From a phage, in the sequence record PZ445487.1: a stretch of 64,000 nt of DNA; one strand, written 5' to 3'. This document shows, one piece after another, positions 1 through 64,000 of this stretch; the stretch's first letter is position 1, and the number at the start of each line of letters is the position of its first letter. The notes beneath the pieces were generated by a model. That model made no database searches and was not told the DNA's origin. It was given only the letters and a program-made list of their open reading frames with translations. Position numbers and translations under genes: made by a program.

Positions 1-2211
1 ATGGCGTATCAGAAGCGTGATATAGAATATGCCCCAATTAAAACGGGGTTCAAAATAGACGATGTGAAATTGCGTATGGACCAAACGTTCATGCGCAAAC
101 CTTCTGTGCGTGCTCCTCGAGTCGAGTTAATGCTGACAGATGAACAAGAAGACGAATTCGTTGAATGTTCTATGGATGCACACTACTTCGCCGCCAACTA
201 TTACAAGATAACCACGATCGATAAGGGCTTTATCCTTTTCGATATGCATGATTATCAGAAGCAGTTGTTCCACGACTTTCAGGACTATCGATTTAATGCG
301 GTCGTCCAGGCTCGTCAGTCCGGAAAATGTGTAAAAGGCGACACGCTTGTCACAGTTTACGATACTCTCAGCCAAGAGGAGTTGCTCCTGACTATAGGGG
401 AGCTTCACAGCCGCTTCGAGGACGTCAACCACGCTGTGCCGCTGAATACCATTGGCAACCATGACAAGTTCGTGGACAGCCGCTTCGGCAAACGTTACTT
501 TGTACAATCCGATAGTGGCTGGGTTCCGGTTATCGCAGCGCATAAGACGAAGAAATATGCGGAATTCGTTATTGTCACCGTTACCGGAAGGCGAATTAAC
601 GTGGCCGATGAACATATGTTCTTCACTCCGGACATGAAGGAGATATTTGCCAAAGACCTGAATGCTGGGTCATACATCATGACGACAGAAGGTCCAGAAG
701 AAATCCGTGAGATTTGGCAGACTGGTGAATATCACCATATGTACGATCTTCAGGTCAAATCTAGTGATCAACGTTATTACACGAATGGCTTTCTCAGTCA
801 TAACACGACCGTGGTGGCGGCGTTTCTTCTTTGGTATGCGATGTTCCATTCTGATAAGGAAATCGCAGTACTGGCAAACAAAGAGAAACAAGCGATAGAA
901 ATTCTTGACCGTATCAGAAAAGCATACCAAGACCTTCCATTCTTCCTTCAGCAGGGTTGTGAGAAGTTTGGTTCTACCCTGATAGAGTTTGAGAATGGTT
1001 CTAAGATATACGCTTATGCCACGTCTTCGGACTCCATCCGTGGTCGTTCTGTATCGCTCTTGTACGTTGACGAAGTCGCGTTTATCGAAAACGACTTTGA
1101 ATTTTGGGAATCAACTTTCCCAGCCATTGCATCTGCCGATACATCACGCTGTATTTTGACAAGTACTCCGAAAGGCCAGCGAGGGTTGTTCTATGATATT
1201 GTCACCAAAGCAGATCCGCGCCATCCACAATACAACGACTTCCACCTAACTGAAGTCCCATGGTATAAGGTTCCGGCATATACCAAAGATCCAGATTGGG
1301 AAACCAAACAACGTGCCCGTCTGGGGGATGCTCGTTTCGATCAAGAATTTGGCATTAAGTTCCGTGGTTCCGTGGGTTCATTGATTCCGGCCAAATGCTT
1401 AGATAAAATGACGTCCAAGTTGTATCGGGAACCTAATGAATTCACCAAGATTTATAAGGAATACGACCCACAACGTCTCTACTTTGGGATTGCGGACACT
1501 GGGAAGGGGGTGGAAGGAGATTATTCCGTCTTAACAATTCTGGATATAACTGAATATCCGCATGTTATAGCAGCCAAGTACAGGAATAACACGATACCTC
1601 CTATGATGTATGCATACACGATAGCTGATATGTGCACCGAATACGGGGAATGCCCTGTCCTTGTTGAAACAAACAACGACGTCGGCGGTCAGGTTATTAC
1701 AATTCTTTATCAAGAGATAGAATATCCAGAAATCATATTCACATCAACAGATAACAAAGGGACGGGGAAACGGATTGGTGGACGTAAACCGGAACCTGGT
1801 ATCAATACCAACAGAAAAGTCCGATCTATCGGTTGTGCTAACCTGAAAGCGCTCATTGAGAAAGAAATGTTGGTGATAGAAGACCAGGACACGATAGATG
1901 AACTCAGTACATTTGTGTTCAAAGGCGCTCGGTATGAAGCCGATGACGGTTGTCACGATGACTGTGTCATGCCGTTGGTCTTATATTCATGGGCGGTAAA
2001 ACAAGAATGGTTCAGTGACTTGACATCTACAAGTATTTCTCAGGACATGAGAAACCGAATGTCTTCAACTGAATCCCAGCAGGTATTCCCATTTGGCGGT
2101 TTAGTCGTTGGAGACACCCCATCCGAAACTGAGCATTTGCCTGGTTTCGGGGGTATTCAAGTTTTCAACGAAATGTCAGGGATGACCATGGATGAGTGGT
2201 TTAAGAATTGA
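1..2211 (+). CDS. 17: Terminase large subunit (T4 gp17-like), interrupted by an in-frame mini-intein
   Basis: Flanks of the insertion rejoin to a P-loop ARQSGK|TTVVAAFLL matching the T4 gp17 Walker A (SRQLGKTTVVA); Walker B-like LLYVDEVAF follows. ORF begins at window position 1, so the N-terminus may be cut by the window edge. Confidence 0.85.
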   Translation: MAYQKRDIEYAPIKTGFKIDDVKLRMDQTFMRKPSVRAPRVELMLTDEQEDEFVECSMDAHYFAANYYKITTIDKGFILFDMHDYQKQLFHDFQDYRFNAVVQARQSGKCVKGDTLVTVYDTLSQEELLLTIGELHSRFEDVNHAVPLNTIGNHDKFVDSRFGKRYFVQSDSGWVPVIAAHKTKKYAEFVIVTVTGRRINVADEHMFFTPDMKEIFAKDLNAGSYIMTTEGPEEIREIWQTGEYHHMYDLQVKSSDQRYYTNGFLSHNTTVVAAFLLWYAMFHSDKEIAVLANKEKQAIEILDRIRKAYQDLPFFLQQGCEKFGSTLIEFENGSKIYAYATSSDSIRGRSVSLLYVDEVAFIENDFEFWESTFPAIASADTSRCILTSTPKGQRGLFYDIVTKADPRHPQYNDFHLTEVPWYKVPAYTKDPDWETKQRARLGDARFDQEFGIKFRGSVGSLIPAKCLDKMTSKLYREPNEFTKIYKEYDPQRLYFGIADTGKGVEGDYSVLTILDITEYPHVIAAKYRNNTIPPMMYAYTIADMCTEYGECPVLVETNNDVGGQVITILYQEIEYPEIIFTSTDNKGTGKRIGGRKPEPGINTNRKVRSIGCANLKALIEKEMLVIEDQDTIDELSTFVFKGARYEADDGCHDDCVMPLVLYSWAVKQEWFSDLTSTSISQDMRNRMSSTESQQVFPFGGLVVGDTPSETEHLPGFGGIQVFNEMSGMTMDEWFKN
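328..804 (+). mobile_element. Mini-intein (159 aa) in the terminase Walker A P-loop
   Basis: Insert starts with Cys (CVKGDTLV), ends with SHN and is followed by Thr as +1 extein residue; about 160 aa with no room for a homing endonuclease domain. Confidence 0.7.
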
Positions 2212-2214
2212 TCA

Positions 2215-2221
2215 CTAAATA
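2215..2221 (+). promoter_or_regulatory. Late-promoter-like CTAAATA motif upstream of gene 18
   Basis: cactaaatatc about 40 nt upstream of the gp18 ATG; resembles the T4 late promoter TATAAATA with C at the first position. Confidence 0.3.
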
Positions 2222-2263
2222 TCTTTCAAATTGAGCGAAACTCTACCGAGAAGGAATGATATT

Positions 2264-4159
2264 ATGGCAACTCAAAGCTTCAGCGTTGCGCCGTCCGTTC
2301 AGTGGACTGAGCGTGATGCCACGCTTCAGACGTCCCCGTCCGTTGTTGTTCAGGGCGCGACCGTCGGCAAATTTCAATGGGGTGAAGTTGAACTTCCAGT
2401 GCTGGTGACTGGTGGTGAGACAGGTTTGGTGAAGAAATTCTTCAAACCCAACGACAGTACTGCGACCGATTTTCTCGTAATCGCGGACTTTTTGTCTTAC
2501 AGCTCTATGGCATGGGTGACCCGTGTTGTTGGTCCTCTGGCCAAGAACTCTGTTACCAAAGGTCAGACAGCGATTGCGATCAAAAACAAACTGGATTTTG
2601 AAACAGCAAGTCCTTCGGCGTCCATCACTTGGACTGGTCGTTATCCAGGTTCCCTGGGTAATGATATTGCTATCAATGTTTGTGATGCTGCTGGATTCTC
2701 AACTTGGGAATTCCGTAATAACTTTGCATACGCACCTCAGTCTGGTGAATTCCATGTAGTTGTCGTAGACAAAGTTGGTCGCATTACCGACTCTGCTGGC
2801 GCGGTCGGTCAGGTTGACCGTATCTCCGTTTCTGGTACGGCTACTGCTGCTGGCACCATCAGTGTGGCAGGTGAAGATATCGCATATCTGGATACTGATA
2901 CTCCAGCCGATTTGGCAACCAAAATCGGTACAGCACTAACTTCCCTGACAAGTGTTTATTCTTCTGTTGTCGTGAAGTCCAACACTGTCATCGTGACCCA
3001 TAAAGCTATTGGTCCCCAGACAGTTACTGCTATTGTTCCAGATGATAAGGGGCTGACTGCAACCGCCGTGATTACCACTGTTGGCGCATCTGGTTCTATT
3101 ATCGAAAAATACGAACTCATGCAGAACACACAGGGTTCCAAAAAGTCCGATGGCGCGAATGCGTACTTCAAAGATGTCATCAATGATACATCAAATTGGG
3201 TGTACACCTTCGCTACCGCTCTGGCCGCAGGTGTTGTTGAATTAGAAGGCGGCGTAGACGATTATAACATCAACCGCGTGGCAGCTATCCAAGTCTTGAA
3301 CAATGCTGAAGCATATGATGCGAAGCCAGTATTTGCGTACTGTGAAGAACTGATTGAGCAACAAGCATTGATCGACTTATCTACTGAGCGAAAAGATACG
3401 GTATCTTTCGTATCCCCGCTCCGTGATACGGTTGTTGGCAACCGTGGTCGTGAAATGGATGATGTCGTTGCTTGGCGTGAAAGCCTTGTTCGCGACTCTT
3501 CTTATTTCTTCATGGATGATAACTGGGCATATGTGTACGACAAGTACAACGACAAAATGCGTTGGATTCCGGCTTGTGGTGGCACCGCAGGTGTTTGGGC
3601 GCGAAGCATTGAAATCGCGGGTATCTACAAATCTCCGGCGTTCCACAACCGTGGTAAATACAACAACTATAATCGAATGGCGTGGTCTGCGTCTTCTGAT
3701 GAACGTGCTGTGTTGTACCGCAATCAGATCAACAGCATCGTAACCTTCTCCAATGAAGGCATCGTCCTGTATGGTGACAAAACTGGCCTGACCCGCCCGT
3801 CGGCGTTTGACCGCATCAACGTTCGTGGTCTGTTCATCATGGCTGAGCAGAACATCGCCGCAATCGCCAAATACTATCTTGGTGAGAACAATGACGCGTT
3901 TACACGTGGTCTGTTCAGCAATGCGGTTCGTCCATATATCCGCCAGCTGGCAAATATGGGCGCGATTTACGATGGTAAAGTCAAATGTGATGAAGACAAC
4001 AACACTGCTGATGTCATTGCGGCAAACCAAATGGTTGCAGGCATTTGGTTGAAGCCTGAGTACAGCATTAATTGGGTCTACTTAGATTTTGCTGCAGTTC
4101 GACCAGATATGGAGTTCAGCGAAATCGAATCCGGTGGCGGCATCGTTGCTGCTTCATAA
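2264..4159 (+). CDS. 18: Tail sheath protein (gp18-like)
   Basis: C-terminal half matches T4 gp18 as I recall it (YVYDKYNDKMRWIPA, PSAFDRINVRGLF). Start moved from track 2231 to ATG 2264, which has aaggaa 8 nt upstream. Confidence 0.9.
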   Translation: MATQSFSVAPSVQWTERDATLQTSPSVVVQGATVGKFQWGEVELPVLVTGGETGLVKKFFKPNDSTATDFLVIADFLSYSSMAWVTRVVGPLAKNSVTKGQTAIAIKNKLDFETASPSASITWTGRYPGSLGNDIAINVCDAAGFSTWEFRNNFAYAPQSGEFHVVVVDKVGRITDSAGAVGQVDRISVSGTATAAGTISVAGEDIAYLDTDTPADLATKIGTALTSLTSVYSSVVVKSNTVIVTHKAIGPQTVTAIVPDDKGLTATAVITTVGASGSIIEKYELMQNTQGSKKSDGANAYFKDVINDTSNWVYTFATALAAGVVELEGGVDDYNINRVAAIQVLNNAEAYDAKPVFAYCEELIEQQALIDLSTERKDTVSFVSPLRDTVVGNRGREMDDVVAWRESLVRDSSYFFMDDNWAYVYDKYNDKMRWIPACGGTAGVWARSIEIAGIYKSPAFHNRGKYNNYNRMAWSASSDERAVLYRNQINSIVTFSNEGIVLYGDKTGLTRPSAFDRINVRGLFIMAEQNIAAIAKYYLGENNDAFTRGLFSNAVRPYIRQLANMGAIYDGKVKCDEDNNTADVIAANQMVAGIWLKPEYSINWVYLDFAAVRPDMEFSEIESGGGIVAAS

Positions 4160-4167
4160 AAATGACC

Positions 4168-4191
4168 AACCCCGCTTCGGCGGGGTTTTCC
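4168..4191 (+). terminator. Rho-independent terminator after gene 18
   Basis: GC hairpin aaccccgc-ttcg-gcggggtt followed by a T-run. Confidence 0.6.
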
Positions 4192-4217
4192 TTTGTCTTA
4201 TTGATTTGAGTTATTGA

Positions 4218-4676
4218 ATGATATACGCATACAAAATTGAAACGATAACTAATGGAAAGGTCTACATCGGTGTGACCAATGACCCACAACGAAGATATGA
4301 TCAGCATTTTGCGAATGCTTTTCATCATGGAGTCCAAAGTGAATTGTATGATGCCATGCGTAAGTATGGAACATCTGGATTTACTTTCGTTGTAATTGCT
4401 CAGACCGATGAAGTCCATAAATGGGAATTAGAGAAGCAACTCATCGCTCAATATAATTCTTATGAGATGGGTTACAACATGAATAAAGGCGGTAATGATG
4501 GAAGTCATATGCTGGGTAAAACTGCAGCAAAATTGACATCTACAGGTGAACACATTGGTCTTGTTTCTCTCATAGACCCCCGTTGGGAATTGTGTGAAAT
4601 CGAACCCGTTTTAAGCAATGTTGACCACGGATTTGATTTTTCTTCCATGAAGATTAAAAGATTGACGACTAATTAG
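4218..4676 (+). CDS. GIY-YIG homing endonuclease-like protein (Seg-like), short form
   Basis: N-terminus IYAYKIETITNGKVYIGVTNDPQRRYDQH carries the GIY...YIG motif and conserved Arg; free-standing between gp18 and gp19. Only 152 aa, so the DNA-binding domain may be missing. Confidence 0.7.
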   Translation: MIYAYKIETITNGKVYIGVTNDPQRRYDQHFANAFHHGVQSELYDAMRKYGTSGFTFVVIAQTDEVHKWELEKQLIAQYNSYEMGYNMNKGGNDGSHMLGKTAAKLTSTGEHIGLVSLIDPRWELCEIEPVLSNVDHGFDFSSMKIKRLTTN

Positions 4677-4706
4677 AATTGTGTACTCTTATTTGGAGAT
4701 ATAAAA

Positions 4707-5240
4707 ATGGCGACAGTCAATGAGTTTCGCGCAGCCATGTCACGAGGGGGCGGCGTACAACGCCAACACCGCTGGCGTGTGACTGTAAACTTTCCTTCTT
4801 TTGTTGCTGGTTCCGACACAATTCGTGACGTGTCCTTGCTGGCTGTAACCACCAACACCCCAACAGGTCAGCTGGGTGAAATTCTGGTTCCTTGGGGTGG
4901 ACGTGAACTTCCGTTCCCAGGGGATCGTCGTTTCGAAGCGCTTCCTGTGACGTTCATTAACGTAGTGAACAACGCTCCATACAATGCTTTTGAAGTGTGG
5001 CAGCAATTCATCAACGGTAGTGAAAACAACCGCGCCAGCGCGAATCCAGATGATTATTTCCGTGATATCATCATGGAACTTCTGGACGCGAATGACAACG
5101 TGACTAAGACATGGACTTTACAGGGCGGCTGGCCTCAAAACCTCGGCCAACTGGAACTCGATATGTCGGCAATGGACTCTTACACACAGTTCACTGTCGA
5201 TTTGCGTTATTTCCAAGCCGTTTCTGACAAGTCATTGTAA
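4707..5240 (+). CDS. 19: Tail tube protein (gp19-like)
   Basis: 177 aa directly after the sheath gene; overall resemblance to T4 gp19, including the C-terminal TWTLQGGWPQNLGQLELD region. Confidence 0.8.
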   Translation: MATVNEFRAAMSRGGGVQRQHRWRVTVNFPSFVAGSDTIRDVSLLAVTTNTPTGQLGEILVPWGGRELPFPGDRRFEALPVTFINVVNNAPYNAFEVWQQFINGSENNRASANPDDYFRDIIMELLDANDNVTKTWTLQGGWPQNLGQLELDMSAMDSYTQFTVDLRYFQAVSDKSL

Positions 5241-5307
5241 TGTCCTCGGTGCTGGGGGAATGTTATTCCCCCTCACTAATTACAAGAAAACGTTGAGGAC
5301 TTAGATC

Positions 5308-6990
5308 ATGGCTGGATACGGCATGGGGTTCTTCGGTTTGTTTGGTGGCGGCGGTTTAGTCAATGCCAAAGTCGACACCGATAAGTTAGCCCAAAAACAA
5401 GATGAATTGTTGCTCACCAAGGCGACAGTTGTTGCTCTGGACGATGCTCAAGACGGTTCTATAATCCTTCAGGGCGGTGCAAACACCTACAACTATGTTG
5501 GCGTTGAGAGTGAACTTCTCAGCGTTAAAACAGTTGTGGAAGAATATCAGTCCATGGCTCAACAGCCTGAAATTCGCAAAGCTGTGGACATTATTGTCAA
5601 TGATGTTGTCACCTGTGAGGAAGATGAAACTCCAGTGACAGTAAACCTTGACAAAGTTGAAGGGATATCTGATACTGTTAAAGAATCTATCACCGAATGC
5701 TTCAAAGAAGTTATGCACTTGATGGACTTTGACAATACAGCATATCAGAAGATCCGGAAATGGTATGTTGACGGTCGACAAGCATATCATGTCATCGTTG
5801 ATCCCACGAATAAAAAAGGCGGGATCAAGAAATTGGTCATGCTGGATTCTCGTTGTATTCGTCCTGTGTACATCGTTGAAAAGGCAATGCGTGAAGGTGG
5901 TATAGAAGCGATCGAATCTGTAACGCTGAAATACTATTACAATCCGAATTATAATCGAAACCAATTCACTGGTCAATCAGGTACTTCTCAAAACTTCCAA
6001 CCTTCACAACAAGAACTCGTGTTTGATGACGAAAGCATTGTTTATATCGATAGTGGTGAAGAGCCATTGGCCAATGGTATTGTCCCAGGCCTTTTAAATC
6101 CTGCTATCCGTCCGTTGAACAACCTGGTTACGACTGAAGATGCGACTGTAATTTATGCCATCACTCGCGCCCCTGAGAAACGCGCATTCTATCTTGACGT
6201 CGGTACTCTCGGTAAGAAATCTGCTGAAGAATACATGACCATGATGATGGGTAAATTCAAAAACCGCAACGCATATGACCGCACCACTGGTAAGATAACA
6301 GGTAATGCCCATCTTATGGGTATTGCAGAGGATTATTGGTTGCCGCGCCGCGAAGGTCAGAATGCTACAGAGATTGCGACTGTTGGGGGTGGGAATCAAT
6401 TGGGCGAAATGGATCACGTGAACTATTTCCGTGAAAAACTCTATGATGCTCTAATGATCCCTAAGAGCCGCCTCCAAGAGGAAGGATCTATTAACATTGG
6501 GGGTTCTAACCTTGCGGAGATTACACAGGAAGAGCTGCGCTTCAGCAAGTTCTGTGCTGGGTTACGACGCCGTTACTCCCATTTCTTTATGGAATTCTTG
6601 CGCCGCCAGTTAATTTTGAAAGGCGTTACGGATGAAAAGGATTGGAATGAGAAGATCAAACCGTTTATAAAGTTTGAATTCACATCCGATAGTTACATTC
6701 GTGAACAACAAGAAAACGCTATCTTGAATGATCGTCTGGCTTCATTGAACACTGTTGAGCCATTTGTTGGTTCCATTTTCTCCATAGACTACGTCATGAG
6801 AAATGTATTGCGTATGTCTGATGAAGAAGTTAAAGAACAACAAACGAAGATCGCGGAAGAGAAGAAGAAAGGTCTCTATCCGAAGGTTCAAGCAGATGAA
6901 ACTGGCAATTATAGCGGTTCAGATGTTAGTCCGTTGAAGTTTAAACCTGAGACTATCCCATTCTCCGGTTCAACAGACGATAGTATTTAA
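5308..6990 (+). CDS. 20: Portal vertex protein (gp20-like)
   Basis: 560 aa; conserved blocks shared with T4 gp20 (KIRKWYVDGRQ, VIYAITRAPEKRAFYLDVG, TEDYWLPRREGQ). Confidence 0.9.
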   Translation: MAGYGMGFFGLFGGGGLVNAKVDTDKLAQKQDELLLTKATVVALDDAQDGSIILQGGANTYNYVGVESELLSVKTVVEEYQSMAQQPEIRKAVDIIVNDVVTCEEDETPVTVNLDKVEGISDTVKESITECFKEVMHLMDFDNTAYQKIRKWYVDGRQAYHVIVDPTNKKGGIKKLVMLDSRCIRPVYIVEKAMREGGIEAIESVTLKYYYNPNYNRNQFTGQSGTSQNFQPSQQELVFDDESIVYIDSGEEPLANGIVPGLLNPAIRPLNNLVTTEDATVIYAITRAPEKRAFYLDVGTLGKKSAEEYMTMMMGKFKNRNAYDRTTGKITGNAHLMGIAEDYWLPRREGQNATEIATVGGGNQLGEMDHVNYFREKLYDALMIPKSRLQEEGSINIGGSNLAEITQEELRFSKFCAGLRRRYSHFFMEFLRRQLILKGVTDEKDWNEKIKPFIKFEFTSDSYIREQQENAILNDRLASLNTVEPFVGSIFSIDYVMRNVLRMSDEEVKEQQTKIAEEKKKGLYPKVQADETGNYSGSDVSPLKFKPETIPFSGSTDDSI

Positions 6991-6997
6991 AGTTCAA

Positions 6998-7004
6998 CTA
7001 AATA
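6998..7004 (+). promoter_or_regulatory. Late-promoter-like CTAAATA motif
   Basis: aactaaatata about 28 nt upstream of the ATG at 7032. Confidence 0.3.
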
Positions 7005-7031
7005 TAGAAAATTAATTCGGAGATCAAAATC

Positions 7032-7202
7032 ATGAGCGCAATTGATATCGTTCGTGCAGTAATTGACGGTGACACTGAAACTGCTGTTGCAGAATGCAAC
7101 ATGGAACTTGATGCACGTAGTCAAGAACTATTAAACCAAGGCACAGCATATGTTCTGGATTCTATCGCAGCTGATATGAATTCAAACAACAACGGCCAGT
7201 AA
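7032..7202 (+). CDS. 67: Small prohead core protein (gp67-like), 56 aa
   Basis: ORF below the track size cut-off; SD ggaga 7 nt upstream; sits where T4 has gene 67, between portal and gp68/21. Confidence 0.45.
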   Translation: MSAIDIVRAVIDGDTETAVAECNMELDARSQELLNQGTAYVLDSIAADMNSNNNGQ

Positions 7203-7210
7203 GGAGATGC

Positions 7211-7528
7211 ATGATGGAAATCACAGAGATCGCCACGTTCGCTGATTTCCTGGCCTCTCGTATGGACGAGCAGCGAGTCATCGATAAAGTGAACGCTCGT
7301 GGTAAACGCCGCCGCCGCTTGAAATGTGCCCCTGGGTTCAAATTGTCGGCTGATGGTTCACGTTGTGAAGTTATGGACGCCAGCGAACGTCGTGTTCGCA
7401 AGATCGGCAACCGCAAAGCCCTCCGCTCTAAAAAGCGTATGGGAATGGGCTATCAACGTAAAATCGAGCGCCGCAAGAAAAAGGCTATGAAGTTCCGCAA
7501 AATGATGGGACTGAGTAAGAACAAGTAA
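7211..7528 (+). CDS. 68: Basic prohead core protein (gp68-like)
   Basis: Very Arg/Lys-rich 105 aa protein in the T4 gene 68 position; SD aaggag upstream. Confidence 0.5.
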   Translation: MMEITEIATFADFLASRMDEQRVIDKVNARGKRRRRLKCAPGFKLSADGSRCEVMDASERRVRKIGNRKALRSKKRMGMGYQRKIERRKKKAMKFRKMMGLSKNK

Positions 7529-7535
7529 GGAGTTT

Positions 7536-8204
7536 ATGATGAAACTGTTGCGTGAGATCACAGCGATAGGGAAGGATCTTCAAATCGGTGAGGCCACAAC
7601 CTCAACTGGTGGGAAGGCCATGTTCATCGAAGGTCCGTTTGTGATGTGTAACCAAGTCAACCGTAACGGGCGTAACTATGATCTGCAGAAAGTGGGTATT
7701 CCTGCTGTCGAAGCATACGACAAAGAGTATATCCAAGATCGTCGCGCAATCGGTGAAGTCACACATCCTGACTATCCTTTCCCTAATCTGGTGGAAGCTG
7801 CGCTCAAAACCGAATCCCTTCGCTGGGAAGGCACTAATGCCATCGGTCGGGCGCGAATTTTAAATACACCAAAAGGCCAAATCATACGTGCATTGGCCGA
7901 AGCAGACTTCAATCTGGCCGTGTCTACACGTGGTCTGGGTGAGACCAAGTCAGTAAACGGTTATGACGACGTTCAACCTGGCTTTATGCTCACCGCTGTT
8001 GATGCAGTCGACCGTCCTTCTGGACAAGTTTGTTATGTTAAGGCTGTGAGTGAATCTGTTGAATGGCAGCTTGATGAGGCTTCCGGTATTTGGATGCCTC
8101 GGGATGTTAAAGGAAACGTTGTTGACCAGTTGGTGAAAGCCAATATTCAAGTAGAAGACGACTTCCTGCGCCGCCTTGATGCAGCATTGAATCATCTGGG
8201 CTGA
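7536..8204 (+). CDS. 21: Prohead core protein/protease (gp21-like)
   Basis: 222 aa in the gene 21 position; similar in size to T4 gp21. Confidence 0.8.
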   Translation: MMKLLREITAIGKDLQIGEATTSTGGKAMFIEGPFVMCNQVNRNGRNYDLQKVGIPAVEAYDKEYIQDRRAIGEVTHPDYPFPNLVEAALKTESLRWEGTNAIGRARILNTPKGQIIRALAEADFNLAVSTRGLGETKSVNGYDDVQPGFMLTAVDAVDRPSGQVCYVKAVSESVEWQLDEASGIWMPRDVKGNVVDQLVKANIQVEDDFLRRLDAALNHLG

Positions 8205-8215
8205 AATTCAGCTCA

Positions 8216-8222
8216 CTAAATA
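8216..8222 (+). promoter_or_regulatory. Late-promoter-like CTAAATA motif upstream of gene 22
   Basis: cactaaatact about 30 nt upstream of the ATG at 8251. Confidence 0.3.
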
Positions 8223-8250
8223 CTGAAAAATCGTTCAGAAGGAAACTATC

Positions 8251-9090
8251 ATGAAACCTGAATTGCAAAAACTGTTTGAAGGCGTTAATGGCCTCAGCAC
8301 CGATTTCTTGGACAAAGTATCTGGTCTGCTGGAATCTAAAGTTGAAGCCGCCCGTCTGCAAGCTATTCAAGAAACTGAAGCGGCTGGTAACGTTGAGCGC
8401 CTGACTCTGGTAGAAGCCCACCAGAAAGAAGTCGCAGACCTTAAAGAAAATTTCACTCTTCAGTTGGCGGAAAAAGTTGATTCGTTCCTCAACGCGGTGG
8501 TTGAAGAATGGGCTAACAAAAATGCCCCAGCTATTGACGCTCAGATCAAAACTGAAGCTGCTGAACGCTTCCTCACTGGTTTCTCCAACGTGCTGAAAGA
8601 AGCAGGTGTGAGTTTCGCTACTGACCCAGACGGTCAGATTGCCGCCCTCACCAGTCGCCTTGCTGAAGCAGAACAACGCGCCAATATGGCTAATACAGAG
8701 TTGGCTCAGCTCAAAGAAAGCGAGACTAAACGCCAGCGCACCGACGTAATTGATCGCATTTGTGAAGGCATGGTTGACACCAAGAAAGACACTGTTGTCA
8801 ACCTGCTGGAAGGTATTGAATTCCAGACCGAGTCTGAATTTGAATCCCGTGTGCGCACCTTCCGTAACCTGGTAGAAGGCAAAGATGACTTCTCTGATAA
8901 AGTCGGCAAAGACAATGAAAAAGGCAAGCCGGATGGCGACAAGTCTGAAAAAGACATCAAAGAAGGTAAAAAACCGAAGAAAGAAGGTGAAGCCGACGAT
9001 GATGACGATGACGATGATGACAAAGACGAAGTTGGCAAAGAAGTCAACGAAGCCGTCCGTCGCCAGATCAGTGCTTTGCTGAACGGCTAA
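8251..9090 (+). CDS. 22: Prohead core scaffold protein (gp22-like)
   Basis: Alpha-helical, highly charged 279 aa protein with a poly-Asp run near the C-terminus, in the gene 22 position before the major capsid gene. Confidence 0.8.
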   Translation: MKPELQKLFEGVNGLSTDFLDKVSGLLESKVEAARLQAIQETEAAGNVERLTLVEAHQKEVADLKENFTLQLAEKVDSFLNAVVEEWANKNAPAIDAQIKTEAAERFLTGFSNVLKEAGVSFATDPDGQIAALTSRLAEAEQRANMANTELAQLKESETKRQRTDVIDRICEGMVDTKKDTVVNLLEGIEFQTESEFESRVRTFRNLVEGKDDFSDKVGKDNEKGKPDGDKSEKDIKEGKKPKKEGEADDDDDDDDDKDEVGKEVNEAVRRQISALLNG

Positions 9091-9181
9091 TTTTAGCAGC
9101 CACAGCCCTCGAAAGGGGGCTTGATTTTGAACTACTAAGTAATTTCAACTTAACTGAATATCAATGTAAGGAACGAGCATC

Positions 9182-10504
9182 ATGACTAAGAAACTTGTAA
9201 CCGAAGAAATGCGCAAACAGTGGCTGCCAGTTCTCCAAAAAGAATCTGAAGCTATTCAACCTCTGTCTGCCGAAAACGTAACCATCCGTCTGATGCAGAA
9301 CCAGGCTGAATGGAACGCAAAAAACCTGGGCGAATCTGACGCACCTGGTTCTGTGAACAGCACTGTCGGTAAATGGCAGCCAGTTCTGATCGACATGGCA
9401 AAACGTCTGGCGCCGATCAACATCGCGATGGACTTCTTCGGTGTTCAGCCGCTGTCTGGTCCTGACGGTCAGATCTTTGCACTGCGCGCTCGCCAGGGTG
9501 TTGGTGACAGTTCCAACACCGCACAGTCTCGTAAAGAACTGTTCATGCAGGAAGCCGATTCCGGCTATTCCGGTGATGGTACTGTACAGGCTGGCGACCC
9601 GTCAGGCTTTAGTCAGGCTGAGATCGAAGGTTCCGGCTCTGTCGTGACCACTATCGGTAAAGGTATGCCGTCAACCGACGCGGAACTGCTGGGTACTACC
9701 ACCAATCCGTGGGCGCGTGTTGGTATCACCGTTCAGAAAGCGACCGTTACTGCCAAGTCTCGCGGCCTGTACGCTGATTACAGCCATGAACTGCGTCAGG
9801 ATATGATGGCAATTCACGGCGAAGACGTGGATAATATCCTGTCTGACGTGATGGTAACTGAAATTCAGGCGGAAATGAACCGTGAATTCATCCGTACCAT
9901 GAACTTCAGTGCTGTTCGCTTCAAAAAATTCGGTACCAACGGTGTTGTTGATATCGCGCAGGACATCTCCGGTCGTTGGGCGCTGGAAAAATGGAAGTTC
10001 CTGACTTTCATGCTGGAAGTTGAAGCGAACGGTATCGGTGTTGACACCCGTCGTGGTAAAGGCAACCGTGTTCTGTGTTCTCCGAACGTGGCATCCGCTC
10101 TGGCGATGTCTGGCATGCTGGACTATGCTCCGGTTCTGCAGGAAAACACTAAACTGGCTGTTGACCCGACTGGCCAGACCTTCGCTGGTGTTCTGTCCAA
10201 CGGTATGCGCGTCTATGTTGACCCGTATGCTGTAGCAGAATATATCACCCTGGCATACAAAGGCGCAACTGCGCTGGATGCCGGTATCTTCTTCGCGCCG
10301 TATGTGCCGCTGGAAATGTACCGCACCCAGGGTGAAACCACCTTCGCTCCGCGTATGGCGTTCAAAACCCGTTACGGCATCTGTGCTAACCCGTTCGTAC
10401 AGATTCCGGCTAACCAAGACCCGCAGGTTTACGTGACTGCTGACGGTATTGCTCAAGACAGCAACCCGTATTTCCGCAAAGGTCTGATCAAATCTCTGTT
10501 CTAA
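9182..10504 (+). CDS. 23: Major capsid protein (gp23-like)
   Basis: Conserved gp23 blocks FGVQPLSGPDGQIFALRAR, AGIFFAPYV and MAFKTRYGICANPF; 440 aa, shorter than the T4 gp23 precursor. Confidence 0.9.
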   Translation: MTKKLVTEEMRKQWLPVLQKESEAIQPLSAENVTIRLMQNQAEWNAKNLGESDAPGSVNSTVGKWQPVLIDMAKRLAPINIAMDFFGVQPLSGPDGQIFALRARQGVGDSSNTAQSRKELFMQEADSGYSGDGTVQAGDPSGFSQAEIEGSGSVVTTIGKGMPSTDAELLGTTTNPWARVGITVQKATVTAKSRGLYADYSHELRQDMMAIHGEDVDNILSDVMVTEIQAEMNREFIRTMNFSAVRFKKFGTNGVVDIAQDISGRWALEKWKFLTFMLEVEANGIGVDTRRGKGNRVLCSPNVASALAMSGMLDYAPVLQENTKLAVDPTGQTFAGVLSNGMRVYVDPYAVAEYITLAYKGATALDAGIFFAPYVPLEMYRTQGETTFAPRMAFKTRYGICANPFVQIPANQDPQVYVTADGIAQDSNPYFRKGLIKSLF

Positions 10505-10523
10505 GCGACAGGTTTTGATAACA

Positions 10524-10547
10524 AACCCCGCTTCGGCGGGGTTTTTC
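10524..10547 (+). terminator. Rho-independent terminator after gene 23
   Basis: Hairpin aaccccgcttcggcggggtt plus T-run; the 22-nt core is identical to the terminator after gene 18. Confidence 0.6.
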
Positions 10548-10598
10548 TTTATAGGGATATGTAAGATAATAAAGCCTCATTTATCAAAGGAGGTTAAA

Positions 10599-10835
10599 AT
10601 GTCTCATCAATTATCTGGCGGTGCAGTCGATACTCTATTCGTTCTTTTCTGGTTTGGACCTCGTGAAGCTGGGGAAATACCTGCTAAATCTGGAGAAGCC
10701 GAATTGGCCTCCCTGGGGTTTTGTAAACGAGTTGATGTTAAAAACGTACCAAAAGGTCGAGATACACATCTGTGTGTACTCACCGAGGAAGGTTACAAAT
10801 ACGCATATCTGAAATATGTTTCTCAAAATACGTGA
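10599..10835 (+). CDS. Hypothetical protein (78 aa)
   Basis: ATG with SD aaaggagg upstream; the longer track ORF from 10515 would read through the gp23 terminator. Confidence 0.4.
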   Translation: MSHQLSGGAVDTLFVLFWFGPREAGEIPAKSGEAELASLGFCKRVDVKNVPKGRDTHLCVLTEEGYKYAYLKYVSQNT

Positions 10836-10922
10836 TTGTTTATCGTAACGATTTAATACGCGAATAGTTCAATAACAATTCCTGTTGTACGATATAACTT
10901 TCTTACAACAGGAGTATCAGTC

Positions 10923-11237
10923 ATGACAACCCGAAATATTACCTCTGAACAATCCGTGTCACAAATCCTCATTAATTCCCGCACCCAAAAAGAACGTCTT
11001 TTTGACATCCTCACTAATGTGATCAATATTCGTCGACAATTAGATGGTGAATTTCCCGAATCTGATTCTGAAGAAAAATCAACACACAATCCAGGTCTTG
11101 TTGGTGCTATCCTTAACATACAAGGAGAGCAGGACGATATCATCGATAGAATCAATGCTCACATGGACGTCATCCATACTAAACTGGGAACGTTTTATCA
11201 CCCAAATTGTGAAGACGAGTCTAAAGATAATTGTTAA
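10923..11237 (+). CDS. Hypothetical protein (104 aa)
   Basis: ORF with SD aggag upstream of the ATG; no recognisable motif. Confidence 0.4.
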   Translation: MTTRNITSEQSVSQILINSRTQKERLFDILTNVINIRRQLDGEFPESDSEEKSTHNPGLVGAILNIQGEQDDIIDRINAHMDVIHTKLGTFYHPNCEDESKDNC

Positions 11238-11298
11238 TGTTTTCAATAAATGGGTAATGAACCATCATTACCCAACTTTCACAATAGGAATACAACTC

Positions 11299-11493
11299 AT
11301 GGCAAAAGAAACTCTTAACAATGAAAACTCCAACTTTGCAGAATGGCATACCGAATTAGAGCGCGTTGCCCGTTCTCAACATGGTTCTGCCGCTGATGCA
11401 GATGCTTGGCGTGAAGATTATGAATCTGGAAAAACTCCACGTCAGGCTTGGGAAGACGAATGGGGGTGGGATGATGCCGACTCTAATCCGTAA
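11299..11493 (+). CDS. Hypothetical small acidic protein (64 aa)
   Basis: Internal ATG of track ORF 11044..11493 chosen to avoid overlap with 10923..11237; Trp/Asp/Glu-rich. Confidence 0.3.
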   Translation: MAKETLNNENSNFAEWHTELERVARSQHGSAADADAWREDYESGKTPRQAWEDEWGWDDADSNP

Positions 11494-11704
11494 GATATAT
11501 CTGGATAAGAACTATTTGGAATCTAAAATCGAAGTTTTCACGGCTCAAAAAATATTTGAAGACGGTGAAACGAGATATTATCTGAATCCAGACCTTTATC
11601 TCCCAGGAAGTAATTTGAATCGCGACATACCCCAAATAGATGGCACAATCATTCGTTGGGAAATAGCGACGCAAGAAGACAACTGTCACAACATAACACT
11701 TTGA
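11471..11704 (+). CDS. Hypothetical protein (77 aa)
   Basis: Internal ATG of track ORF 11366..11704, overlapping the preceding gene end. Confidence 0.3.
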   Translation: MMPTLIRKIYLDKNYLESKIEVFTAQKIFEDGETRYYLNPDLYLPGSNLNRDIPQIDGTIIRWEIATQEDNCHNITL

Positions 11705-11719
11705 AGTGAGAACTACATC

Positions 11720-12166
11720 ATGTCTAAACAAAATTATATCTTTATTAGTCCAGGACGTTCCCAGTTTTTTCGTAGCGACATCGATACACCTATCGAAGGT
11801 TTTCGCATTTTCAAATGCTATAAATTGGCCAGCGGTGACATTGATTATCAAAGTCACGACAATGACCGCCAAGACTTGGTTGATAACGGTTGGGAAGAAA
11901 TAGATTCTCCTCAATATCTGACCGTCAACCTTTATTATATGAAGGAAAGCGGTAAATATTATTCGACTGGGGAGTTGAAAATCCGAGTTTCAGAAGCCCA
12001 ATCCAATCCAGCAAAAAGTTGGTATGACACGCAAGAGTTAGTGCGTGATCTCCTGAAGAAAGGCGAACTGCCTGGCTTGGTTAAAGGTTCCCGTTTTGAT
12101 ACCTTCATGTCCTGTGAACAACACCCGTGCTATGTTCCGACTTTATTTAAAATCAGCAACATGTGA
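11720..12166 (+). CDS. Hypothetical protein (148 aa)
   Basis: ORF preceded by the recurring leader gaactacatcATG. Confidence 0.5.
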   Translation: MSKQNYIFISPGRSQFFRSDIDTPIEGFRIFKCYKLASGDIDYQSHDNDRQDLVDNGWEEIDSPQYLTVNLYYMKESGKYYSTGELKIRVSEAQSNPAKSWYDTQELVRDLLKKGELPGLVKGSRFDTFMSCEQHPCYVPTLFKISNM

Positions 12167-12177
12167 GAGATTAATAT

Positions 12178-12552
12178 ATGAGCAATTTACCACTGCTTCA
12201 AGTCGGCGATGTGTTCGTTCTCACAGAAGAAATGACCATTGAAACTCAGGTGCCTAAGCATTTCTTGTACTCTAATTGCAAGGGAGATTGGCAAACGGAC
12301 TCTGGTTATATCACCCCTGAGGGATTCTTCGGTTACATGCAAGGGCATTATGTCGTTACCAAAACAGCTCTACAAGGAGGTAGCGCTGGTCACGACCCAT
12401 ACCCAGACGGTCATCATGTTTGGGCACAGCATACCGAAAATGAACGCATCAGGATCTGTTTTTATCAGACAGGCAGCTTCAGAAACATGCACCGTAACGT
12501 TCCAGTAGTCGGAAAAGCCAAGGCGCAAACATGGACTTGGGAGAAATTATGA
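12178..12552 (+). CDS. Hypothetical protein (124 aa)
   Basis: ORF tightly packed after 11720..12166. Confidence 0.45.
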   Translation: MSNLPLLQVGDVFVLTEEMTIETQVPKHFLYSNCKGDWQTDSGYITPEGFFGYMQGHYVVTKTALQGGSAGHDPYPDGHHVWAQHTENERIRICFYQTGSFRNMHRNVPVVGKAKAQTWTWEKL

Positions 12553-12785
12553 GAATCAAAAAGATTGGAGCAAGCCCGTTGACGGGCACTATCTTCCAAG
12601 GTACATTGAATACCAAAACCAGTATGTGGGTAGGTGAGAAGACCGACGTGACTAACGACTGTGTAGCGGCTACGGCTGAACACATGCGCCACATCAAGAA
12701 AGACTACTGCTTCCCTACTAAAGACGGCAAGTTCCTGGTGCTGAGCGCTGAGGTTCACGACACTCTTCCTGATCGCTTCAAATAA
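12549..12785 (+). CDS. Hypothetical protein (78 aa)
   Basis: ATGA start/stop overlap with the preceding ORF. Confidence 0.4.
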   Translation: MRIKKIGASPLTGTIFQGTLNTKTSMWVGEKTDVTNDCVAATAEHMRHIKKDYCFPTKDGKFLVLSAEVHDTLPDRFK

Positions 12786-12805
12786 ATTTAAAATTTATTC
12801 AATAA

Positions 12806-12839
12806 ACGGGGTTTACTTCTTCAATAAACCCCGTATACT
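12806..12839 (+). promoter_or_regulatory. Hairpin overlapping a sigma70-type early promoter (PeSL-like cassette)
   Basis: Stem acggggttt/aaaccccgt; -35 gtttac (about 12811-12816), 17-nt spacer, -10 tatact (about 12834-12839); conserved leader ataagcag...gaaatgaaggaactacatcATG follows. Confidence 0.5.
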
Positions 12840-12888
12840 TCATTCCATAAGCAGCACAACACTGACTCTGAAATGAAGGAACTACATC

Positions 12889-13353
12889 ATGACAACCGTA
12901 AAAATCTCCGTCTGGGCATTCAACAATTTCACCAAATTTGACGCGTTTGTTAAAAACGCTCTGGGCATCACCAACATAGAATCTTTCACTTCTTATGACC
13001 GCGAAGATCAGGTCAAAATGCTTCGTCCTGAAATCGACCTTGACGCAATGCTGAACGCCATCAAGAATCACGATGACAATCTGGCTGAATTCGAAAACCT
13101 CCGCACCTCTATCTTCAAAAAGAATGGTGGCATCCGTAAGCTGAGCAACAAAACCATCAAATATGTCACCGAAGGGTTCTTTGTGGTGTTCGACTTCATA
13201 GAAACCAAGCCGAACGAACTTCGTAAAGATTTAGACGGCAACGTTATCACCCTGAAAATGTTTGGCGAAGCCAAGGCCGATATGATGCGTGACGGCCTGT
13301 GTGATGAGACATTCACATACGACGAATATTGCGATCAGTGCCAAGATCTGTAA
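12889..13353 (+). CDS. Hypothetical protein (154 aa)
   Basis: First gene downstream of the promoter cassette; RBS aaggaa. Confidence 0.5.
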   Translation: MTTVKISVWAFNNFTKFDAFVKNALGITNIESFTSYDREDQVKMLRPEIDLDAMLNAIKNHDDNLAEFENLRTSIFKKNGGIRKLSNKTIKYVTEGFFVVFDFIETKPNELRKDLDGNVITLKMFGEAKADMMRDGLCDETFTYDEYCDQCQDL

Positions 13354-13421
13354 TTTGTTCTAAACCATTTGAACGGGTATGTTAAAATCATACCCAACCC
13401 CTACAAATAGAGGACTATAAC

Positions 13422-13745
13422 ATGGCTTGTAAAACACCAGAAATGAAATTAGTTGTTTCGTCAACGGGACGTCGCAGTCGCAGCCGCAGTCGAAATCTCA
13501 TCACCCGTTTAGATATTCTACGTCAAAAATATCAAGGCCACAGCGTGTTCACTCGCATCCGTAACGCATTAAAGGAAGGGCGAACCGAGTTGGAGCTATA
13601 TCGTCCAAACGGTTCCACTCGTGCGTATCAGACCACCGACGGCTTGCTGGAACTGATCCGCCTCTCGGGAATGAGCATAGAACCTCGTTCATCAGGGACT
13701 CCCTTGTGCAGCCTGTATGTAATCGGCAATCTTGGGGCGCTGTGA
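13422..13745 (+). CDS. Hypothetical protein (107 aa), Arg/Ser-rich N-terminus
   Basis: ORF with RSRSRSR stretch near the N-terminus. Confidence 0.4.
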   Translation: MACKTPEMKLVVSSTGRRSRSRSRNLITRLDILRQKYQGHSVFTRIRNALKEGRTELELYRPNGSTRAYQTTDGLLELIRLSGMSIEPRSSGTPLCSLYVIGNLGAL

Positions 13746-13750
13746 GTTCT

Positions 13751-14173
13751 ATGAAGAAGTATATCGTTCTTATAACGGGTTCCCGTTCTATAACTGAGCG
13801 GGATAAAATATTTGCCAAATTAGATGAACTCTTAATCCCTCACGAGATAGAGACGTTTATTGAAGGTGAAGCAGTAGGTGTGGATCTGATATCCCGTGAT
13901 TGGTGTGAAATCAATTATGTGTATATTACACCAATGCCGATTCCTCAAAATTACCATACGTTATATGGGAAAGGTGCGGGCAATCAACGTAACAAAGATA
14001 TGCTGGACAAGGCTCTAACATTGGCGAAGCAAAAAGATCTTGAGGTCTTTGGAATTGCATTATGGGATGGTTCGTCTACTGGGACGCAAGACATGATCAA
14101 GCGCATGAAGAAAGCGGGAATAAATGTCAATATCACTCTCATGGGCAAACCCAAAACCAAACGATTGTTATAA
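13751..14173 (+). CDS. Hypothetical protein, possibly SLOG/DUF2493-like Rossmann-fold protein
   Basis: IVLITGSRS...IEGEAVGVDLISRDWCE resembles the YspA/DUF2493 pattern (V-ITGG...GAD...WA) as I recall it; weak. Confidence 0.4.
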   Translation: MKKYIVLITGSRSITERDKIFAKLDELLIPHEIETFIEGEAVGVDLISRDWCEINYVYITPMPIPQNYHTLYGKGAGNQRNKDMLDKALTLAKQKDLEVFGIALWDGSSTGTQDMIKRMKKAGINVNITLMGKPKTKRLL

Positions 14174-14203
14174 ATAAATTTGCCACCCATGAGGAGTTAT
14201 ACC

Positions 14204-14374
14204 ATGTTACAAATACTGTTGGTGCTTTGTGTCGCATTTACCATGTACTTCATGGCGCGCATCTGTTTTATTACTTTAGATGACATGAAGGGTATCCCAC
14301 GTGACCCCAAATTCATCTTTCTGAAGAAGTTTGCCAAAAAGTTCTCAGAAAACTTTATTTATCATCTACCATGA
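14204..14374 (+). CDS. Small hydrophobic protein (56 aa)
   Basis: SD gaggag upstream of ATG; one predicted transmembrane segment (LQILLVLCVAFTMYFMARICFI). Confidence 0.4.
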   Translation: MLQILLVLCVAFTMYFMARICFITLDDMKGIPRDPKFIFLKKFAKKFSENFIYHLP

Positions 14375-14379
14375 TTAAA

Positions 14380-14404
14380 TACCCCCAAAATTGGGGGTAT
14401 TTTT
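14380..14404 (+). terminator. Hairpin with T-run
   Basis: taccccc-aaaatt-gggggta followed by ttttt immediately before the ATG at 14405. Confidence 0.45.
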
Positions 14405-15133
14405 ATGAACGCACAAATCTACGATGTCCTTTCCTCTGGTAACGCATTTAGCAATCCGCTTCCGTCCCTCTCCGGTCCCTCACAGGATTTAATCACCAGT
14501 GGTAGTACCAATATACCATTGATAACTACCAACGCGACTCCGGAGATGCAGGCGGCTATGTCAGCAGGTGGACTAACACCAGAAAAACTCACAGCAGCCA
14601 CCACCATGTATAGCACCGCCAACACGGGGATAACGACACTGAACACATATGGCGACCAAAGTATCAATGACGCGTATTCTCGCATCGGTACTTCCGTGTC
14701 ATACAAATCAGGTTTGAAAAGTATATCACGAGAGCCAAACAATTGTGATTTGATCAACAAGGCTTTTGGTGTTGTTCAGGATTTAGGACGCCAATGGCTG
14801 AATGCTATGGAAGGCGCTCTCCAGACTGTGACTAACAAGATATCGGAATTGTATGACATGATTATGGAAGGTGCCTCAGAAGGGATGGCAAAACTACAGC
14901 AATTGGCTGCTGAAGTAACAGGACATATCAATGAGGCAATAACCGCCGTCAATGGAGTTATAAATGATATCACCGATGGGATAGCTGCAGAACTTGCTCA
15001 TATTGAAAGTATGATCAAAGAATGTCTAAACTTCTCTTTTGCGAATGTTCTTGGAGAATGGGCCAAAGATCTCTGTGCTGGAGGCGTTATTGATAAAATA
15101 GGGACTCCAGAATTAAAAGAGTCCCTGAAATAA
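14405..15133 (+). CDS. Hypothetical protein (242 aa)
   Basis: Ser/Thr/Asn-rich N-terminal part, helical C-terminal part; no assignable motif. Confidence 0.5.
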   Translation: MNAQIYDVLSSGNAFSNPLPSLSGPSQDLITSGSTNIPLITTNATPEMQAAMSAGGLTPEKLTAATTMYSTANTGITTLNTYGDQSINDAYSRIGTSVSYKSGLKSISREPNNCDLINKAFGVVQDLGRQWLNAMEGALQTVTNKISELYDMIMEGASEGMAKLQQLAAEVTGHINEAITAVNGVINDITDGIAAELAHIESMIKECLNFSFANVLGEWAKDLCAGGVIDKIGTPELKESLK

Positions 15134-15787
15134 TCAATGTCTAGCGGGGAGAACTCCCACTGGTTCGATACCTTCCATCACCAGGGAGTTCACCCCAACA
15201 TCACTCATCCGAATCCATACTTTACCGCCTGGTCTTATTTCATAGATGTTCATTTCATTACCTACAGCAGATCCATTAACGAAAACACCCTGAGTGGCAA
15301 TTCGGATCGGAGATTTGGTGTTATTAACTATCTGAAATGATATTGCAACGTCTCTGGTGATTTCTACGTCCCTTGCTTGAGTATTCCTTCTGAGTTTGTC
15401 AAAGAAAGAAGGGTTGAAAGTCGCTATGATGCTATTATTCTGAGAGTAATAAATACTTGCGGATAGATATGGGATCTTTCCTTCGTCACCTTTCCTCAAT
15501 AGGGGAATCGTGGTTTTCCAGTATGGTCTCAGTGACTGGTTGTTATCATCAAAACAACCAACAGCTTGAAGAGTCTGGAAGTTCTGAAAATCAGATACTA
15601 CTTGATTCAGAATATTTTTATTGCATTTATCAATGTCGGCTGAGATGTTAACAGGTATGGTTCTGATTTCAGGATCCCAGAGGTCGGTTACAGAAATGAC
15701 GGACGTGACAAAGATACGGCAACTTGTGAGTGCAAGCACCATTATCATCGTCATGATCCATTTTCTGAATCCGCGTGTCAGGAACAC
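15134..15787 (-). CDS. Putative lipoprotein encoded on the opposite strand (about 217 aa)
   Basis: Minus-strand ORF converging on 14405..15133. GTG start chosen because ggaga lies 8 nt upstream and it gives a signal peptide with RK n-region, hydrophobic core and lipobox LTSC. Confidence 0.45.
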   Translation of the reverse strand: MFLTRGFRKWIMTMIMVLALTSCRIFVTSVISVTDLWDPEIRTIPVNISADIDKCNKNILNQVVSDFQNFQTLQAVGCFDDNNQSLRPYWKTTIPLLRKGDEGKIPYLSASIYYSQNNSIIATFNPSFFDKLRRNTQARDVEITRDVAISFQIVNNTKSPIRIATQGVFVNGSAVGNEMNIYEIRPGGKVWIRMSDVGVNSLVMEGIEPVGVLPARH

Positions 15788-15817
15788 TAAAACGTTCTCC
15801 ACAGCAAAGGTGCTAAC

Positions 15818-16315
15818 ATGACAGGTGTACAATTCAAAAACGAAAATCCTAATTTCGCGGCTTCCGATAAATGGCGCTTAACTATCGGAGACCTGATATT
15901 GCTTACTCGTTCAATACATGACTTCAGTATTCCTGGAGTGTATTCTGAAGGTATCGAGGGTCCATCCCCTGGCGATGTGCTCAACTCCATACCTTCAGAA
16001 CGTCTCACGTATGACCCCATCGTATTTACGTTCGTTATCGATGAGAGTTGGTACAACTGGGAACAGATTTACAATTGGATTGCGTCTAATGCTGGATCTG
16101 ATTTAGCTGTTAGCCGCGACATCACCATCGACCTTCTTGATAACATGAATCGACCTATTGGTCTACAATTGTTGTTGGAAGAAGCCCGTCCCACAGCTTT
16201 GGATAACGTATTGGTGGATGTGGATGCTGCGGTTCCCCAACTGGTCACGACTGTTACGTTCAAATATTTGAAACTGACTCCGACTCGCGTCACCCGCGAA
16301 ATTGATAAACAATAA
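15818..16315 (+). CDS. Hypothetical protein (165 aa)
   Basis: ORF with no recognisable motif. Confidence 0.45.
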   Translation: MTGVQFKNENPNFAASDKWRLTIGDLILLTRSIHDFSIPGVYSEGIEGPSPGDVLNSIPSERLTYDPIVFTFVIDESWYNWEQIYNWIASNAGSDLAVSRDITIDLLDNMNRPIGLQLLLEEARPTALDNVLVDVDAAVPQLVTTVTFKYLKLTPTRVTREIDKQ

Positions 16316-16353
16316 GTTATAATACAGAGAGTTGAAACAGCAGGGAATAAATC

Positions 16354-16809
16354 ATGAGCGAAACAAAACTTGAAACGATGAAAACCGAAGATATAATGGC
16401 AGAATTGGAACCTCTTATTTCGGTAAATCCTGAAGACATGAACTTAGACCAAATGTCATTGAAAATTGGTCGTTCGTGGATGACTGTGCAACGCCATTAT
16501 ATTCGTGAAGGAAGATATCTGGAGTATCTAACTGGCAAATTCCGCCAAATAGATCTCTATTTACGCCGATTTTATGCAGGGGAATTGCCGCCCAACGTTT
16601 ATGTTGAACGCCCATTAAAAGTTCGACCCCTGAAATCTGATATAGATGTATGGGTAAAAGCAGATGATGATTATATCGAATTGTCTAGCATGCTTCAAGA
16701 GCAGAAAGCCAAAGTCAAGTTCATCGAAAGTTGCTTAGATCGTTTGAACAAACTCGGATATGAAGTGAAGAATGCTATTGATTGGCGAAAATATTTGGAT
16801 GGGATGTAA
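16354..16809 (+). CDS. Hypothetical protein (151 aa)
   Basis: ORF preceded by aggg...aaatcATG. Confidence 0.45.
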   Translation: MSETKLETMKTEDIMAELEPLISVNPEDMNLDQMSLKIGRSWMTVQRHYIREGRYLEYLTGKFRQIDLYLRRFYAGELPPNVYVERPLKVRPLKSDIDVWVKADDDYIELSSMLQEQKAKVKFIESCLDRLNKLGYEVKNAIDWRKYLDGM

Positions 16810-17555
16810 TGGTTTCTCTACAGGCTTTGCGCAAACTTAATGACTTTGAAAATCGTCATCATACATTTCAGCAATATTCCTTGCCGTTTAAGGAACTGAC
16901 TTGCGTAACTACCGAAAATGGTCGTCACTATGTTTCCCCCACTGGAGTCAAACTAACTTCAGTGACGACCATGTTAGGGCGTACTGGTGACCACACATGG
17001 TTAGAAGCCTGGCGGGACAAGTTGGGGCATGAAGCTGCTGATATAGAAACACATCGTTGCGCAGACCGTGGGGAAAAACTTCATTTGGCTTGTGAGTTGT
17101 ATCTCAAAAACAGACCAATGAAGGAAGTTCTGGAAGCTGCAGGGGAATACGTGTTTATGTTCAAACAGGTTTTCCCCTACCTTAACAAAATGAGCAAGAT
17201 ATATGCACAAGAGATTCCATTATATAGCGAAGTCCTGGGTCTTGCTGGTCGTGTTGACCTCATCGGGGTTTACGAAGGAATTCCAAGCATAATCGATTTC
17301 AAAACATCTAACACCCTAAAAACTCGAAGCATGATAGAAGATTATAGTATTCAATTGTGTCTATACTCAGTCATGTTTCAACAAATGTTTAATGTCAAGA
17401 TAGAGCGTTTAATCAATATTATATCCAACGAAAATGCCCTTGTTCCCACCATAATCGAATTCGATCGCAAAGACGTTATTTCTAAAATGTTTGACCGTGT
17501 CCGTCTGTATCACAAAATGGACAAAGAACAGAAAGGAATCTGGGCGGATCGCTAA
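16809..17555 (+). CDS. Putative PD-(D/E)xK family nuclease
   Basis: GRVDLIG ... IIDFKTSN fits the D...(D/E)xK core of RecB/Cas4/lambda-exonuclease-type nucleases; ATG overlaps the preceding stop. Confidence 0.45.
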   Translation: MVSLQALRKLNDFENRHHTFQQYSLPFKELTCVTTENGRHYVSPTGVKLTSVTTMLGRTGDHTWLEAWRDKLGHEAADIETHRCADRGEKLHLACELYLKNRPMKEVLEAAGEYVFMFKQVFPYLNKMSKIYAQEIPLYSEVLGLAGRVDLIGVYEGIPSIIDFKTSNTLKTRSMIEDYSIQLCLYSVMFQQMFNVKIERLINIISNENALVPTIIEFDRKDVISKMFDRVRLYHKMDKEQKGIWADR

Positions 17556-17584
17556 ATACTCCATAATATTGGGGGAAATTAGTG

Positions 17585-19084
17585 ATGTCTGAGATCCAAA
17601 TAGTCAAAGTGAACGAAGTTAGAATGCGGATCCTTGCCGAGGATTATATCCGTGAAGAACTCAACGATTACTTCAAATTTGAAGATCCTAATTTCCAACC
17701 GAATCCGTTCAGTAAATGGGACGGCGTAGTGCGGTTGTTCACAAAGAGTTCTGGGCTTATCGACATCGGCCTGTTATTTGAGGTGTTCAAATTCTGTAAG
17801 ATGAACGGTTACACCATCAAATTAGATCCGGCCTTAAAATATATTCAAGATATTCCGGATGAAGAAATTCATGCGTTCATCGATACATTGAATGCGGTGT
17901 ACCGAGACGAAAACAAACAATATCAAAAAGCGATTGTCCGCGATTATCAATTTGATTCCGTTACCACAGCAATACGCCAAAGCAGATGTGTCCTCGAAGC
18001 TGCCACGAGTGCTGGCAAATCCTTTATTTTGTACATCATGGCGCGTTACTACAGGCAACGCAGAGATGCCATCGAAAGTAATCTGAGGACGTTAATCGTT
18101 GTACCATCCATTCATTTGGTGACTCAGTTGTATGACAACTTCGAAGAATATAGCCACGGGACAGAATGGAAACCATTGATGAATGTCCAGACAATATACG
18201 AAGGGGCAACGAAAGAGATTTTCAAACCCATAGTTATTTCAACTTGGCAAGGTATCCAGAACCAACCCAAAGAGTGGTTCCATCAATTTGGAGATATCGT
18301 CGTCGACGAAGTACATACATCAAAATCAGATAAATTGTCTTACATCTTGAATAACTGTATTAACGCTGATCAACGTTTGGGAGTAACCGGAACCCTGGCG
18401 AATACAAAGGTCGCAGGGTTACAAGTCGTTGCTCACTTTGGCGCATATCATAAAATTATTACAGCGCGCGATTTAATCGATCTAGGATATGCGGCAGACA
18501 TCAATGTTAATATGATTGAAGTCATACATCCTATGGCAGACTGTATTGAAATGCACGGTGCTGAGTATCAAAAGGAAATAGAATTTCTCATTGCTAACGA
18601 ACGCCGCAATGAATTGATAGCCCGAATGGCTCTGTCTTTGAAAGGGAACGTGGCGGTCATGTTCGAACGTATCGATGCACACATGATGTTGGTTTATGAA
18701 ATGCTATCGGCAGTCAAGAAAAACGTATTCGTCATCAACGGGGAAGTCAAGACAGAAGTTCGTAAACAGATTCAGGCTGCTATGGAAGAAGGGGAAGATA
18801 TAACACTGTTGGCATCATATGGTACTATGCAACAGGGCGTATCTATCAAAAAACTCCATCATCTGATATTGGCCCATCCCAGCAAATCTTATATCCGTGT
18901 TATACAGACATTGGGGCGTTTGATGCGTCAGCATTCCTCTAAGGATGTTGCGCGAATCTGGGACCTGGTAGACAACCTGCGCTACAACGGTTCCTACAAC
19001 CATGCTCTCAGGCATTCTCATGAGAGATATAAATTTTATCTTATGGAGCGCCACCCTGTTAAAATGAAAAAAGTGGCGCTCTAA
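17585..19084 (+). CDS. uvsW: UvsW-like SF2 DNA/RNA helicase
   Basis: Walker A ATSAGKS, DEVH box IVVDEVHT, motifs TGTL and QTLGRLMR; about 500 aa, similar in length and motif order to T4 UvsW. Confidence 0.85.
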   Translation: MSEIQIVKVNEVRMRILAEDYIREELNDYFKFEDPNFQPNPFSKWDGVVRLFTKSSGLIDIGLLFEVFKFCKMNGYTIKLDPALKYIQDIPDEEIHAFIDTLNAVYRDENKQYQKAIVRDYQFDSVTTAIRQSRCVLEAATSAGKSFILYIMARYYRQRRDAIESNLRTLIVVPSIHLVTQLYDNFEEYSHGTEWKPLMNVQTIYEGATKEIFKPIVISTWQGIQNQPKEWFHQFGDIVVDEVHTSKSDKLSYILNNCINADQRLGVTGTLANTKVAGLQVVAHFGAYHKIITARDLIDLGYAADINVNMIEVIHPMADCIEMHGAEYQKEIEFLIANERRNELIARMALSLKGNVAVMFERIDAHMMLVYEMLSAVKKNVFVINGEVKTEVRKQIQAAMEEGEDITLLASYGTMQQGVSIKKLHHLILAHPSKSYIRVIQTLGRLMRQHSSKDVARIWDLVDNLRYNGSYNHALRHSHERYKFYLMERHPVKMKKVAL

Positions 19085-19089
19085 CCATT

Positions 19090-19455
19090 TCAAATATCTT
19101 GATTCACATAGGCGGGGGTTGCCTCGCCTTCTTTGTTGGAACCAAATAAACAGTCGATCGTGCCAATACATTGTTGTAGCACTTTCGGCTCAAGAATCTG
19201 AGAAAACAATTCTTCATTGGATGCCAGCAATGGAACAACTTTCACTTCCCGCGCCTGGCCTTGTTGAATAATGCCAACATATAGACCTTTGTTATTTGGG
19301 AGTAATGGTATCACCAACATCGGTGACACAATAAACCCCGATGTACAGAAAAGGCTTTGTAAATAAACGCCTTTAAATGACGGACGTTGTTCTGCTATGG
19401 AAAGAATTACTTCTTGGTCTTCCCCTACTGCGTATAAACCAACAAATTGCTTCAT
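19090..19455 (-). CDS. Hypothetical protein (121 aa), opposite strand
   Basis: Only ORF in an otherwise non-coding 700-bp stretch after uvsW; weak SD (gaga); could be spurious. Confidence 0.3.
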   Translation of the reverse strand: MKQFVGLYAVGEDQEVILSIAEQRPSFKGVYLQSLFCTSGFIVSPMLVIPLLPNNKGLYVGIIQQGQAREVKVVPLLASNEELFSQILEPKVLQQCIGTIDCLFGSNKEGEATPAYVNQDI

Positions 19456-19794
19456 ATATTATTTCTCACGTGTTAGCAAACTTGACTACATAATAATGTC
19501 ATGCTCTGTTTAGACCAAATAAAATATTTTACTTGTTGAATAAAAATCGCTTTCTTGTTGAACAATCCGTGCGTAATATACGAGTTGTGAGCTTTGCGAG
19601 CAACGAGTATTATCACGAGCGAAGCGAGTAGACTGATAAAGAAAGGTTTTATTAAAACAGAATATTATAAATGCCGTCAGGCATTTATTTATCGCGCGTA
19701 GGGCAATTTATCACTTGTTCTATAACTACAAACACGCGATACTAATTTGCGTCAAATATGACTTGAACCCCACTATATTTTGAGGATACAACTA
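19456..19794. other. Long AT-rich non-coding region with short repeats upstream of gene 45
   Basis: About 340 bp without an ORF; direct repeats cttgttgaa (x2) and cgagc(a)acgag / cgagcgaagcgag; hairpin aaatgccgtcaggcattt next to tataaat. Confidence 0.4.
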
Positions 19795-20463
19795 ATGCAA
19801 GAGATCACTCTCTCCGAACGCACTTTACAACTGCTGGCTAACTTTGAAACCATCTGCCCCTCTATCGTTCTGGCACCTGGTAAAAAGTTACGCACTGTTA
19901 ACGATTCCAGTACAGTTATCGCTATTGCCGACATTGACGAAGACTTCCCGTTCGAATTCCCGATTCTGGATCTGACCAAATTGCTGGCAATCCAGCGTCT
20001 GCCGAGTTTTAAAGGCGGTAAAATTGAAATGTCGGAAGACCACATTTTGCTGAAAGGTGAAAACTCCCAACTGCAATTCTGGCGTTCCGCTAAAGAACTG
20101 ACTGTCGTTCCGGCAGACAGCATCGATCTCCCGTCTGTAGAATTTGAAGCAACAGTCACTCCTGAAAAAATGAAAGAGCTGACTCGCGCCTGTTCTACTC
20201 TGGGCCACAAAACTGTACGCCTGGTGGCCAGCGGCGGTAAAACTCGTCTGGTGGGCACGACCACTACTATCGATAATTCCAACGATTACACTGTTGAGTT
20301 GGGTGAAACAACTCTGGGTGATTTTGCTATGCCTGTTGATGTGGTCAACCTGAAAATGATCGAAGGCAACTACGTGATCCGCGCCTGTGCCGAAATGCAA
20401 CTGGTTAACTTCCAATCCGCAGATGGCACCATCAACTATTACGTCGGCATGCAGCTGGATTAA
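19795..20463 (+). CDS. 45: Sliding clamp (gp45-like)
   Basis: 222 aa; N-terminus LSERTLQLLANFETICPS parallels T4 gp45 LSKDTTALLKNFATINSG; followed by the clamp-loader genes. Confidence 0.85.
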   Translation: MQEITLSERTLQLLANFETICPSIVLAPGKKLRTVNDSSTVIAIADIDEDFPFEFPILDLTKLLAIQRLPSFKGGKIEMSEDHILLKGENSQLQFWRSAKELTVVPADSIDLPSVEFEATVTPEKMKELTRACSTLGHKTVRLVASGGKTRLVGTTTTIDNSNDYTVELGETTLGDFAMPVDVVNLKMIEGNYVIRACAEMQLVNFQSADGTINYYVGMQLD

Positions 20464-20540
20464 TCAATAACGATTCGGCGCTTTATTATCGGTGGCGGGG
20501 TTTCCCCGCCCTTTGAAACGTTTTATCTAAAGAGGCTGCA

Positions 20541-21530
20541 ATGTCTAACATCACTATCGTCACAGATCAATACGCGTGGGAAAACAAATATCGCCCTGAC
20601 AATCTGGATGAGATCGTCCTCCCTTCAGACGTCCGTGCAAAAATCCATGGCTATGTTACATCAGGCAATGGAAACATCCCCTCAATGCTGTTCTATTCCC
20701 CTCAGCCTGGTACGGGCAAGACTACTTCTGCTCTGGCTGTTTGCAACGAAATCGGTTGTATCAAACCGTTGATGATCAATGCGTCACTGGATAACAGCAT
20801 TGATGTCATCCGTGACCGTGTTATTCAATACGCAACTGGCGTCAGTGTTTTCGGTGGCCGTAAAGTCGTTATCCTTGATGAAGTTGAGCGACTTTCTATG
20901 GCGGCACAGGAATCCCTGAAAGGCATCGTAGAGAAAGTCTCCAAAAACTGCTCCTTCATCCTGACGACTAATGCGAAACAGCGCGTTAACGAACCTCTGC
21001 GTTCCCGCTGTCGCGAAATTGATTTTATCTGGTCTGAAAAGGAAGCAGATGAAGTTAAACTTCAATTCATGCGTCGTTGCGCAACTATCCTGACAGAGGA
21101 AGGCATTCCGTATGAAGCTGGTGTAATTGCTTCCATTGTGAAATCATATTTCCCAGATAATCGCAAAATTATGGGAACTCTTCAGGATAATGCCACCACG
21201 TTTGGTAAAATCGATGAACGCGCTCTGGCACAGGTTAAAGCAGGGGAATTCCAAGCGTTGGTGGATTTCCTAAAAACCAATGATTGGGCTGGGATGAAGC
21301 AGTGGGTGACCGACAACCAAAACTACATCACTGAAGATTTTTATTCCCGTTTCTTCCATTTCTGCGTTCCCCAGAACAAGGAAAAGACTCCTTTGATTCA
21401 AAACGAGTCAATCCCTGATCTGGTATGCGTCTGTGGTCAGTCTCAGATTGAACATCGTTCCGTCGGCGACGTCTGGTTACACGGCGTTTACTTCTTGACT
21501 AACGTCATGCTCAACATCAAATGGAAGTAA
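20541..21530 (+). CDS. 44: Clamp loader large subunit (gp44-like AAA+ ATPase)
   Basis: Walker A PQPGTGKTT, Walker B VVILDEVE, SRC motif LRSRCREIDF. Confidence 0.9.
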   Translation: MSNITIVTDQYAWENKYRPDNLDEIVLPSDVRAKIHGYVTSGNGNIPSMLFYSPQPGTGKTTSALAVCNEIGCIKPLMINASLDNSIDVIRDRVIQYATGVSVFGGRKVVILDEVERLSMAAQESLKGIVEKVSKNCSFILTTNAKQRVNEPLRSRCREIDFIWSEKEADEVKLQFMRRCATILTEEGIPYEAGVIASIVKSYFPDNRKIMGTLQDNATTFGKIDERALAQVKAGEFQALVDFLKTNDWAGMKQWVTDNQNYITEDFYSRFFHFCVPQNKEKTPLIQNESIPDLVCVCGQSQIEHRSVGDVWLHGVYFLTNVMLNIKWK

Positions 21531-21534
21531 TATT

Positions 21535-21957
21535 ATGGCCGCTCCGTCACTGTTCGATTACCTCGGTGCGTTGAATAGCACCAAAGAGAATCTGTTGATG
21601 ACCGAAGACCCCGAAATCAGAAAGGCTTTTGATCCTTTCATGACTCGGCGCGGCCTTGCTCAGAGTAAAGACACGCTTGTGGTTGCCGAACAAATGAACC
21701 GCTTCCATGCCATTACTCCTTGGATGCAATGGAACCTGGCGTTTCATAGCATTCCGGCAAAACGTCGCTATGACAAGTGGTCTAAGAAGGGAGCTATGGA
21801 TCCTGATGTGAAATTGATTTCTGAGTATTATTACATCAGTCCTGAAAAGGCTTCAGAATATGTTCGATTCCTGCCGAAAGAAGTCCTGGCTGAAATCAAG
21901 GCGAAGGTCGAACGTTCCAACAGCAACGAAAAAGCCAAACCGCGCAAGGCTAAGTAA
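21535..21957 (+). CDS. 62: Clamp loader small subunit (gp62-like)
   Basis: Sits between 44 and regA; region MNRFHAITPWMQWNLAFHSIPAKRRYDKW resembles the T4 gp62 block AVPRGKRYGKW. Confidence 0.65.
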   Translation: MAAPSLFDYLGALNSTKENLLMTEDPEIRKAFDPFMTRRGLAQSKDTLVVAEQMNRFHAITPWMQWNLAFHSIPAKRRYDKWSKKGAMDPDVKLISEYYYISPEKASEYVRFLPKEVLAEIKAKVERSNSNEKAKPRKAK

Positions 21958-21986
21958 TTCAAATAATTGTTAAAGGGGTATGAGTC

Positions 21987-22451
21987 ATGGCGCGTAATAC
22001 GCTGGACATCTTAAAACTTTCAGCTGTCAACGATGAGGCCAGCATTGTTGACTGTATGGTTGAAGTTCAATTGAACCAAGACAAACCAGGGATTTTCCTG
22101 GGTATCAAGGAAACGCTGAGTCGGATAGGGGTTAACACTCGTCAAGAGCCTAACACCTTGTATCAAACGTGCCATATCCTGCATAAATTTGGCAGATATC
22201 ACATCGTGCATTTCAAGCATTTGTTCATGCTAGATGGGCACTACAACGGCTTTACGCGTGAAGATGTCCTGCGTATGAATCGGATTATACGGCTTCTGGA
22301 GCAATGGAATATGGTTAAGATCTTGCATCCGGAACAAATAACCGAAGTGGCTGACATGTCTCGGATCAAAGTTGTAAAACATGACCAAGTTTCTGAGTGG
22401 AAATTGGTTCCAAAATACACTATTCGCCCAAGTCGGGCAAAAAGCGAATAA
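21987..22451 (+). CDS. regA: Translational repressor RegA
   Basis: KETLSRIGV, LYQTCHILHKFGRYHIVHFKHLFMLDG and EWKLVPKYTI match T4 RegA blocks; has about 23 extra N-terminal residues if the SD-supported ATG at 21987 is used. Confidence 0.8.
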   Translation: MARNTLDILKLSAVNDEASIVDCMVEVQLNQDKPGIFLGIKETLSRIGVNTRQEPNTLYQTCHILHKFGRYHIVHFKHLFMLDGHYNGFTREDVLRMNRIIRLLEQWNMVKILHPEQITEVADMSRIKVVKHDQVSEWKLVPKYTIRPSRAKSE

Positions 22452-22467
22452 CTGGAGTCGCTATATT

Positions 22468-23337
22468 ATGACAACTACATTTAATAAAAACGTGAGATTG
22501 AATTTGGCTTTTGGTAATGCGGCTGGAGATATTACAGCCCCTGACTTCGGTAAAATTCGCAATCAGGCCAAACTGGTTCTGGAAGAGACCCGCGAATTAC
22601 TGGAAGCGGCTTATTTCGACCACGAGGTGAAAATTGAGTTCACTGCATCTCCGCGAGTCCTGAAAGAACCTGCTGTTGTCGACATCAAAGACATTATGCG
22701 CCAGATTCTGGACGCTCAGGGTGATATCACAACAGTCAATGACGGCGTGGCACACATTGCTGGTTTCAACGGCGATGAGTGCTTGCAGCGTGTTTATGCC
22801 TCCAACATGAGCAAATTTATTCGCTCAGAAGATGAAGTCGGTCCGGCACTGGAATATTATTATTCACGCGGTTTCCCAGATGGCCAGTTACGTGTTGAAG
22901 GTGAATTCCCTCAGGCATGCATCAAAGTGAATGAGACTGTGATGTGGAATGGCAAAGAATATCCGAAAGGAAAATTCCTGAAAAACATGGCTGTGTTCAA
23001 AGAGCCTGATTTCTCTGATATGCTGACGAATACCCCTTCCCGTCAGATCAATGACATCGTTGCCAGCATGGCAATTGAAGAAGGTCAGGTATTTGTTGAT
23101 GATTTGAACGGCGTGGCGTTGGTATCTCCAAAAACGTTGGAAATAATTCTTTCTATGGCAGTTGAAAAATCTTCTCGACCCGTAGATGTTAACGGCCAAA
23201 TTGAAAGTTATGTGCCAGCGTATATCATTAACGATACCAATATGCCTAAGCTGTGTGGGGTGTGGGGTGCTAATGTTCGTGTATACGCGTGCGCACCTGT
23301 TCAAAACACTGTGACACACCTCTCTCGCTTCGATTAA
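22468..23337 (+). CDS. Hypothetical protein (290 aa), possible MazG-like NTP pyrophosphatase fold at the N-terminus
   Basis: AKLVLEETRELLEAAY ... DIKDIMRQILDAQGDI loosely fits the all-alpha NTP-PPase EExxE...D pattern; T4 has gene 43 after regA, absent here. Confidence 0.4.
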   Translation: MTTTFNKNVRLNLAFGNAAGDITAPDFGKIRNQAKLVLEETRELLEAAYFDHEVKIEFTASPRVLKEPAVVDIKDIMRQILDAQGDITTVNDGVAHIAGFNGDECLQRVYASNMSKFIRSEDEVGPALEYYYSRGFPDGQLRVEGEFPQACIKVNETVMWNGKEYPKGKFLKNMAVFKEPDFSDMLTNTPSRQINDIVASMAIEEGQVFVDDLNGVALVSPKTLEIILSMAVEKSSRPVDVNGQIESYVPAYIINDTNMPKLCGVWGANVRVYACAPVQNTVTHLSRFD

Positions 23338-23406
23338 TATAATCCGTTATTCACTAAACAACAGAGGCTATAATGGCCTCTGTTTTTGTATTCTAGAGAG
23401 GATACC

Positions 23407-24612
23407 ATGAAAGATAAACCACATGACATCCCATATTGCGGTGTCCGTGAAACCAAAATCAAATCAGCCCATCCTATGTTAAGTTCATTCCACCGCCAGC
23501 TGGCATATGAATGGATGAGGGATCGTTATGCGATACATGTCAAGAAGGACGTGCAATGCCTTCCAGCGCCATGGACGGATAATCCGGTATTACGCCAAGT
23601 CAAGTTTTGTAACGTGCGGAGAGAGCACGATAGGCAGTCTCGAAATTTGATCAATAATATCATCCTCGATCAGGATCTCACGCTATCTGACAAAATGTTC
23701 AACTGTGTATTGTTCCGCATGTACAACATGTGGGAACCTATACAGGCTTTGGGTGGTCCATGGACGATCGAAGAATTCGGAAACATAAATCTTGAATGGT
23801 GTCGAGATGTTCTTCAGGAATTCGAATCTAAAGGTGGCAAAGTTTTCACCAATGCGTTTAATACAGGCGGTCTGAAACAATGCCTGGCTTTCCCTGAACT
23901 AGTTGTCAACCACAAGGAGCAACGCTTTGGCGGCATGAAGGTAAAAGTCCATCGGGTTGGCGGTGTTATAGATGAAATGGATTACAAGGTTGCCAAGAAG
24001 CTGGCCGAAGATAATCCTGGTGAATACAAAATAGAAGGCTGGGAACCATACATGCCGATGCGAGTCATCCGCTCTTTGAAGGCATTCGTCAACAAACACC
24101 CTCATTACTTTGATCGCCTCAGGGAATTTAGCCGTCCCGACTCTGTTTACCAGGCGATGTATGACGACATTGAGGGGCTTGGACCATTCTTGGCATACCA
24201 GATTTGGGTTGATTTTACATACATCGATGAATATCCATTCAGTGAAAACCACTTCACTATCGCTGGTCCAGGTTGCCGTGCTGGTATCGATCTGTTATTT
24301 TTGGACAAGGACGGCATGACGCATGAAGAATGCATATTCTGGGTTCGTGATCATCAAGATCAATTGTTCGCTCAGTACGGGTATAAACGTAATGAATTTT
24401 GGTCGGCAGAAGAACCGGAAGACCGTTGCATGAATGTTATGCAGTTGGAGAACATGTTCTGTGAACTTCAGAAATATACCCGCTGCGTTGAGGCGGTGAT
24501 GCGCGGGGAGAAACCTCGAGGAAAGGTGGGGTATAATGGTGGTGAAGTTAATCAGCCATTACAGAAGACTCCCGTTCGTTCTATTAATCTGTTAGAGAAG
24601 ATGAAAAAATGA
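23407..24612 (+). CDS. Hypothetical protein (401 aa), possible helix-hairpin-helix motif
   Basis: SD agagagga upstream; DIEGLGPFLAYQIWVDF ... AGPGCRAGID is reminiscent of an HhH-GPD element; no P-loop. Confidence 0.45.
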   Translation: MKDKPHDIPYCGVRETKIKSAHPMLSSFHRQLAYEWMRDRYAIHVKKDVQCLPAPWTDNPVLRQVKFCNVRREHDRQSRNLINNIILDQDLTLSDKMFNCVLFRMYNMWEPIQALGGPWTIEEFGNINLEWCRDVLQEFESKGGKVFTNAFNTGGLKQCLAFPELVVNHKEQRFGGMKVKVHRVGGVIDEMDYKVAKKLAEDNPGEYKIEGWEPYMPMRVIRSLKAFVNKHPHYFDRLREFSRPDSVYQAMYDDIEGLGPFLAYQIWVDFTYIDEYPFSENHFTIAGPGCRAGIDLLFLDKDGMTHEECIFWVRDHQDQLFAQYGYKRNEFWSAEEPEDRCMNVMQLENMFCELQKYTRCVEAVMRGEKPRGKVGYNGGEVNQPLQKTPVRSINLLEKMKK

Positions 24613-25016
24613 AACCCGTAAAACATCATCGTTCATGGAAAGTATGCCCAGCGTGTTCAAGTCGGGCGACAAAATTGTTCAACATGAATACTGGGAAATA
24701 TGAATGTCAAGTCTGTCGGCATCATTATGATGATCCAAAATGTCGATCTTTGGTCGACAAAATTTATAAATTTATCATTTTGTTGGGTAATTGCGAGCAA
24801 TATCAATATACCGTGTATGGTGATAGTTTAAGCCAGATCGATAAACATCTTTTGAAATTGATTTCGAAATACGATAAAGAAAGCAAGCGCCCTGTGCGCG
24901 TTGTGAGTACTCCAAAGGGTTATCCAAAGGGAACAAGATCAGTTACGGTTGTTGGTTACACCAGTTATGACGGGAAACGGTTCAGAAGTATTCGAGTAAA
25001 CATGATTCCCGTTTAA
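24609..25016 (+). CDS. Zinc-ribbon protein (135 aa)
   Basis: CPAC...(19)...CQVC motif near the N-terminus; ATGA overlap with the preceding gene. Confidence 0.45.
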   Translation: MKPVKHHRSWKVCPACSSRATKLFNMNTGKYECQVCRHHYDDPKCRSLVDKIYKFIILLGNCEQYQYTVYGDSLSQIDKHLLKLISKYDKESKRPVRVVSTPKGYPKGTRSVTVVGYTSYDGKRFRSIRVNMIPV

Positions 25017-25112
25017 ACTTTTCAATAAATCTTTTCAGCGTATATTGACCTCACTTTAACGACGCGCCCCGATAAGGGCGCTCACTTTGAACTGAAACAG
25101 GAAGACTATACC

Positions 25113-27131
25113 ATGGCAGAATTCAAACCCTTCGCAACGGCAGTTAATAACAACGTGCTGGCGATGTCCGCAACTGGTCTGTTCATGACCAATATCGATA
25201 AAGATGCTCTTTGGGATCTGTATCTGGCATCTTTCCCTGCTGGTACTAACCCGCTGTACCGCGAACGTACTGAACACGATTGCACCTGCTGTAAACAATT
25301 CATCCGTAACATCGGCGGTGTTGTCACCATCGATTCAGAGCTGAACGTAATTTCTATCTGGGACAACATTGATCTGGGCAATGAATATGACGTGGTGGCT
25401 GCGGCTCTTTCCGCGTATGTCAAACAACACGCAATCGTCGATGTTTATTTTAACGATTCTGCTAAAGTCGGCCTGTCTCACAATCACGAATCTGGTGAAG
25501 ATGGCAAAATCCGTACTTACAATCATTTCCATACCCAATTACTTGGTAGCTATGTTCTGCGTCCGGACGCAATCGCTTCGAAAAAAGGTGAAATCCGCCA
25601 GGCTATTGAATTGTTTGAACGCGGTCTGCGTGAAATTACTCTGGAATCAGCTGAAATCGTTCTGGAACTGATTGACCAGAATTCTCTGTATCGCGGCGCA
25701 GAACACAAAGCAGCAGTGAAGGGATTTGTTGAAACCAAAAAGGCATATGAACAAGTCCCCGAATCAGCCCGTTCTCTTTGGGCATGGCATACTGGATACC
25801 GTTCAAACAATCATGTTCCACACGGCATCCGCAACACAGTTATCGGCACTCTGCTGACAGATATCAGTGAAGGCGTGGAACTGGAAAAGGCTGTTAAATC
25901 GTTTGAATCCAAAGTTGCTCCGGCGAACTACAAACGTCCGACAGCGCTGGTTTCAAAATCCATGATCGAAAACGCTCAGAAAGAAGTTATTGCTCTGGGT
26001 TTGGAAGACTCACTGGCGCGTCGTTATGCGGTTTACGATGATCTGACAATCAACAACGTTCTGTTCGCAGATCTGGCTGCTCAGAAAGCGATGGATCCGT
26101 TTGCACAGCTGGCCGCCGAAGTGAAAACTCCGACCAAGTCCCTGGAAAAAGTTGAAGAGATCAGCGTTGATGATTTCCTGAGCAATGTTCTGCCAAAAGC
26201 GCATTCAATGGAAGTGCTTGTAGAGAATTCTCATACTAGCAACCTGATGTCCCTGGTTGCTCCGGCGAACCCAGATGCGCCTAACCTGTTCAAGTGGAAC
26301 AACGGTTTCTCCTGGTCTTACAACGGTGAAGTGACCGATTCCATTAAAGAACGTGTAAAGGCTGCTGGTGGTAAAGTTGACGGGTATCTGCGCGTTTCCT
26401 TGGCGTGGCACAACAACGACGACCTCGATCTGCATATGTTCAACAACATGGAGCACGTTTACTTCCGCGATCGCCGCTCTATGACAGGTGCCCATCTGGA
26501 TATCGATATGAACGGTATGGATGGTATTGATCCAAACCGCGCTCCGGTGGAAAATATCATCTTTACAGATGAAAGCAAGCTGCGCGATGGTGAATACCGT
26601 TTCGAAATCCACAACTACAATCAACGTGAAAAAATCGACGAAGGGTTTGAAGTCGAAGTAGAATACAAAGGCGCAACGCATCGTTTCAGCCATCCTGGCC
26701 TGAAAGATCAGGGACGTATCACCGCAGTCATCTTGACTGTTAAAGACAAACAAGTTGTTGGCATTAAGTCCGAACTGGCTAATGTTGATAAGTCTAAAGA
26801 AGTTTGGGGTATCAAGACTGCGACCTTCCAGAAAGTACAGCTGGTCCTGAACTCACCAAACCATTGGGATGGCGAGCAGACAGGCAACAAGCACGTGTTC
26901 TTCATCCTGGAAGGTTGTGCTAATCCTGAAGGTACTCGTGGTTTCTACAACGAATATCTGAAGCCGGAACTGGATAAACATCGTAAGGTTTTTGAAATGT
27001 TGGGTAGTAAAATGAAAGTCCAGCCGAATGAAAACCAACTGTCTGGTCTGGGATTCTCGACGACGCAACGCAACCACGTGTTCGTCAAAGTGTCCGGCGC
27101 GTTTAACCGTACTGTAAAAGTCATCTTCTAA
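25113..27131 (+). CDS. Large hypothetical protein (672 aa)
   Basis: Long uninterrupted ORF with good RBS context; no canonical motif recognised (no Walker A, no polymerase or ligase motifs). Confidence 0.55.
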   Translation: MAEFKPFATAVNNNVLAMSATGLFMTNIDKDALWDLYLASFPAGTNPLYRERTEHDCTCCKQFIRNIGGVVTIDSELNVISIWDNIDLGNEYDVVAAALSAYVKQHAIVDVYFNDSAKVGLSHNHESGEDGKIRTYNHFHTQLLGSYVLRPDAIASKKGEIRQAIELFERGLREITLESAEIVLELIDQNSLYRGAEHKAAVKGFVETKKAYEQVPESARSLWAWHTGYRSNNHVPHGIRNTVIGTLLTDISEGVELEKAVKSFESKVAPANYKRPTALVSKSMIENAQKEVIALGLEDSLARRYAVYDDLTINNVLFADLAAQKAMDPFAQLAAEVKTPTKSLEKVEEISVDDFLSNVLPKAHSMEVLVENSHTSNLMSLVAPANPDAPNLFKWNNGFSWSYNGEVTDSIKERVKAAGGKVDGYLRVSLAWHNNDDLDLHMFNNMEHVYFRDRRSMTGAHLDIDMNGMDGIDPNRAPVENIIFTDESKLRDGEYRFEIHNYNQREKIDEGFEVEVEYKGATHRFSHPGLKDQGRITAVILTVKDKQVVGIKSELANVDKSKEVWGIKTATFQKVQLVLNSPNHWDGEQTGNKHVFFILEGCANPEGTRGFYNEYLKPELDKHRKVFEMLGSKMKVQPNENQLSGLGFSTTQRNHVFVKVSGAFNRTVKVIF

Positions 27132-27168
27132 TTGATTTGACCACAAATTCGTAATAAGGAACAATGAA

Positions 27169-27540
27169 ATGTTTGATCAAGCAACCCGTTTAAAACTGCG
27201 TTTCAACTCTAACAAAGGTCTGCTGTCTGTTGAGCAGGTTTGGGATCTGAACCTGAATGCCCTAAACGAACTGGCGAAAGACCTCAGCCGTCAGGTGAAG
27301 GAAGCCGCCAGCGATGAAGAAGATTTCATCGGCGTGAAAAGCGCAGTCGACTCTCAGTTACAACTGCGTTTCGATATCGTGAAAGCGATCATCGGTGTTA
27401 AACTGAAAGAACGTGACGAAAGCGCAACCGCCGCCGAACGTAAAGCGAACAACCAGGTTATTCTGGAACTGATCCAGCGTAAGAAACAGCAGGAGCTTGA
27501 AGGTAAATCTCTTGAAGAACTGGAAGCGCTGTTGAAATAA
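27169..27540 (+). CDS. Hypothetical coiled-coil protein (123 aa)
   Basis: Charged helical ORF with SD aaggaa, followed by a terminator hairpin. Confidence 0.45.
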   Translation: MFDQATRLKLRFNSNKGLLSVEQVWDLNLNALNELAKDLSRQVKEAASDEEDFIGVKSAVDSQLQLRFDIVKAIIGVKLKERDESATAAERKANNQVILELIQRKKQQELEGKSLEELEALLK

Positions 27541-27562
27541 TCTGTCGGCTCCGGCCTGAGCA

Positions 27563-27588
27563 ACCCCGCCGTGTGCGGGGTTTCTTTT
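27563..27588 (+). terminator. Rho-independent terminator
   Basis: ccccgc-cgtgt-gcgggg followed by tttcttttgg. Confidence 0.5.
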
Positions 27589-27599
27589 GGAGAAATATT

Positions 27600-27836
27600 A
27601 TGAAACAAATTACTAAGACAGTACAAATCACCCAATATCAAACGGATGACGGCAGAGTGTTCGATACTCTTGGTCAGGCCGAACATTATGAGAAGATGAA
27701 GTCTGGTATTCGCAAGGTATGCCCTTCTTGTGATGGCAAAGGTCGCGACTCTCCGTCGGGCGACGGGCGTGATATGACGACTTGTCATTATTGTGGTGGT
27801 AAAGGCTGGGTAGAAAAGAAAGAGATATGGGGTTAA
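27600..27836 (+). CDS. Small zinc-finger protein with two CxxCxGKG repeats (78 aa)
   Basis: CPSCDGKG and CHYCGGKG resemble DnaJ-type zinc-finger repeats; SD ggag upstream. Confidence 0.5.
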   Translation: MKQITKTVQITQYQTDDGRVFDTLGQAEHYEKMKSGIRKVCPSCDGKGRDSPSGDGRDMTTCHYCGGKGWVEKKEIWG

Positions 27837-28246
27837 TGAAACCTGTCATCTGTGATTACTGCGGTCAACCTGCCCAATACGTCGGGGGCGATGCTGTATA
27901 CCCCCACCGCCCCGACCTCCGCAATCTGAAGTTCTGGGTATGCTCGCCATGCGACGCTCGTGTGGGTTGCCATACCCATGGGGATGGTAGACAACCTCTG
28001 GGAAGGATGGCGAATGCCGCTCTCCGTGCTGCTAAGCAGGAAGCTCATAGGTCGTTTGACCCTATCTGGAAAAGTGGGCAGAGGAGCAGGAGTGATGCTT
28101 ACAGCTGGCTGGCTCATAATCTGGGGATCAAGAAGCGCGATTGCCATATCGGCTTGTTCGATATCGATATGTGCCGTAAAGTAGTCGCTGTGTGTAATCA
28201 ACTAAAGGCACAAGATAATGTCAAAGGAAATACAAGAAGCATTTGA
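27836..28246 (+). CDS. Zinc-finger protein (136 aa)
   Basis: CDYCG...CSPCDARVGCH cysteine cluster; TAATG overlap with the preceding gene. Confidence 0.45.
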   Translation: MKPVICDYCGQPAQYVGGDAVYPHRPDLRNLKFWVCSPCDARVGCHTHGDGRQPLGRMANAALRAAKQEAHRSFDPIWKSGQRSRSDAYSWLAHNLGIKKRDCHIGLFDIDMCRKVVAVCNQLKAQDNVKGNTRSI

Positions 28247-28469
28247 AAAATTATCTCAGGTAATGACCGACTGCAACCGCCGAAATTACTGCGATGAAGC
28301 GTATACCAAATTGAAAACTGCTGTTGAAACCGAGCTGGCAGGTCTTTCCGTTTTCAAAGATATTCAGACCGAAGTGCTATATCTGTCGGATGAAGATTTA
28401 AGGCGTTGCCCCCGCAAGATTTACCAATTACTGGATCGTTTGGTGAAAGTGGGGGTGAATAATGGGTAA
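28218..28469 (+). CDS. Hypothetical protein (83 aa)
   Basis: ORF overlapping the neighbouring gene ends. Confidence 0.35.
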   Translation: MSKEIQEAFEKLSQVMTDCNRRNYCDEAYTKLKTAVETELAGLSVFKDIQTEVLYLSDEDLRRCPRKIYQLLDRLVKVGVNNG

Positions 28470-29187
28470 TCGTGAAGGGATTAAACTCACACCAGAACTT
28501 CTGAAGTCACATATTGCTGAAGTGATTTATGAAGACCGTGAAGTTGGTGGTCACCGCGTCATTACATGCCATTTCAAGATGGACAATGGGTTCGTTGTGT
28601 GGGGTAAGAATAGTTCCACATCGGTAGACCCTGCCAACTTCGATGAAGAAATAGGCAAGCAGCTGGCCTATGAAAAGACCCTTTCTCAACTGTGGGAACT
28701 GGAAGCATATCGCGCGATAGTAGAAAAGCAGATCATCGATGTGTCCGCCAAAGATGATAAGATCAACATTGATGAATATGTGTCAGAAAGGGAAGCGATA
28801 CATGAGATGGGTGGTTTTGAATTCCTTGAGGGTAAAGGACAATCCGTCGTGTTTCGTCATCCCAAGGATCCAAGTCGGGGATTTCGAGTTGAATTTGTTC
28901 GCACCGATAATGAACGTTATGACGAACGGCGTAATGGTGAAGCAAGATCTTTGGTGGAAGCGTATCTTCGCTCGTTTATGACTTCTGAAGATCTAAATTC
29001 TGAACTTGTCTTGCGTTTGGCGAAAACGTGTAATGCTGCTTCAGGGGATTATCCGTGGTGTGACCTGTCAGAAGAAAAACGCCAAGCAGCTTGTGATCGT
29101 GTTAAGAAATTCTTGTTAGATCCGAAAGCCCAACCTGGTGATTCCGTGGGGGCGCTGTATAGAGCCATCGTGGTGTCATACTTGTAA
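28462..29187 (+). CDS. Hypothetical protein (241 aa), N-terminal Gp49-like region
   Basis: LTPELLKSHIAEV...HRVITCHFKMDNGFVVWG resembles a conserved phage family I recall as Gp49-like; low certainty. Confidence 0.4.
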   Translation: MGNREGIKLTPELLKSHIAEVIYEDREVGGHRVITCHFKMDNGFVVWGKNSSTSVDPANFDEEIGKQLAYEKTLSQLWELEAYRAIVEKQIIDVSAKDDKINIDEYVSEREAIHEMGGFEFLEGKGQSVVFRHPKDPSRGFRVEFVRTDNERYDERRNGEARSLVEAYLRSFMTSEDLNSELVLRLAKTCNAASGDYPWCDLSEEKRQAACDRVKKFLLDPKAQPGDSVGALYRAIVVSYL

Positions 29188-29454
29188 TTCTTCAAAAGTC
29201 TTTCAAAATCAATAACGTCCGGCAAATTGCTGGGCGTTTCAATTAACAAGCCAAGGTATAATGGCCCAATTGTAAAGCGAGGGAAATTACTTTGCCCAAA
29301 CCATTTTTGCGTTCAGGAGTTGACTCTCTTGACTCACAGTTTAAACCCAGCGAAGTTTTAATTCAACAGATTGAAACTAATCGCGAATTCATAGAACACA
29401 TGCTGGCGAAGCCGGAAGGTGAAGCCGTCCATACCACTAAAGAAGGTAATAACG

Positions 29455-31671
29455 ATGATTGAATCATTAACATTTAAGAATGCGGTTGCGACCGTCGCGC
29501 CGTCTAACCATGTAATCGTTGTGGATATCTCCGGTTCCATGTATCGTTCACTTCCAGAAGTCCGTAAGCATCTGAAGGAGAACCTGCCTTCCCTGGTGAA
29601 ACCGGAAGATACTGTGAGCATCCTTTACTTTTCATCTCGCGGTGATTTCGGAACGGTATTTGCCGGACGTCAGATTAACAGTGCAACTGATCTCAGTGAG
29701 ATCAATAATTTAATTGACCGTTTCCTGAAGCCTTCTGGTTGTACTGGTTTTGTTGAGCCGCTGAAATTGGCTGCGGAAACTGCCATTAGCTTGAATAAAC
29801 CTGGTTATGTTAATAACCTGGCATTCATGACCGACGGATATGACAACTGCTGGCGTTCTAATGAAATCCTGGATGCCGCTGAAGTACTGCCCAAAGCGTT
29901 TGATAACATTACCTTCATCGAATACGGTTGGTATTGTAATCGCGAACTGCTGGCGCTAATGGCAGAACGTTCTGGTGCGACCCACGTATTCGCCGAAGGC
30001 CAGAATGAATATCAGACCGAATTGGAAAACGTGCTAAAAACTTCTTCACCGAAAGTGGTGGTCGATGTTCCCCTGGTTTACACCCATGCCATTTATGTTG
30101 AAAATGGCGTGGCGACTGTTTTAGCTGTGCATCCTGATGAAGAGCACCCTATTGGCCACGTCAGCATCCCTGAAAGCGTTTCTCAGCTGTGGGTTGTAAA
30201 CCCCAACATGATCGACCAGCTGGATAATCTGGCAGACATCCAAGCGGCATACGTGCTGGCATTTTACGGCGTGTATACCATGGACGCAGATTTGGTTTGG
30301 GCTGCGCTGAAGAAAACGGGTGACGTCCGCTTCATCAAACAATACAGCAACTGTTTCACCAAGCAGGATTACTCCAACATCAAAGTCGATCTGACTCAGG
30401 CTATCGTAGACGAATCTCTGCGAGGAGTTGATGGCATCGATTATAATATGGTTCCGGCTGAAGACGCCACCACCATTGTTGATGTTCTGACGTATTTGGC
30501 TGAAGCAGATGTCTCTATCGTCACCAAGCATCCGCTATTCTCTTACAAGAGCATTGGGCGCGGTACTATACAAAAAGTTGACGACACCGAAGACAAGTTG
30601 GCCGAAGAGATTGCGAATGCGACTTCTAAAGAAGAGCGTAAAGCCCTGGCGCTCAAACTGGCCGAGCACGAAGATTGGACGCCGGAATTCAATCCAGCAG
30701 ATGATAAAGGGATTGTCCCGATCAGCAATTTGGTCTATAATTCAGAACGTCCTAACATCAGTGTGCAGACAGTTCAACACGGAACGGTTATTGTGCCTGA
30801 GTTTGTACAGAAGAAATATGAACTTCCTGAAGAGCTGGGAACCTGGCGTTATCGCAATTACACCATTGTCAAGGATGGTATCATCAACCTGAAAACAATG
30901 CCTATCACTGCAGATTCTCCGATTGTTCGGGCTAAGGTGGCACAGGATTTGACTGCCATGGGTGTTCATGTGTTTGGTGGGCCGGAAGTCTTCATTGTAA
31001 ATCTGGAAAGTGTCCCAATGGTTAACCGCGCCATGACAAAGAATATCAGTGCTGCTGAATTCTTTGCAGACAATGTGCGCCGTGAAGCATTGAAGGCAAA
31101 GCAAAAAGTTCTGAAATTCTACCGTGATGAACTGGTTGGCAAAGGCAACGCTACTGGTCTGGCTTCAAAATATGGCAAAGAAGCGGCTGATTTCCTGTCA
31201 GCAAACGGCATTCGCGACTATGGATTTTCACCGAAGACTTCTTCTGTAGAATCAACCGATGTCTATATGAGTCGTGAATTGAATGTGAAAATCAAAGGCG
31301 CATCTTCACTGCCGAGCATCGCGTCTGTTATCAAAAAACAGACGGACGGTAAAAAACTGAATGTCGCTGATCAGCTGATCGCTAATGCCCTGGCCGAATA
31401 CAATGCGTTTGTTAAATCGCCGATGATCACCAGCGTACCGGAAGAGACTCAGAAAAAGCTGATCGAAAGTTGGATTGGTGATGCAGCAAAAGCAGCTATC
31501 AACGAAGTTCGATCTCTGAACAAAACGCTGTCCAAGGTAGTTTATGGGATTGTTGCAGGCCATGGTTGGTTTACCGACCTGGATTTGGAAGAATCCACTA
31601 TGGATGTGGAAGTTGATGGGGTGAAATACACTGTCACTGCCGAACTGGCTGAAAAAGAAGTCAAAATCTAA
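29455..31671 (+). CDS. von Willebrand factor A (vWA) domain protein (738 aa)
   Basis: N-terminus carries the MIDAS motif in VIVVDISGSMY (DxSxS) with downstream T and D positions typical of vWA; about 550 aa of unassigned sequence follow. SD aagaagg before ATG 29455. Confidence 0.55.
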   Translation: MIESLTFKNAVATVAPSNHVIVVDISGSMYRSLPEVRKHLKENLPSLVKPEDTVSILYFSSRGDFGTVFAGRQINSATDLSEINNLIDRFLKPSGCTGFVEPLKLAAETAISLNKPGYVNNLAFMTDGYDNCWRSNEILDAAEVLPKAFDNITFIEYGWYCNRELLALMAERSGATHVFAEGQNEYQTELENVLKTSSPKVVVDVPLVYTHAIYVENGVATVLAVHPDEEHPIGHVSIPESVSQLWVVNPNMIDQLDNLADIQAAYVLAFYGVYTMDADLVWAALKKTGDVRFIKQYSNCFTKQDYSNIKVDLTQAIVDESLRGVDGIDYNMVPAEDATTIVDVLTYLAEADVSIVTKHPLFSYKSIGRGTIQKVDDTEDKLAEEIANATSKEERKALALKLAEHEDWTPEFNPADDKGIVPISNLVYNSERPNISVQTVQHGTVIVPEFVQKKYELPEELGTWRYRNYTIVKDGIINLKTMPITADSPIVRAKVAQDLTAMGVHVFGGPEVFIVNLESVPMVNRAMTKNISAAEFFADNVRREALKAKQKVLKFYRDELVGKGNATGLASKYGKEAADFLSANGIRDYGFSPKTSSVESTDVYMSRELNVKIKGASSLPSIASVIKKQTDGKKLNVADQLIANALAEYNAFVKSPMITSVPEETQKKLIESWIGDAAKAAINEVRSLNKTLSKVVYGIVAGHGWFTDLDLEESTMDVEVDGVKYTVTAELAEKEVKI

Positions 31672-31679
31672 ATTCAACT

Positions 31680-31700
31680 GGCGGGGAAACCCGCCTTCAT
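31680..31700 (+). terminator. Rho-independent terminator after the vWA gene
   Basis: ggcgggg-aaa-cccgcc then ttcatttt. Confidence 0.5.
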
Positions 31701-31714
31701 TTTGAGATATGCTT

Positions 31715-32026
31715 ATGTCAAACAAACCAACTTATGTTGAAGTAATGCGTGTTCTGGCTCAGTACGCTTGTGACAACCTGAACATGGAAACTTGGCGCAA
31801 CGGGGATCACAAGGACAAGTTTGATAACATTGATGATAATATCGATGCTTTAGCGCCGTTACGGGTTAAGAATGATCTCGGCGGTGACGATCTTGACATG
31901 ATTGAGCTGGTCATGGAAATCGAAGAAGAGTACGATGTAGAAATTAGTGACGAGTGGGTGGGTAAACATGGAGATGATCCTACCCTCGGAGAGTTAGCTG
32001 AACTCGTCGTTGCCCTGCGCAAGTAA
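31715..32026 (+). CDS. Acyl carrier protein-like protein with Asp in place of the phosphopantetheine-attachment Ser
   Basis: DLGGDDLDMIELVMEIEEEYDVEISDE aligns to the ACP core DLGADSLD(T/M)VELVMALEEEF...I.DE, but the modified Ser is D (codon gat). Confidence 0.5.
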   Translation: MSNKPTYVEVMRVLAQYACDNLNMETWRNGDHKDKFDNIDDNIDALAPLRVKNDLGGDDLDMIELVMEIEEEYDVEISDEWVGKHGDDPTLGELAELVVALRK

Positions 32027-32032
32027 CTGAAG

Positions 32033-32059
32033 ATCCCCAACAAACGTTGGGGATTTTTA
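32033..32059 (+). terminator. Rho-independent terminator
   Basis: atccccaac-aaac-gttggggat followed by ttttt. Confidence 0.55.
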
Positions 32060-32068
32060 CTTTTAGGG

Positions 32069-32098
32069 GTTTACTTCTATAAGGCAAATGCGTATTAT
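32069..32098 (+). promoter_or_regulatory. Sigma70-type early promoter
   Basis: -35 gtttac, 18-nt spacer, -10 tattat, about 50 nt upstream of the ATG at 32150. Confidence 0.45.
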
Positions 32099-32149
32099 TC
32101 AATAACTGGCGAACGATGGGTTCACCAGGTTGAAAGGTAAGATTATATC

Positions 32150-32389
32150 ATGAAGAACAAAATGGTAGAAACTTCAGTGGAGATTGATCGTAATTGGGGC
32201 TTGCTCCGCGCTAAAGGGTTCCGTCGTGTGTATGCGACCAAAGAAGTATATGCCCAGCGCCGCGATGTTATCATCAGCAAGAAGGGAAAAGATTGGGTTG
32301 CCGAAGAAGTCGATGTCGAAACAGGCGTCGTCGGAAAGGTGAAAGCCAAGGCCGCGATCCTCTTCGCTCTTCTGAAGCACATCAGTTAA
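32150..32389 (+). CDS. Hypothetical basic protein (79 aa)
   Basis: ORF with RBS aaggtaag upstream. Confidence 0.45.
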   Translation: MKNKMVETSVEIDRNWGLLRAKGFRRVYATKEVYAQRRDVIISKKGKDWVAEEVDVETGVVGKVKAKAAILFALLKHIS

Positions 32390-32405
32390 TTCTATAACTT
32401 AGGGT

Positions 32406-32448
32406 GGGGTATGATTACCCCGCCTATTTGAAATGAAGGAAATACATC
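32406..32448 (+). promoter_or_regulatory. Conserved 5' leader: hairpin plus atttgaaatgaaggaaatacatc
   Basis: Hairpin ggggta-tgat-tacccc followed by the conserved leader; nearly identical to the element at 32962..33007. Confidence 0.45.
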
Positions 32449-32955
32449 ATGACCGATCAACAAATTCAAGATTTATTTTACCTCGTCCATGATAAGTCCC
32501 ACATCATGCGCCCTGGCACTGTTTCCCCTGCCATCCGTGGTCTGGTGCAAGAATTACGCGAACCGCAGATGACCACACTTTATCGCGGGTTGCCTAAAGA
32601 GGACGTTGCGCGTTTGGAGATGATGTTTGAACGAGGAGACATGTTTCAGACATGGGATTCTTGTCTTAGTTTCAGCGAACTGAAGCATGTGGCCAAACAA
32701 TTTTCTAAATCGTATGGAACCAAAGCTGTTGCCCGCATTTGTTATAAACATCGAAACGGACTCCCAGAGGGGCTTAATGTCTTTGGTTCTCTAGAAAAAT
32801 TTGTGAACAAAGGCGATGAATCAGAAATGGATATGCTGGACTTGGCGTCCATGGAGAAAGAATGGATATTCTGTCAGCCTCGCGTCTTCCCAGTTTCAAG
32901 AAAAATGGCAACAGATGGGACGATGGTTTTTACCGTATCACTTGTTACCCTATAA
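32449..32955 (+). CDS. Putative ADP-ribosyltransferase (ModA/ModB-like)
   Basis: R-S-ExE arrangement: LYRGLP (Arg), WDSCLSFS (Ser motif), EKEWIF (ExE) in the order and spacing of T4 ModA as I recall it; 168 aa. Confidence 0.4.
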   Translation: MTDQQIQDLFYLVHDKSHIMRPGTVSPAIRGLVQELREPQMTTLYRGLPKEDVARLEMMFERGDMFQTWDSCLSFSELKHVAKQFSKSYGTKAVARICYKHRNGLPEGLNVFGSLEKFVNKGDESEMDMLDLASMEKEWIFCQPRVFPVSRKMATDGTMVFTVSLVTL

Positions 32956-32961
32956 ACCCAC

Positions 32962-33007
32962 GGCGGGGTATCTTTGCCCCGCCCATTTGAAATGAAGGAA
33001 CTATATC
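32962..33007 (+). promoter_or_regulatory. Conserved 5' leader: hairpin plus atttgaaatgaaggaactatatc (second copy)
   Basis: Hairpin ggcgggg-tatctttg-ccccgcc plus leader; the downstream gene also begins MTDQ. Confidence 0.45.
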
Positions 33008-33286
33008 ATGACAGATCAAAGAAGTATTGCTCGTTCGGAAATCAAAGATATTATACAGAGCAAAACCAACGAAACTCATGCTCAATCCAGAATGCTATCT
33101 CGATTTGTTGAAATTAAGTTTGACATTGAAGAGAATAACAATCGGAGAGCGCTGGAGGGAATGTTGGCGATTATCTTGGGCCATGTCACCAATTCAGCAT
33201 ACGACATGGATGATTTAACTCGTTTGTTGAACGCCCAGAATAACGTTGGGAATTCTGTTCGCGAATTGCTGTTTAAGTCCGAATGA
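33008..33286 (+). CDS. Hypothetical protein (92 aa)
   Basis: Shares leader and first four codons (MTDQ) with 32449..32955; the rest is unrelated. Confidence 0.45.
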   Translation: MTDQRSIARSEIKDIIQSKTNETHAQSRMLSRFVEIKFDIEENNNRRALEGMLAIILGHVTNSAYDMDDLTRLLNAQNNVGNSVRELLFKSE

Positions 33287-33323
33287 ACTAACTAAGGGAT
33301 AATCCTATATCCCGAGGTGTGTC

Positions 33324-33773
33324 ATGTTCCTTACATCCTTTATTGACTGGATGAATATCATAAATGGCCTGAGGATTCCTGTTGGGAACCTCGGGCTTTC
33401 TCGTTCTTCTATGCCGCAAATCGATGCCGACAAACAAGAAGATTTTCACAAATATCTTGAAGACAACGGCGTGTCCATAGATGCTGCGCAAGTGCCCATC
33501 AAAATGCTTCGTCTTACCCAGAACGAAATCAATAAAATGAAGGTCTGGAAGATTATGAAGCAGATCAGAAATAAGAAGCCCATGGGTCGAGTTTGGGTGT
33601 CTTCTGACAATTACGTTGTTGACGGGTCTCACCGATTTGTCGCTGCGTTGAACATGGACGGCAAACAGCGCATGAAGGTCTACAAAGTTGATTTGCCAGC
33701 GATGGAATTTGTTAAACTCGCTAAACAGTTTCAGGGTGTGCGATACAGAACGGTCTCAGATTCGAGATACTAA
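33324..33773 (+). CDS. ParB/sulfiredoxin-like nuclease-domain protein
   Basis: YVVDGSHRFVAA matches the ParB N-terminal domain signature (x-DG-HR-xA). Confidence 0.45.
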   Translation: MFLTSFIDWMNIINGLRIPVGNLGLSRSSMPQIDADKQEDFHKYLEDNGVSIDAAQVPIKMLRLTQNEINKMKVWKIMKQIRNKKPMGRVWVSSDNYVVDGSHRFVAALNMDGKQRMKVYKVDLPAMEFVKLAKQFQGVRYRTVSDSRY

Positions 33774-33774
33774 T

Positions 33775-34050
33775 ATGGACGTCTATTCAGAACTTATCGA
33801 AATAGGAGCGAAACGTCATTTCGTAAACAAATATCTTTCGCTCATTTCTTCTTTTAGTCATTACCAAGGCGTCGGGGAGAAGCACCTATTGAAAGGTAAG
33901 ACGAGAGGGGAAGCCCTGAAACAAGTATTCGGTTCCAATGACGCAGAAATTTGGGCACAGGTTCGGCCAATTATTCTACGGTTGGATAACGGTTGGGACC
34001 CTTTAACTTGCGAAAAATGGGTTAATCGTTATGGGGTGGAATACCAGTAA
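33775..34050 (+). CDS. Hypothetical protein (91 aa)
   Basis: Internal ATG of track ORF 33688..34050 chosen to avoid overlap. Confidence 0.35.
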   Translation: MDVYSELIEIGAKRHFVNKYLSLISSFSHYQGVGEKHLLKGKTRGEALKQVFGSNDAEIWAQVRPIILRLDNGWDPLTCEKWVNRYGVEYQ

Positions 34051-34144
34051 ACCACCCGTTTCTGAATACGATAGTTTATTGAAACCCTTTACTCAACATG
34101 GTGACAGCCCTATCATTTTATCCAATGAAATAAGGAGAATCACC

Positions 34145-34834
34145 ATGAAACGTTTAATCATCGGGGTTGTGCTGGCTGGTCTGGCACTTCCTGCCACCGC
34201 CAAGCTGAATTCCACGGGTGAAAAACTGTGGTCTGATCTTTCCTACTGTGCTGGGTTCTCCCAAGCCGTCGCTATAGACAAAACTGGTTCCATAGAGAAC
34301 TTTGCTGAACTCTGGACCACAGGTAATGTCACAGATGCCGTTGTAAATGCTGGTATTGAGTTTAATCGATATAAGCAAGGCGCGTTCAACCTGAAAGGAT
34401 ATATGAACGACAAAGAATTTAACCGAGGAGGCATGGAGGCGAGCGATCTTATTATGACTGGTCGTATGGGCACACAAGGACGAATGACCGTAAGACAGTG
34501 CCGTTCTCTTCCTTCTCCAGCATTACAAAAAGGTGTGCAGGTTGGCCGACGTCAGCTGGATCTCATCAATGATGGCAACCAATGTATCCGAGTATTTGAA
34601 TACAGTGCTGATCAAGAATCAGATCGACGTTTGAAAAAGGAATGGCGGACTCGCGCCCTTGGCCTGAGAGCATGGCTGGTGGAAAATGATCATTATTATG
34701 AAGACCGTGTTCAGAATGGTTTGAAAGATCTTTCCACTAATTTGTCTGTCAATCTTGATGATCCCAGGCTTGCCCGTGAACTCAAGCAAACAAGAATTGA
34801 CTGTGATAATATGATGAAGGAGAACGAAAGATGA
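34145..34834 (+). CDS. Secreted/periplasmic hypothetical protein
   Basis: SD aaggag; N-terminal signal peptide MKRLIIGVVLAGLALPATA. Confidence 0.5.
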   Translation: MKRLIIGVVLAGLALPATAKLNSTGEKLWSDLSYCAGFSQAVAIDKTGSIENFAELWTTGNVTDAVVNAGIEFNRYKQGAFNLKGYMNDKEFNRGGMEASDLIMTGRMGTQGRMTVRQCRSLPSPALQKGVQVGRRQLDLINDGNQCIRVFEYSADQESDRRLKKEWRTRALGLRAWLVENDHYYEDRVQNGLKDLSTNLSVNLDDPRLARELKQTRIDCDNMMKENER

Positions 34835-35151
34835 GAAACATAATATTCTTGTTATTCTTTTCTATGTTGGCATCATTCCAAGTTGTGGCAACTCCGGCTA
34901 GCAAATTGAATATGTGTGCGGCCTGGTTGTCTACTTATCAACAATTTCACCCTGATGATAAAGATACATCCATCCTTTTATCAGATTATGAAGGTGAGTT
35001 GAAACGCCTTGATCTCTACAGCGTGGATCAAATAGAGAATGCTTTGGATTTGCCAATGATGGAGTCCGCTGCCGACAATAGCAAACAGACGATCAAAGAT
35101 CTGACTATGTGTCGGGAAATAGCGACTAATTTCGTTGGAAATCAAAGATAA
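34831..35151 (+). CDS. Small secreted hypothetical protein
   Basis: ATGA overlap with the preceding gene; signal peptide MRNIIFLLFFSMLASFQVVA. Confidence 0.45.
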   Translation: MRNIIFLLFFSMLASFQVVATPASKLNMCAAWLSTYQQFHPDDKDTSILLSDYEGELKRLDLYSVDQIENALDLPMMESAADNSKQTIKDLTMCREIATNFVGNQR

Positions 35152-35201
35152 TTTTCAGGTTAAAATTTAACTTCCATTGAACTGAAAGGAAATACTTCGT
35201 G

Positions 35202-35993
35202 ATGATTATTACCAAAAAGATCGCCGAATCGATCATTGAAAAGAATAAGATGTTCGCGCCCAACAAAGCAAAGGTCATTCTGATTCACGAAGACGGACGC
35301 GTCATCTTCGCTGAAAAGTTCGAGCAGGGTTGTGCTTTCTGGTTCGCAGACACTATGCGCGAAAGCAAGCTGCAGGGCATCATCTATAAACTGACTCTGG
35401 TTGCCAAGCGCAATGATCAGGGTGATTGGGTTACGGTTTGTGATTTCAGCTCCAAGGTTGATACTCGACCAAAATCTCGCCAAGAGAGAATTCTGGAAGC
35501 TCAGGAAAAACTTGTTGCTGCTCGTACTTCACCAGTCGTTAAGCCCGCAGTCATCTCCCCTTCTATTGATCTGCCGCCTGTCAGCCAAAAGGCTGTTGAG
35601 CAATATGCAGAAAAACGAAAAGAAGAACCCGTGAAGTCTCCAGTTGAGAATAAAGAAGAATCTGAATTTATTTCAATCAGGCAATTATGCCCGCAAGAAA
35701 GGCGATTTTCTTCACCAAATGATTTATTCGTGTCTTTCCGGTCTAATGGGAAGATTATATTGTGCAAAACCCTACGGGAACAATTGCAGTGGCCTAACAT
35801 CAATATGATGGTGAGTCGGAACTTCAAACGATTCGCAATCGGTGAAGGTAAAGATTATCCTGTTAATAAGAGCGGAACATATGCAAATCGTCATATGTGC
35901 GACAAATTGTCTTTCCCAAACGATTCTGGCACTATTCGTGTTCGTTTAGAATGGGATGAAAGTTTGAACATGTATGTCGGTGATATAAAATAA
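35202..35993 (+). CDS. Hypothetical protein (263 aa)
   Basis: Preceded by a leader related to the conserved one (gaaaggaaatacttc). Confidence 0.5.
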   Translation: MIITKKIAESIIEKNKMFAPNKAKVILIHEDGRVIFAEKFEQGCAFWFADTMRESKLQGIIYKLTLVAKRNDQGDWVTVCDFSSKVDTRPKSRQERILEAQEKLVAARTSPVVKPAVISPSIDLPPVSQKAVEQYAEKRKEEPVKSPVENKEESEFISIRQLCPQERRFSSPNDLFVSFRSNGKIILCKTLREQLQWPNINMMVSRNFKRFAIGEGKDYPVNKSGTYANRHMCDKLSFPNDSGTIRVRLEWDESLNMYVGDIK

Positions 35994-36050
35994 TTCAATA
36001 ACATTAGGGCGGTTATTATTAAACCGCCTTTTATTTGAGAGATCTATATT

Positions 36051-36719
36051 ATGAACAACAAGAGCCGTATTATCATCGGGGCTGACCAGGGTAATTTATA
36101 TTTTGAAAGATCTGGTGTTGTCGCCCACGCTATCCTTCCCACTGGAATTTCCGTTTATTGTGTGGAACATCCTGACCCTGCAGTTAAACGTCTTTGCTAT
36201 GTCTCCCGTGAAAATGGACTAATTGTATTGCCAGAAGGCGCGATTATGCGCGCTCGTTTTTGGCCGATCGATTTTAATTCCATGAGCAATAGGGAGATCG
36301 ACGCCCGTTTCTTCGTACATAATATGAACCGGACTCTGAAAAATGAAACTCAGAGAGTTGTTCATTTCGACAATGAAACTCATGGAGTGACGTTAGAATT
36401 CAGAACTCGTGGTGAAGCTCTTCAGGTGAAGAAATCAAGCTGGAAAACTGAAGGGACGTTCACATATGATTATGCGTTAATCGACAAATTGTGTAATCAG
36501 TTTCGCATTAGCCTGACTGCCAACGACGATTTAGGTCAGTATGTTGTATGGACAGCCCGTTCACCACATATGAACGGTATCATGATGGAGAGTGAAACTC
36601 GTAATCGCGCTGTGCTCCAACTGCTGCTGTTAGACGCGTATTCTCGCAACCCGTTGGAATATCTGTCTCGGGAACAGATTGATAACGCGCTTTCTCATTG
36701 TAACCGTCTGGAGGTGTAA
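36051..36719 (+). CDS. Hypothetical protein (222 aa)
   Basis: ORF with no recognisable motif. Confidence 0.5.
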   Translation: MNNKSRIIIGADQGNLYFERSGVVAHAILPTGISVYCVEHPDPAVKRLCYVSRENGLIVLPEGAIMRARFWPIDFNSMSNREIDARFFVHNMNRTLKNETQRVVHFDNETHGVTLEFRTRGEALQVKKSSWKTEGTFTYDYALIDKLCNQFRISLTANDDLGQYVVWTARSPHMNGIMMESETRNRAVLQLLLLDAYSRNPLEYLSREQIDNALSHCNRLEV

Positions 36720-36720
36720 T

Positions 36721-37008
36721 ATGTCCGGCGTATGGTGTGATGTATTGTTGGTAAGATTTTCAAACGGGATGGATAATCAGATCATTTCATTCTTTTATCC
36801 TGTTCCCTTTTCTTCTATGGGTCTGACTGTCAAGCGCGTTCTTGACATAGAAGAAAAACTCAACACGATGCCGTATATGGCGCGACCACACGTGCTGGGT
36901 TGTGAACTGTTAAACGAAATGATGATTGACGAGAATCTTGTTGAAACAATTATCACGCGTGAACAGATGAAAACCATACTGTCTCAGGGAGAACCCCATG
37001 TCGAATAA
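36721..37008 (+). CDS. Hypothetical protein (95 aa)
   Basis: ATG immediately after the preceding stop. Confidence 0.4.
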   Translation: MSGVWCDVLLVRFSNGMDNQIISFFYPVPFSSMGLTVKRVLDIEEKLNTMPYMARPHVLGCELLNEMMIDENLVETIITREQMKTILSQGEPHVE

Positions 37009-37318
37009 ACCGTTTGAACTTAAATTTCGCGTTTGGCATATTCCCCAGGTTCCTGGGATCGCTTTTCATGTTGAGGTTCCAACATTTGAAGAAGCGCAGC
37101 GCCTGAAGAATACTCTGGCTGATTATGATTTGTTCCAGTTCAACAACAATATCAAGCCGGATTATTGTAATGCTTCGGGCATTCAGATTTATCAACATGA
37201 TCTGACTGAAGAAGATCTAAATGATATGGGACTGGATGATCGTTGGGTTGATATCGAAGATATTGACGAACTCAACGATTATTTTGATCATCTGCGTAGC
37301 ACAGGGTGGGAAATATGA
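36998..37318 (+). CDS. Hypothetical acidic protein (106 aa)
   Basis: ORF overlapping neighbouring gene ends; Asp/Glu-rich C-terminus. Confidence 0.45.
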   Translation: MSNKPFELKFRVWHIPQVPGIAFHVEVPTFEEAQRLKNTLADYDLFQFNNNIKPDYCNASGIQIYQHDLTEEDLNDMGLDDRWVDIEDIDELNDYFDHLRSTGWEI

Positions 37319-37524
37319 TCGGGTTAATCCGTTATCTGTTCATATTCGTAATAACAACATTCATTTTATTTTTCTTTTTCAAATACTTGAAAGAGACTAA
37401 AATCTACCGGAGTAAACGTTGGCGCAAACGGGTGAGGGTAACTTTCCTACTGCTGATTTCTTCGGTTACAATAACTGCACTCACATTGGGTGCTTATATT
37501 TACATTTTTGAAGGAGTACATTGA
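37315..37524 (+). CDS. Small membrane protein (69 aa, two predicted TM segments)
   Basis: Hydrophobic stretches LIRYLFIFVITTFILFFFF and FLLLISSVTITALTLGAYIYIF; overlaps the downstream SPFH gene start. Confidence 0.4.
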   Translation: MIGLIRYLFIFVITTFILFFFFKYLKETKIYRSKRWRKRVRVTFLLLISSVTITALTLGAYIYIFEGVH

Positions 37525-38315
37525 TGTTCAAGAAACTGGTATTTGGCGCAATTATGGTCCTAGCGGCAAGCCTTCTTTCAGGCTGCGGCGGTGTTATCGA
37601 TGAAGGAAACGTCGGTGTTCGAACCCAATGGGGTGAAGTGGACATGAACCCTGTAACCGCAGGTATCTACACCAGTTTCGTTTCAAGTGTAGATGTCTAT
37701 ACGACTAAAGAAGCCGTCGTGAGTCTGACGAAAATGACGCCAAAGGCCAAAGACAACCTGACCTTGGAAGATCTGGATGTGGACGTTTATTACACACCGA
37801 ACGTCGCGAAGGTTCCTTGGTTCCATACCAAATTTGCAGGTCAGAGCGCTGAACTCGGTGACGGCACGATAGCGGTGGGATTCAACCTGGTTAAAACCGC
37901 CGCAGCATCCTCAACGATGGACGCCGTTTCTTCTTTGGATTCTATGACAATTCACACCCAACGGGCTGAGTTAGAAAAGATGATCAAGGAACGCACCCAG
38001 CAGCAATTAGAAACAGCTGCACCTGGCATGTTCACAATCACACGCGTGTTGGTCAAAAAGGCGCTGACAGATCCTTCGATTGAGCAATCTATCCGTGATA
38101 ATGTCATGGCCGACAAACGTTTGGATACAGCAAGAAAGAACGTTGAAATTCGCGACCAAGAAGCCAAGGCGAATCAGAAACTGACGACATCTCTGACACC
38201 TGAATATTTACAACACGAATATAACATGGTGTTGCAATCTTGCGCCAACAGCGGGAAATGTACTCTGATTGTTGATGGTTCAGGCTCAAGTAAAATGCTA
38301 AACGTCGGCAAATAA
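37521..38315 (+). CDS. Lipoprotein with SPFH/band-7-like domain
   Basis: Lipoprotein signal MMFKKLVFGAIMVLAASLLSGC; then IDEGNVGVRTQWGEV, resembling the start of SPFH domains; helical C-terminus. Confidence 0.5.
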   Translation: MMFKKLVFGAIMVLAASLLSGCGGVIDEGNVGVRTQWGEVDMNPVTAGIYTSFVSSVDVYTTKEAVVSLTKMTPKAKDNLTLEDLDVDVYYTPNVAKVPWFHTKFAGQSAELGDGTIAVGFNLVKTAAASSTMDAVSSLDSMTIHTQRAELEKMIKERTQQQLETAAPGMFTITRVLVKKALTDPSIEQSIRDNVMADKRLDTARKNVEIRDQEAKANQKLTTSLTPEYLQHEYNMVLQSCANSGKCTLIVDGSGSSKMLNVGK

Positions 38316-38398
38316 ACGCTTTATTCAATAATATTTGTTAGGTAAGCTGTAGTCCTCTTGTAGTGAAACATTGTAAACAACTAACTGGAGTAATCCGA

Positions 38399-38677
38399 AT
38401 GAACCGTACTGATTTTATTGCTCACATCGCCCAGACTCAGGGTATGACCAAAGGCGAAGCTGAGAAAATCGTTGCATCTTTTATCAATGGCGTGAAAACT
38501 GCAGTCGCGGCTGGCCAATCTGTCCAATTCGTAGGCTTCGGCGCGTTCGAAGTTAAACATCAGGAAGCGCGCACTGGCCGCAACCCGCTGAACGGACAAC
38601 AGATCCAGATCGAAGCGAAAAATGTAGTTAAATTCAAAGTCGGTGAAGGTCTGAAAGCTGCTGCCAACGGCCAGTAA
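38399..38677 (+). CDS. HU/IHF-family DNA-binding protein
   Basis: MNRTDFIAHIA...GEAEKIV..F...QFVGFGAFEVKHQEARTGRNPLNGQQIQIEAKNVVKFKVGEGLK matches the HU consensus including the RNP arm; SD ggag. Confidence 0.8.
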   Translation: MNRTDFIAHIAQTQGMTKGEAEKIVASFINGVKTAVAAGQSVQFVGFGAFEVKHQEARTGRNPLNGQQIQIEAKNVVKFKVGEGLKAAANGQ

Positions 38678-38737
38678 TCACACCAGGCGTCGGCCCAGCG
38701 CATGTCTGCAGTGCAGCGGCGCAAGGCTAAAAGGAGA

Positions 38738-38765
38738 AGCCGAGGTTAATGCCTCGGCTTTTTCG
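38738..38765 (+). terminator. Rho-independent terminator after the HU gene
   Basis: agccgagg-ttaat-gcctcggct followed by ttttt. Confidence 0.6.
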
Positions 38766-38812
38766 TTGTTGGGATTCGGGTAAACTATAACAGAATCCAA
38801 AGGAGGAACAAC

Positions 38813-40534
38813 GTGACAGCATTTAATCAACACCGAAAGGCGATTGACGCCATAGGCCGTAAGGTTCCTGTGGAAGAAATACAACGCCTTACCAAAGATG
38901 AATTCCCATATGACAAAGCGAACCCAGGCCAGATGGAATGCATCGTCGAAGCCATAGATGCGCTTATCAACAAAAAGGTTAAACATGTCATCATTGAAGC
39001 TCCGACAGGTGTCGGTAAATCTTTGATTGGCACTACCATTCATAAAGTGATTCGCCATCTAGTTTTACAGGCTGATCCTTATGGGCAATTTCGCACTTCT
39101 ATCAGCACCCCGACCAAAGGTCTGCAAGATCAGTATGCTGCTGAAAAGGCGGTGGCGATAGACATCCTAAAAGGCAAGAAGAACTATCGTTGCCACGTAC
39201 ATCCAGATGTGTATTACAATGCTGTCCAATGCCGTATAGCATGCCGTGACGGGCATTGTAGCAAACGCCGCTGTCCTTATGTACAGGCGCGTAATTTGTG
39301 GACGGATATTTCATCATTGCGTTGTACTAATGCTGCCATGATGATCGAAATGTGTACAACCATCTGCATGAAGCCCGAAAACCGTTCCGATATGCTGATC
39401 CTTGACGAGTGCCATAAAATGCCCTCTACGCTCCTAGAGCACACGATCATGGAATACAATACAAAGGCCGTGGAGGGGCTGCGTTCTATCCCTGAGGGCA
39501 AGGAGATCGTCTCTACCATTGGTGATATCGTAGAACGCACCAAGGACTATGTCCTGGGCAAGTTATATTCTTTGTCTGGTGAACTGCATTCAATGTTTGA
39601 AGCCCTCCATCTCAAAGTAGAAAATTTGTTGGAAGTTCTTGAAGAATTGGTCGAAGATGATCGCTTGAGTGAAAGCCAAGTGATGAAACTCGCCGACATT
39701 ATAGATGTCTTGCATAACTTGAGTGATTATTGCGGTATTATGTCACAAACCCAAGCAAGTACATTTATTGTGCAAGATAAGGGGGAAGATTTTATCCGGT
39801 TTAAACCTGTTATGCCTTCTGATGTAAGCGAATTCGGGTTATTCCGAAAAGCCGATTATCACGTTCATATGTCAGCAACGATCTGTGGTATAGATTCATA
39901 TGCTCGTTCATTGGGTATTCGACAGGGGGATTATCATTCCATTCAGATCGGCAACCCTATCCCGATTGAAAACAGAAAAGTCAACTATATGCCCATAGTG
40001 AAGATGACTAACAATATGGGTGACTATGAAATGAAAAGGTTGACGGAATATATTGATGAAATAATCGCGTTCCACCCAGGTCAGTCCGGCATTATCCATA
40101 CAGTGAGTTATGATCGCGCCTTGGCAATACAAAAATTCAGCAAATATCAGAATTTTATCCATGTTCCGCGTACCCGAAAGGCGTTGATGGATATTATGGA
40201 AAATGCTTTTAGAACAAAGTCCCCATGCGTCATTGCCAGTCCGGCTATGGAAGAAGGTTATGATTTCAAAGGGGATTACAGCCGTTTCCAAATACTGATC
40301 AAAGTCCCTTATGATTATCTGGGCGATCCACTGATAGCACATATCAATTCAGTGGATCCGTCGGCATACTTCCGCAATGCAGTACTGCGCATTGTTCAAA
40401 TGTGTGGACGTTCGGTCAGGGGTGTTGATGACTGGGCTGCGACATACATCATTGATTCATCCTTTGAATCTCTTATGATGCGCAACCCAGAATTCTTCCC
40501 AACCTGGTTCACCGATGCAGTGTTTGAGGTTTAA
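38813..40534 (+). CDS. DinG/XPD-family (Rad3-like) FeS helicase
   Basis: GTG start with SD aaggagga; Walker A EAPTGVGKS, DECH box ILDECHK, four Cys between helicase motifs (CHVHPD...C...CRDGHC...RRCPY), motif VI GRSVRG. Confidence 0.7.
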   Translation: MTAFNQHRKAIDAIGRKVPVEEIQRLTKDEFPYDKANPGQMECIVEAIDALINKKVKHVIIEAPTGVGKSLIGTTIHKVIRHLVLQADPYGQFRTSISTPTKGLQDQYAAEKAVAIDILKGKKNYRCHVHPDVYYNAVQCRIACRDGHCSKRRCPYVQARNLWTDISSLRCTNAAMMIEMCTTICMKPENRSDMLILDECHKMPSTLLEHTIMEYNTKAVEGLRSIPEGKEIVSTIGDIVERTKDYVLGKLYSLSGELHSMFEALHLKVENLLEVLEELVEDDRLSESQVMKLADIIDVLHNLSDYCGIMSQTQASTFIVQDKGEDFIRFKPVMPSDVSEFGLFRKADYHVHMSATICGIDSYARSLGIRQGDYHSIQIGNPIPIENRKVNYMPIVKMTNNMGDYEMKRLTEYIDEIIAFHPGQSGIIHTVSYDRALAIQKFSKYQNFIHVPRTRKALMDIMENAFRTKSPCVIASPAMEEGYDFKGDYSRFQILIKVPYDYLGDPLIAHINSVDPSAYFRNAVLRIVQMCGRSVRGVDDWAATYIIDSSFESLMMRNPEFFPTWFTDAVFEV

Positions 40535-41298
40535 TAACCCGCAATAAACGATAAATGGCACTTGATATTTGGTTCAAGTGTCGTTATCGTGATAATCATA
40601 TTGTCCACATCTTGGCTGAAAGATATATTTGCGATCGGTTTGGTTTGAACATGATTATACAGGCTATAAATCAGATCTTCACCACGATAACCGATTTTGC
40701 CATCAGTGTCCTGCCAATGACCGAGGGTAGACTCTCGAGCGTGTACTCGGAATTCGACCATATGAAACAATGCTTTTGGGATGGTCTTCAGTATGCTGGT
40801 CCCAACAACCGGAATATCAATAGAAGAGTCGTTGGAGTTTCCTTCATAAACAGATTCCCAACCAAATATTGGATCACCTCCTGCCACAGGAGTTCTTTTC
40901 CAGTATTGGAATTCTGGGTTGCCCGAAGCGTTCTTTTGTAGGAGGATTACTTCACCGCCTTCAAAATTGGAAGTGTCTATATCGTCCCTTGCTAATAAAT
41001 CTGCCGGAGAACCAATAAATTTCCAAGTTTCGCGATCTAAAATAGACTTATAATAATCGGTGAATACGTTGCTGTCGTTAGCTGCATTGATTGCGTCTTT
41101 AAGACCTTCACCTGTGACCATCTCATTAAGTTTTAGCCACATGTTTTTGACAGCTGACGCAGCTGCGACTTGACCTTCAGTCCCACCCGCCGTGTAGTCA
41201 TAAATGATGTCCAGCTTTTGTATGGAATCATTTATAGACAAGAGCAAACGCTCAATTTCTGGGGCGGTCAGACTGAAACGATATGCGCGTTCTGACAT
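40531..41298 (-). CDS. Hypothetical protein (255 aa), opposite strand
   Basis: Minus-strand ORF converging on the helicase gene; SD gagga 7 nt upstream of its ATG. Confidence 0.5.
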   Translation of the reverse strand: MSERAYRFSLTAPEIERLLLSINDSIQKLDIIYDYTAGGTEGQVAAASAVKNMWLKLNEMVTGEGLKDAINAANDSNVFTDYYKSILDRETWKFIGSPADLLARDDIDTSNFEGGEVILLQKNASGNPEFQYWKRTPVAGGDPIFGWESVYEGNSNDSSIDIPVVGTSILKTIPKALFHMVEFRVHARESTLGHWQDTDGKIGYRGEDLIYSLYNHVQTKPIANISFSQDVDNMIITITTLEPNIKCHLSFIAGY

Positions 41299-41340
41299 GA
41301 TTCGTTCCTCATCGATAAAACCAGTTTGGGATACTTATAC

Positions 41341-41868
41341 ATGATTGAAATATACACTGACGGGGCATCGTCCCCTCAGAAGACACGAGCCGCTGGTTGG
41401 GCATTTGCCATCAGTCCAATCACTGGAGAGCAATGGAAAGTGTTTTATGGGTATTTACCCCCGCCGTCAACGAACAATATAGCTGAGTTACTCGGGGTTA
41501 TAAACGCAATGAAGATCCTATGGAAATTCTCTAATTGCGGTGAACGCTGCATTCCCCCAGCCCGCATTATATCCGACAGCCAATATGTTATCAATAGCGT
41601 TTTGGAGTGGCGTCGTAAATGGGAATATGAAGGAATGCCGCCTAAGAACACAGAACTTCTGCTCGAGTTGTTCGATTATTATGACAAAGTTTGTTCAATT
41701 TGTGAACTTGAATTAAAATGGGTGAAAGGTCATGCAGGAACGATGGGCAACGAAATTGCGGATCAGTGGAGCGTTAGAGCCAAAGAAGATAGTTCAATGG
41801 TTCTTGAAAATAACCGTTTCTCGGTCAAGAAAGTCGTTGGTTCTTTCAATGAATTCATTGGTATTTGA
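41341..41868 (+). CDS. Ribonuclease HI
   Basis: IEIYTDGAS...TNNIAEL...SDSQYVINSV...WVKGHAGTMGNEIAD follows the E. coli RNase HI catalytic blocks (D, E, D, H, D). Confidence 0.8.
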   Translation: MIEIYTDGASSPQKTRAAGWAFAISPITGEQWKVFYGYLPPPSTNNIAELLGVINAMKILWKFSNCGERCIPPARIISDSQYVINSVLEWRRKWEYEGMPPKNTELLLELFDYYDKVCSICELELKWVKGHAGTMGNEIADQWSVRAKEDSSMVLENNRFSVKKVVGSFNEFIGI

Positions 41869-41879
41869 GGATTATCACG

Positions 41880-42671
41880 ATGGGTATGAATTTTGTAGAC
41901 AGGGGTGATAACGTCACCAAATATTTCACAGACGAAGATAATGACCGTGTTGTTGGAATATTGAGAGATTGGATTCCGGCTCGCAAAAAGGCTTTGGCCG
42001 AAGGAACACCCCTACCAAGAATCCCCAATTATGTGGCCATGAATGTTCAGATGATTATTAAGAACATGAGTATGCGCTACAACTATCGTGATTATCCATA
42101 CCGCGAAGACATGGTCAGTGAGGCCGTTGTCAACATCCTTCGTTACCTCCATACATTTGACGTCAGTCATATCGGCAAGAAAGGAAAAATCAATTTCTTC
42201 TCTTGGGTAACGATGTGCGCCGATCGTTCATTCGCCAAGAAACTCACCAGTGAAGAAGAACACAATTATATCAAGTTGCGTTCATTTGAAGAAGCAGGTG
42301 GTTTCGCTGCATTATCAGATGACCCAGACTTCCAGCAACAGACATTCGTAGACAGCACTGGTATAACAATGGACTTCCGTGAGCGTATCGGAAATTTTGA
42401 AACTAAGAAAGAAGCACAGCGCGAAAAGGAACGCCAAAAGCAAATCGCCATCAAAGAAGAGGAAAAGAATAAGAAAATTCCTCGCGGTATACTTCAATGT
42501 CTCACAAAGAGTGAAAATACCATTACCGCCGACGCCGAAGATAATTCAGACTATGACTTCGGCTCTACTCAATTCAATCTGGAAGACGAAATATGTTCTA
42601 TGGAACCAGATTGGGAAGAAGCAAAGAAACGAGCATTAGAACGGGAGCAACAAAATAATGGCGATTGCTAA
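41880..42671 (+). CDS. 55: Late-transcription sigma factor (gp55-like), extended
   Basis: Region VAMNVQMIIKNMSMRYNYRDY...NILRYLHTFD...FFSWVTMCADRSF parallels T4 gp55 (LAIMLIAEGLSKRFNFSGY...KGLHNFD...YITQACFNAFVQRI); gene order 55-47-46 as in T4. Confidence 0.5.
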   Translation: MGMNFVDRGDNVTKYFTDEDNDRVVGILRDWIPARKKALAEGTPLPRIPNYVAMNVQMIIKNMSMRYNYRDYPYREDMVSEAVVNILRYLHTFDVSHIGKKGKINFFSWVTMCADRSFAKKLTSEEEHNYIKLRSFEEAGGFAALSDDPDFQQQTFVDSTGITMDFRERIGNFETKKEAQREKERQKQIAIKEEEKNKKIPRGILQCLTKSENTITADAEDNSDYDFGSTQFNLEDEICSMEPDWEEAKKRALEREQQNNGDC

Positions 42672-43773
42672 AATAGGCGATTTACATATCGGGAGCCGTA
42701 ATGGTTCCCGTTACGTTCGAGAATTCATAAAGAATTATCTCATCAATTATTTTATTCCAGAATTGGTTGACGCCGATATTAAAGAAGTGTGGCAATTTGG
42801 TGATACGTTTGATGTTCGCAAATTCATGTATGGTCGCGATAAAGATTGGTTGAAAGATGAATTGACGCCAGCGCTGCGCAAAGCAGGTATTAAATGGAAT
42901 GGCATCGTCGGCAACCATGATATCACGTTAGAAGAGTCCAATCGTATTAACTGGCCTTCTTATCTTAATGAATTGGCACCGGATGTTTATCATTATTACA
43001 GCGAACCAACTGAAGTAATGATTGAAGGTGTCAAGACCCTCCTACTGCCGTGGATTAACAAAGAGAACTATGATGCGTCCATTAAAGCGATACAAGATAC
43101 AGACGCCAAGTACTGTTTTGCGCATCTGGAGTTGGCAGGGTTCAAAATGTACCAGTCCTCTGTATGTGATAAAGGTCAGATCGACGTGGCGCTCCTTTCG
43201 AAATTCGAGCGCGTGGATACCGGACATTTCCATACCCGTTCGATGGAAGGTAACATTCAGTATATTGGGACTCCTTATCACCTTACCTGGGAAGACCACA
43301 AAGACGGGACGAACCGAGGATTCTATGTAGACGACATGAATGGCGGGGAATTGTTTATCCCCAACAACGAACAACAAACGTTGTTCCGGTTCGTGGAATA
43401 CGACTACACCCAAATGTCTTCTGATACTGAAGGTAATTGGATCGACCCCGATTGGTTAAACAATGTTTTGGGTATTGAAGGGCAAATCGTTAAGGTGATT
43501 GTACAGAACCGTGACAATGCCAAGCATTATGAAAAGTTCTGTGACGCATTGAAGCGCTGTAAATGCATCGATTACAACTTCATCGATCGGACGATTACTG
43601 TTGCTTCCGAGAAGGTAGAAGTCACTGAAGAGATGGTGGCTACTGATGCGGTGGAAGTCTTGAAGAAAGATATCCGCGCCGCCAATAATATCCAGCGCCC
43701 TGAAAATGTTTGCAAATTAGCAGAACAATTCTATAATGCTGCCCAACAACGCCTGAACACATTGGATGCATAA
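42658..43773 (+). CDS. 47: Recombination nuclease subunit gp47 (Mre11/SbcD-like)
   Basis: Metallophosphatase motifs GDLHIG, GDTFD, GNHD, HLE; directly upstream of the Rad50-like gene. Confidence 0.85.
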   Translation: MAIAKIGDLHIGSRNGSRYVREFIKNYLINYFIPELVDADIKEVWQFGDTFDVRKFMYGRDKDWLKDELTPALRKAGIKWNGIVGNHDITLEESNRINWPSYLNELAPDVYHYYSEPTEVMIEGVKTLLLPWINKENYDASIKAIQDTDAKYCFAHLELAGFKMYQSSVCDKGQIDVALLSKFERVDTGHFHTRSMEGNIQYIGTPYHLTWEDHKDGTNRGFYVDDMNGGELFIPNNEQQTLFRFVEYDYTQMSSDTEGNWIDPDWLNNVLGIEGQIVKVIVQNRDNAKHYEKFCDALKRCKCIDYNFIDRTITVASEKVEVTEEMVATDAVEVLKKDIRAANNIQRPENVCKLAEQFYNAAQQRLNTLDA

Positions 43774-43775
43774 TA

Positions 43776-46109
43776 ATGAACAATGTAGACCTATTATCAA
43801 AATTTGGTTCGCTGTTGAAAGAAGCGGACACTCCTGTTTCTGTTGAAGTACCATTTGAAATTCGTGGGGAAATTACCCACAAACTGACTTTCCATCGCGG
43901 TCGCGCTAAAAACTTCCGTTCTATCGGTAATGAATTCATGGAAATTGATTACCAACGCAATTCGGCAACCTTGGTTACATCCGATGACAATGGCGCTGGT
44001 AAATCCACCATGCTTGTCTGGCTGCTGTTCTTCGTTCTGTATAATGACACATATAGCAAGAAAGAAAAGAAAGCCGGATTAGTCAATTCCCAAAACAAAA
44101 AGGAATGCGTGGGTGAAGTTGAGTTCTCCACTCGAGGAAGTGAATGGAAAGTCCGTCGTGGTATCAAACCTGATTTCGTAGAAGTCTATCAGATGGTAGA
44201 CGGTGAGTGGAAGCAGGTCGTGAATGATGCGGCCAAAGCCGACATGAACAAATATATTGTGAACCTGATTGGCGTAGACCAGAAGATGTTTGAGAACTCC
44301 CTGGTTCTAGGCAAAGAGAAGTTCATCCCATTCACGGAAATGTACACTGCCGACCGTCGCGCTATGGTAGAGACAATCTGGGATTTGGGGTTCTTCAGTC
44401 TGATGAATGAAGATGTAAAAGCATCTATCAAGACAGTAACGAATGAACTCACGACGGTCACCAATGATTACGCCTTTCATGATGTAAATTTAAAAGGCCA
44501 GCAAGCGCAGTTGGAACAGATCAATAATTCCAATGCGATGATCCAGCAACAATCTGCGGATATCCTTGTCCAAGAGAAGGAACGTCTGAATAGCCTGAAT
44601 TCAGATATCAACGCAGTGCAGGAACAACTGACAGAGTCCCGTGCTCAAGACTCTAAATTGGAATCAGAATTATCAGAAGTCCGTAATCGCCTGAACGCTG
44701 AAATGAAGGTGGATATCGATTCCATCAATGACGAGTATTTTGCCAAAATTCAAGCGGTTCAGGATGAGGCTGATACCAAGGCTGAAGACTATGAGCGTAT
44801 CGAGGTGTCTGATGGCGAACGTTCATTACAAGAAATTCGGGAGAGAATGGCGGTAGTCGCGGAACGTAAAAATGATCTGGTTAGCCAACGGAATGCTAAC
44901 CTGGATGAACTGAACAAAGCATTAGCGCGGCGTCAGCAGGGTGAGAACTTCCGTATCAAATTCGTAACAGAAATGGAAGGACATGAATCTGCCATCAAAC
45001 GTTTCCACGATATGGGCACTTGCCCTACGTGTACGCAATTAGTGTCGGACGATACCAAATCACGCATTGAAAGTCAATATTATCCACAAATCAGTGAACT
45101 GACTGACAAGATTCTTCAGGTTGATACAGCCCTAGAAGAAGTGAATTCCCTGATTGAGAATTACAATGTCAGAGATTCAGAATTATCTTCTCAGATTTCG
45201 GTTATTGACAAAGAACTGGATGCTTTGCGCAATGAAATTCGAGAAGCGGAATCGGCGATCGCTACATTAAAACGCGACATCCAAGGTTTCTACGAAGTTG
45301 CGGCGGTTGAGAAAACATCTTTACAGCGGGAACAACAGTCCAAAATTAACGACGTCCTCAAGGCCGTAGACACCCGTTACGAAGATATCACGACGTCAAT
45401 CCGTCAAGCCCGTGAGCAGCTCTCTAAGAGTATCAACGACACGGCTGATAAACTCACCAGCCTGAAATCACTCCGTGCCCCTCTGGAGGCATCCATTGCT
45501 GATTTAGAGCGTAAATTGGCGGTTAAGCCGACACCAACTGACGCCCTGGAAGAAGAGATCGCTCGCATCACGGCATTAATGGAAGATCTGAATGCGCGGC
45601 GCGTAGAGTTGGATGAGAAATTGCAAGACCTGAACCATCTTCTGTTCTTCCTAAAAGATGATCAGACCAAGGCTCGAATTATCAGTCTGTATTTGCCTTT
45701 CCTCAATAGTAAAATAAACGAGTATCTTGAAGCACTCAATATGTTCTTGGATATTGCTGTTGATGATACATTTGAAATCACCATGAGCGCTGCTGGTCGT
45801 AAAGGGCAAAGCATATTCTCCCTGTCTACAGGACAACGCAGCCGACTCAATCTGGCTGTGACATTAGCCCTACGGGACGTCGCTAACCTGAAGGCGTCTG
45901 TACAATGTAACCTCTTCGTGTTGGATGAGATACTCGAAAACATGAGTGAGCGAGGGGTTCAAGAATCCATCGAGATGCTGAAACATAAATTTGGTGGGAA
46001 CAATCTGTTTGTCATCAGTCAGCGTGAGCAGGAGTTCCAAGAATATTTCCAACATAACATTCGTTATGGTCTGCGTAATGGCATGACCGAAGTGATTAAG
46101 AAGGATTGA
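43776..46109 (+). CDS. 46: Recombination ATPase subunit gp46 (Rad50/SbcC-like)
   Basis: Walker A DDNGAGKST, long coiled-coil with CPTC zinc hook, signature LSTGQRSRLNLA, Walker B LFVLDE. Confidence 0.85.
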   Translation: MNNVDLLSKFGSLLKEADTPVSVEVPFEIRGEITHKLTFHRGRAKNFRSIGNEFMEIDYQRNSATLVTSDDNGAGKSTMLVWLLFFVLYNDTYSKKEKKAGLVNSQNKKECVGEVEFSTRGSEWKVRRGIKPDFVEVYQMVDGEWKQVVNDAAKADMNKYIVNLIGVDQKMFENSLVLGKEKFIPFTEMYTADRRAMVETIWDLGFFSLMNEDVKASIKTVTNELTTVTNDYAFHDVNLKGQQAQLEQINNSNAMIQQQSADILVQEKERLNSLNSDINAVQEQLTESRAQDSKLESELSEVRNRLNAEMKVDIDSINDEYFAKIQAVQDEADTKAEDYERIEVSDGERSLQEIRERMAVVAERKNDLVSQRNANLDELNKALARRQQGENFRIKFVTEMEGHESAIKRFHDMGTCPTCTQLVSDDTKSRIESQYYPQISELTDKILQVDTALEEVNSLIENYNVRDSELSSQISVIDKELDALRNEIREAESAIATLKRDIQGFYEVAAVEKTSLQREQQSKINDVLKAVDTRYEDITTSIRQAREQLSKSINDTADKLTSLKSLRAPLEASIADLERKLAVKPTPTDALEEEIARITALMEDLNARRVELDEKLQDLNHLLFFLKDDQTKARIISLYLPFLNSKINEYLEALNMFLDIAVDDTFEITMSAAGRKGQSIFSLSTGQRSRLNLAVTLALRDVANLKASVQCNLFVLDEILENMSERGVQESIEMLKHKFGGNNLFVISQREQEFQEYFQHNIRYGLRNGMTEVIKKD

Positions 46110-46420
46110 TCATGGGTAGCCTGATTCGTGTATCAAAGAAATCCAAGGGCGCTGAAAAGCGCCTGTACAAAGCCGTTCGCCTGATGATCCTCTACAAGTA
46201 CAAAGCGGAGAATCAATGCTGGCGCAAGAAGACGCGTGTCCGCTACCAAGTCGCCCAGTACCAGATGAAGCTGCGCGTTATCCGTTTGGCGATGAAGATC
46301 GCAGGGAATTACAAGTATTGGACATGTGAGGCTGTGGGCAGTCGCAAGGCAATTGACCTTGTCGAAGACCGGAATCTGTCCTTCCTGATCAATCTATCTA
46401 ATTATGAGGACATGACATGA
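46106..46420 (+). CDS. Hypothetical basic protein (104 aa)
   Basis: ATGA overlap with gene 46 stop; Lys/Arg-rich. Confidence 0.4.
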   Translation: MIMGSLIRVSKKSKGAEKRLYKAVRLMILYKYKAENQCWRKKTRVRYQVAQYQMKLRVIRLAMKIAGNYKYWTCEAVGSRKAIDLVEDRNLSFLINLSNYEDMT

Positions 46421-46539
46421 TGGTTAGTGCTGGTGTAAACCACGCCCCTGCCACGGGGATGTTTACGTCAAAGTGATCGGTCGTATTAAACTATTCCGTA
46501 AGTTGGGTAAATCTTTTACTGAATATTTGAGACAAACAT

Positions 46540-46824
46540 ATGTCAGAAGAGAAAGATGAAATTCAGATTGCTTGTGATATCGCTGTCGAGTTATGGAATC
46601 AGCGAAACAAACATTATCAGGTGACGTTGACCCCAAAGCGTTATCTAGAGCAAGGTGGCTTAATAGTCGTTGATGCCGTGTTAGGTTTCAACAAATATAC
46701 TGACATGCAAATCTTGGACGGGGATTTCACTATTGCTTCCAATACAGCTTGGGATGATCCTATGGAATTTGTCTACGGTTGGTTGGAATGCATCGAGGAA
46801 TCATACCATCTGATCTACGAATAA
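46540..46824 (+). CDS. Hypothetical protein (94 aa)
   Basis: ORF followed by a hairpin terminator. Confidence 0.45.
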   Translation: MSEEKDEIQIACDIAVELWNQRNKHYQVTLTPKRYLEQGGLIVVDAVLGFNKYTDMQILDGDFTIASNTAWDDPMEFVYGWLECIEESYHLIYE

Positions 46825-46830
46825 GGTGAA

Positions 46831-46862
46831 GGGCACTAAATATCAAGTGCCCTTTATCTTTT
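46831..46862 (+). terminator. Terminator hairpin with CTAAATA in its loop
   Basis: gggcact-aaatatca-agtgccc followed by tttatctttt; the loop carries the late-promoter-like ctaaata. Confidence 0.5.
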
Positions 46863-46920
46863 AACCCTGTCAGGAGGCTCAATCGAGCTGCAAGTCGACA
46901 AACACATAAGGAACGCCATC

Positions 46921-47538
46921 ATGACGATGACAACGTTGAAGGCCATGGCCTTGTCCGTGACCTTTACCATTGCCAGCGGGAGTGTGCACGCTTCCCAAAG
47001 TACCACCCAATGTGATTACGAATTTTCTGATCAACAACTTTCAACCATGGCCACAGCCTATCACATAGGCAAACAACAAGACCTTGGTTTCACCCTCGCC
47101 GCGATATCATGGAGGGAAAGCCGCGCCGGAGAAGATGTTGTATCCATGCGGAATAACCTGAAATCGGCTAACATGGGGGCATTTCAAAATCGCGTCCAAA
47201 CCGTCGGGAAACGGGAGGGATGCAAAACACAGAAGTGTTACGCCAATGTCGCGATCAAATTACTGGTCAATCAAGAATATGCTGCCAATGCTGCCCTTGA
47301 TGAAATGAATTTCTGGCTAGAATATCACAACCAAAACATTCGCAAATCCCTTTCCTCTTACAATGCTGGGTTCAATCGTAACCAGAAATCCAATTCTTAT
47401 GCAGCCGACGTCGTGAAGAAGGCTAAATATCTTCAACGATGTGTGTCTTTCAAAAGCATGGCAATAAACCCAAAGGTCGACCCAGGAGTGATCGCCATGA
47501 ATAAGCGCACGATTGAGAAACTCAAGAGGACCAGATAA
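46921..47538 (+). CDS. Secreted lytic transglycosylase-like protein
   Basis: Signal peptide MTMTTLKAMALSVTFTIASGSVHA; AISWRESR (candidate catalytic Glu-Ser) and SYNAGFNR (YNxG motif) as in SLT-domain enzymes. Confidence 0.45.
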   Translation: MTMTTLKAMALSVTFTIASGSVHASQSTTQCDYEFSDQQLSTMATAYHIGKQQDLGFTLAAISWRESRAGEDVVSMRNNLKSANMGAFQNRVQTVGKREGCKTQKCYANVAIKLLVNQEYAANAALDEMNFWLEYHNQNIRKSLSSYNAGFNRNQKSNSYAADVVKKAKYLQRCVSFKSMAINPKVDPGVIAMNKRTIEKLKRTR

Positions 47539-48176
47539 TGAATATCACTCCATCTCAGACCGGATATGAACACATAATGGTGTTTCTGGCTATTCAGGGC
47601 GCGAAGGAAGGGATCATTACTTCAGAATATTCCGGTACAATGCGCCTTGCGGATTATGTCGCGCCGGAAGCATTCATCAAGAAATGCATCGACGCTTGGT
47701 GCCTTTATGCACTCGGCACGTATCCATCCCCTCCTGCTGGTGAGTTATTGTTTACCATACCGACTCCGGCAACTGGTGACACAGACGCGATATTCGCCGA
47801 TATGCTGTCAAAGGGTTATCTGACATATGACAGTGCTCACAGCGTGTATGATTTTTCTGCGCTGAATCGTATCTTCGGATTCACCATAACTTCTGAAGCG
47901 AATATTCCTGATTATGGAATACTAGCATGGGGCGTCGACGGTTTGGGGGCAACATATGCATCTTCGGATGTCGGTCCTGTGTTGATAGACCCAGGGGTGA
48001 CGATGGAGCAATACATGTCACAATTCCCTCAGCATAATGTTACCGGAAGCGACATCATTATTGTCTATCCTGGTTCTAATGCGCTACCCCGTTTGGTCAC
48101 GGGTTGGCAGTCACAGTTGAAGGACATTGTCTCTGGAATCAGGTTCCATATTCCTGTTGTCAATCCAACACCTTAA
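47538..48176 (+). CDS. Hypothetical protein (212 aa)
   Basis: ATG overlaps the preceding stop; no motif. Confidence 0.45.
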   Translation: MNITPSQTGYEHIMVFLAIQGAKEGIITSEYSGTMRLADYVAPEAFIKKCIDAWCLYALGTYPSPPAGELLFTIPTPATGDTDAIFADMLSKGYLTYDSAHSVYDFSALNRIFGFTITSEANIPDYGILAWGVDGLGATYASSDVGPVLIDPGVTMEQYMSQFPQHNVTGSDIIIVYPGSNALPRLVTGWQSQLKDIVSGIRFHIPVVNPTP

Positions 48177-48189
48177 AATATTCAATAAA

Positions 48190-48232
48190 AGGGGCAAAAG
48201 CCCCTTTACTTCTTCAATAACCCACGTATAAT
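48190..48232 (+). promoter_or_regulatory. Hairpin overlapping a sigma70-type early promoter (PeSL-like cassette)
   Basis: Hairpin aggggc-aaaa-gcccct; -35 ctttac, 17-nt spacer, -10 tataat; conserved leader ataagcag...aggaactacattATG follows. Confidence 0.5.
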
Positions 48233-48280
48233 TCTAAACATAAGCAGTACGACACCAACTTGAAAAGCAGGAACTACATT

Positions 48281-48556
48281 ATGAAAATCATCCTCGACGC
48301 ATATATCCGTTACGGCAGCAAATGGTTGATGGCCAAAGTTTACGACGGTGAAGAATTAGTCCACGCCCAAACCGCCCCTTCTGAACAATTGCGTGAAATT
48401 ATGAAACGCGATTTTCCTACTGCTGAAATGATTGAACCTGCCAACCAAACCGAAGTTGACAAAGAATGGGAACGCGAATGGAGTCCGGCGGCGTTGGCAC
48501 AATTTGATAAGAATTACAACAATCGCCAAAACGCGTCTCGCCCGTTTCGTCGTTAA
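48281..48556 (+). CDS. Hypothetical protein (91 aa)
   Basis: ATG after the conserved leader; the track ORF begins at an upstream TTG (48260). Confidence 0.45.
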   Translation: MKIILDAYIRYGSKWLMAKVYDGEELVHAQTAPSEQLREIMKRDFPTAEMIEPANQTEVDKEWEREWSPAALAQFDKNYNNRQNASRPFRR

Positions 48557-48621
48557 GAAGCACCCCTTTCTTTTCGCTAATTAAGGGAAACCGCACCGAT
48601 TTTATAATCAGGAGAATTACA

Positions 48622-51009
48622 ATGGCCATCCCATCTTTCTTGAACTTTCTTGAAGAGTCTAAACAATTAGACGAAGCGTTTAACTCATCCCCGTATGAAT
48701 TGACATTCGGCAAGAAGAACGCTGGTGACATTTTCTTCACATTTGTTGATGAAGACGAAAAAGAATTCCGTATTCAATTCTATACCCCACAAGGTCTAGG
48801 CAAGAATGTTCGCCAAGTCTTTATCGGTCAGAAGCGTGGTTCCACATATCCCGATGCCATCGGTCGTTTCAAGAATCCGATGCGTGTTATCGCATCCATG
48901 ATTGAAGCAACAAAGCAATTCATGGCGACGCCTTTGGGGAAAACCATTGACGGCTTTGCAATTAACTTCTCCAAGAAAGCATTGGAGCGTGGTGTTACCC
49001 TCCTGCCGAAGATTATCCGTCAGTCCGGCCTGAAGCAAAAGCTCAATGTCATGGACCTGACGTATACCCCTATCCCTGATCGTGCATTCGTATGGGTTGT
49101 GCGTAAAGGCAAGGATCCTGCTCAGGTATTCGATGGTCCGAAAATGAAAGGCGTGACTTGGGACGACCCAGACAAAGTCGGTGACGTTCCTGACCAGGCT
49201 GCTCGTGACGCCGCACTACAAGGTGACATGGATGATTTGAGCCAATCCATAAATGCCGATTCTCGCTGGATTCTGACCAAAGCTGATCATACTCAGCCTA
49301 TGCTGGTCTGGTCTGGTAAAGAACGTGGGCGGACTATTACCGCCAATATCGCACCTCACGCGAATGAACCTGGTGTGTATGCTGGTAGTATCATGAACGA
49401 GAAACGGATCCGCGCTCAATCCCCAGACGCTATTGTACGCCAACTGGGATTACCGCAGATCCCTGTGAATATTCTGAATGATTTCACCAAGCAGTCGTCC
49501 ATCTTCTGGAAAGAGATGACGGGGGATTCTGGAAAAATAGACATGCAGACTTTGCCAAAAACAGGATCTGTGGATGACTTACGAAATCAGGGTTATATTG
49601 CTCGCCTTCTGGGGATTGTAGACACATATGCTCCACAACAGGTCGGTATGTATGCAGGTGAGAAACTAACACGAATCGGCGCGGGCAAATATCGTACTTC
49701 GGGTGGTCTGGACATTCAGGTTTATTTCTGGGGAATTGTCAACGGAAAACTTTCTGTAGAAGTGGTTTCTGATTTATCTGGCAATGAACAGCTGATGCTG
49801 GAAGGCGACGTGAAAAACGCTGCTTTTGAAATCGTCAGTGCGATATCCCGTGCTGCTGATTCTCAGTTCAACGGTGAAGTGGAATGTCGTGTTGTTCCGA
49901 TCAACGGTGCCCCATACCCGATTCAAAAGGTTTCCCGTTCTCAGGGTTATTCTTATGTCGATTGTATTTCGTTTACTTTGAAGATCGCCGATGCATTGTT
50001 AAATCGATTTACTCTGGGTAAGGCAGTCAAACTCGATCTGATAAAAGAGTTCCCTCGAACGACGTTTATTGTTCGTTATGACTGGCGCAGCAAAGATACT
50101 CTGATGGTCCAGTCTTCTGATGGGAAGACTATCTTCGGCGAAATCAACACAAATTCCAGTGATAACGCTGTCATCACTGCGAACCTGAAAGCCCCAAGCA
50201 ATGCGAAGATATTTGGTGAAACCGTTCATGGGTTCTCTGTGGCTTGGGACTTCCAGTTCCCTGCGGGTAGCCAGCTGCAAGCCGCACGGTTCGTTACGAA
50301 CGTGACTTACGACTTCGATCGTAATAAGGCCAACATCACGACCATGCTGACAGAAAATGGCCGAAATGTAGTCAATAGCAGCGGATATGACATTCAGTTA
50401 TCTGTCAAGTCTGTGCAAGATGCATTGAATGAGACTTCACAACGCCTGAAAGACGCTGCGGCTCAATTGAGCCATCTTGGTTCATCAAACTATAACCCGA
50501 ACAAGCTGTTCCTGAATGATATCACCGTCAGTAAGTTTGGTGCAATTATGTTCCAAGACAAAGATCTGGCACAGTCCAAAAACCGCACGGCAGTCATTGA
50601 TGCTTTGGCTCGGGCGAAAGATCAGGTCGCTGGTGGTAAGAATGCAGGCGATCTGGCCACCTATGCCGGATCCATTCGTGATAGCGCTCCTAATGGACGA
50701 GATCTGGATTGGCAGGTATACACAGCCAGTAATGGTACAGTTCTGAATGTTGCCTGGGATATCACTTTCCGTCGCAATACGACCGAAGGAGCATATCGTG
50801 AATTCAAGGATCAGATCAACCGTGCCAACCAATACCTGCAAACGGTATACAACGACGCGAAATCTAAAGGCTATAATCCTACCGAGCCAAATCTCATGAC
50901 TCTTGAACGCGCTCGCCAATCCGACGAATGGGCTATGAGTAATGGTGATAGTGCATACAGTGAATATGAACAATCGCTGGGTGGTAATCTTCAGATTAGT
51001 CTGAAATAA
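48622..51009 (+). CDS. Large hypothetical protein (795 aa)
   Basis: Long ORF with RBS aggaga; contains the motif SPDAIVRQLGLPQIPVNIL also found at the C-terminus of the next gene product. Confidence 0.55.
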   Translation: MAIPSFLNFLEESKQLDEAFNSSPYELTFGKKNAGDIFFTFVDEDEKEFRIQFYTPQGLGKNVRQVFIGQKRGSTYPDAIGRFKNPMRVIASMIEATKQFMATPLGKTIDGFAINFSKKALERGVTLLPKIIRQSGLKQKLNVMDLTYTPIPDRAFVWVVRKGKDPAQVFDGPKMKGVTWDDPDKVGDVPDQAARDAALQGDMDDLSQSINADSRWILTKADHTQPMLVWSGKERGRTITANIAPHANEPGVYAGSIMNEKRIRAQSPDAIVRQLGLPQIPVNILNDFTKQSSIFWKEMTGDSGKIDMQTLPKTGSVDDLRNQGYIARLLGIVDTYAPQQVGMYAGEKLTRIGAGKYRTSGGLDIQVYFWGIVNGKLSVEVVSDLSGNEQLMLEGDVKNAAFEIVSAISRAADSQFNGEVECRVVPINGAPYPIQKVSRSQGYSYVDCISFTLKIADALLNRFTLGKAVKLDLIKEFPRTTFIVRYDWRSKDTLMVQSSDGKTIFGEINTNSSDNAVITANLKAPSNAKIFGETVHGFSVAWDFQFPAGSQLQAARFVTNVTYDFDRNKANITTMLTENGRNVVNSSGYDIQLSVKSVQDALNETSQRLKDAAAQLSHLGSSNYNPNKLFLNDITVSKFGAIMFQDKDLAQSKNRTAVIDALARAKDQVAGGKNAGDLATYAGSIRDSAPNGRDLDWQVYTASNGTVLNVAWDITFRRNTTEGAYREFKDQINRANQYLQTVYNDAKSKGYNPTEPNLMTLERARQSDEWAMSNGDSAYSEYEQSLGGNLQISLK

Positions 51010-51013
51010 GTCA

Positions 51014-51035
51014 TAGCCCCTTCGGGGGCTAAATA
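51014..51035 (+). promoter_or_regulatory. Hairpin followed by late-promoter-like CTAAATA
   Basis: tagcccc-ttcg-ggggcta then ctaaata about 25 nt upstream of the ATG at 51061. Confidence 0.35.
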
Positions 51036-51060
51036 CATCAAAATCCTTAGGAGATCCACG

Positions 51061-51606
51061 ATGAAACCGTTTATCGAATATTTTAAAGAACAAGCTCAAC
51101 AACCGCAAACTCATGGCGGCATACAAGGCAAAAGTGTAACCATCACCAAACAGGCCGACGGAACCCAATGGTGTACTGGTGCCACCGTGACCCAGATCAC
51201 TCCAGATAATCAGGCCGACATCTATAATCTGGAATTGACTAATGGCAACACCATCAAAGTGAAGCTAACTCCAAACCAGACCCACGGCATTACCCAAGGC
51301 CAAGAAGTTGTTGCCGTCCATGATGGTTTTGAATTTTTCTTCGGCAAGTCAGCTGACAAAGGTCAGGTTACTGAAGCGGAAGGCTGGCGTTTCGTCGGTG
51401 ACCGTGGCGCTCATATTCTGATGTATGACGCAAAAGTTGGCGGTGCCTCCACTATCCTTCGCAGTCCAACAGATCGAACCAAATTTGTTGGTGGTCTCAT
51501 CAACGGTAGAAAAATTTTGGGTAATTCCCCAGAAGAACTGGCGGCAAAATTAGGTCTTCCAAAAATTCCTGATAATTTATTAAAATCGTTTTTTGGTAAA
51601 AAGTGA
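51061..51606 (+). CDS. Hypothetical protein (181 aa)
   Basis: RBS aggaga; C-terminus SPEELAAKLGLPKIPDNLLKSFF shares a motif with the preceding large protein. Confidence 0.5.
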   Translation: MKPFIEYFKEQAQQPQTHGGIQGKSVTITKQADGTQWCTGATVTQITPDNQADIYNLELTNGNTIKVKLTPNQTHGITQGQEVVAVHDGFEFFFGKSADKGQVTEAEGWRFVGDRGAHILMYDAKVGGASTILRSPTDRTKFVGGLINGRKILGNSPEELAAKLGLPKIPDNLLKSFFGKK

Positions 51607-51619
51607 TTATAAAATACAA

Positions 51620-51646
51620 TCCCCCTAAATACAGGGGGATTTTCTT
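51620..51646 (+). terminator. Terminator hairpin with CTAAATA in its loop
   Basis: tccccct-aaatac-aggggga followed by ttttcttttt. Confidence 0.5.
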
Positions 51647-51662
51647 TTTAGGGGTAAATATC

Positions 51663-52016
51663 ATGGTCAATGCGAGTATATTCATCAACCGTGGACTGCT
51701 TGCTATAGCCCACTCCCATGCCCTCCACTTCGTTACAACGTCCTATGCCAAGCACAAGGCACTCGGGGAGTTCTACGGGGAACTGGAGGACTTGCTGGAT
51801 ACCTTCACAGAGGCATATATCGGCGCGGGTGGTGTATATGTCCCAGGGTTTGAGAATATTAAACTGTACAACCCAGATCCTATATCGTATGTCAACAGTG
51901 TCGTTATCGACGTAAACGGAATTTATGGTCAATGCGACAGCCATCTTCAAAATACGCTTGATGAAATCAAAACTTTGTGCTATCAAACGATTTACAAACT
52001 GAAGCAATTGTCCTAA
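51663..52016 (+). CDS. Hypothetical protein (117 aa)
   Basis: Internal ATG of track ORF 51603..52016, chosen because the upstream part overlaps the terminator hairpin. Confidence 0.4.
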   Translation: MVNASIFINRGLLAIAHSHALHFVTTSYAKHKALGEFYGELEDLLDTFTEAYIGAGGVYVPGFENIKLYNPDPISYVNSVVIDVNGIYGQCDSHLQNTLDEIKTLCYQTIYKLKQLS

Positions 52017-52079
52017 CTCAATAGGATCATCGTCAGGTTATAATTTTGCCCATTCGTCATCAATAGGATACAGATAACA

Positions 52080-52697
52080 ATGGGCAAAATCTTTATACCT
52101 TCTCACTCAGAAGGTTGTCAAATCGCTGCAAAATTTCTACACAAACAAATGAATTGTGGTGCTGTGTTCGTAGAACCAAATTCATTCGATAATCGTGAAT
52201 CCCCTGACGCCATCGGGTTCAGACCTGGGGGTTGTTCTATATTAATGGAAGTTAAAGTCTCCCGCGCCGACTTCCTGACAGACAAAAAGAAACCTCATCG
52301 CATGAATCCTTCCATAGGCATGGGAGCATATCGTTTCTATGTTTGCCCAGCAGATGTTATTAAAATTGAAGACCTCCCTCCCAAATGGGGTTTGTTGTAC
52401 TTCACCCCTAGAAAATCTTTGAAGCCCGTTCACGTTCCGAATATGCAATATTCCTCTTTGTCTTCACCGGAACATTATGCATCATATTTGTCTAAATCTT
52501 TGGGCAAAAGAAGTCCTACAGATATCCCTCCTTATCTATTAGGGTACAAACAGATGCTGGAAGAATTTGCCCACTTTGATCGCAATCAGGTTGCGGAACA
52601 AAATATTCTGTATGGGGCTTGGCGACAGCTTTGCATAGCTCAAAGTCGCGGGGTGGATTATAATGTGACAGAAGTGTTCCAGAGGCCAAATATCTAA
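52080..52697 (+). CDS. Hypothetical protein, possible PD-(D/E)xK nuclease fold
   Basis: DAIGFRPGGCSILMEVKVS fits a D...(I/L)xEVK core; otherwise unassigned. Confidence 0.4.
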   Translation: MGKIFIPSHSEGCQIAAKFLHKQMNCGAVFVEPNSFDNRESPDAIGFRPGGCSILMEVKVSRADFLTDKKKPHRMNPSIGMGAYRFYVCPADVIKIEDLPPKWGLLYFTPRKSLKPVHVPNMQYSSLSSPEHYASYLSKSLGKRSPTDIPPYLLGYKQMLEEFAHFDRNQVAEQNILYGAWRQLCIAQSRGVDYNVTEVFQRPNI

Positions 52698-53761
52698 TGA
52701 AATTCTTGGACGAACAATACATCAATTTTCTCGCCCCCCGACTTGATAAATTCAGTTGGGAACGTGTTGGCGCTGTCGCCAAATTTCGTTGCCCATTATG
52801 TGGGGATTCTAAGAAGAGTGCCAACAAGCGTCGTGGTCACTTCTTTTATGATCGTGATGACGATGTGTTTCGTTTCAAGTGCCACAACTGTAATGAAATG
52901 AGCGGTTGGGCGTTTGAATTCTGGTTGAAGAAGTTTGACGAGCGTCTGTATAATGAATACAACCTTGAAAAATTCAGAATCATGGGGGATACCAGTTCCC
53001 GCCCGTTACAAAAACTCAAACCACTACAGCGCCTGACCCAGACAGCACGTATCGGTTCTCAGGTCGCCAAACGGGATGAAGAGCACCTTGGGAATATGAT
53101 ACGCCTTGATCTTCTTGACCGTGATCATATCGCCCGTCGTTATGTTGAAGGCAGGGGAATGCCGGAGAGCACGTTATCTTTGTTGTATTACAGCAGGAAT
53201 TTTCGTCAAGATCTTCTGAGTTTCGAAACGGATGTTGAGAAGCAGAAGAAGATACCCGAAGATGAGCGGCTGGTAATCCCATTCTGGACCCAAGACGGGC
53301 GCATGAAGATAGTTCAGGGGCGCGCATTCGGCGATAACCTTCCTGATGGGGTATTACGGTATGCCACTGTCAAGCCTAAGAACGAAGATACTAAGATCTA
53401 CGGGGAAGAGCGCATCATTTGGAACAAAACAAAGTTGGTAGTAGAAGGTCCAATTGATAGCTTGTTTCTACCCAATTGTCTTGCGACTGCCGATGCCGAC
53501 TTATTAAGTGCTAAGGGAGACATCTATATCCCCGATAACCAATACAGGAACAAACAAGTTTGTGACGGTATACAGAAGATGATAGACAGCGGAGTCAAAG
53601 TCGTTCTGTTTCCACCGGAAATACCGTGGAAGGATATCAATGATATGGTTCGCCCCGACAAGGGAAATATCCCGATACGGGATCTGCTTCAGATCATAGC
53701 CAAGAACGTATATCAGGGACTGTCGGCGTCCTTACGATTTTCTGACTTGAGGAAGATATGA
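52697..53761 (+). CDS. 61: DNA primase (gp61-like)
   Basis: Zinc ribbon FRCPLCGDSKKS...KCHNCN; blocks PESTLSLLYY, ERLVIPFW, KIYGEERI and VVEGPIDSLFLPN parallel T4 gp61; C-terminal ...QGLSASLRFSDLRKI resembles the T4 end. Confidence 0.85.
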   Translation: MKFLDEQYINFLAPRLDKFSWERVGAVAKFRCPLCGDSKKSANKRRGHFFYDRDDDVFRFKCHNCNEMSGWAFEFWLKKFDERLYNEYNLEKFRIMGDTSSRPLQKLKPLQRLTQTARIGSQVAKRDEEHLGNMIRLDLLDRDHIARRYVEGRGMPESTLSLLYYSRNFRQDLLSFETDVEKQKKIPEDERLVIPFWTQDGRMKIVQGRAFGDNLPDGVLRYATVKPKNEDTKIYGEERIIWNKTKLVVEGPIDSLFLPNCLATADADLLSAKGDIYIPDNQYRNKQVCDGIQKMIDSGVKVVLFPPEIPWKDINDMVRPDKGNIPIRDLLQIIAKNVYQGLSASLRFSDLRKI

Positions 53762-53967
53762 TGGATTTGAAAGAACTGAATAGTATGGACGATGAAGAGA
53801 TTCTTCGCGGGTATATGCAAGCCCGTGAAGGATATGTCCTATCTGGTTTAGAATCTAAGAGTTTCATCCATGGTTGGAGGAACGGAATGGTGGACTTCGG
53901 CGGTTGTCCTATCACTGAAGAACAAATGAATTTGGCTCGCCAGTATTTGAAAAAGAAGCCGACCTAA
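53758..53967 (+). CDS. Hypothetical protein (69 aa)
   Basis: ATGA overlap with primase stop. Confidence 0.4.
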   Translation: MMDLKELNSMDDEEILRGYMQAREGYVLSGLESKSFIHGWRNGMVDFGGCPITEEQMNLARQYLKKKPT

Positions 53968-53995
53968 AACTTTTTAACTCAAAAACCTTCTCTCT

Positions 53996-54020
53996 AGGCC
54001 TCATTCTACGAGGCCTTTTA
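53996..54020 (+). terminator. Rho-independent terminator
   Basis: aggcctc-attctac-gaggcct followed by tttt. Confidence 0.5.
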
Positions 54021-54059
54021 AAATACTTCAAAAATAATTTAAAAATTTATTGAAAAAGA

Positions 54060-54089
54060 CTTTACTCTTAAATAATCATGCACTATTAT
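54060..54089 (+). promoter_or_regulatory. Sigma70-type early promoter
   Basis: -35 ctttac, 18-nt spacer, -10 tattat; a hairpin (ggcgg...ccgcc, about 54101-54121) and the leader ...ggaattacatcATG follow. Confidence 0.45.
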
Positions 54090-54166
54090 AGTTCACATAG
54101 GGCGGTACACAACACCCCGCCGAATGAAAAGTGAAACGACCCAACTACATTATGAGGAATTACATC

Positions 54167-54655
54167 ATGGCTACTACCAAAACTCTGATCACCAACGGCA
54201 CCATCTCTTTTGAACTGAACACCGAAGTTGCAAAAGTTGAAATGTTCCGCATCGCTCAGGCAGCTGGCTTCACTGGTGGCAAAACTTCCTTCATGAATCT
54301 GCTGAACGGCAAAGTGAAAGCGACCAACGGCTTCACCCTGGTAGAGCAGGTTGTCGTAGACAAAGCCGTGGTTGCCAAGACTGCTGACAAGGTTGGCATG
54401 CTGAAAGACCTGGGCCATGACATCCACGTTGTCGAAGCGAACACCGAAACTTACGGCACCATCGTAGTCGGTAAAGGTCGCATTCAGCTGAACCCGCTGA
54501 ACAACGGAACCTTCTCCGTGATGGTATTCCCGAAAAAGGGTTATGACAACAGCGATATCGTGAAAGCCGCTGGCGGTGAAGCGAAATCCCAGTATGTCAA
54601 AATGGGTAAACTGAGCGCCGACGCAGTAGAAACTCTGGTGAACAAACTGGCTTAA
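54167..54655 (+). CDS. Hypothetical protein (162 aa), probably highly expressed
   Basis: Framed by a promoter, the conserved leader and a strong terminator; Gly/Val/Lys/Thr-rich; no motif recognised. Confidence 0.5.
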   Translation: MATTKTLITNGTISFELNTEVAKVEMFRIAQAAGFTGGKTSFMNLLNGKVKATNGFTLVEQVVVDKAVVAKTADKVGMLKDLGHDIHVVEANTETYGTIVVGKGRIQLNPLNNGTFSVMVFPKKGYDNSDIVKAAGGEAKSQYVKMGKLSADAVETLVNKLA

Positions 54656-54659
54656 CCGC

Positions 54660-54685
54660 AAGGGGGAAACCTCCCCCTTTCAAAG
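54660..54685 (+). terminator. Rho-independent terminator
   Basis: ggggg-aaac-ctccccc followed by tttcaaagtttt. Confidence 0.55.
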
Positions 54686-54705
54686 TTTTGGTAGGAGAAT
54701 GAGAC

Positions 54706-54894
54706 ATGAGTAGAGCAATTATCCAAGCCTCTCCTGGCGCTCTATGGGTTGCCGACCGAATTCCCAACGCGCACTTTCCTCAGTTCCAAGAGGAACTGGA
54801 ACAAGCGATGTTGAAAATATTTGAAAAATATGGGTATGATTCCGAAGTTAGGACTTCCTTCAAAGAAATCATGCCTATCGTCGTAGTCAGATAA
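54706..54894 (+). CDS. Hypothetical protein (62 aa)
   Basis: Small ORF with SD ggagaatgag upstream of the endolysin gene. Confidence 0.35.
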   Translation: MSRAIIQASPGALWVADRIPNAHFPQFQEELEQAMLKIFEKYGYDSEVRTSFKEIMPIVVVR

Positions 54895-54963
54895 TCGACA
54901 CTAAATCCTCAAGTTCGACTTTCACTTTAAATACCTTCGCATACATTGCGGAGGTATTTTCTT

Positions 54964-55758
54964 ATGGCCATTCTAAAACTTGGCAACCGAGGTTCTGAAG
55001 TCAAAGCACTTCAACAAAGCCTCAACAAAATCGGTTTCTCTCTTACAGCCGATGGCATATTTGGTAAGGCAACAGAGAATGCCGTCAAATCCGTTCAGGC
55101 AGGTGCTGGATTGGTTATTGATGGTATTGCTGGGCCAAAGACCTTCTATGCTATCCGCAACGCTGGAGACGCTCACCAGGAACATCTGACCGAAGCGGAC
55201 TTGGTTGACGCAGCACGTGAACTTGGTGTTGAGCTGGCCAGTATGAAAGCGGTGAACCAGGTAGAATCCCGTGGTACGGGTTTTACCAAAACTGGCAAGA
55301 TCAAAACTCTGTTTGAGCGCCACATCATGTACAAAAAGGTGACGGCCAAATTCGGGCAAGCAAGAGCCAATGCTCTGTACCAACTCTACCCAACATTGGT
55401 TAACCCCAATTCTGGCGGGTATATCGGCGGAGACGCGGAGTTGGAACGCCTTCAGGGTGCAATCGCCCTTGACGAGGACTGCGCTTACGAGAGTGCTTCC
55501 TACGGCCTATTCCAGATCATGGGGTTCAACTGCCAAATCTGTGGCTATTCAAATGCCAAAGAGATGTTCACTGATTTCCTGACTGGTGAACGCGCTCATC
55601 TTCTGGCATTTGTCAAGTTCATCAAGGCTGATGCCAATATGTGGAAAGCCCTGAAGAACAAGAATTGGGCCGAGTTTGCTCGTCGGTACAATGGTCCGGC
55701 ATATGCGAAAAACCAGTATGATACTAAACTGGCGGCAGCATACAAGAGTTTCTGTTAA
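54964..55758 (+). CDS. Endolysin: peptidoglycan-binding domain plus N-acetylmuramidase-like domain
   Basis: N-terminal PG_binding_1-type repeat (LKLGNRGSEVKALQQSLNKIGF...DGIFGKATENAVKSVQ...IDGIAGPKTF); C-terminal FARRYNGPAYAKNQYDTKLAAAY typical of phage muramidases. SD gcggagg. Confidence 0.8.
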   Translation: MAILKLGNRGSEVKALQQSLNKIGFSLTADGIFGKATENAVKSVQAGAGLVIDGIAGPKTFYAIRNAGDAHQEHLTEADLVDAARELGVELASMKAVNQVESRGTGFTKTGKIKTLFERHIMYKKVTAKFGQARANALYQLYPTLVNPNSGGYIGGDAELERLQGAIALDEDCAYESASYGLFQIMGFNCQICGYSNAKEMFTDFLTGERAHLLAFVKFIKADANMWKALKNKNWAEFARRYNGPAYAKNQYDTKLAAAYKSFC

Positions 55759-55764
55759 TTCTCA

Positions 55765-55790
55765 AGGCCGGAAACGGCCTTTTTCTTTAT
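55765..55790 (+). terminator. Rho-independent terminator after endolysin
   Basis: aggccg-gaaa-cggcct followed by ttttcttt. Confidence 0.55.
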
Positions 55791-55865
55791 CTGATATACA
55801 GGTATGCTGGGCGTGTCGCTTAATTAAAGGTGTCGACAACCCCTGTAGATATAGGAAGGTTCAAC

Positions 55866-56705
55866 ATGCAATCTGCGTCTAAAGTTGTATCCATGAAGCC
55901 AGCGAAGACAAAATCTGCTCGTAAGAAAGACACCATCCAGAAGGAAGAAGACTGGATGAAGTTTTCCAAAGGCGATTTCAAAATTGCTCCGTTCAATGGC
56001 CTCTCAGAAAATCAGAACCTCGCATATCAATCCGCACTCAATGAACATCTCACTATCGCTATCGGTCCGGCAGGTACAGGCAAATCCTATTGTGGTGCAT
56101 CTGCTGCAGCAAAACATCTGATTGACAAAACCATCAACAAGATTATCATCACGCGTTCTCCCCTTCCAACTGGCACCACAGCAGGGTTCCGGCCTGGTGA
56201 TACATATGAAAAGTTGATGCCTTATTTGATGCCGCTCATACAGACATTCAAAAAGGTTCTCAAAACAGATACGGGTTCCGACGGTTTCTTCAACTATCTG
56301 TGGGAGAAACGCATCATAGAAATTCAAGACCTTGAAACTGTAAAAGGGATGACTTTCGATGATTGTTTCCTGATTATCGAAGAGGCGCAGGAATGCGATA
56401 TGGAGCAGCTGAAGAACTTACTGACCCGTGCTTCAGATTCTTCGTACATCTTCGTGAATGGAGATATCAAACAGTCTAACAAGCGATTGCGTGATAGTGC
56501 GTTACAGACGTATGTGGATTCCTTTAAAGACTTCAACAATAAGCTGGAAACAGGTTCCTTGCAAATTGACGGTGTAGAAATCGGAGATGAATATCCAGAG
56601 TGGGTTCAACCATTCAGCATCATCGAATTCGATAAGTCTGATCGTAATGGTCGCGGCAACTTCACCCGCCTGATGTTAGAAATTAACGACCTGTACAACA
56701 TTTAA
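55866..56705 (+). CDS. phoH: PhoH-like P-loop ATPase
   Basis: Walker A GPAGTGKS and overall PhoH organisation (IITRSPLP, IIEEAQE, FVNGDIKQSN). Confidence 0.85.
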   Translation: MQSASKVVSMKPAKTKSARKKDTIQKEEDWMKFSKGDFKIAPFNGLSENQNLAYQSALNEHLTIAIGPAGTGKSYCGASAAAKHLIDKTINKIIITRSPLPTGTTAGFRPGDTYEKLMPYLMPLIQTFKKVLKTDTGSDGFFNYLWEKRIIEIQDLETVKGMTFDDCFLIIEEAQECDMEQLKNLLTRASDSSYIFVNGDIKQSNKRLRDSALQTYVDSFKDFNNKLETGSLQIDGVEIGDEYPEWVQPFSIIEFDKSDRNGRGNFTRLMLEINDLYNI

Positions 56706-56789
56706 ATACCACACGAACTTCCCCGTCGCCTTCAATCCATGGAGGCGACGTATAATAACAGCCTGCATAAACACAAACCGAGGATCGCT

Positions 56790-59066
56790 ATGATTAACAT
56801 CATAAAGCGGGACGGATCTTCTGTCCCCTTTGACATTGAAAAACTCCATACCGTTATTGAACGAGCATGTGACGGCCTTGAAGGAGTATCGGTGTCTGAG
56901 GTGGAAGCCGCATCGAAGATTCAATTCACCGATAACATGAAAACCGAACGCATTCAGGATATCATTATCCAAGCTGCGGCCACCTTAATTTCTGTTGATA
57001 AACCCAACTATCAATATGTTGCTGCCCGCCTGAAGTCGTATGACCTGCGCAAGGTTGTCTATGGTCAGTACAAGCCACCTCATTTGCTGGATATTTTTGC
57101 AAAGAACACCAAGCTGGGTGTTTATGACCGCGAATTCCTCGAACTTTACTCTAAAGAAGAATTCGAAGAACTTAACACAGTCATCAACCACAAACGCGAC
57201 AAGAATTTCACTTGGGCAGCAATGGGCCAGCTGACTCAAAAATATCTTTTGCGTGATCGTTCTTCTGACAGCAAAGTGTATTATGAAACCCCTCAAGTCA
57301 TGTACATGGCAATCGCTATGGCATTATTCTCAGCGTGGGATAAAGAAAGCAGACTGACAATGGTGAAGAAGTTCTATGAATACGCCAGTACAGGCAAATT
57401 CAGTCTTCCAACACCTATTATGTCCGGCGTCCGCACCCCGACCCGACAGTTCAGCTCTTGTGTATTGATCAAAACTGGTGATACATTGGACTCAATTAAT
57501 GCCACTGCGAAAAGCATCGTGGATTATGTTTCCAAACGTGCTGGCATCGGATTCGATGTTGGGGCAATTCGTGGCATCGGTAGCCCTATCCGTAAAGGGG
57601 AAATGGTCCATACAGGTCTGGTTCCATTCATCAAGTATTTGACTGGTGCCCTGAAGTCTTGCTCTCAAGGCGGTATCCGTGGTGGATCGGCAACATGCTA
57701 TGTTCCCATCTGGCATTATCAATTTGATGATGTCGTTGTTCTCAAAAACAACCGTGGATTGGAAGAGAACCGTGAACGCCGTATCGACTATGGGATTCAG
57801 ATTAACCGCGTCATGTTCGAGCGCCTGGTGAACAAACAGCCTCTATACCTGTTTGATCCAAAAGACAACCGCGAAATGTATGAAGCATTTTTCGCAGACG
57901 TCAATAAATTCCGCGAAATGTACGACAATATGATCAAGGCCGCCGACGCCGGATTATGTCGTTCCAAAAAGCTGCAAGCTGAAGAAGTGTTCCAAATGCT
58001 ACTAGACCAGCGTTCTGACACTGGACGGATCTACATCGCATTCGTTGATCACATGAACGAGTATAGTCCGTTCAATTTGGACACGATTTATAGCTCTAAT
58101 CTGTGTTTAGAAATCGCGCTTCCGACTCGTGAGTTCCAACAGTATGATGATGAAGATGGTCGCATTGCCCTGTGTACACTCGCATCATTTAACCTGACGG
58201 CATTTGAAGATCCAACAGAAATGGAAGATGTTGCTTTCGTTCTGGTTTCAGCTTTGGATATGTTGTTGGAATATCAGGACTACCCAGCTCGCCAAGCCCG
58301 TTTGGCCGTAGAAGAATATCGTCCTCTGGGTATCGGTATCGTCAACGTCGCACATTTCCTGGCCAAGAATTTCACGGGTTATGGATCGCCTATCGGATTA
58401 GAACTTCTAGACAAGTGGATGGCGCATCTTCATTTCTACTTGGTCAAAGCGTCCAACCGTCTGGCCATGCGTTTCGGATCTTGTAAGAAGTCAACTATCC
58501 ATGATTCCGGATTTGTAACAGCCGACCTTCAGCCTCTCCCGCTGGACATCCTACCCAATGGCAAAAAGCCTGTTGGGCAAGCCTATGGTCTTGACTGGGA
58601 AGGTCTTAAGCAGAACCTATCCGAGTATGGGATCCGTAACGCCACGTTGTTAGCCGTAGCACCAACTGAAAGCTCCTCTCAGGTGCTGAACGCAACGAAC
58701 GGTATAGAGCCACCAAAAGGTCTCATCAGCATCAAAGGCAGCAAGGACGGCGTCTATAAACAGATCGTTCCGGATGTAGAAACCCTTGGTCCTCTATATG
58801 ACCTGAAATGGAATCTGGATTGTATTGAATACCTGAAGACGGCTGCGGTCATACAACGTTGGGTAGATCAATCTATCAGCACCAACACATGGTATGACCC
58901 AGAGAAATATCCAGAAGGCAAGATCCCGCGCTCTCTTATGATGCAGGATATTCTGTCTTTCTACATGTGGGGTGGTAAAACTCTGTATTACAACACCAAC
59001 AAAGACTCCAAGGAAGATGAAGAGTTGAAACAAGTTGAAGAAATTTGTGATACCTGTGTTGTTTGA
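56790..59066 (+). CDS. nrdA: Ribonucleotide reductase class Ia alpha subunit (NrdA)
   Basis: Extensive blocks shared with NrdA (PTPIMSGVRTPTRQFSSCVLI, SCSQGGIRGGSAT, NLCLEIALP, PTESSSQ, C-terminal Cys pair). Start set to the SD-supported ATG aligning with the T4 N-terminus. Confidence 0.9.
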   Translation: MINIIKRDGSSVPFDIEKLHTVIERACDGLEGVSVSEVEAASKIQFTDNMKTERIQDIIIQAAATLISVDKPNYQYVAARLKSYDLRKVVYGQYKPPHLLDIFAKNTKLGVYDREFLELYSKEEFEELNTVINHKRDKNFTWAAMGQLTQKYLLRDRSSDSKVYYETPQVMYMAIAMALFSAWDKESRLTMVKKFYEYASTGKFSLPTPIMSGVRTPTRQFSSCVLIKTGDTLDSINATAKSIVDYVSKRAGIGFDVGAIRGIGSPIRKGEMVHTGLVPFIKYLTGALKSCSQGGIRGGSATCYVPIWHYQFDDVVVLKNNRGLEENRERRIDYGIQINRVMFERLVNKQPLYLFDPKDNREMYEAFFADVNKFREMYDNMIKAADAGLCRSKKLQAEEVFQMLLDQRSDTGRIYIAFVDHMNEYSPFNLDTIYSSNLCLEIALPTREFQQYDDEDGRIALCTLASFNLTAFEDPTEMEDVAFVLVSALDMLLEYQDYPARQARLAVEEYRPLGIGIVNVAHFLAKNFTGYGSPIGLELLDKWMAHLHFYLVKASNRLAMRFGSCKKSTIHDSGFVTADLQPLPLDILPNGKKPVGQAYGLDWEGLKQNLSEYGIRNATLLAVAPTESSSQVLNATNGIEPPKGLISIKGSKDGVYKQIVPDVETLGPLYDLKWNLDCIEYLKTAAVIQRWVDQSISTNTWYDPEKYPEGKIPRSLMMQDILSFYMWGGKTLYYNTNKDSKEDEELKQVEEICDTCVV

Positions 59067-59097
59067 TTAGGTCTATACAACACAAACGTTTAATATC

Positions 59098-59117
59098 AGG
59101 GGTGATTCGTCACCCCT
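59098..59117 (+). other. Hairpin in the nrdA-nrdB intergenic region
   Basis: aggggtga-ttcg-tcacccct with only a weak T-run; possible attenuator or RNA-processing site. Confidence 0.35.
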
Positions 59118-59136
59118 TATTCATCAGGAAAGAAAC

Positions 59137-60240
59137 ATGAACGAACAAAAGCAATTCTCAGTATTCGATCCATCTTCAAATAATACAGGACTGCCATTCT
59201 TTGGCGACCCTGTAAGTATCCAGCGTTATGACAAAGTGGCTTGGCCTTTTGTTCAAAAATGGTATGAAAAAGGCCTCAGCCAATTCTGGCGTCCGGAAGA
59301 AGTGGATGTCACCAAAGACAAAGCAGACTTTGCCACTCTATCCGCTGCGGAACAACACATCTACTTCAGCAACCTGAAACGACAGACCATGCTGGATTCT
59401 ATCCAGGGTGCTGCTCCGTTCGAAGCGTTTGGCCCATGGGCATCAACACCAGAAGCGCAATTTGCTATTCTGGAGTGGACGCGCCAAGAAGCCATCCACT
59501 CACTATCTTACACGCATATCCTTCGTAACACAGTGAATGATCCTGGTATCGTTTTTGACCATGTTCTGGACGTTCAGGAGATCGTCGATTGCGCCGGACA
59601 GATCAGCGTATACTACGACGACATGGTGCGTTACAGCGGGATGCGTATGGCTGGACGCGCGTTCACCCGTGAAGACATCATGAACGCCAAGCGTGCATTC
59701 TGGCGTGCTCTGTTTGCCGCCAACTCCCTCGAAGGCGTCCGTTTCTATGTTTCATTTGCGTGTTCTTGGGCATTCATGCAATTCCTCAACAAAATGGAAG
59801 GCAACGCTAAAATCATCCGTCAGATTGCTCGTGATGAGCAAGATCACCTCATCCTGACCCAGACTTTCCTGAACCGTCTGCCACTGATGGACCCTGATTT
59901 TGCCATTATTAGAGAAGAACTGCGCGGCGAAATGACCCAGATGTATGTCGACGTTGTCAACCAAGAAAAAGAATGGGCGAATTATCTGTTCAAAGACGGC
60001 TCAATGCTGGGACTGAATGCAAATATCCTTCATCAAATGGTGGACTGGTTGGCAACACACCGTATGGGAGCTATTGGCCACCCATATCCAGGACAAGCCC
60101 GTAAAGACAATCCGGTGCCATGGATAAATGAGTGGCTAGATAATAAAACAATGCAATATGCATTACAGGAAGCGGAAGCTCCTGATTATCTGACTGGTGT
60201 CCTTACTGGATCAGTCTCCGACGGTCTGAAATTTGCCTAA
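59137..60240 (+). CDS. nrdB: Ribonucleotide reductase class Ia beta subunit (NrdB)
   Basis: Di-iron/tyrosyl-radical protein hallmarks (RPEEVDV, EAIHSLSYTHI, EGVRFYVSFA, RDEQDH); uninterrupted ORF, no intron. Confidence 0.9.
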   Translation: MNEQKQFSVFDPSSNNTGLPFFGDPVSIQRYDKVAWPFVQKWYEKGLSQFWRPEEVDVTKDKADFATLSAAEQHIYFSNLKRQTMLDSIQGAAPFEAFGPWASTPEAQFAILEWTRQEAIHSLSYTHILRNTVNDPGIVFDHVLDVQEIVDCAGQISVYYDDMVRYSGMRMAGRAFTREDIMNAKRAFWRALFAANSLEGVRFYVSFACSWAFMQFLNKMEGNAKIIRQIARDEQDHLILTQTFLNRLPLMDPDFAIIREELRGEMTQMYVDVVNQEKEWANYLFKDGSMLGLNANILHQMVDWLATHRMGAIGHPYPGQARKDNPVPWINEWLDNKTMQYALQEAEAPDYLTGVLTGSVSDGLKFA

Positions 60241-60249
60241 AGGTGAGAA

Positions 60250-60474
60250 ATGATTACGATTTATTCCAAACAAGGTTGTGCGCAATGTTTACAAGCTGAA
60301 AACATCTGTCGCATTCGCGGTATTGAACACCAAATTCTGAAGCTAGACAAAGACTACAAGCTGGAAGAATTACAGAAAATCACTGGTAAGCAACGCATGT
60401 CTATGCCCGTGATTGTTCTGGCTGACCAAACCGTGACCGACGTTACTGGACTCGCCGCAAGTTTGAAACGCTGA
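60250..60474 (+). CDS. Glutaredoxin/NrdH-like redoxin
   Basis: 74 aa with CAQC active site in a thioredoxin-fold context, directly after nrdB (the position of nrdC in T4). Confidence 0.75.
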   Translation: MITIYSKQGCAQCLQAENICRIRGIEHQILKLDKDYKLEELQKITGKQRMSMPVIVLADQTVTDVTGLAASLKR

Positions 60475-60482
60475 TCTTTCAA

Positions 60483-60529
60483 AGCCCCTCATTGAGGGGC
60501 TTTACTTTTGAAACCTTTCCGCCTATACT
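60483..60529 (+). promoter_or_regulatory. Hairpin overlapping a sigma70-type early promoter (PeSL-like cassette)
   Basis: Hairpin agcccctc-att-gaggggct; -35 ctttac, 18-nt spacer, -10 tatact; leader ...aatagcaggaactatatcATG follows. Confidence 0.5.
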
Positions 60530-60580
60530 TCCCAGTAATTCATTGGCAAACGCCACAAATTGAATAGCAGGAACTATATC

Positions 60581-60814
60581 ATGACCAACTCTGAAATATA
60601 TCATGCTTCTATGCATTATCACGACCTACGCGCCCGTCCAGGACACGCCAAACAAAAAGCATTCTGGGTGGCAGAACTCAGATTACGCCGTGCTGTCGTT
60701 AACCACCAAATAATCATGAATCGGAAAAACGACAAATCACCGTTGTTGGCAGATTCTTATCTTGAACTCCGCACAGCCTATGAACAAGCCAAACAGCACG
60801 TAATAGGAGCATAA
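60581..60814 (+). CDS. Hypothetical protein (77 aa)
   Basis: ATG after the conserved leader; the track ORF begins at an upstream TTG (60560). Confidence 0.45.
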   Translation: MTNSEIYHASMHYHDLRARPGHAKQKAFWVAELRLRRAVVNHQIIMNRKNDKSPLLADSYLELRTAYEQAKQHVIGA

Positions 60815-60815
60815 T

Positions 60816-61277
60816 ATGTCCAACAAATTACTCACCAACCCCCGCCACAACTTTGGTTATATCCAATTACCAGAAGTGATAGACACGTTGTTTGCTGAAG
60901 ACAAGGAAGAAGTTTGTTGGGCACCAGCGACTCTTATTGAACGCGAAATTTTCAAATCTGAAGTAGACGTGATGTTCCGCATCGGTTCATCCGGAGACCT
61001 CCATTATTTGGGGAAAGTGACCGAGTTAAAGACCTGCCATGCTCAAAGATTTTTGCGCATTGACACCACTCAATGTGAAGACTTTTCATTCAGCATTCTG
61101 CGTGAATATGTTCAGGTCAACCGTCCTGTGTATCAACACCGTCCTTATTTGACGTCGATGCATATAGACAATTATATTTCTGACATTCATTTACGTGCAT
61201 CAACTATCCATGAAGAAGATTCTGGTGTCGCGGTTGATACAGTACTCAATATGATCGTCATTACTTTGGTGCCGTGA
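60816..61277 (+). CDS. Hypothetical protein (153 aa)
   Basis: ORF 1 nt after the preceding stop. Confidence 0.45.
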   Translation: MSNKLLTNPRHNFGYIQLPEVIDTLFAEDKEEVCWAPATLIEREIFKSEVDVMFRIGSSGDLHYLGKVTELKTCHAQRFLRIDTTQCEDFSFSILREYVQVNRPVYQHRPYLTSMHIDNYISDIHLRASTIHEEDSGVAVDTVLNMIVITLVP

Positions 61278-61278
61278 T

Positions 61279-61617
61279 ATGTACAAATTCCCGATATTAG
61301 AAACAGTGTACTCTGTTCACAAAAAGGAAGGTCCATTATTTGAAAATTTGGATATTCTGTTAAAGGAAAATGTCCGTATCCCTCTGGTTCTAAAGGGAAA
61401 GCAAATAGGATATAGCCATGACTGCCAAATAATGCGTTCTGAAGGCACCGACGTCTTACGCATCCGTCTGACATTTGTGTTGACAGGTAATCTGGACGGT
61501 ATGGTGGTTAATCTGAAACCAACCACCATAGTCCACAGAACGGGTGGGAAAATATTATATCGTTTATTAACTCATTTTGAGTTGGTGACAAAATGCTCTG
61601 CCACGGACGTTCTTTAA
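61279..61617 (+). CDS. Hypothetical protein (112 aa)
   Basis: ORF immediately after the preceding gene. Confidence 0.4.
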   Translation: MYKFPILETVYSVHKKEGPLFENLDILLKENVRIPLVLKGKQIGYSHDCQIMRSEGTDVLRIRLTFVLTGNLDGMVVNLKPTTIVHRTGGKILYRLLTHFELVTKCSATDVL

Positions 61618-61998
61618 TCAATTTGTCCGTTTCAACCATATGGTGTCTGTTATCGGCTCTGGGTTGTTGACCACATAGAACGTGATGGTTACGCCCAGAG
61701 AATGATAATCGTCCGACAATGATACATCAACAGATTGCAATTCAGCTCTTGGCTCAAAAAGAGCAATGGCATCTTCAACTTTGTTCTTCACGTCGACCTG
61801 TATCGTGGGATTTGTATTTTCTCCCAGCATGGTATACAACCCCGCCCCAATACTCGGATACGTCGGCCAATCACCTACCGTCGCCATCACTATATTACGC
61901 ACAGATTGTAGTACAGCATAAATGCCTGTTTTCTTAGTGACATCTTTGGTGACCGGATGCATGCCAAACTTCAGGTCAATGTCCTTGTACTCTTTCAT
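61618..61998 (-). CDS. 25: Baseplate wedge protein gp25-like
   Basis: Minus strand; MKEYKDIDLKFG...VRNIVMATVGDWP...LFEPRAEL...VTITFYVVNNPEPI parallels T4 gp25; SD aagggg before the chosen ATG. Confidence 0.7.
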   Translation of the reverse strand: MKEYKDIDLKFGMHPVTKDVTKKTGIYAVLQSVRNIVMATVGDWPTYPSIGAGLYTMLGENTNPTIQVDVKNKVEDAIALFEPRAELQSVDVSLSDDYHSLGVTITFYVVNNPEPITDTIWLKRTN

Positions 61999-62062
61999 GT
62001 TAAACCCCTTTGGATATTGCCTCTCCAGCACGAGAGGGCATTATCTGCCCTCACCAGTGTAA

Positions 62063-63688
62063 TCATGCGCCTTTACCACCAAAATTGCCGCCGTTATCCT
62101 CTAACTCCGGTTTTATATCAATTGGACCTGGGCCTGTAGTTGTTACAGGAGTTGCCCCCGCACGTGAGGCGGCGCGGCCAGCGCCTTCAGCATATTTGAT
62201 GTTGCCTTCAATAGTCTGTGCAACCGATAATTTATCACAAATTATTTCAGTTGCCAGTATCTTAGGAACCTTCAAAGTGTTAGACACTTCAAACATTTCA
62301 CAGATGAGACGCAACACGTTCTGTGCCTGTATCTCAGCCAATTGGGAAAATTTCATCAACGCTGTTCCAGCGACCACATTGGAATAGTTAGAAGAGTGTA
62401 AGTGGTAAACTTCTCCTTTCTTGCGCTGTACTTCAGTCCCACCAATTGTCAGGTTATGATCACCCCCCACATAATAACGTTTGTCGAACATCGTCAGGTC
62501 ATAATGATCTTTGACTGATTTATTAACAACATCACCGTCAGGAAGCATTTGCTTGTAAGACCCAGAAGAGTGCATCCAATGCAAACGTTCCCCGCCTGGA
62601 GTGTCATCGACCTCCATAATATGCCCAGCTCGAGAAGCCATAACATTGTTGTATGGATAACGAGACCCTCCAGCCGAAGGAACCGATACCTCTCCTGTGT
62701 TGTCAATATCCTGAACACGACCAGAAGGAGGCGGTGTTTCTTGGACTTTCGGGGTACGATCTGGAATAGGTTCAGACCATTTACCGTTTTGTTGTGCCGG
62801 AGCTGCTGAAGCTGTAGTTGCTGGACCTGGCCAACGATAACCCAACACGGATGAGCGGCTAAAACGGCTCACCTTCACAGAATCGGATTGGTTTCCCCCG
62901 ATACACCAAACGTAGTTGGCGTCAAATTTCTGAACGAATGCAACGTGACCGAATGTCGGGTTGTTCCCGCGCCGGAACACTACAACAGCGCCGTAACGTG
63001 GTTCTGACAGAGGAGACCCCCATTGTAAATATGAACGAGCCAAAGCAGAACGTGTTGATGTATATCCGGCCTGTATCAGAACCCATCCGACAAACGACGC
63101 ACACCAACTAACTTCATCTTCTGACGCCCCCAGGGAAGTTGTCTTATGATATTCCAATATCCTTGGGTTGTTATTGAACTTACCAGAATATTCTTTGACA
63201 CCCAATTCCCCACGAGCCACGGTCATCCACTTCTCAGGATCATATCCGTCTACTGGTGGTTGTGGATCCGGTTGCGGTTCATCCTCAATCTTAACAGGAA
63301 CATTCTCGACGGCATTATACTTCTGCCTTTCTATAGATTGAACGACCTGACCCAGCGCCAATGGGTTTGTATCTGACCCATCTGTTGGTGTTGCTGCTGG
63401 CCATACCCATGCAATACGGATGTTCTGATATGCTTCATCCAAAGCAAACCCCATGACGTCAGAGCCGACAGTGATACCCGTCGGAGACCAGCCTAAACCT
63501 GCCGAGGAGGCGTTAGATGCTGGCATAAGCATTTTACCCCAAGGCAATAATTCTGTAGGCAGGAGAGTGGTATCCTCCGTGTGTACCCCATAGATGCGTA
63601 CTGCGACGCGCCCGTTTTGATCGGGATCATTCACGTCTTCAACGCGCCCGTAAAACCAACGCAAGTTGTCTAACATATTGAAACCCAT
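62063..63688 (-). CDS. 5: Baseplate hub/tail-associated cell-puncturing protein gp5-like, with CHAP-type domain
   Basis: Minus strand; N-terminus LRWFYGRVEDVNDPDQNGRVAVRIYGVHTEDTTLLPTELLPWG parallels T4 gp5; central SWCASFVGWV and GHVAFV give Cys/His of a CHAP fold; C-terminal VGGDHNLTIGGTEV beta-helix-like repeat. Confidence 0.8.
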   Translation of the reverse strand: MGFNMLDNLRWFYGRVEDVNDPDQNGRVAVRIYGVHTEDTTLLPTELLPWGKMLMPASNASSAGLGWSPTGITVGSDVMGFALDEAYQNIRIAWVWPAATPTDGSDTNPLALGQVVQSIERQKYNAVENVPVKIEDEPQPDPQPPVDGYDPEKWMTVARGELGVKEYSGKFNNNPRILEYHKTTSLGASEDEVSWCASFVGWVLIQAGYTSTRSALARSYLQWGSPLSEPRYGAVVVFRRGNNPTFGHVAFVQKFDANYVWCIGGNQSDSVKVSRFSRSSVLGYRWPGPATTASAAPAQQNGKWSEPIPDRTPKVQETPPPSGRVQDIDNTGEVSVPSAGGSRYPYNNVMASRAGHIMEVDDTPGGERLHWMHSSGSYKQMLPDGDVVNKSVKDHYDLTMFDKRYYVGGDHNLTIGGTEVQRKKGEVYHLHSSNYSNVVAGTALMKFSQLAEIQAQNVLRLICEMFEVSNTLKVPKILATEIICDKLSVAQTIEGNIKYAEGAGRAASRAGATPVTTTGPGPIDIKPELEDNGGNFGGKGA

Positions 63689-63709
63689 TAGTCAATTAGA
63701 ATCATGTGA

Positions 63710-63717
63710 TATTTATG
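63710..63717 (-). promoter_or_regulatory. Late-promoter-like CATAAATA upstream of gene 5
   Basis: Minus-strand cataaata (7 of 8 match to TATAAATA) about 22 nt upstream of the gp5 ATG. Confidence 0.3.
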
Positions 63718-64000
63718 GCGGGGATTTGAAATCTGTCGAATAATATATTATAGGAAGCTCTGCTTCCGTTCAACCTTTATTCTTTTCGTTCCTACTCGCT
63801 GAAGCTCGTAACACCGCCTTGACAGGCAGTCCCATTCCAATGCCATGGAGGCATAAAGGCGAGGAAAATACTGTACACCTCAGAACATGCGTAGAAAAGG
63901 ATTATTTTTGCTTCAAAACAAATTCAAACCCCAATTACACAACACTTACTTCAGCAACAACGGTGTTATAGCAATTTAAGGTTAAACGTTCCTGTCTTAA

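What the first reader, a model, noticed from the sequence alone, without database searches (positions are those of the whole stretch)
31715..32026. ACP-like protein whose phosphopantetheine-attachment serine is replaced by aspartate
The 104-aa protein has a clear acyl carrier protein helix II signature, but the invariant Ser of the DSL motif is Asp (DLGGDDLD). Such a protein could not be phosphopantetheinylated and might act as a mimic or decoy for ACP-binding host proteins. The gene is isolated between two terminators and followed by an early promoter. I know of no described equivalent, though I cannot search.
Basis: partly seen in the sequence, partly recalled or inferred. Interest (0 to 1): 0.65.

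Follow-up and report, generated by a model that had tools for sequence, protein, structure and literature searches.

The report
Phage carrier-protein look-alike lacking attachment serine
Phage CBA120 and all its relatives examined encode a small protein with the fold and docking helix of the bacterial acyl carrier protein, but with aspartate or glutamate where the cofactor must attach, so it cannot carry fatty acids and most likely works by binding other proteins.

Summary
The window is Escherichia phage CBA120. The ORF at 31715-32026 (+) is orf142/CBA120_gp112, which RefSeq names "acyl carrier protein".

- **ACP fold:** it passes Pfam PP-binding. Its AlphaFold model (pLDDT 86.8) matches only ACPs in the PDB.
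- **Missing serine:** Asp59 (GAT, 31889-31891) aligns with the phosphopantetheinyl-serine of solved holo-ACP.
- **Lineage-wide:** every Ackermannviridae lineage I examined has D or E there and never S. This covers 38 clusters of close homologues, 8 full-length divergent relatives, the phiMAM1 group and an unannotated ORF in Erwinia phage Bue1.
- **Under constraint:** dN/dS within Kuttervirus is mostly 0.03-0.09. The partner-recognition residues of helix II are invariant.
- **No cofactor machinery:** no transferase or fatty-acid enzyme is annotated in the genome.

So it is a conserved ACP-fold protein that cannot be a carrier and must act by protein binding.

What it binds is not shown. My leading inference is a host protein that accepts cofactor-free ACP, such as PlsB, MukB or AcpS. 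The main rival is the 738-aa vWA protein encoded just upstream, which has an invariant MIDAS site and is a neighbour throughout the family.

Serine-less ACPs are known in apicomplexan mitochondria. I found none described for a phage. I rate it a new variant of a known kind, of moderate interest.

The parts
31715..32026 (+). orf142 / CBA120_gp112 (YP_004957815.1). A 103-aa ACP-fold protein, pI 4.16, with 26 D+E and 10 K+R. The stop codon is 32024-32026.
   Evidence: ORF and annotation. (profile and PDB matches). (model and fold search). (composition). (dN/dS mostly 0.03-0.09).
31889..31891 (+). Codon GAT = Asp59, at the position of the phosphopantetheine-attachment Ser (Ser36 of E. coli AcpP).
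   Evidence: sequence. (BLASTP against AcpP). (opposite the modified Ser 'X' of 1f80_D). (D or E in all family members).
31886..31933 (+). Residues 58-73 (DDLDMIELVMEIEEEY), the ACP recognition helix II. The equivalents of AcpP D35, L37, V40 (as Ile), E41, M44 and E47 are invariant in 17 divergent phage sequences. The D38 equivalent is kept in 16 of 17.
   Evidence: (helix 59-73). The role of helix II is taken from PMC3340395.
31955..31984 (+). Residues 81-90 (WVGKHGDDPT), a family-specific insertion between helix III and helix IV. It has invariant W81, G83 and D87-D88-P89-T90 in 39 sequences and is absent from AcpP.
31680..31703 (+). GC hairpin GGCGGG-GAAA-CCCGCC plus TTCATTTT, lying between the vWA stop codon and the orf142 start. 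Divergent relatives have a hairpin at the same place with a different stem sequence, but some lack the T-run.
   Evidence: The alignment was not in structural register, so I make no formal covariation claim.
32033..32058 (+). Intrinsic-terminator-like hairpin ATCCCCAAC-AAAC-GTTGGGGAT followed by TTTT. It ends the transcription unit and is conserved in relatives.
   Evidence: The simple scanner did not list it. RNAfold does fold it.
32070..32098 (+). Sigma-70-like promoter TTTACT-17-TATTAT for the next unit (orf141 onwards). The motif TTTAC..TAT[AT]ATTCAA occurs once in the window, and related forms occur in three of the four relatives; the fourth locus ends just after its terminator.
29455..31671 (+). 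orf143, a 738-aa vWA-domain protein with an invariant MIDAS motif (D24xS26xS28, T97, D127). It is the conserved upstream neighbour and a candidate partner.
   Evidence: Synteny is shown.

Best explanation
orf142 is a stable, strongly acidic four-helix ACP-fold protein that can never receive 4'-phosphopantetheine, because the attachment Ser is Asp (Glu in many relatives). It therefore carries no acyl groups and must work purely by protein-protein binding.

It keeps the acidic and hydrophobic 'recognition helix' that bacterial type II ACP uses to dock on basic patches of its client proteins. My preferred mechanism is that, during infection, it occupies the ACP-docking site of one or more host proteins that accept cofactor-free ACP. 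Candidates are the glycerol-3-phosphate acyltransferase PlsB (inhibited by apo-ACP), the MukB condensin neck (bound equally by apo- and holo-AcpP) and the holo-ACP synthase AcpS. Binding would block or re-tune that protein.

The carboxylate at position 59 replaces Ser as the N-cap of helix II. It may also partly imitate the phosphate of the cofactor arm.

**Shown here:** the fold, the loss of Ser, conservation of the docking residues, purifying selection, and family-wide distribution.

**Inferred:** that the binding partner is a host ACP client, and which one.
For: - **Fold and homology:**
- **Ser replaced by Asp** at the exact attachment site.
- **D/E and never S** in 38 clusters of close homologues, in the 8 full-length divergent relatives P0039-P0043, P0045, P0047 and P0049, in the Miltonvirus phiMAM1 group and in Erwinia phage Bue1.
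- **Distribution:** tblastn finds the gene full-length in 271 phage records.
- **Purifying selection:** dN/dS is 0.03-0.09 in 13 of 14 computable pairs within Kuttervirus. The one near-identical pair gives 0.24, and one pair is saturated.
- **Docking residues kept:** the equivalents of AcpP D35, L37, V40, E41, M44 and E47 are invariant, and those of D38, I54 and D56 are kept in 16 of 17, while helix I and the long loop diverge freely. Helix II, and its central L42-V43-M44 in particular, mediates ACP recognition by fatty-acid enzymes and SpoT (PMC3340395).
- **No alternative attachment site:** there is no other conserved Ser.
- **No cofactor machinery:** no phosphopantetheinyl transferase, FAS enzyme or acyltransferase is annotated anywhere in CBA120.
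[quoted passage not shown] Apo- and holo-AcpP stimulate MukB equally (PMC8602292). Phages are known to target MukBEF (PMC7617805, listed). A Ser-less ACP works as a pure binding subunit in Plasmodium (PMC8547962).
- **Genomic setting:** the gene lies among small, mostly uncharacterised genes, next to an ADP-ribosyltransferase-like gene and a superinfection-exclusion gene. That is typical of a host-takeover region.
Against: - No interaction was tested, and no complex prediction was possible with the tools left.
- The protein is no closer to the host's AcpP (28.6 bits) than to B. subtilis ACP (36.4 bits). There is therefore no sign of host-specific mimicry.
- It carries family-specific invariant features that AcpP lacks: W81, G83 and the DDPT motif, plus a loop about 25 residues longer. 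These point to a partner of its own.
- It is almost always encoded directly after a vWA/MIDAS protein, which suggests a phage partner instead.
- D and E are good helix N-terminal residues (my own knowledge of helix capping). Their conservation therefore need not mean phosphate mimicry.
- Host AcpP is very abundant, at 0.25% of soluble protein (PMC3896788). A competitor would need high expression or high affinity.
Confidence: 0.42

Rival explanations
1. The protein is a dedicated ligand or subunit of the phage's own 738-aa vWA protein (orf143). The exposed carboxylate of D/E59, at the tip where the cofactor arm would normally emerge, completes metal coordination at the invariant MIDAS site, as acidic ligand residues do for integrin I-domains. 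The two proteins would then act as one module of still unknown role.
For: - The gene order vWA then ACP-like, with a gap of about 40-50 nt, holds in CBA120 and in all divergent Ackermannviridae-like contigs examined. It also holds in Erwinia phage Bue1, where the ACP-like ORF is unannotated.
- The two genes lie in one transcription unit that ends at a strong terminator.
- The MIDAS motif DxSxS/T/D is invariant across 58 vWA homologues.
- The residue replacing Ser is always acidic.
- The ACP-like protein has family-specific invariant residues that a pure AcpP mimic would not need.
- Both proteins were detected, one peptide each, in the Sajous1 proteome (PMC10892097).
Against: - vWA homologues at 46-49% identity occur in Straboviridae (Klebsiella phage Miro). 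More distant ones occur in AR9 and Shewanella phage Thanatos-1, and a 65%-identical one in an Aeromonas-associated contig. None of these has an ACP-like gene within 3 kb.
- In phiMAM1 three genes separate the pair.
- The vWA protein evolves much more slowly than the ACP-like protein in the same genome pair: 82% against 41.6% identity for CRW-SP2.
- A hairpin, in some genomes with a T-run, separates the two genes.
- No interaction was predicted or measured.
- The role of acidic ligands at MIDAS sites is taken from my general knowledge of integrins. It was not tested here.
Confidence: 0.27
2. It is a general polyanionic or nucleic-acid-mimicking protein, for example an anti-restriction or anti-defence decoy. 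In this reading it merely re-uses the compact acidic ACP scaffold, and the ACP-client docking surface plays no part.
For: - It is strongly acidic: pI 4.16, with 26 D+E against 10 K+R in 103 aa.
- Phages use small acidic mimics against host machines, including MukBEF (PMC7617805, listed).
- It lies in a host-takeover-type region.
- The N-terminal half evolves fast.
Against: - The residues that stay invariant are precisely the ACP helix II signature, hydrophobic L37, V40 and M44 equivalents included. It is not just overall charge that is kept.
- There is no match to any PADLOC model.
- Nothing in the fold searches resembles known DNA mimics. Every listed PDB hit is an ACP.
Confidence: 0.1
3. It is still a true carrier protein, loaded at another residue or by an unconventional chemistry.
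For: It retains a full ACP fold and passes the Pfam PP-binding threshold. It is annotated 'acyl carrier protein' in many records.
Against: - Phosphopantetheinyl transfer needs the Ser hydroxyl, and even S36T AcpP is unmodified and non-functional (PMC3340395).
- The protein has only two Ser (S2, S78), and S78 is not conserved.
- All NCBIfam ACP models score below their cut-offs.
- No transferase or acyl-ACP-using enzyme is annotated in the genome.
Confidence: 0.03
4. It is a decaying, functionless remnant of a captured host acpP gene.
For: It has lost the catalytic Ser, and no function is known.
Against: - dN/dS is mostly 0.03-0.09.
- The gene is full-length in 271 phage records, and ACP-like copies occur in six named genera.
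- 31 columns are invariant across 39 sequences.
- The AF2 fold is confident.
Confidence: 0.01

Closest known systems
Bacterial type II fatty-acid-synthase acyl carrier protein (E. coli AcpP, B. subtilis AcpA; Pfam PF00550 PP-binding)
   Same: - Four-helix fold, with target-normalised TM-scores of about 0.75.
- The DLG.D.LD..E.VM..EE motif of helix II: 19/31 identical to AcpP and 36 bits to B. subtilis ACP.
- Strong acidity.
   Different: - The attachment Ser is Asp or Glu in the whole family.
- It is 103 aa against 78 aa, with a loop about 25 residues longer between helices I and II that contains extra short helices.
- It has an invariant W-x-G...DDPT insertion before helix IV.
- It scores below every NCBIfam ACP cut-off.
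- It is phage-encoded, with no transferase or FAS genes nearby.
Apicomplexan mitochondrial ACP lacking the conserved Ser (Plasmodium falciparum mACP; PMC8547962)
   Same: It has an ACP fold with the Ser replaced. It cannot be modified and functions, in Plasmodium demonstrably, as a cofactor-independent binding subunit. Acidic helix II residues are retained.
   Different: - In Plasmodium the Ser is replaced by a hydrophobic Phe that inserts into the LYR protein Isd11. Toxoplasma has Cys or Gly. Here the replacement is always acidic.
- No LYR-type partner is known here.
- The setting is viral rather than organellar, and the origin is independent.
- That paper found no Ser-less ACP outside Apicomplexa and one chromerid when searching with its own query.
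Apo-ACP (unmodified E. coli AcpP) as an inhibitor
   Same: It is a cofactor-free ACP with an intact docking helix. [quoted passage not shown] Apo-AcpP binds and stimulates MukB like holo-AcpP (PMC8602292).
   Different: Apo-ACP is a transient precursor that AcpS converts to holo-ACP. The phage protein is permanently 'apo' and carries extra family-specific surface features. Its effect on any of these targets is untested.
Other phage-encoded ACPs (for example phrog_5934; phage ACP predicted to bind host FabZ in bioRxiv 10.64898/2026.03.01.708874)
   Same: They are small ACP-fold proteins encoded by phages and annotated as auxiliary metabolic genes.
   Different: At least some other phage ACPs keep the DSL serine, for example P0057 (DLGGDSLD) from an unrelated phage contig. 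The Ackermannviridae family does not.

Membership tests
Acyl carrier protein / PP-binding (PF00550) | Profile match above the curated threshold | tested here: met
   Pfam PP-binding scores 30.8 bits against a gathering score of 20.8, E = 3.6e-7, over residues 54-98 only. By contrast, all 13 NCBIfam ACP models score below their cut-offs; the best is 40.5 against 71.
Acyl carrier protein / PP-binding (PF00550) | Four-helix-bundle ACP fold | tested here: met
   The AF2 model has pLDDT 86.8 and pTM 0.80, with helices at 7-21, 59-73, 79-84 and 91-101. All 50 listed Foldseek PDB hits are ACPs, most with target-normalised TM-scores of 0.65-0.77.
Acyl carrier protein / PP-binding (PF00550) | Conserved Ser of the D-S-L motif at the N-terminus of helix II, the 4'-phosphopantetheine attachment site | tested here: not met
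   Asp59 (GAT, 31889-31891) is aligned to Ser36 of AcpP and to the modified Ser 'X' of holo-ACP 1f80_D. All family members have D or E and none has S.
Acyl carrier protein / PP-binding (PF00550) | Is phosphopantetheinylated and carries acyl thioesters | not testable with these tools
   This needs mass spectrometry or an AcpS/Sfp labelling assay. Chemically it is excluded at position 59, and S36T AcpP is already unmodified (PMC3340395).
Acyl carrier protein / PP-binding (PF00550) | Cognate transferase or acyl-ACP-using enzymes in the same genome or operon | tested here: not met
   The RefSeq annotation of the whole CBA120 genome names none. Many genes are 'hypothetical', so this negative result is soft.
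PHROG phrog_4154 (phage 'acyl carrier protein') | Full-length profile match | tested here: met
   E = 9.4e-57, covering residues 1-103 of the protein and positions 1-108 of 108 in the profile.
Cofactor-independent Ser-less ACP (apicomplexan mACP type) | ACP homologue lacking the conserved Ser yet under functional constraint | tested here: met
Cofactor-independent Ser-less ACP (apicomplexan mACP type) | Binds an LYR-motif partner (Isd11) through the residue that replaces Ser | not tested
   No LYR-type partner was sought. The replacing residue here is acidic, not hydrophobic (PMC8547962). This is an analogy of mechanism only, not common descent.
Viral DNA-mimic / polyanionic decoy proteins | Surface carboxylates arranged like a DNA backbone; inhibition of DNA-binding host proteins | tested here: inconclusive
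   Only bulk acidity could be measured, at pI 4.16. There were no PADLOC hits.

The most novel reading that the evidence does not exclude
Ackermannviridae phages encode a permanent 'apo-ACP' decoy. It docks through the conserved ACP recognition helix onto a host hub protein that accepts unmodified ACP, such as the MukB condensin neck, PlsB or AcpS. That would shut down or redirect chromosome organisation or membrane-lipid synthesis during takeover. It would be the first viral mimic of acyl carrier protein. The always-acidic residue at the cofactor site would stand in for the cofactor's phosphate.
Probability: 0.3. Interest if true: 0.75.

Novelty: new variant of a known kind. Interest (0 to 1): 0.52.

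Why it matters
**Annotation.** Many phage genome records call this gene 'acyl carrier protein' or an auxiliary metabolic gene. The sequence shows it cannot carry anything, so that annotation misleads metabolic interpretations of these phages. Several of them are candidates for therapy or biocontrol against Salmonella, E. coli O157, Klebsiella and Dickeya.

**Biology.** Bacterial ACP is one of the most connected proteins in the cell, with partners in fatty-acid, lipid A and phospholipid synthesis as well as SpoT, MukB and IscS. A phage protein that keeps ACP's docking surface but is locked in an unmodifiable state would be a natural probe for which of those contacts matter. It could also be a lead for inhibiting them.

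**A direct experiment.** The strict D/E rule at the cofactor site across deep divergence invites a D59S / D59A / D59E swap.

Tried and rejected
- **Defence-system models:** the PADLOC scan of orf142 and orf143 found nothing.
- **RNA families:** the Rfam scan of 29000-34000 gave only a sub-threshold chance match, so the hairpins are not a known RNA family.
- **Literature:** five searches for any description of a Ser-less or mimic phage ACP found none. A search for Ackermannviridae transcriptomics to time the gene also found nothing usable.
- **vWA neighbour:**
  - The sequence search against the PDB gave no hits.
- **Hairpin covariation:** a MAFFT/RNAalifold attempt on the vWA/ACP intergenic hairpin failed because the alignment was out of structural register. 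I rely on the single-sequence folds and make no formal covariation claim.
- **Origin of the family:** the last homology search, seeded with the shorter phiMAM1 protein, returned only three close relatives, all DELD.
- **Host-specific mimicry:** rejected, because B. subtilis ACP scores higher than E. coli AcpP.
- **Pseudogene or relic:** rejected by dN/dS and conservation.
- **Model inspection:** I could not examine side-chain geometry, the acyl pocket or the exposure of D59 and W81, because model coordinates are not exposed.

Full report
**Identity of the window and the gene.** A 2-kb stretch around the finding is 100% identical to Escherichia phage CBA120 (Kuttervirus, Ackermannviridae), in reverse orientation relative to NC_016570. 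The ORF at 31715-32026 (+) is orf142 / CBA120_gp112 / YP_004957815.1. The original GenBank record calls it a 'conserved hypothetical phage protein'. RefSeq and many sister genomes call it 'acyl carrier protein'. It encodes 103 aa from the ATG at 31715. An in-frame ATG at 31709 would add two residues.

**Checking the observation.** The motif DLGGDDLD is residues 54-61, and Asp59 is GAT at 31889-31891.
- The protein passes Pfam PP-binding (30.8 bits against a gathering score of 20.8, E = 3.6e-7). It narrowly misses PP-binding_2 (28.9 against 32).
- It matches phrog_4154 'acyl carrier protein' end to end (9.4e-57).
- It matches 63 solved ACP chains at E <= 0.01. B. subtilis ACP is best at 36.4 bits, and E. 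coli AcpP scores 28.6 bits.
- All NCBIfam ACP models are hit but stay below their curated cut-offs.
- Independently, in the HMMER alignment to holo-ACP chain 1f80_D, the modified serine is printed as 'X' in DLGADXLD and lies exactly opposite Asp59.
- An AlphaFold2 model built on 39 family sequences is confident (pLDDT 86.8, pTM 0.80). It has the expected helices at 7-21, 59-73, 79-84 and 91-101, plus short extra helices in a long loop after helix I.
- All 50 listed Foldseek PDB matches are ACPs, most with target-normalised TM-scores of 0.65-0.77.

The observation therefore stands: this is an ACP-fold protein with Asp at the cofactor-attachment site.

**The missing serine is a fixed trait of the lineage.**
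- All 38 clusters of close homologues read DLGGD[DE]LD or HLGGDELD, and none has Ser.
- A profile search of 1.84 billion representatives found 8 further full-length relatives (P0039-P0043, P0045, P0047, P0049). Each has D or E at that position.
- The five whose sources I looked up come from Ackermannviridae-like phage contigs or from Salmonella phage CRW-SP2.
- The shorter 90-aa 'acyl carrier protein' of Serratia phage phiMAM1 (Miltonvirus) and its two relatives read FDELD.
- Erwinia phage Bue1 has an unannotated ORF directly after its vWA gene that reads MDELD.
- tblastn finds the gene full-length in 271 phage records, from phages of Salmonella, Klebsiella, Escherichia, Dickeya, Shigella, Enterobacter, Serratia and Yersinia.

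**The gene is under strong constraint.**
- Within Kuttervirus, pairwise dN/dS is 0.03-0.09 in 13 of 14 computable pairs. The one near-identical pair gives 0.24.
- 31 columns are invariant across 39 sequences.
- Across 17 divergent members, the equivalents of AcpP D35, L37, V40 (as Ile), E41, M44 and E47 are invariant. Those of D38, I54 and D56 are kept in 16 of 17.
- Helix I and the long loop diverge freely.
- These conserved residues form ACP's recognition helix. That helix, with its central L42-V43-M44, mediates docking on fatty-acid enzymes and SpoT (PMC3340395).
- The family also has its own invariant signature, W81-x-G83 and D87-D88-P89-T90, in an insertion before helix IV that AcpP lacks.
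- The protein is very acidic, with pI 4.16 and 26 D+E against 10 K+R. It has only two serines, and S78 is not conserved.

**It cannot be a carrier.**
- The attachment Ser is absent.
- Even the S36T mutant of AcpP is unmodified and non-functional (PMC3340395).
- The RefSeq annotation of the entire CBA120 genome names no phosphopantetheinyl transferase, fatty-acid-synthesis enzyme or acyltransferase. That negative is soft, because many genes are 'hypothetical'.

**Genomic context.**
- orf142 is the last gene of a same-strand run. It sits 43 nt after orf143, a 738-aa protein with an N-terminal vWA domain.
- Between the two genes lies a GC hairpin at 31680-31695 followed by TTCATTTT.
- After orf142 comes a strong hairpin plus T-run at 32033-32058, then a sigma-70-like TTTACT-17-TATTAT at 32070-32098.
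- Four divergent relatives show the same layout. Their upstream hairpins have different stem sequences, and two of them lack a T-run.
- The downstream terminator is kept in all four. The promoter motif is visible in three, and the fourth locus ends just after its terminator.
- I read this as co-transcription with the vWA gene through an attenuating or stabilising hairpin. The timing of expression is not established.

**The vWA neighbour.**
- The order vWA then ACP-like is conserved in every Ackermannviridae-like locus examined. The exception is phiMAM1, where three small genes intervene.
- The vWA protein has an invariant MIDAS motif (D24xS26xS28, T97, D127) across 58 homologues.
- It is far more widespread than the ACP-like gene, with 505 phage records.
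- In Klebsiella phage Miro (Straboviridae), Bacillus phage AR9, Shewanella phage Thanatos-1 and an Aeromonas-associated contig, it has no ACP-like gene within 3 kb.
- It also evolves much more slowly. For CRW-SP2 it is 82% identical, against 41.6% for the ACP-like protein.
- Both proteins were detected, one peptide each, in the Sajous1 proteome (PMC10892097).

**Mechanism.** What is shown is an unmodifiable ACP-fold protein whose docking helix is conserved under purifying selection. It follows that the protein acts by binding, not by carrying.

*Leading inference (confidence about 0.4).* It occupies the ACP site of host proteins that accept cofactor-free ACP.
- Apo-ACP inhibits glycerol-3-phosphate acyltransferase more strongly than holo-ACP, and producing it together with 'TesA stops growth (PMC3896788).
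- Apo- and holo-AcpP stimulate MukB ATPase equally (PMC8602292).
- Phages are already known to attack MukBEF with a mimic protein (PMC7617805, listed).
- AcpS is a third candidate. That it binds apo-ACP as its substrate is established knowledge of the enzyme, not tested here.
- SpoT is a poor candidate, because it does not bind apo-ACP (PMC3896788).

*Main rival (about 0.27).* The protein is the ligand or subunit of the vWA protein, with the always-acidic residue 59 completing the MIDAS metal site. The role of acidic ligands at MIDAS sites is my general knowledge of integrin I-domains and was not tested here.

*A sobering point for any 'phosphate mimic' reading.* Asp and Glu are favoured at helix N-termini. 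Their conservation may therefore simply preserve the capping role of Ser. This rests on general knowledge of helix capping and was not tested here.

*Minor rivals.* A generic polyanionic or DNA-mimic decoy (about 0.1), an unconventional carrier (0.03), and a relic (refuted).

**Comparison with what is known.**
- The closest family is bacterial type II ACP. The fold and the profile criteria are met, but the defining attachment Ser is tested and not met. The protein should not be filed as an acyl carrier protein.
- Functionally, the nearest precedent is the Ser-to-Phe mitochondrial ACP of Plasmodium, which works as a cofactor-independent subunit bound to Isd11. That paper found Ser-less ACPs only in Apicomplexa and one chromerid (PMC8547962).
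- The phage family differs in always using an acidic residue, in its insertions, and in being viral.
- Other phage ACPs exist, and at least one keeps the serine (P0057).
- I found no paper that mentions the missing serine of the Ackermannviridae protein.

**Verdict.** The decoy function is plausible but untested and has a serious rival in the neighbouring vWA protein. I rate the novelty as a new variant of a known kind, and the interest as moderate (0.52). The finding is clean, corrects a widespread annotation and is directly testable. The biological role remains inferred.

Noticed in passing
Proteins P0089, P0113, P0114, P0134, P0137, P0138, P0164, P0165, P0173 and P0185 (profile hits, not in the window): The profile search also returned non-phage-family ACP-like domains with D or E at the Ser position (D[DE]LD). 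At least ten of these proteins begin with a signal-peptide or lipoprotein-like N-terminus. Exported, serine-less ACP-like proteins therefore seem to be a recurrent bacterial theme. The hit list is biased towards D/E by the query profile.
   Followed up: partly
L012:5253-5612 (Erwinia phage vB_EamM-Bue1, MG973030): This is an uncalled ORF directly after the vWA gene. It encodes an ACP-like protein (…HFAMDELDYIEFIMELEDD…), and the family profile scores E = 1.2e-9. It appears to be missing from the gene calls.
   Followed up: yes
window 29455-31671 (+), orf143: This 738-aa protein has an N-terminal vWA domain with an invariant MIDAS motif, followed by beta-sandwich and helical domains of no recognised family. 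It occurs in 505 phage records spanning Ackermannviridae, Straboviridae, Bacillus phage AR9 and Rhizobium phages. Its function is unknown.
   Followed up: partly
window 31680-31695, and the same position in L002, L003, L005 and L008: A GC-rich hairpin lies between the vWA stop codon and the ACP-like start codon in all five divergent genomes. The stems differ in sequence (GGCGGG/CCCGCC, GCCGGGG/CCCGGC, GGGGGC/GCCCCC), and the trailing T-run is not always present. This may be an attenuator or an RNA-stability element rather than a plain terminator.
   Followed up: partly
L002:5027-7542 and L003:4987-7502: Two divergent relatives carry a phosphoribosyltransferase gene plus a NAPRTase gene (an NAD salvage pair). 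The pair is inserted between the gp49/66-family gene and the vWA gene, and CBA120 has nothing there.
   Followed up: no
window 32449-32955 (+), orf140: RefSeq names it 'RNA polymerase ADP-ribosylase'. The 168-aa protein matches only the last ~155 positions (1270-1425) of the 1480-position PHROG profile and has no Pfam hit, so the name rests on a partial match.
   Followed up: no
window 31709-31717: Two in-frame ATG codons (31709 and 31715) give 105-aa or 103-aa products. Sister genomes are annotated both ways. More distant relatives start at the position of the second ATG.
   Followed up: partly

What the first reader, a model, noticed from the sequence alone, without database searches (positions are those of the whole stretch)
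32390..33019. Duplicated 5' leader and first four codons (MTDQ) in front of two unrelated genes
The 60 nt before ATG 32449 and the 52 nt before ATG 33008 share a hairpin followed by atttgaaatgaagga-a-ta-atcATGac-gatcaa, and both genes begin Met-Thr-Asp-Gln although the proteins differ afterwards. A shorter form of the same leader (gaaatgaaggaactacatcATG) precedes the genes at 11720, 12889, 48281, 54167 and 60581. This points to a shared translation-initiation or regulatory module, or to recombination between leader copies.
Basis: seen in the sequence. Interest (0 to 1): 0.5.

Follow-up and report, generated by a model that had tools for sequence, protein, structure and literature searches.

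The report
Duplicated regulatory cassette flanking a mobile phage gene
In phage CBA120, two copies of a short hairpin-plus-ribosome-site cassette bracket a swappable gene, and related phages show different genes plugged in at this same cassette; this kind of gene shuffling is already known from T4-like phages.

Summary
The window is Escherichia phage CBA120 (Kuttervirus, Ackermannviridae), reverse strand. A 65-70 nt unit occurs twice, 559 nt apart, before orf140 (32449) and orf138 (33008), at 81-83% identity. It holds a GC stem-loop, ATTTGAAA, an AAGGA Shine-Dalgarno, an A(A/C)TA(C/T)ATC spacer and ATG-ACN-GAT-CAA. It is the third-best of 20,301 upstream-region pairs in the genome. The two proteins are unrelated.

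Copy A fits a genome-wide composite motif: a TTCAATAA-like box, 12 nt, then a -10-like hexamer at the apex of a hairpin, about 30 nt before the ATG. Copy B is a degenerate hairpin-plus-ribosome-site copy.

In the fetched relatives and IMG/VR contigs, copy A is conserved but is followed by orf140, orf138, denV, an MKKLILAV gene or a remnant. Phages lacking orf140 are exactly 559 nt shorter and carry one cassette. The orf140-plus-B module also sits before a different gene in Aglimvirinae phages.

So this is a PeSL-like cassette whose duplication marks recombinational insertion or excision of a gene module. Promoter, terminator and translational roles are inferred, not shown. Only 1 of 14 CBA120/ViI indel boundaries in the window shows flanking repeats. 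Verdict: new member of a known kind, moderate interest.

The parts
32070..32098 (+). Sigma-70-like early promoter of the orf141-orf140-orf138-orf137 gene string (TTTACT-17 nt-TATTAT). The 71-nt block 32033-32103 that contains it is itself duplicated around an extra ORF in phage SJ3.
   Evidence: Consensus scan; duplication in SJ3.
32150..32389 (+). orf141 (79 aa, phrog_804), the conserved left anchor of the variable slot.
   Evidence: Annotation; PHROG match; present in all relatives examined.
32390..32397 (+). Copy A box TTCTATAA, a one-mismatch variant of the genome-wide TTCAATAA box, lying 12 nt upstream of the -10-like hexamer. With the preceding TAA and the following TAG it gives stop codons in all three frames.
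   Evidence: Composite motif scan; a perfect TTCAATAA at the same place in IMG/VR contig L030; sequence reading.
32402..32425 (+). Copy A stem-loop GGGTGGGGTA-TGAT-TACCCCGCCT (-18.8 kcal/mol). The -10-like TATGAT (32410-32415) sits at its apex.
   Evidence: Fold; 96% of cells paired, with compensatory and G-U changes, across 21 copies.
32426..32460 (+). Copy A leader and start: ATTTGAAA, SD AAGGA (32436-32440), spacer AATACATC, then ATG ACC GAT CAA.
32449..32955 (+). orf140 (168 aa), the mobile cargo. It matches the PHROG family named RNA polymerase ADP-ribosylase.
   Evidence: phrog_832, E 1e-15; presence or absence and divergent alleles in relatives.
32962..32983 (+). Copy B stem-loop GGCGGGGTA-TCTT-TGCCCCGCC (-19.2 kcal/mol), 6 nt after the orf140 stop codon. 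Its loop varies and is even inverted in relatives.
   Evidence: Fold; alignment.
32985..33019 (+). Copy B leader and start: ATTTGAAA, SD AAGGA (32995-32999), spacer ACTATATC, then ATG ACA GAT CAA.
33008..33286 (+). orf138 (92 aa, phrog_4458). It keeps MTDQ in every context examined, including behind denV without a hairpin.
33287..33323 (+). Right-hand junction of the slot: conserved CTAACTAAGGGATAAYCCTATATCCCGAGGTGTGTC ahead of orf137. It is a recurrent right breakpoint (33283-33288).
12869..12894 (+). Short-form leader copy before orf176. It is 25 of 26 nt identical to copy B and lies downstream of a TTTACTTCTTCAATAA-N6-TATACT early promoter.
48261..48286 (+). Short-form leader copy before orf112.
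60561..60586 (+). Short-form leader copy before orf096.
54132..54169 (+). Two tandem short-form leader remnants before orf104 (TACATTATG at 54146, TACATCATG at 54161).
11699..11722 (+). Short-form leader (TTTGAAGTGAGAACTACATC ATG) before orf180.

Best explanation
The two leaders are paralogous copies of a composite intergenic regulatory cassette of phage CBA120. Its order is: stop-codon-rich AT stretch, GC-rich stem-loop, ATTTGAAA, AAGGA Shine-Dalgarno, A(A/C)TA(C/T)ATC spacer, ATG. The two copies bracket a mobile gene module, orf140.

The duplication is the footprint of homologous recombination at the cassette. Either a circular or linear [orf140 + cassette] module was inserted, or the reverse excision occurred. 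The homology or conversion tract runs 12 nt into the reading frames, which explains why two unrelated proteins both start MTDQ.

Shown: the repeat and its significance; membership of copy A in a genome-wide box/-10-in-hairpin motif family; conservation of the hairpin with compensatory changes; and breakpoints at the cassette with five alternative cargos in relatives.

Inferred: in the mRNA read from the early promoter at 32070, each stem-loop acts as an attenuator, a 3'-end stabiliser and an insulator that leaves the A/U-rich leader and SD single-stranded for efficient initiation. Copy A may also fire as an internal promoter that needs a factor recognising the box at about -30. Copy B is only hairpin plus ribosome site.
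For: Repeat statistics.

Motif family: TTCAATAA (up to 1 mismatch), 11-13 nt, TATAAT (up to 1 mismatch) gives 20 hits against 2.9 in shuffles. Thirteen of them lie 27-51 nt upstream of a same-strand ATG, and copy A is one of these. In 9-10 of the 13 the hexamer is at the apex of a -12 to -26 kcal/mol hairpin.

Hairpin conservation: across 21 copies, 96% of cells are paired, 3 pairs change on both sides, and GC, GU and AU variants occur at one pair, G-U being a valid pair only in the sense-strand RNA.

Comparative evidence:
- allotria and ECML-4 have one cassette and are exactly 559 nt shorter. The allotria cassette aligns to both A and B, with 90% identity on the left flank and 98.7% on the right.
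- Copy A is followed by denV (Vi01, BSP101, S117, LIMEstone1), by an MKKLILAV gene (A221, Gloob, KpS110), by an 8-codon remnant (Guerrero) or by orf140.
- In MK-13, ZQ1 and AV101, orf140 plus copy B sits before the MKKLILAV gene.
- In SJ3 a second 71-nt duplication, of the early promoter, flanks another extra ORF in the same locus.

The A and B copies of one genome share the genome-specific SD-proximal variant in CBA120, bering and CRW-SP2. The architecture matches the published PeSL description: stop codon, AT-rich stretch, promoter, stem-loop overlapping the -10, SD, start (PMC2839356; PMC4122927).
Against: - No canonical -35 lies upstream of either copy, and the consensus scan calls neither a promoter nor a terminator there, because the U-tract is only UUU.
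- The loop of copy B, and with it the -10-like hexamer, is degenerate (TATCTT) or inverted (TAATCA) in relatives, so promoter activity is unlikely for B.
- The CTATAA at the left end of copy B is the coding end and stop codon of orf140, so that part of the resemblance may be coincidental.
- Of 14 indel boundaries between CBA120 and ViI in this window, only the orf140 module is flanked by a significant direct repeat. Cassette-flanked insertion is therefore not the general rule here.
- Concerted evolution of A and B is not seen in Det7 or Mutine.
- No transcript, ribosome or recombination data exist for this phage in the searched literature.
Confidence: 0.72

Rival explanations
1. The shared sequence is only an optimised translation-initiation region, selected independently in front of highly expressed early genes. 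The hairpins would be unrelated terminators, and recombination would play no part.
For: The SD and spacer part recurs before at least 17 genes scattered over the genome. The fold predicts the leader to be unpaired. Second codons ACN and GCN are common in this genome.
Against: Identity also covers the hairpin arms and ATTTGAAA and continues into codons 2-4, which happens in 7.8e-4 of random gene pairs. Relatives show a precise 559-nt indel with a single hybrid cassette, and identity jumps at the cassette. Convergence does not predict either.
Confidence: 0.08
2. The conserved GGAACUAYAUC-AUG-AC region is an operator for a phage trans-acting factor. One candidate is the RegA-like translational repressor encoded in this window (orf160, 21987-22451); another is an endoribonuclease. 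The factor would co-regulate a regulon of about 17 early genes. The duplication would then be maintained for regulation. This is compatible with the recombination history.
For: The subfamily of 17 genes with TAYATY directly before the ATG is far above chance. Most of them are first genes behind early-type promoters. A RegA homologue is annotated in CBA120 and ViI. From general knowledge, T4 RegA binds the initiation regions of many early mRNAs.
Against: The motif does not resemble the T4 or RB69 RegA target sequences as I recall them. No binding data exist. Common descent of cassettes by duplication explains the similarity without any factor. Relatives tolerate several variants of the spacer.
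Confidence: 0.15
3. Both cassettes are active internal promoters of a phage-specific class: a box at about -30 plus a -10, as in MotA-dependent T4 middle promoters. On this reading the inverted repeat acts at the DNA level, and the leader is the 5' end of the transcripts.
For: Copy A satisfies the box, 12-nt spacing and hexamer motif, which is enriched 7-fold and positioned 27-51 nt before start codons. Box and hexamer are conserved in copy A from Kuttervirus to Taipeivirus while neighbouring bases vary. PmSL-type cassettes, with a Mot box and a TATTAT -10, are described for phage nt-1.
Against: Copy B has 3 mismatches in the box, which moreover overlaps orf140 codons, and 2 in the hexamer. 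Its loop flips orientation in ZQ1 and bering. G-U pairs in the stems point to selection on the sense RNA, which is transcribed from upstream. No MotA or AsiA homologue has been reported (PMC3184105). No transcription start data exist.
Confidence: 0.25
4. orf140 and orf138 are diverged tandem paralogues, and the shared leader plus MTDQ is what remains of a whole-gene duplication.
For: The two genes are adjacent, in the same orientation, with the same start.
Against: BLASTP finds no alignment at all. The proteins have different lengths and belong to different PHROG families. orf138 occurs without orf140 and orf140 occurs without orf138.
Confidence: 0.02

Closest known systems
PeSLs (promoter-early stem-loops) and PmSLs of T4-like phages RB49/phi1, T4/PST and KVP40/nt-1 (Arbiol et al. 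2010, PMC2839356; Comeau et al. 2014, PMC4122927)
   Same: Both are repeated intergenic cassettes of roughly 70-100 nt. Both contain the upstream stop codon in an AT-rich stretch, a promoter-like element, a G-run/C-run stem-loop that can overlap the -10 box, and the SD and start codon of the next gene. Both concentrate in variable regions before small genes of unknown function. In both, a gene flanked by two cassettes in one phage corresponds to a single cassette in a close relative. The CBA120 early promoters (TTTACT-N16-17-TATACT) also match the T4/PST PeSL consensus TTTACW-N17-TAYWAT.
   Different: The host phage belongs to Ackermannviridae, not the T4-like myoviruses; the two PeSL papers I read do not mention ViI-like phages. 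Neither copy here has a recognisable -35. Copy A instead has a TTCAATAA-like box 12 nt from the hexamer, and copy B has lost promoter features. The U-tract is too weak for a canonical terminator. The repeat extends 12 nt into the coding sequence. Mini-circles and promoter or terminator activity are untested. Only 1 of 14 indel boundaries against ViI in the window is repeat-flanked.
T4 MotA/AsiA-dependent middle promoters
   Same: Both have a conserved box centred near -30, about 12 nt upstream of a TAnnnT-type -10, in place of a -35 element.
   Different: The box sequence is TTCAATAA, not TGCTT. No MotA or AsiA homologue is reported for CBA120. The hexamer sits in a hairpin loop. Activity is untested. 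This is a resemblance in layout only.
Intercistronic stem-loops and intrinsic terminators or attenuators in phage operons
   Same: Both are stable GC hairpins directly after a stop codon, followed by a T-rich stretch and the next ribosome binding site.
   Different: Only three consecutive T follow the stem, so the simple terminator definition fails. Their function as RNA 3'-end stabilisers is inferred.

Membership tests
PeSL-type composite promoter/terminator cassettes | A repeated motif family located in intergenic regions immediately upstream of ORFs | tested here: met
   Repeat families D1 and D2. Box/hexamer composite: 20 hits against 2.9 in shuffles, 13 of them 27-51 nt before an ATG. The pair ranks third of 20,301.
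PeSL-type composite promoter/terminator cassettes | A sigma-70-like promoter with -35 and -10 boxes inside the cassette | tested here: not met
   The consensus scan finds no promoter at copy A or B. With a 17-nt spacer the -35 position of copy A reads TAATTC. Only a -10-like TATGAT (A) or TATCTT (B) is present. Other CBA120 cassettes (orf176, orf112, orf141, orf234) do have TTTACT-N16-17-TATAYT.
PeSL-type composite promoter/terminator cassettes | A stable GC-rich stem-loop adjacent to or overlapping the promoter boxes | tested here: met
   -18.8 and -19.2 kcal/mol, z about -3.7. 96% of cells paired with compensatory changes in 21 copies. The hexamer lies at the hairpin apex, as in the PeSL subclass that overlaps the -10.
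PeSL-type composite promoter/terminator cassettes | Upstream stop codon in an AT-rich 5' part; SD and start codon of the downstream gene at the 3' end | tested here: met
   Copy A: TAA at 32387-32389, then TTCTATAACTTAG (stops in three frames), AAGGA and ATG. Copy B: TAA at 32953-32955, AAGGA and ATG.
PeSL-type composite promoter/terminator cassettes | Association with insertion, deletion or replacement between related phages: two cassettes flank the gene, and one cassette remains at the empty site | tested here: met
   allotria and ECML-4 have a single hybrid cassette and are 559 nt shorter. Five cargos occur behind copy A. The orf140-plus-B module occurs in a second context. This does not generalise to the other 13 indel boundaries against ViI.
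PeSL-type composite promoter/terminator cassettes | Demonstrated promoter and terminator activity, and formation of mini-circles | not testable with these tools
   This needs reporter fusions, transcript mapping and outward PCR on lysates.
Intrinsic (rho-independent) terminator | A GC-rich hairpin followed by a U-tract (at least 5 T in 8) | tested here: not met
   Neither hairpin is called; the tails are TATTTGAA and CATTTGAA. The neighbouring hairpin at 31680-31695 is called.
T4-type MotA-dependent middle promoter | A MotA box (TGCTT) at -30 plus the MotA and AsiA proteins | tested here: not met
   The box is TTC(A/T)ATAA. The genome paper reports no MotA or AsiA homologue. I ran no protein search of my own for them.
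Known structured RNA families (Rfam) | A match to any covariance model | tested here: not met
   No match with E up to 1 in 31500-34200 on either strand.

The most novel reading that the evidence does not exclude
The TTCAATAA box about 12 nt upstream of a -10 hexamer held in the loop of a GC hairpin may define a promoter class of Ackermannviridae. Such a class would depend on a still unidentified activator or sigma-appropriation factor, as a functional analogue of T4 MotA/AsiA. The same GC palindromes may also be preferred break or template-switch sites, for example for the gp46/47 SbcCD-like nuclease, which would explain the loop inversions seen in copy B. On this reading one element would couple gene expression to targeted gene-cassette exchange across genera.
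Probability: 0.2. Interest if true: 0.6.

Novelty: new member of a known kind. Interest (0 to 1): 0.4.

Why it matters
The regulatory signals of ViI-like (Ackermannviridae) phages, which are widely used for biocontrol and phage engineering, are poorly defined. The CBA120 genome paper could not identify early or middle promoters by informatics.

This locus gives three concrete things:
- A portable expression cassette, with a defined insertion slot between orf141 and orf137 that nature uses for at least five different cargos, among them an ADP-ribosyltransferase-like gene and the denV repair gene.
- A candidate promoter motif: TTCAATAA, 12 nt, then TATAAT in a hairpin.
- Evidence that the PeSL mode of modular shuffling operates outside the T4-like phages and moves modules between Kuttervirus and Aglimvirinae phages such as MK-13, ZQ1 and AV101.

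It is incremental rather than surprising for phage genomicists.

Tried and rejected
- Whole-gene paralogy of orf140 and orf138: rejected, BLASTP finds no alignment.
- A known RNA family or riboswitch: nothing in Rfam at E up to 1.
- A canonical sigma-70 promoter or intrinsic terminator at either copy: not called.
- A generic Shine-Dalgarno context: rejected, because genome-wide information is limited to the SD and -3/-2 while a 17-gene subfamily carries the spacer.
- Generalising cassette-flanked insertion to all indels: tested against ViI over the 64-kb window, and only 1 of 14 boundaries has a significant flanking repeat.
- Deciding which gene donated MTDQ: unresolved. orf138 has MTDQ in all contexts. 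The most divergent orf140 homologue (CRW-SP2, 67%) starts MKEVD. The 55%-identical alleles (barely, PhiSH19) carry the CBA120-type first 20 codons because of a breakpoint about 80 nt into the gene.
- Literature searches for promoter or transcript data on Kuttervirus and Ackermannviridae, and for the TTCAATAA motif: nothing relevant found.
- Pfam: no domain in any of the four proteins.
- Concerted evolution of A and B: seen in CBA120, bering and CRW-SP2 but not in Det7 or Mutine, so I claim it only as occasional.

Full report
**Identity of the window.** The 64-kb window is the reverse complement of Escherichia phage CBA120 (NC_016570/JN593240; Kuttervirus, Ackermannviridae). It corresponds to record positions 110301 down to 46302, so record = 110302 - window. 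It differs from the RefSeq record at two bases. The gene at 32449 is orf140 (168 aa; RefSeq names it RNA polymerase ADP-ribosylase; phrog_832, E 1e-15). The gene at 33008 is orf138 (92 aa, phrog_4458).

**The observation.**
- Local alignment gives 70 columns, from CTATAA to the fourth codon, about 81% identical.
- The repeat finder reports a 65-nt direct repeat (32396-32460 against 32955-33019, 83%, spacing 559). It also reports a six-copy 26-nt leader family (12869, 32429, 32988, 48261, 54132, 60561). These are the two top repeat families of the window.
- In an all-against-all comparison of the -80..+15 regions of the 202 of 203 CBA120 genes that have a full 100-nt upstream region, the orf138/orf140 pair ranks third of 20,301 (score 44.5; mean 8.3, sd 1.8). 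It sits behind orf112/orf176 (early promoter cassettes) and orf211/orf212.
- Each copy folds into a 9-10 bp GC stem with a tetraloop, about -19 kcal/mol, and the downstream leader is predicted unpaired.
- The two proteins are unrelated. Only 7.8e-4 of gene pairs share at least 8 of 9 nt in codons 2-4.

**Is the short form a generic Shine-Dalgarno context?** It is not. Aligned on the ATG, the 202 genes carry information only at the SD (-12 to -8) and weakly at -3 and -2. TA(C/T)AT(C/T) directly before the ATG nevertheless occurs in 17 genes against about 0.3 expected. TAYATYATG occurs 15 times in the window against 2.7 in shuffles, and 14 of those are on the coding strand. The copies at 12889, 48281 and 60581 lie behind sigma-70-like promoters of the form TTTACTT...TATAYT.

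**What the cassette is.**
- Copy A reads: TAA (orf141 stop), TTCTATAA, 12 nt, TATGAT at the apex of the hairpin, ATTTGAAA, AAGGA, AATACATC, ATG.
- TTCAATAA is strongly over-represented: 17 in the window against 4.4 expected, and 44 in the genome, about 25 of them intergenic and 50-100 nt upstream of a same-strand start.
- A neutral scan for TTCAATAA (up to 1 mismatch), 11-13 nt, TATAAT (up to 1 mismatch) gives 20 hits against 2.9 in shuffles. Thirteen lie 27-51 nt before an ATG, and copy A is one of them.
- In 9-10 of these 13 the hexamer sits at the apex of a hairpin of -12 to -26 kcal/mol. Several of those hairpins have a proper T-run.
- The orf130 cassette aligns with copy A element by element.
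- Copy B has only the hairpin and the ribosome-site part. Its 'box' is the coding end of orf140 (…CTA TAA), and its hexamer is degenerate.
- Neither copy has a -35, and neither is called a promoter or an intrinsic terminator by the consensus scans. Rfam has no match.

**Related genomes.** I fetched 19 related loci and 13 IMG/VR contigs. Copy A is conserved behind the orf141 homologue in Kuttervirus, Agtrevirus and other Aglimvirinae, Limestonevirus and Taipeivirus. What follows it differs:

| Cargo after copy A | Phages |
|---|---|
| orf140 | CBA120, SJ3, Det7, Mutine, bering, MK-13, ZQ1, AV101 |
| orf138 directly | allotria, ECML-4 |
| denV | ViI, BSP101, S117, LIMEstone1 |
| an MKKLILAV gene | A221, Gloob, KpS110 |
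| an 8-codon remnant | Guerrero |

- The orf138-direct genomes are exactly 559 nt shorter. The single allotria cassette aligns to both A (32403-32460) and B (32962-33019). Flank identity jumps from 90% on the left to 98.7% on the right.
- In MK-13, ZQ1 and AV101, orf140 plus copy B sits before the MKKLILAV gene. Homology to CBA120 ends in ATTTGAAA, and the SD-proximal leader is that of the resident gene.
- Behind denV, orf138 keeps MTDQ but has no hairpin.
- Divergent orf140 alleles exist. CRW-SP2 (67% identical) starts MKEVD. barely and PhiSH19 (55%) share the first 20 codons with CBA120 because of a breakpoint about 80 nt inside the gene.
- In SJ3, a 71-nt duplication of the early promoter block 32033-32103 flanks yet another extra ORF.

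**Structure conservation.** In an alignment of 21 A and B copies the nine stem pairs are 96% paired. Three pairs change on both sides, and GC, GU and AU variants occur at one pair. Shifted-register controls drop to 39-61% paired. G-U pairs are valid only in the sense RNA, which argues for a role of the hairpin in read-through mRNA. The loop of copy B is TATCTTTG, TATGATTA or its exact inverse TAATCATA. The hexamer is therefore dispensable in B, and the palindrome itself undergoes inversion.

**Interpretation.** The locus between orf141 and orf137 is a variable slot bounded by conserved junction cassettes. The duplicated leader in CBA120 is the footprint of recombination at the cassette that inserted, or can excise, the orf140 module. 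The tract reaches codon 4, which accounts for the shared MTDQ. Who donated these codons is not resolved; orf138 is favoured. The A and B copies share the genome-specific SD-proximal variant in CBA120, bering and CRW-SP2, but not in Det7 or Mutine. This suggests occasional conversion between copies.

Functionally, I infer that the hairpin attenuates, stabilises and insulates the polycistronic early mRNA started at 32070, and that the A/U-rich leader with AAGGA is an efficient initiation region. Promoter activity of copy A is possible but would need a factor reading the box at about -30.

**Comparison with what is known.** The architecture and behaviour match the PeSLs, and partly the PmSLs, described for T4-like phages (PMC2839356; PMC4122927). 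Those papers do not mention ViI-like phages, and my literature searches found no description of these motifs in Ackermannviridae. Membership fails on the -35 box and is untestable for promoter/terminator activity and for mini-circles.

As a check on over-generalisation, I examined the 14 indel boundaries between CBA120 and ViI in the window. Only the orf140 module has a significant flanking repeat (score 44.5; null maximum 16.5).

**Verdict.** The feature is a new member of a known kind and of moderate interest.

Noticed in passing
L004:1534-1604 and L004:1890-1960 (Salmonella phage SJ3); window 32033-32103: A 71-nt block holding the early promoter of orf141 is present twice in SJ3 and flanks an extra 231-nt ORF. 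This is a second cassette-flanked insertion in the same locus.
   Followed up: partly
window 33287-33323: CTAACTAAGGGATAAYCCTATATCCCGAGGTGTGTC ahead of orf137 is conserved from Kuttervirus to Taipeivirus. It is the recurrent right-hand breakpoint (33283-33288) of the variable slot, and it contains a small GGGATA/TATCCC hairpin and stop codons.
   Followed up: partly
window 33755-34054: This roughly 300-nt segment (the orf136 region, with a TTG start) is absent from most relatives. Phage pSC20 carries an 834-nt gene at this position instead. It is another indel hot spot, without flanking repeats.
   Followed up: partly
L015:1439-1520 (ZQ1) and L020:1390-1471 (bering) versus L014:2340-2421 (MK-13): The apex of hairpin B is exactly inverted between phages (GGGGTATGATTACCCC versus GGGGTAATCATACCCC). 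It looks like a flip of the loop within the palindrome.
   Followed up: no
window 32449-32955: orf140 matches the PHROG family of RNA polymerase ADP-ribosylases (Alt/Mod-like) at E 1e-15. The 2011 genome paper, in contrast, describes no apparent homologues of the T4 early and middle regulatory proteins, among which it discusses the ADP-ribosylating Alt protein. The gene is present in only some Kutterviruses.
   Followed up: partly
L022 and L023 (phages barely, PhiSH19), locus positions 901-980: These orf140 alleles are only 55% identical overall, yet they carry the CBA120-type cassette and first 20 codons. This implies a recombination breakpoint about 80 nt inside the gene.
   Followed up: partly
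whole CBA120 genome; in the window, for example upstream of 7211 (orf192), 8251 (orf188), 17582 (orf165), 51061 (orf109) and 51663 (orf108): CTAAATA(C) recurs about 25-35 nt upstream of many structural and late genes. It looks like the late-promoter counterpart of T4 TATAAATA. From memory, this has been noted for ViI-like phages.
   Followed up: no
window 54132-54169: Two tandem copies of the leader end (AACTACATT-ATG and AATTACATC-ATG) precede orf104. The upstream ATG (54152) is in frame, so the true start is ambiguous.
   Followed up: no
window 12798-12827 and 48181-48220; also 54047-54054 (minus strand): TTCAATAA boxes occur in pairs around the early promoters of orf176 and orf112: one upstream of a hairpin and one inside the -35/-10 spacer. 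An inverted box lies upstream of orf104. This may be a binding site for a dimeric factor.
   Followed up: no
window 4162-4194, 10518-10550, 27556-27588: A family of near-identical canonical terminators (AACCCCGCTTCGGCGGGGTTTT) is repeated in the window and elsewhere in the genome.
   Followed up: no
window 60581-60605: The motif GAAATATATCATG recurs 16 nt inside orf096, out of frame, directly after its own leader copy.
   Followed up: no

Follow-up and report, generated by a model that had tools for sequence, protein, structure and literature searches.

The product of orf140 of phage Cba120 (gp110, 168 aa) is supported as a Mod-like ADP-ribosyltransferase (ART) of the R-S-ExE clade: profile searches, predicted structure and residue conservation agree. 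In the window, the whole 64,000-nucleotide stretch that was analysed, positions 31700-33300 are 100% identical to Escherichia phage Cba120 (JN593240 / NC_016570; Kuttervirus CBA120, Ackermannviridae), in reverse orientation. Cba120 is a well-studied O157:H7 phage of therapeutic and biocontrol relevance, and one of the classic devices with which T4 takes over its host is the ADP-ribosylation of the host's proteins. If confirmed, a catalytically intact Mod-type enzyme in Cba120 would show the device in use outside the T4 group, as a single optional gene. The assignment itself is already known, since PHROGs, RefSeq and, for orthologs, Pfam have recorded it. The identification of gp110 as Mod-like adds nothing to public annotation, and gp110 is a real, ordinary, previously annotated member of a known family. 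The new points are secondary: the verification of residues and fold, a correction concerning the leader of the gene, the cassette polymorphism of the slot in which it lies, and a caution about the target that its name contains. A literature search found no biochemical, genetic or transcriptomic work on gp110 or any Kuttervirus ortholog.

The 168-aa ORF given in the preliminary description was recovered unchanged when the reading frame and its translation were checked again. Its ATG at 32449 is the earliest start codon past an in-frame stop (32434-32436) and is preceded by a ribosome-binding site, AAGGA, 8 nt 5' of the ATG; the stop codon, TAA, occupies 32953-32955. Across the gene, the opposite strand contains no rival ORF of more than 65 aa. 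GenBank originally named the product "hypothetical protein", and its RefSeq name is "RNA polymerase ADP-ribosylase". The coding sequence and its motifs, in the register of an alignment that includes both T4 ModA and T4 ModB, are:

32449..32955, + strand: ART coding sequence, 168 aa, orf140 / CBA120_gp110 (ORF, translation, 100% identity to NC_016570 orf140)
32488..32502, + strand: codons H14-D15-K16-S17-H18, N-terminal HDKxH motif, subfamily-specific (K16 retained as ModA K48 and ModB K47)
32578..32589, + strand: codons L44-Y45-R46-G47, 'R' motif, strand beta-1 (R46 aligned with ModA R72 and ModB R73, G47 with ModA G73 and ModB G74)
32668..32676, + strand: codons S74-F75-S76, 'S-x-S/T' motif, strand beta-2 (S74 aligned with ModA S96, ModB S99 and the STS of Vis)
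32854..32862, + strand: codons E136-K137-E138, ExE catalytic motif (aligned with ModA E162/E164, ModB E171/E173 and the EAE of Vis)

The preliminary description had picked out three segments, LYRGLP (residues 44-49), WDSCLSFS (69-76) and EKEWIF (136-141), as standing in the order of the R-S-ExE enzymes. By itself, the loose pattern R...S.S/T...E.E is weak evidence of low specificity: it occurs in 3.1% of gp110 shuffles and in 4 of 179 ORFs when the whole Cba120 genome is read from stop to stop for frames of 120-260 aa. A fuller pattern ([YFW]RG, then SxS/T, then ExE followed by two hydrophobic residues) is found in 0.025% of the shuffles, and gp110 is the sole ORF of the genome that has it. 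Conservation bears on the same residues. R46, G47, S74, E136 and E138 are invariant among Kuttervirus orthologs (52-98% identity) and across an alignment of 30 sequences, T4-type ModB-like proteins among them. In a wider alignment of 45 relatives, with a mean column identity of 25%, G47 and E138 are invariant, and L9, H14, K16, L44, R46, S74, E77, A82, F85, E136 and W139 are at least 90% conserved, so that the three segments and HDKxH constitute the most conserved positions of the family. The residues proposed are borne out: the arginine, the serine and the ExE pair align with ModB R73, S99 and E171/E173 and are invariant or nearly so in the family.

The kinship with T4 ModA and ModB that had been suggested earlier is borne out by a search of PHROGs, in which the one match, phrog_832 "RNA polymerase ADP-ribosylase" (E=1.1e-15, residues 2-159), places gp110 in the T4 Alt/Mod group. 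Scans of gp110 and four orthologs against Pfam-A and NCBIfam gave no match even at E<=10; PF26816 (Mod_ADP_RT) was seemingly absent from, or silent in, the Pfam-A copy scanned. This family is precomputed on an 80%-identical ortholog and on some relatives (one match being marked 'weak'), and T4-type ModB-named proteins also carry it. Among PDB sequences, a single-sequence search with gp110 returned only a chance match (citrate synthase, E=0.75), and a word-indexed homolog search returned Kuttervirus orthologs only. With a profile of the orthologs, 1.84 billion representative proteins were searched exhaustively by HMM; 59 relatives at E<=1e-3, mostly of 160-190 aa, were retrieved, and 45 of these were used to build a family profile. 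The 45-sequence profile matches proteins named in UniRef "NAD--protein ADP-ribosyltransferase modB" (E=2.6e-18, about 1e-18) and the solved arginine-specific ART Vis (E=1.7e-5), as well as ExoT and ExoS. The register with Vis pairs YRG with YRG, SFSE with STS and EkEWIF with EAEVLF. Taken individually, the 45 members also match the Pfam families ADPrib_exo_Tox (10/45), DRAT (10/45) and ART (5/45). Multidomain relatives occur as well, one fused to a topoisomerase IB and one a multi-ART protein; they carry no functional hint for gp110.

Direct comparison with the T4 proteins (modA and modB sequences from NC_000866) gives the same picture. In hhalign, the family profile aligns with ModB over 162 columns, near full length (probability 99.2%, E=2.1e-19), and with ModA at a probability of 97.6% (E=3.6e-12). 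Pairwise BLASTP of gp110 and ModB gives 21% identity at E=0.022; the relationship is remote but real. Because the Pfam-A and NCBIfam scans are blank and the BLASTP match to ModB is weak, membership rests on profile and structural evidence. By profile homology over the whole domain, gp110 belongs to the T4 Mod family (Pfam Mod_ADP_RT, PHROG 832), and fold and family membership, taken alone, are close to certain.

Structure prediction points the same way. A first AlphaFold model, based on an alignment of 13 close orthologs, reached a pLDDT of 67 and was set aside. The model based on the 30-sequence alignment including ModB-like proteins (pLDDT 93.1, pTM 0.88) has the split beta-sandwich of the ARTs, so that the ART fold, whose lack the preliminary description had named as a ground for refutation, is present in the model, in its R-S-E form. 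R46 lies in the strand 44-47, S74 in the strand 72-76, and E138 opens the strand 138-142; the canonical arrangement, with Arg on beta-1, Ser-x-Ser/Thr on beta-2 and Glu-x-Glu before beta-5, is found in order and conserved. Structural alignments to NAD-bound ARTs suggest that R46, S74 and the ExE pair would line one NAD+-binding pocket. Foldseek against the PDB retrieves HopU1 (E=1e-6), followed by C3, ExoS, Tre1 and Vis. Among predicted viral structures, the protein's own ortholog comes first, and models of T4-type "ADP-ribosylase", modB and modA are among the folds next nearest (TM 0.67-0.72, E 1e-10 to 1e-9).

Among the T4 enzymes, ModB is the closer to gp110. The two share the family, the R-S-ExE residues, the lysine of the N-terminal helix (K47, equivalent to K16) and the small single domain, and they have the ExEW signature in common (EQEW in ModB), whereas ModA has EQEV. 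The ModB active site has been described as R-S-EXE, and the R73A mutation abolishes both ADP-ribosylation and RNAylation (PMC10468400). On the other hand, gp110 is shorter than ModB (168 vs 207 aa), lacking roughly its first 27 residues, and has HDKxH where ModB keeps only the Lys. Its gene lies outside the modA-modB tandem and T4 synteny, in a phage of the Ackermannviridae rather than the Straboviridae. With ModA, gp110 shares the family, the aligned residues R72, S96, E162 and E164 and an identical RefSeq product name, but ModA is more distant from gp110 than ModB is. In sum, gp110 is set apart from the T4 Mod proteins by a shorter N terminus, by the HDKxH motif and by being the sole ART in an Ackermannviridae genome.

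This comparison bears on the name of the protein. ModA ADP-ribosylates both RNA polymerase alpha subunits (Arg265). The targets of ModB are S1, EF-Tu and trigger factor, and it also RNAylates S1 and L2; RNA polymerase is not among its known targets. Since gp110 is nearer to ModB than to ModA, the RefSeq name "RNA polymerase ADP-ribosylase" is a family-level transfer and not a supported target assignment. Caution is advisable, as the name asserts an RNA polymerase target that the sequence relationships do not favour specifically.

Other known systems are less alike. T4 Alt is a large multidomain protein packaged in the virion; unlike it, gp110 consists of the catalytic domain alone and is encoded in an early-type unit, and Cba120 has no Alt-like second ART. 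When the six-frame ORFs of 50 aa or more from the whole 157-kb Cba120 genome were all searched with the HMM, no second ART came up (next best E=0.025), and no other ADP-ribosylase is annotated there; where T4 has a three-ART system (Alt, ModA and ModB), Cba120 has a single ART. The arginine-specific R-S-ExE toxins of bacteria (Vis, HopU1, Tre1, ExoS/ExoT, iota/C2-type, SpvB) and the C3 exoenzymes show 7-18% identity to gp110 among the strong matches and, unlike gp110, are secreted or injected toxins with targeting parts of their own. The C3 exoenzymes carry a QxE motif and modify Asn. ART toxins may also be paired with an ARH or macrodomain immunity protein encoded in an adjacent gene; among the neighbours orf141, orf138 and orf137, no ADP-ribosylhydrolase, macrodomain or immunity partner was found, so that the ART locus lacks such an adjacent partner gene.

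Around the ART gene, replication genes, early-to-middle genes and small genes of no assigned function run in one direction as a long block; the head genes are over 20 kb distant. Locally, the genes for a vWA protein and an acyl carrier protein come first, followed by orf141, ART, orf138 and orf137; spanin, superinfection exclusion and helicase genes lie beyond. The products of orf141, orf138 and orf137 match only PHROGs of unknown function and no Pfam family. The elements around the gene are:

32028..32065, + strand: intrinsic terminator past the acyl-carrier-protein gene, 14-bp stem and T run (compensatory stem changes in four other Kutterviruses)
32070..32098, + strand: sigma70-like promoter, TTTACT-17-TATTAT (both hexamers conserved, spacer variable among Kutterviruses)
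32150..32389, + strand: orf141, 79 aa, PHROG 804, first gene of the putative unit (unknown-function PHROG)
32396..32448, + strand: upstream leader copy, hairpin 32402-32425 (-20.9 kcal/mol, z=-4.4), then ATTTGAAATGAAGGAA with the ribosome-binding site
32955..33007, + strand: downstream leader copy, hairpin 32962-32983 (-19.2 kcal/mol, z=-2.6), before orf138
33008..33286, + strand: orf138, 92 aa, PHROG 4458, owner of the leader in genomes without the ART (unknown-function PHROG)

The sigma70-like promoter, with a match of only 9 of 12, lies about 350 bp 5' of the ART gene and ahead of orf141. In five Kutterviruses, its hexamers and the stem of the terminator are kept while spacer and loop sequences vary, a pattern that argues for the function of both elements. 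The promoter is probably the start of an orf141-ART-orf138 transcription unit. Early, host-polymerase-dependent expression of the ART gene is a reasonable inference from the conserved promoter and the gene neighbourhood.

The preliminary description had placed the gene behind an early-type leader, in keeping with a host-takeover role. As a feature of the sequence the leader is real: copies 65 nt long and 83% identical stand in direct repeat at 32396-32460 and 32955-33019, on either side of the ART gene; nevertheless, the repeat consists of a hairpin and a ribosome-binding site and is neither a promoter nor in itself evidence of early expression. No sigma70-like hexamer pair was called within it, the hairpin is separated from the ATG by only about 27 nt, and the motif has two copies only in the window; on these grounds, its reading as a promoter was rejected. 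The repeat continues into ATG ACx GAT CAA, so that the ART and orf138 both start with MTDQ. As a leader with hairpin and ribosome-binding site, it belongs to the downstream gene orf138 and is present twice, around the ART. The two strong hairpins that flank the ART gene could act in transcription attenuation.

Comparison with related phages reveals a polymorphic slot. In phage allotria the slot is empty, and one leader directly precedes orf138. Cba120 and SJ3 have the order leader, ART, leader, orf138, and in phage barely the ART is present with no downstream hairpin. In aagejoakim, moki, PLL1 and others, the slot is occupied by denV (pyrimidine-dimer glycosylase). The allotria leader looks like a recombinant of both Cba120 copies, which agrees equally well with insertion and with deletion by recombination between the repeats. 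The GC content of the cassette (46.8%, with 42-45% in the flanks) is uninformative on acquisition. Whereas the flanking DNA occurs in 222-283 Ackermannviridae records, the ART protein does so in 78 phage records; the ART is an accessory gene, present in only about a quarter to a third of the related Ackermannviridae records. Its absence from many close relatives means that it is not central to the infection programme.

The most plausible account, and a likely one, is that gp110 is an active arginine ART of the Mod family with host proteins as its substrates. As a single-domain R-S-ExE mono-ADP-ribosyltransferase, gp110 would bind NAD+ through R46 (beta-1) and S74 (beta-2), and E138, together with E136, would transfer ADP-ribose to arginine side chains of host proteins; transfer to arginine is what the ExE enzymes of the R-S-ExE clade perform. 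The gene, second in orf141-ART-orf138, would be transcribed from the promoter at 32070-32098 by host RNA polymerase in its unmodified form, and so be expressed soon after infection. Cba120 has a T4-type late sigma factor and late-promoter regulator and no RNA polymerase of its own, and thus depends on the host polymerase throughout infection. For the same reason, reprogramming of the host transcription or translation machinery would be the likeliest role, as exerted by ModA on RNA polymerase alpha and by ModB on S1, EF-Tu and trigger factor. By analogy with these enzymes, the chances that the targets fall in this particular class seem about even.

ModB has drawn interest of late because it attaches RNA chains to proteins, and gp110 might do the same, accepting NAD-capped RNAs as well as NAD+ and joining the RNA to arginine residues in ribosomal or OB-fold proteins of the host. 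ModB is its closest characterised homolog, with a near-full-length alignment (E=2.1e-19 vs 3.6e-12 for ModA), the ExEW signature is shared with ModB and not with ModA, and RNAylation by ModB is documented (PMC10468400). No feature of sequence or fold is known to separate RNAylating from plain ARTs, however, and with an identity to ModB of about 21% and roughly the first 27 ModB residues missing, RNAylation by gp110 is possible but unlikely. A different kind of substrate would be a host immunity or toxin protein, which gp110 would inactivate as a counter-defence enzyme instead of acting on core machinery. Counter-defence ARTs of this sort are Alt, whose target is MazF, and AcrIF11, whose target is a CRISPR complex. 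An accessory gene in a polymorphic slot (78 vs 222-283 records) follows a pattern typical of arms-race genes, and phage ARTs with anti-defence functions are on record (PMC12421852; PMC9503650). Yet gp110 has no sequence similarity to AcrIF11-type ARTs, its nearest relatives being the Mod proteins, and among the matches the presence or absence of the gene does not obviously follow the host, both states being seen in phages of Salmonella, E. coli and Shigella. Counter-defence is a rather doubtful role for gp110.

Three further readings fare worse. Packaging in the virion and injection, as for T4 Alt, would let gp110 act before phage gene expression; about 44% of phage ARTs lie in contexts that suggest packaging (PMC9503650), and related phages have nearby orf137 annotated as a 'putative structural protein'. 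The protein nonetheless consists of its 168-aa catalytic domain alone, without N-terminal extension or targeting domain, its family is Mod and not Alt/VIP2, and its gene sits among replication and early genes, at over 20 kb from the head genes, with a promoter that is sigma70-like and not late, all of which makes packaging very improbable. It is equally hard to credit that gp110 targets nucleic acid, like pierisin, Scabin and DarT, or is solely an NAD+ glycohydrolase, even if some ARTs of the R-S-E clade modify DNA guanine and ARTs commonly show NADase activity on the side (PMC9503650). A chance motif match was considered as well, given that the loose motif occurs in about 3% of shuffles and that direct Pfam and NCBIfam matches are absent; it was excluded by the concordance of profile, structure and conservation evidence. 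With catalytic residues that are invariant in orthologs down to 52% identity, the wider possibility that gp110 is either such a match or a degenerate, inactive remnant has next to no likelihood.

A broader proposal joins several of these observations. The Kuttervirus protein and its relatives of about 160-190 aa, marked by HDKxH, might form a distinct compact branch of Mod-like enzymes, whose substrate is neither RNA polymerase alpha nor the ModB targets and whose gene is traded between phages by recombination of the leader repeats, in alternation with denV; this reading can be put forward only tentatively and is unlikely as a whole. Under it, the substrate could be a host defence or stress-response protein, or the enzyme could transfer NAD-capped RNA. 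The natural variants of the slot (empty, ART or denV) are ready-made controls for the contribution of the enzyme.

The ART gene of phage Cba120 (orf140, 32449-32955, +), predicted to encode a Mod-family ADP-ribosyltransferase of 168 aa, occupies a slot between orf141 and orf138 and is bracketed by a direct repeat:

32396-32460 and 32955-33019, 65-nt direct repeat in two copies, one on each side of the ART gene

Each copy consists of a hairpin, then a ribosome-binding site, then the four opening codons of a gene (MTDQ). The arrangement is reminiscent of the promoter-stem-loop cassettes known from T4-type phages, although no promoter is seen in the Cba120 repeat. The slot was compared between the window and four loci (L003, from Salmonella phage SJ3, and the further loci L004, L005 and L006). 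It is empty in phage allotria, contains the ART gene in Cba120, SJ3 and barely, and is filled by denV in aagejoakim, moki and PLL1. Together, the repeats around the ART gene and the three states of the slot suggest that cassettes are gained or lost via recombination at the leader.

Upstream of orf141, the following elements are found:

29455-32026 (+), 738-aa von Willebrand A (VWA) protein, then an acyl carrier protein
32028-32098, strong intrinsic terminator with a sigma70-like promoter directly after it, 3' of the acyl-carrier-protein gene
L003 949-1179 (SJ3), additional ORF of ~76 aa, corresponding to an insertion near window 32027-32150

A von Willebrand A domain is recognized at the N-terminus of the 738-aa protein (Pfam VWA, E=3e-7). 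This protein is followed by the phage's own acyl carrier protein (PHROG 4154, E=1e-56), and the two are conserved as a pair across Ackermannviridae. In the terminator-promoter module, the promoter hexamers are TTTACT-17-TATTAT; among the five Kutterviruses compared, stem pairing and both hexamers are kept despite sequence variation in the loop and the spacer. Elsewhere in the window, the exact TTTACT-N17-TATTAT arrangement occurs only at 54061-54089 (+), which may be a second promoter of this type. In SJ3, Se_AO1, SPTD1 and JN03, the ~76-aa ORF (an insertion of ~356 bp) separates the acyl-carrier-protein gene from orf141, and the module directly follows this ORF, ahead of the orf141 homolog. 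The insertion adds a second point of polymorphism to the ART region.

Two further genes are located downstream of orf138:

33324-33773 (+), orf137, 149 aa
33889-34050 (+), orf136, 53 aa, partial match to a homing-endonuclease PHROG

In related phages, orf137 is labeled 'putative structural protein', with Dickeya phage Limestone given as the reference. It has no Pfam hit and matches PHROG 2859 (unknown function) only in part (positions 316-467 of 740). A DGSHR-like stretch in its sequence is reminiscent of motifs of the ParB/sulfiredoxin type. The match of orf136 is confined to a C-terminal piece of the PHROG (positions 232-283 of 343, E=2e-5), and this gene may be a homing endonuclease remnant adjoining the variable slot.

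The ART protein itself carries a short motif near its N-terminus:

32488-32502, HDKxH motif, ART residues 14-18

This motif is almost invariant in the small ART subfamily, with conservation of at least 90% for both H14 and K16 across 45 sequences, whereas T4 ModA and ModB retain the Lys alone. An HDKxH-like motif is not among the described features of classical R-S-E toxins. Among distant relatives encoded outside the window, the ART domain is in some cases fused to other modules: in P0016 (763 aa), an N-terminal ART precedes a topoisomerase IB core, and P0038 (959 aa) contains several ART domains and a WW domain.
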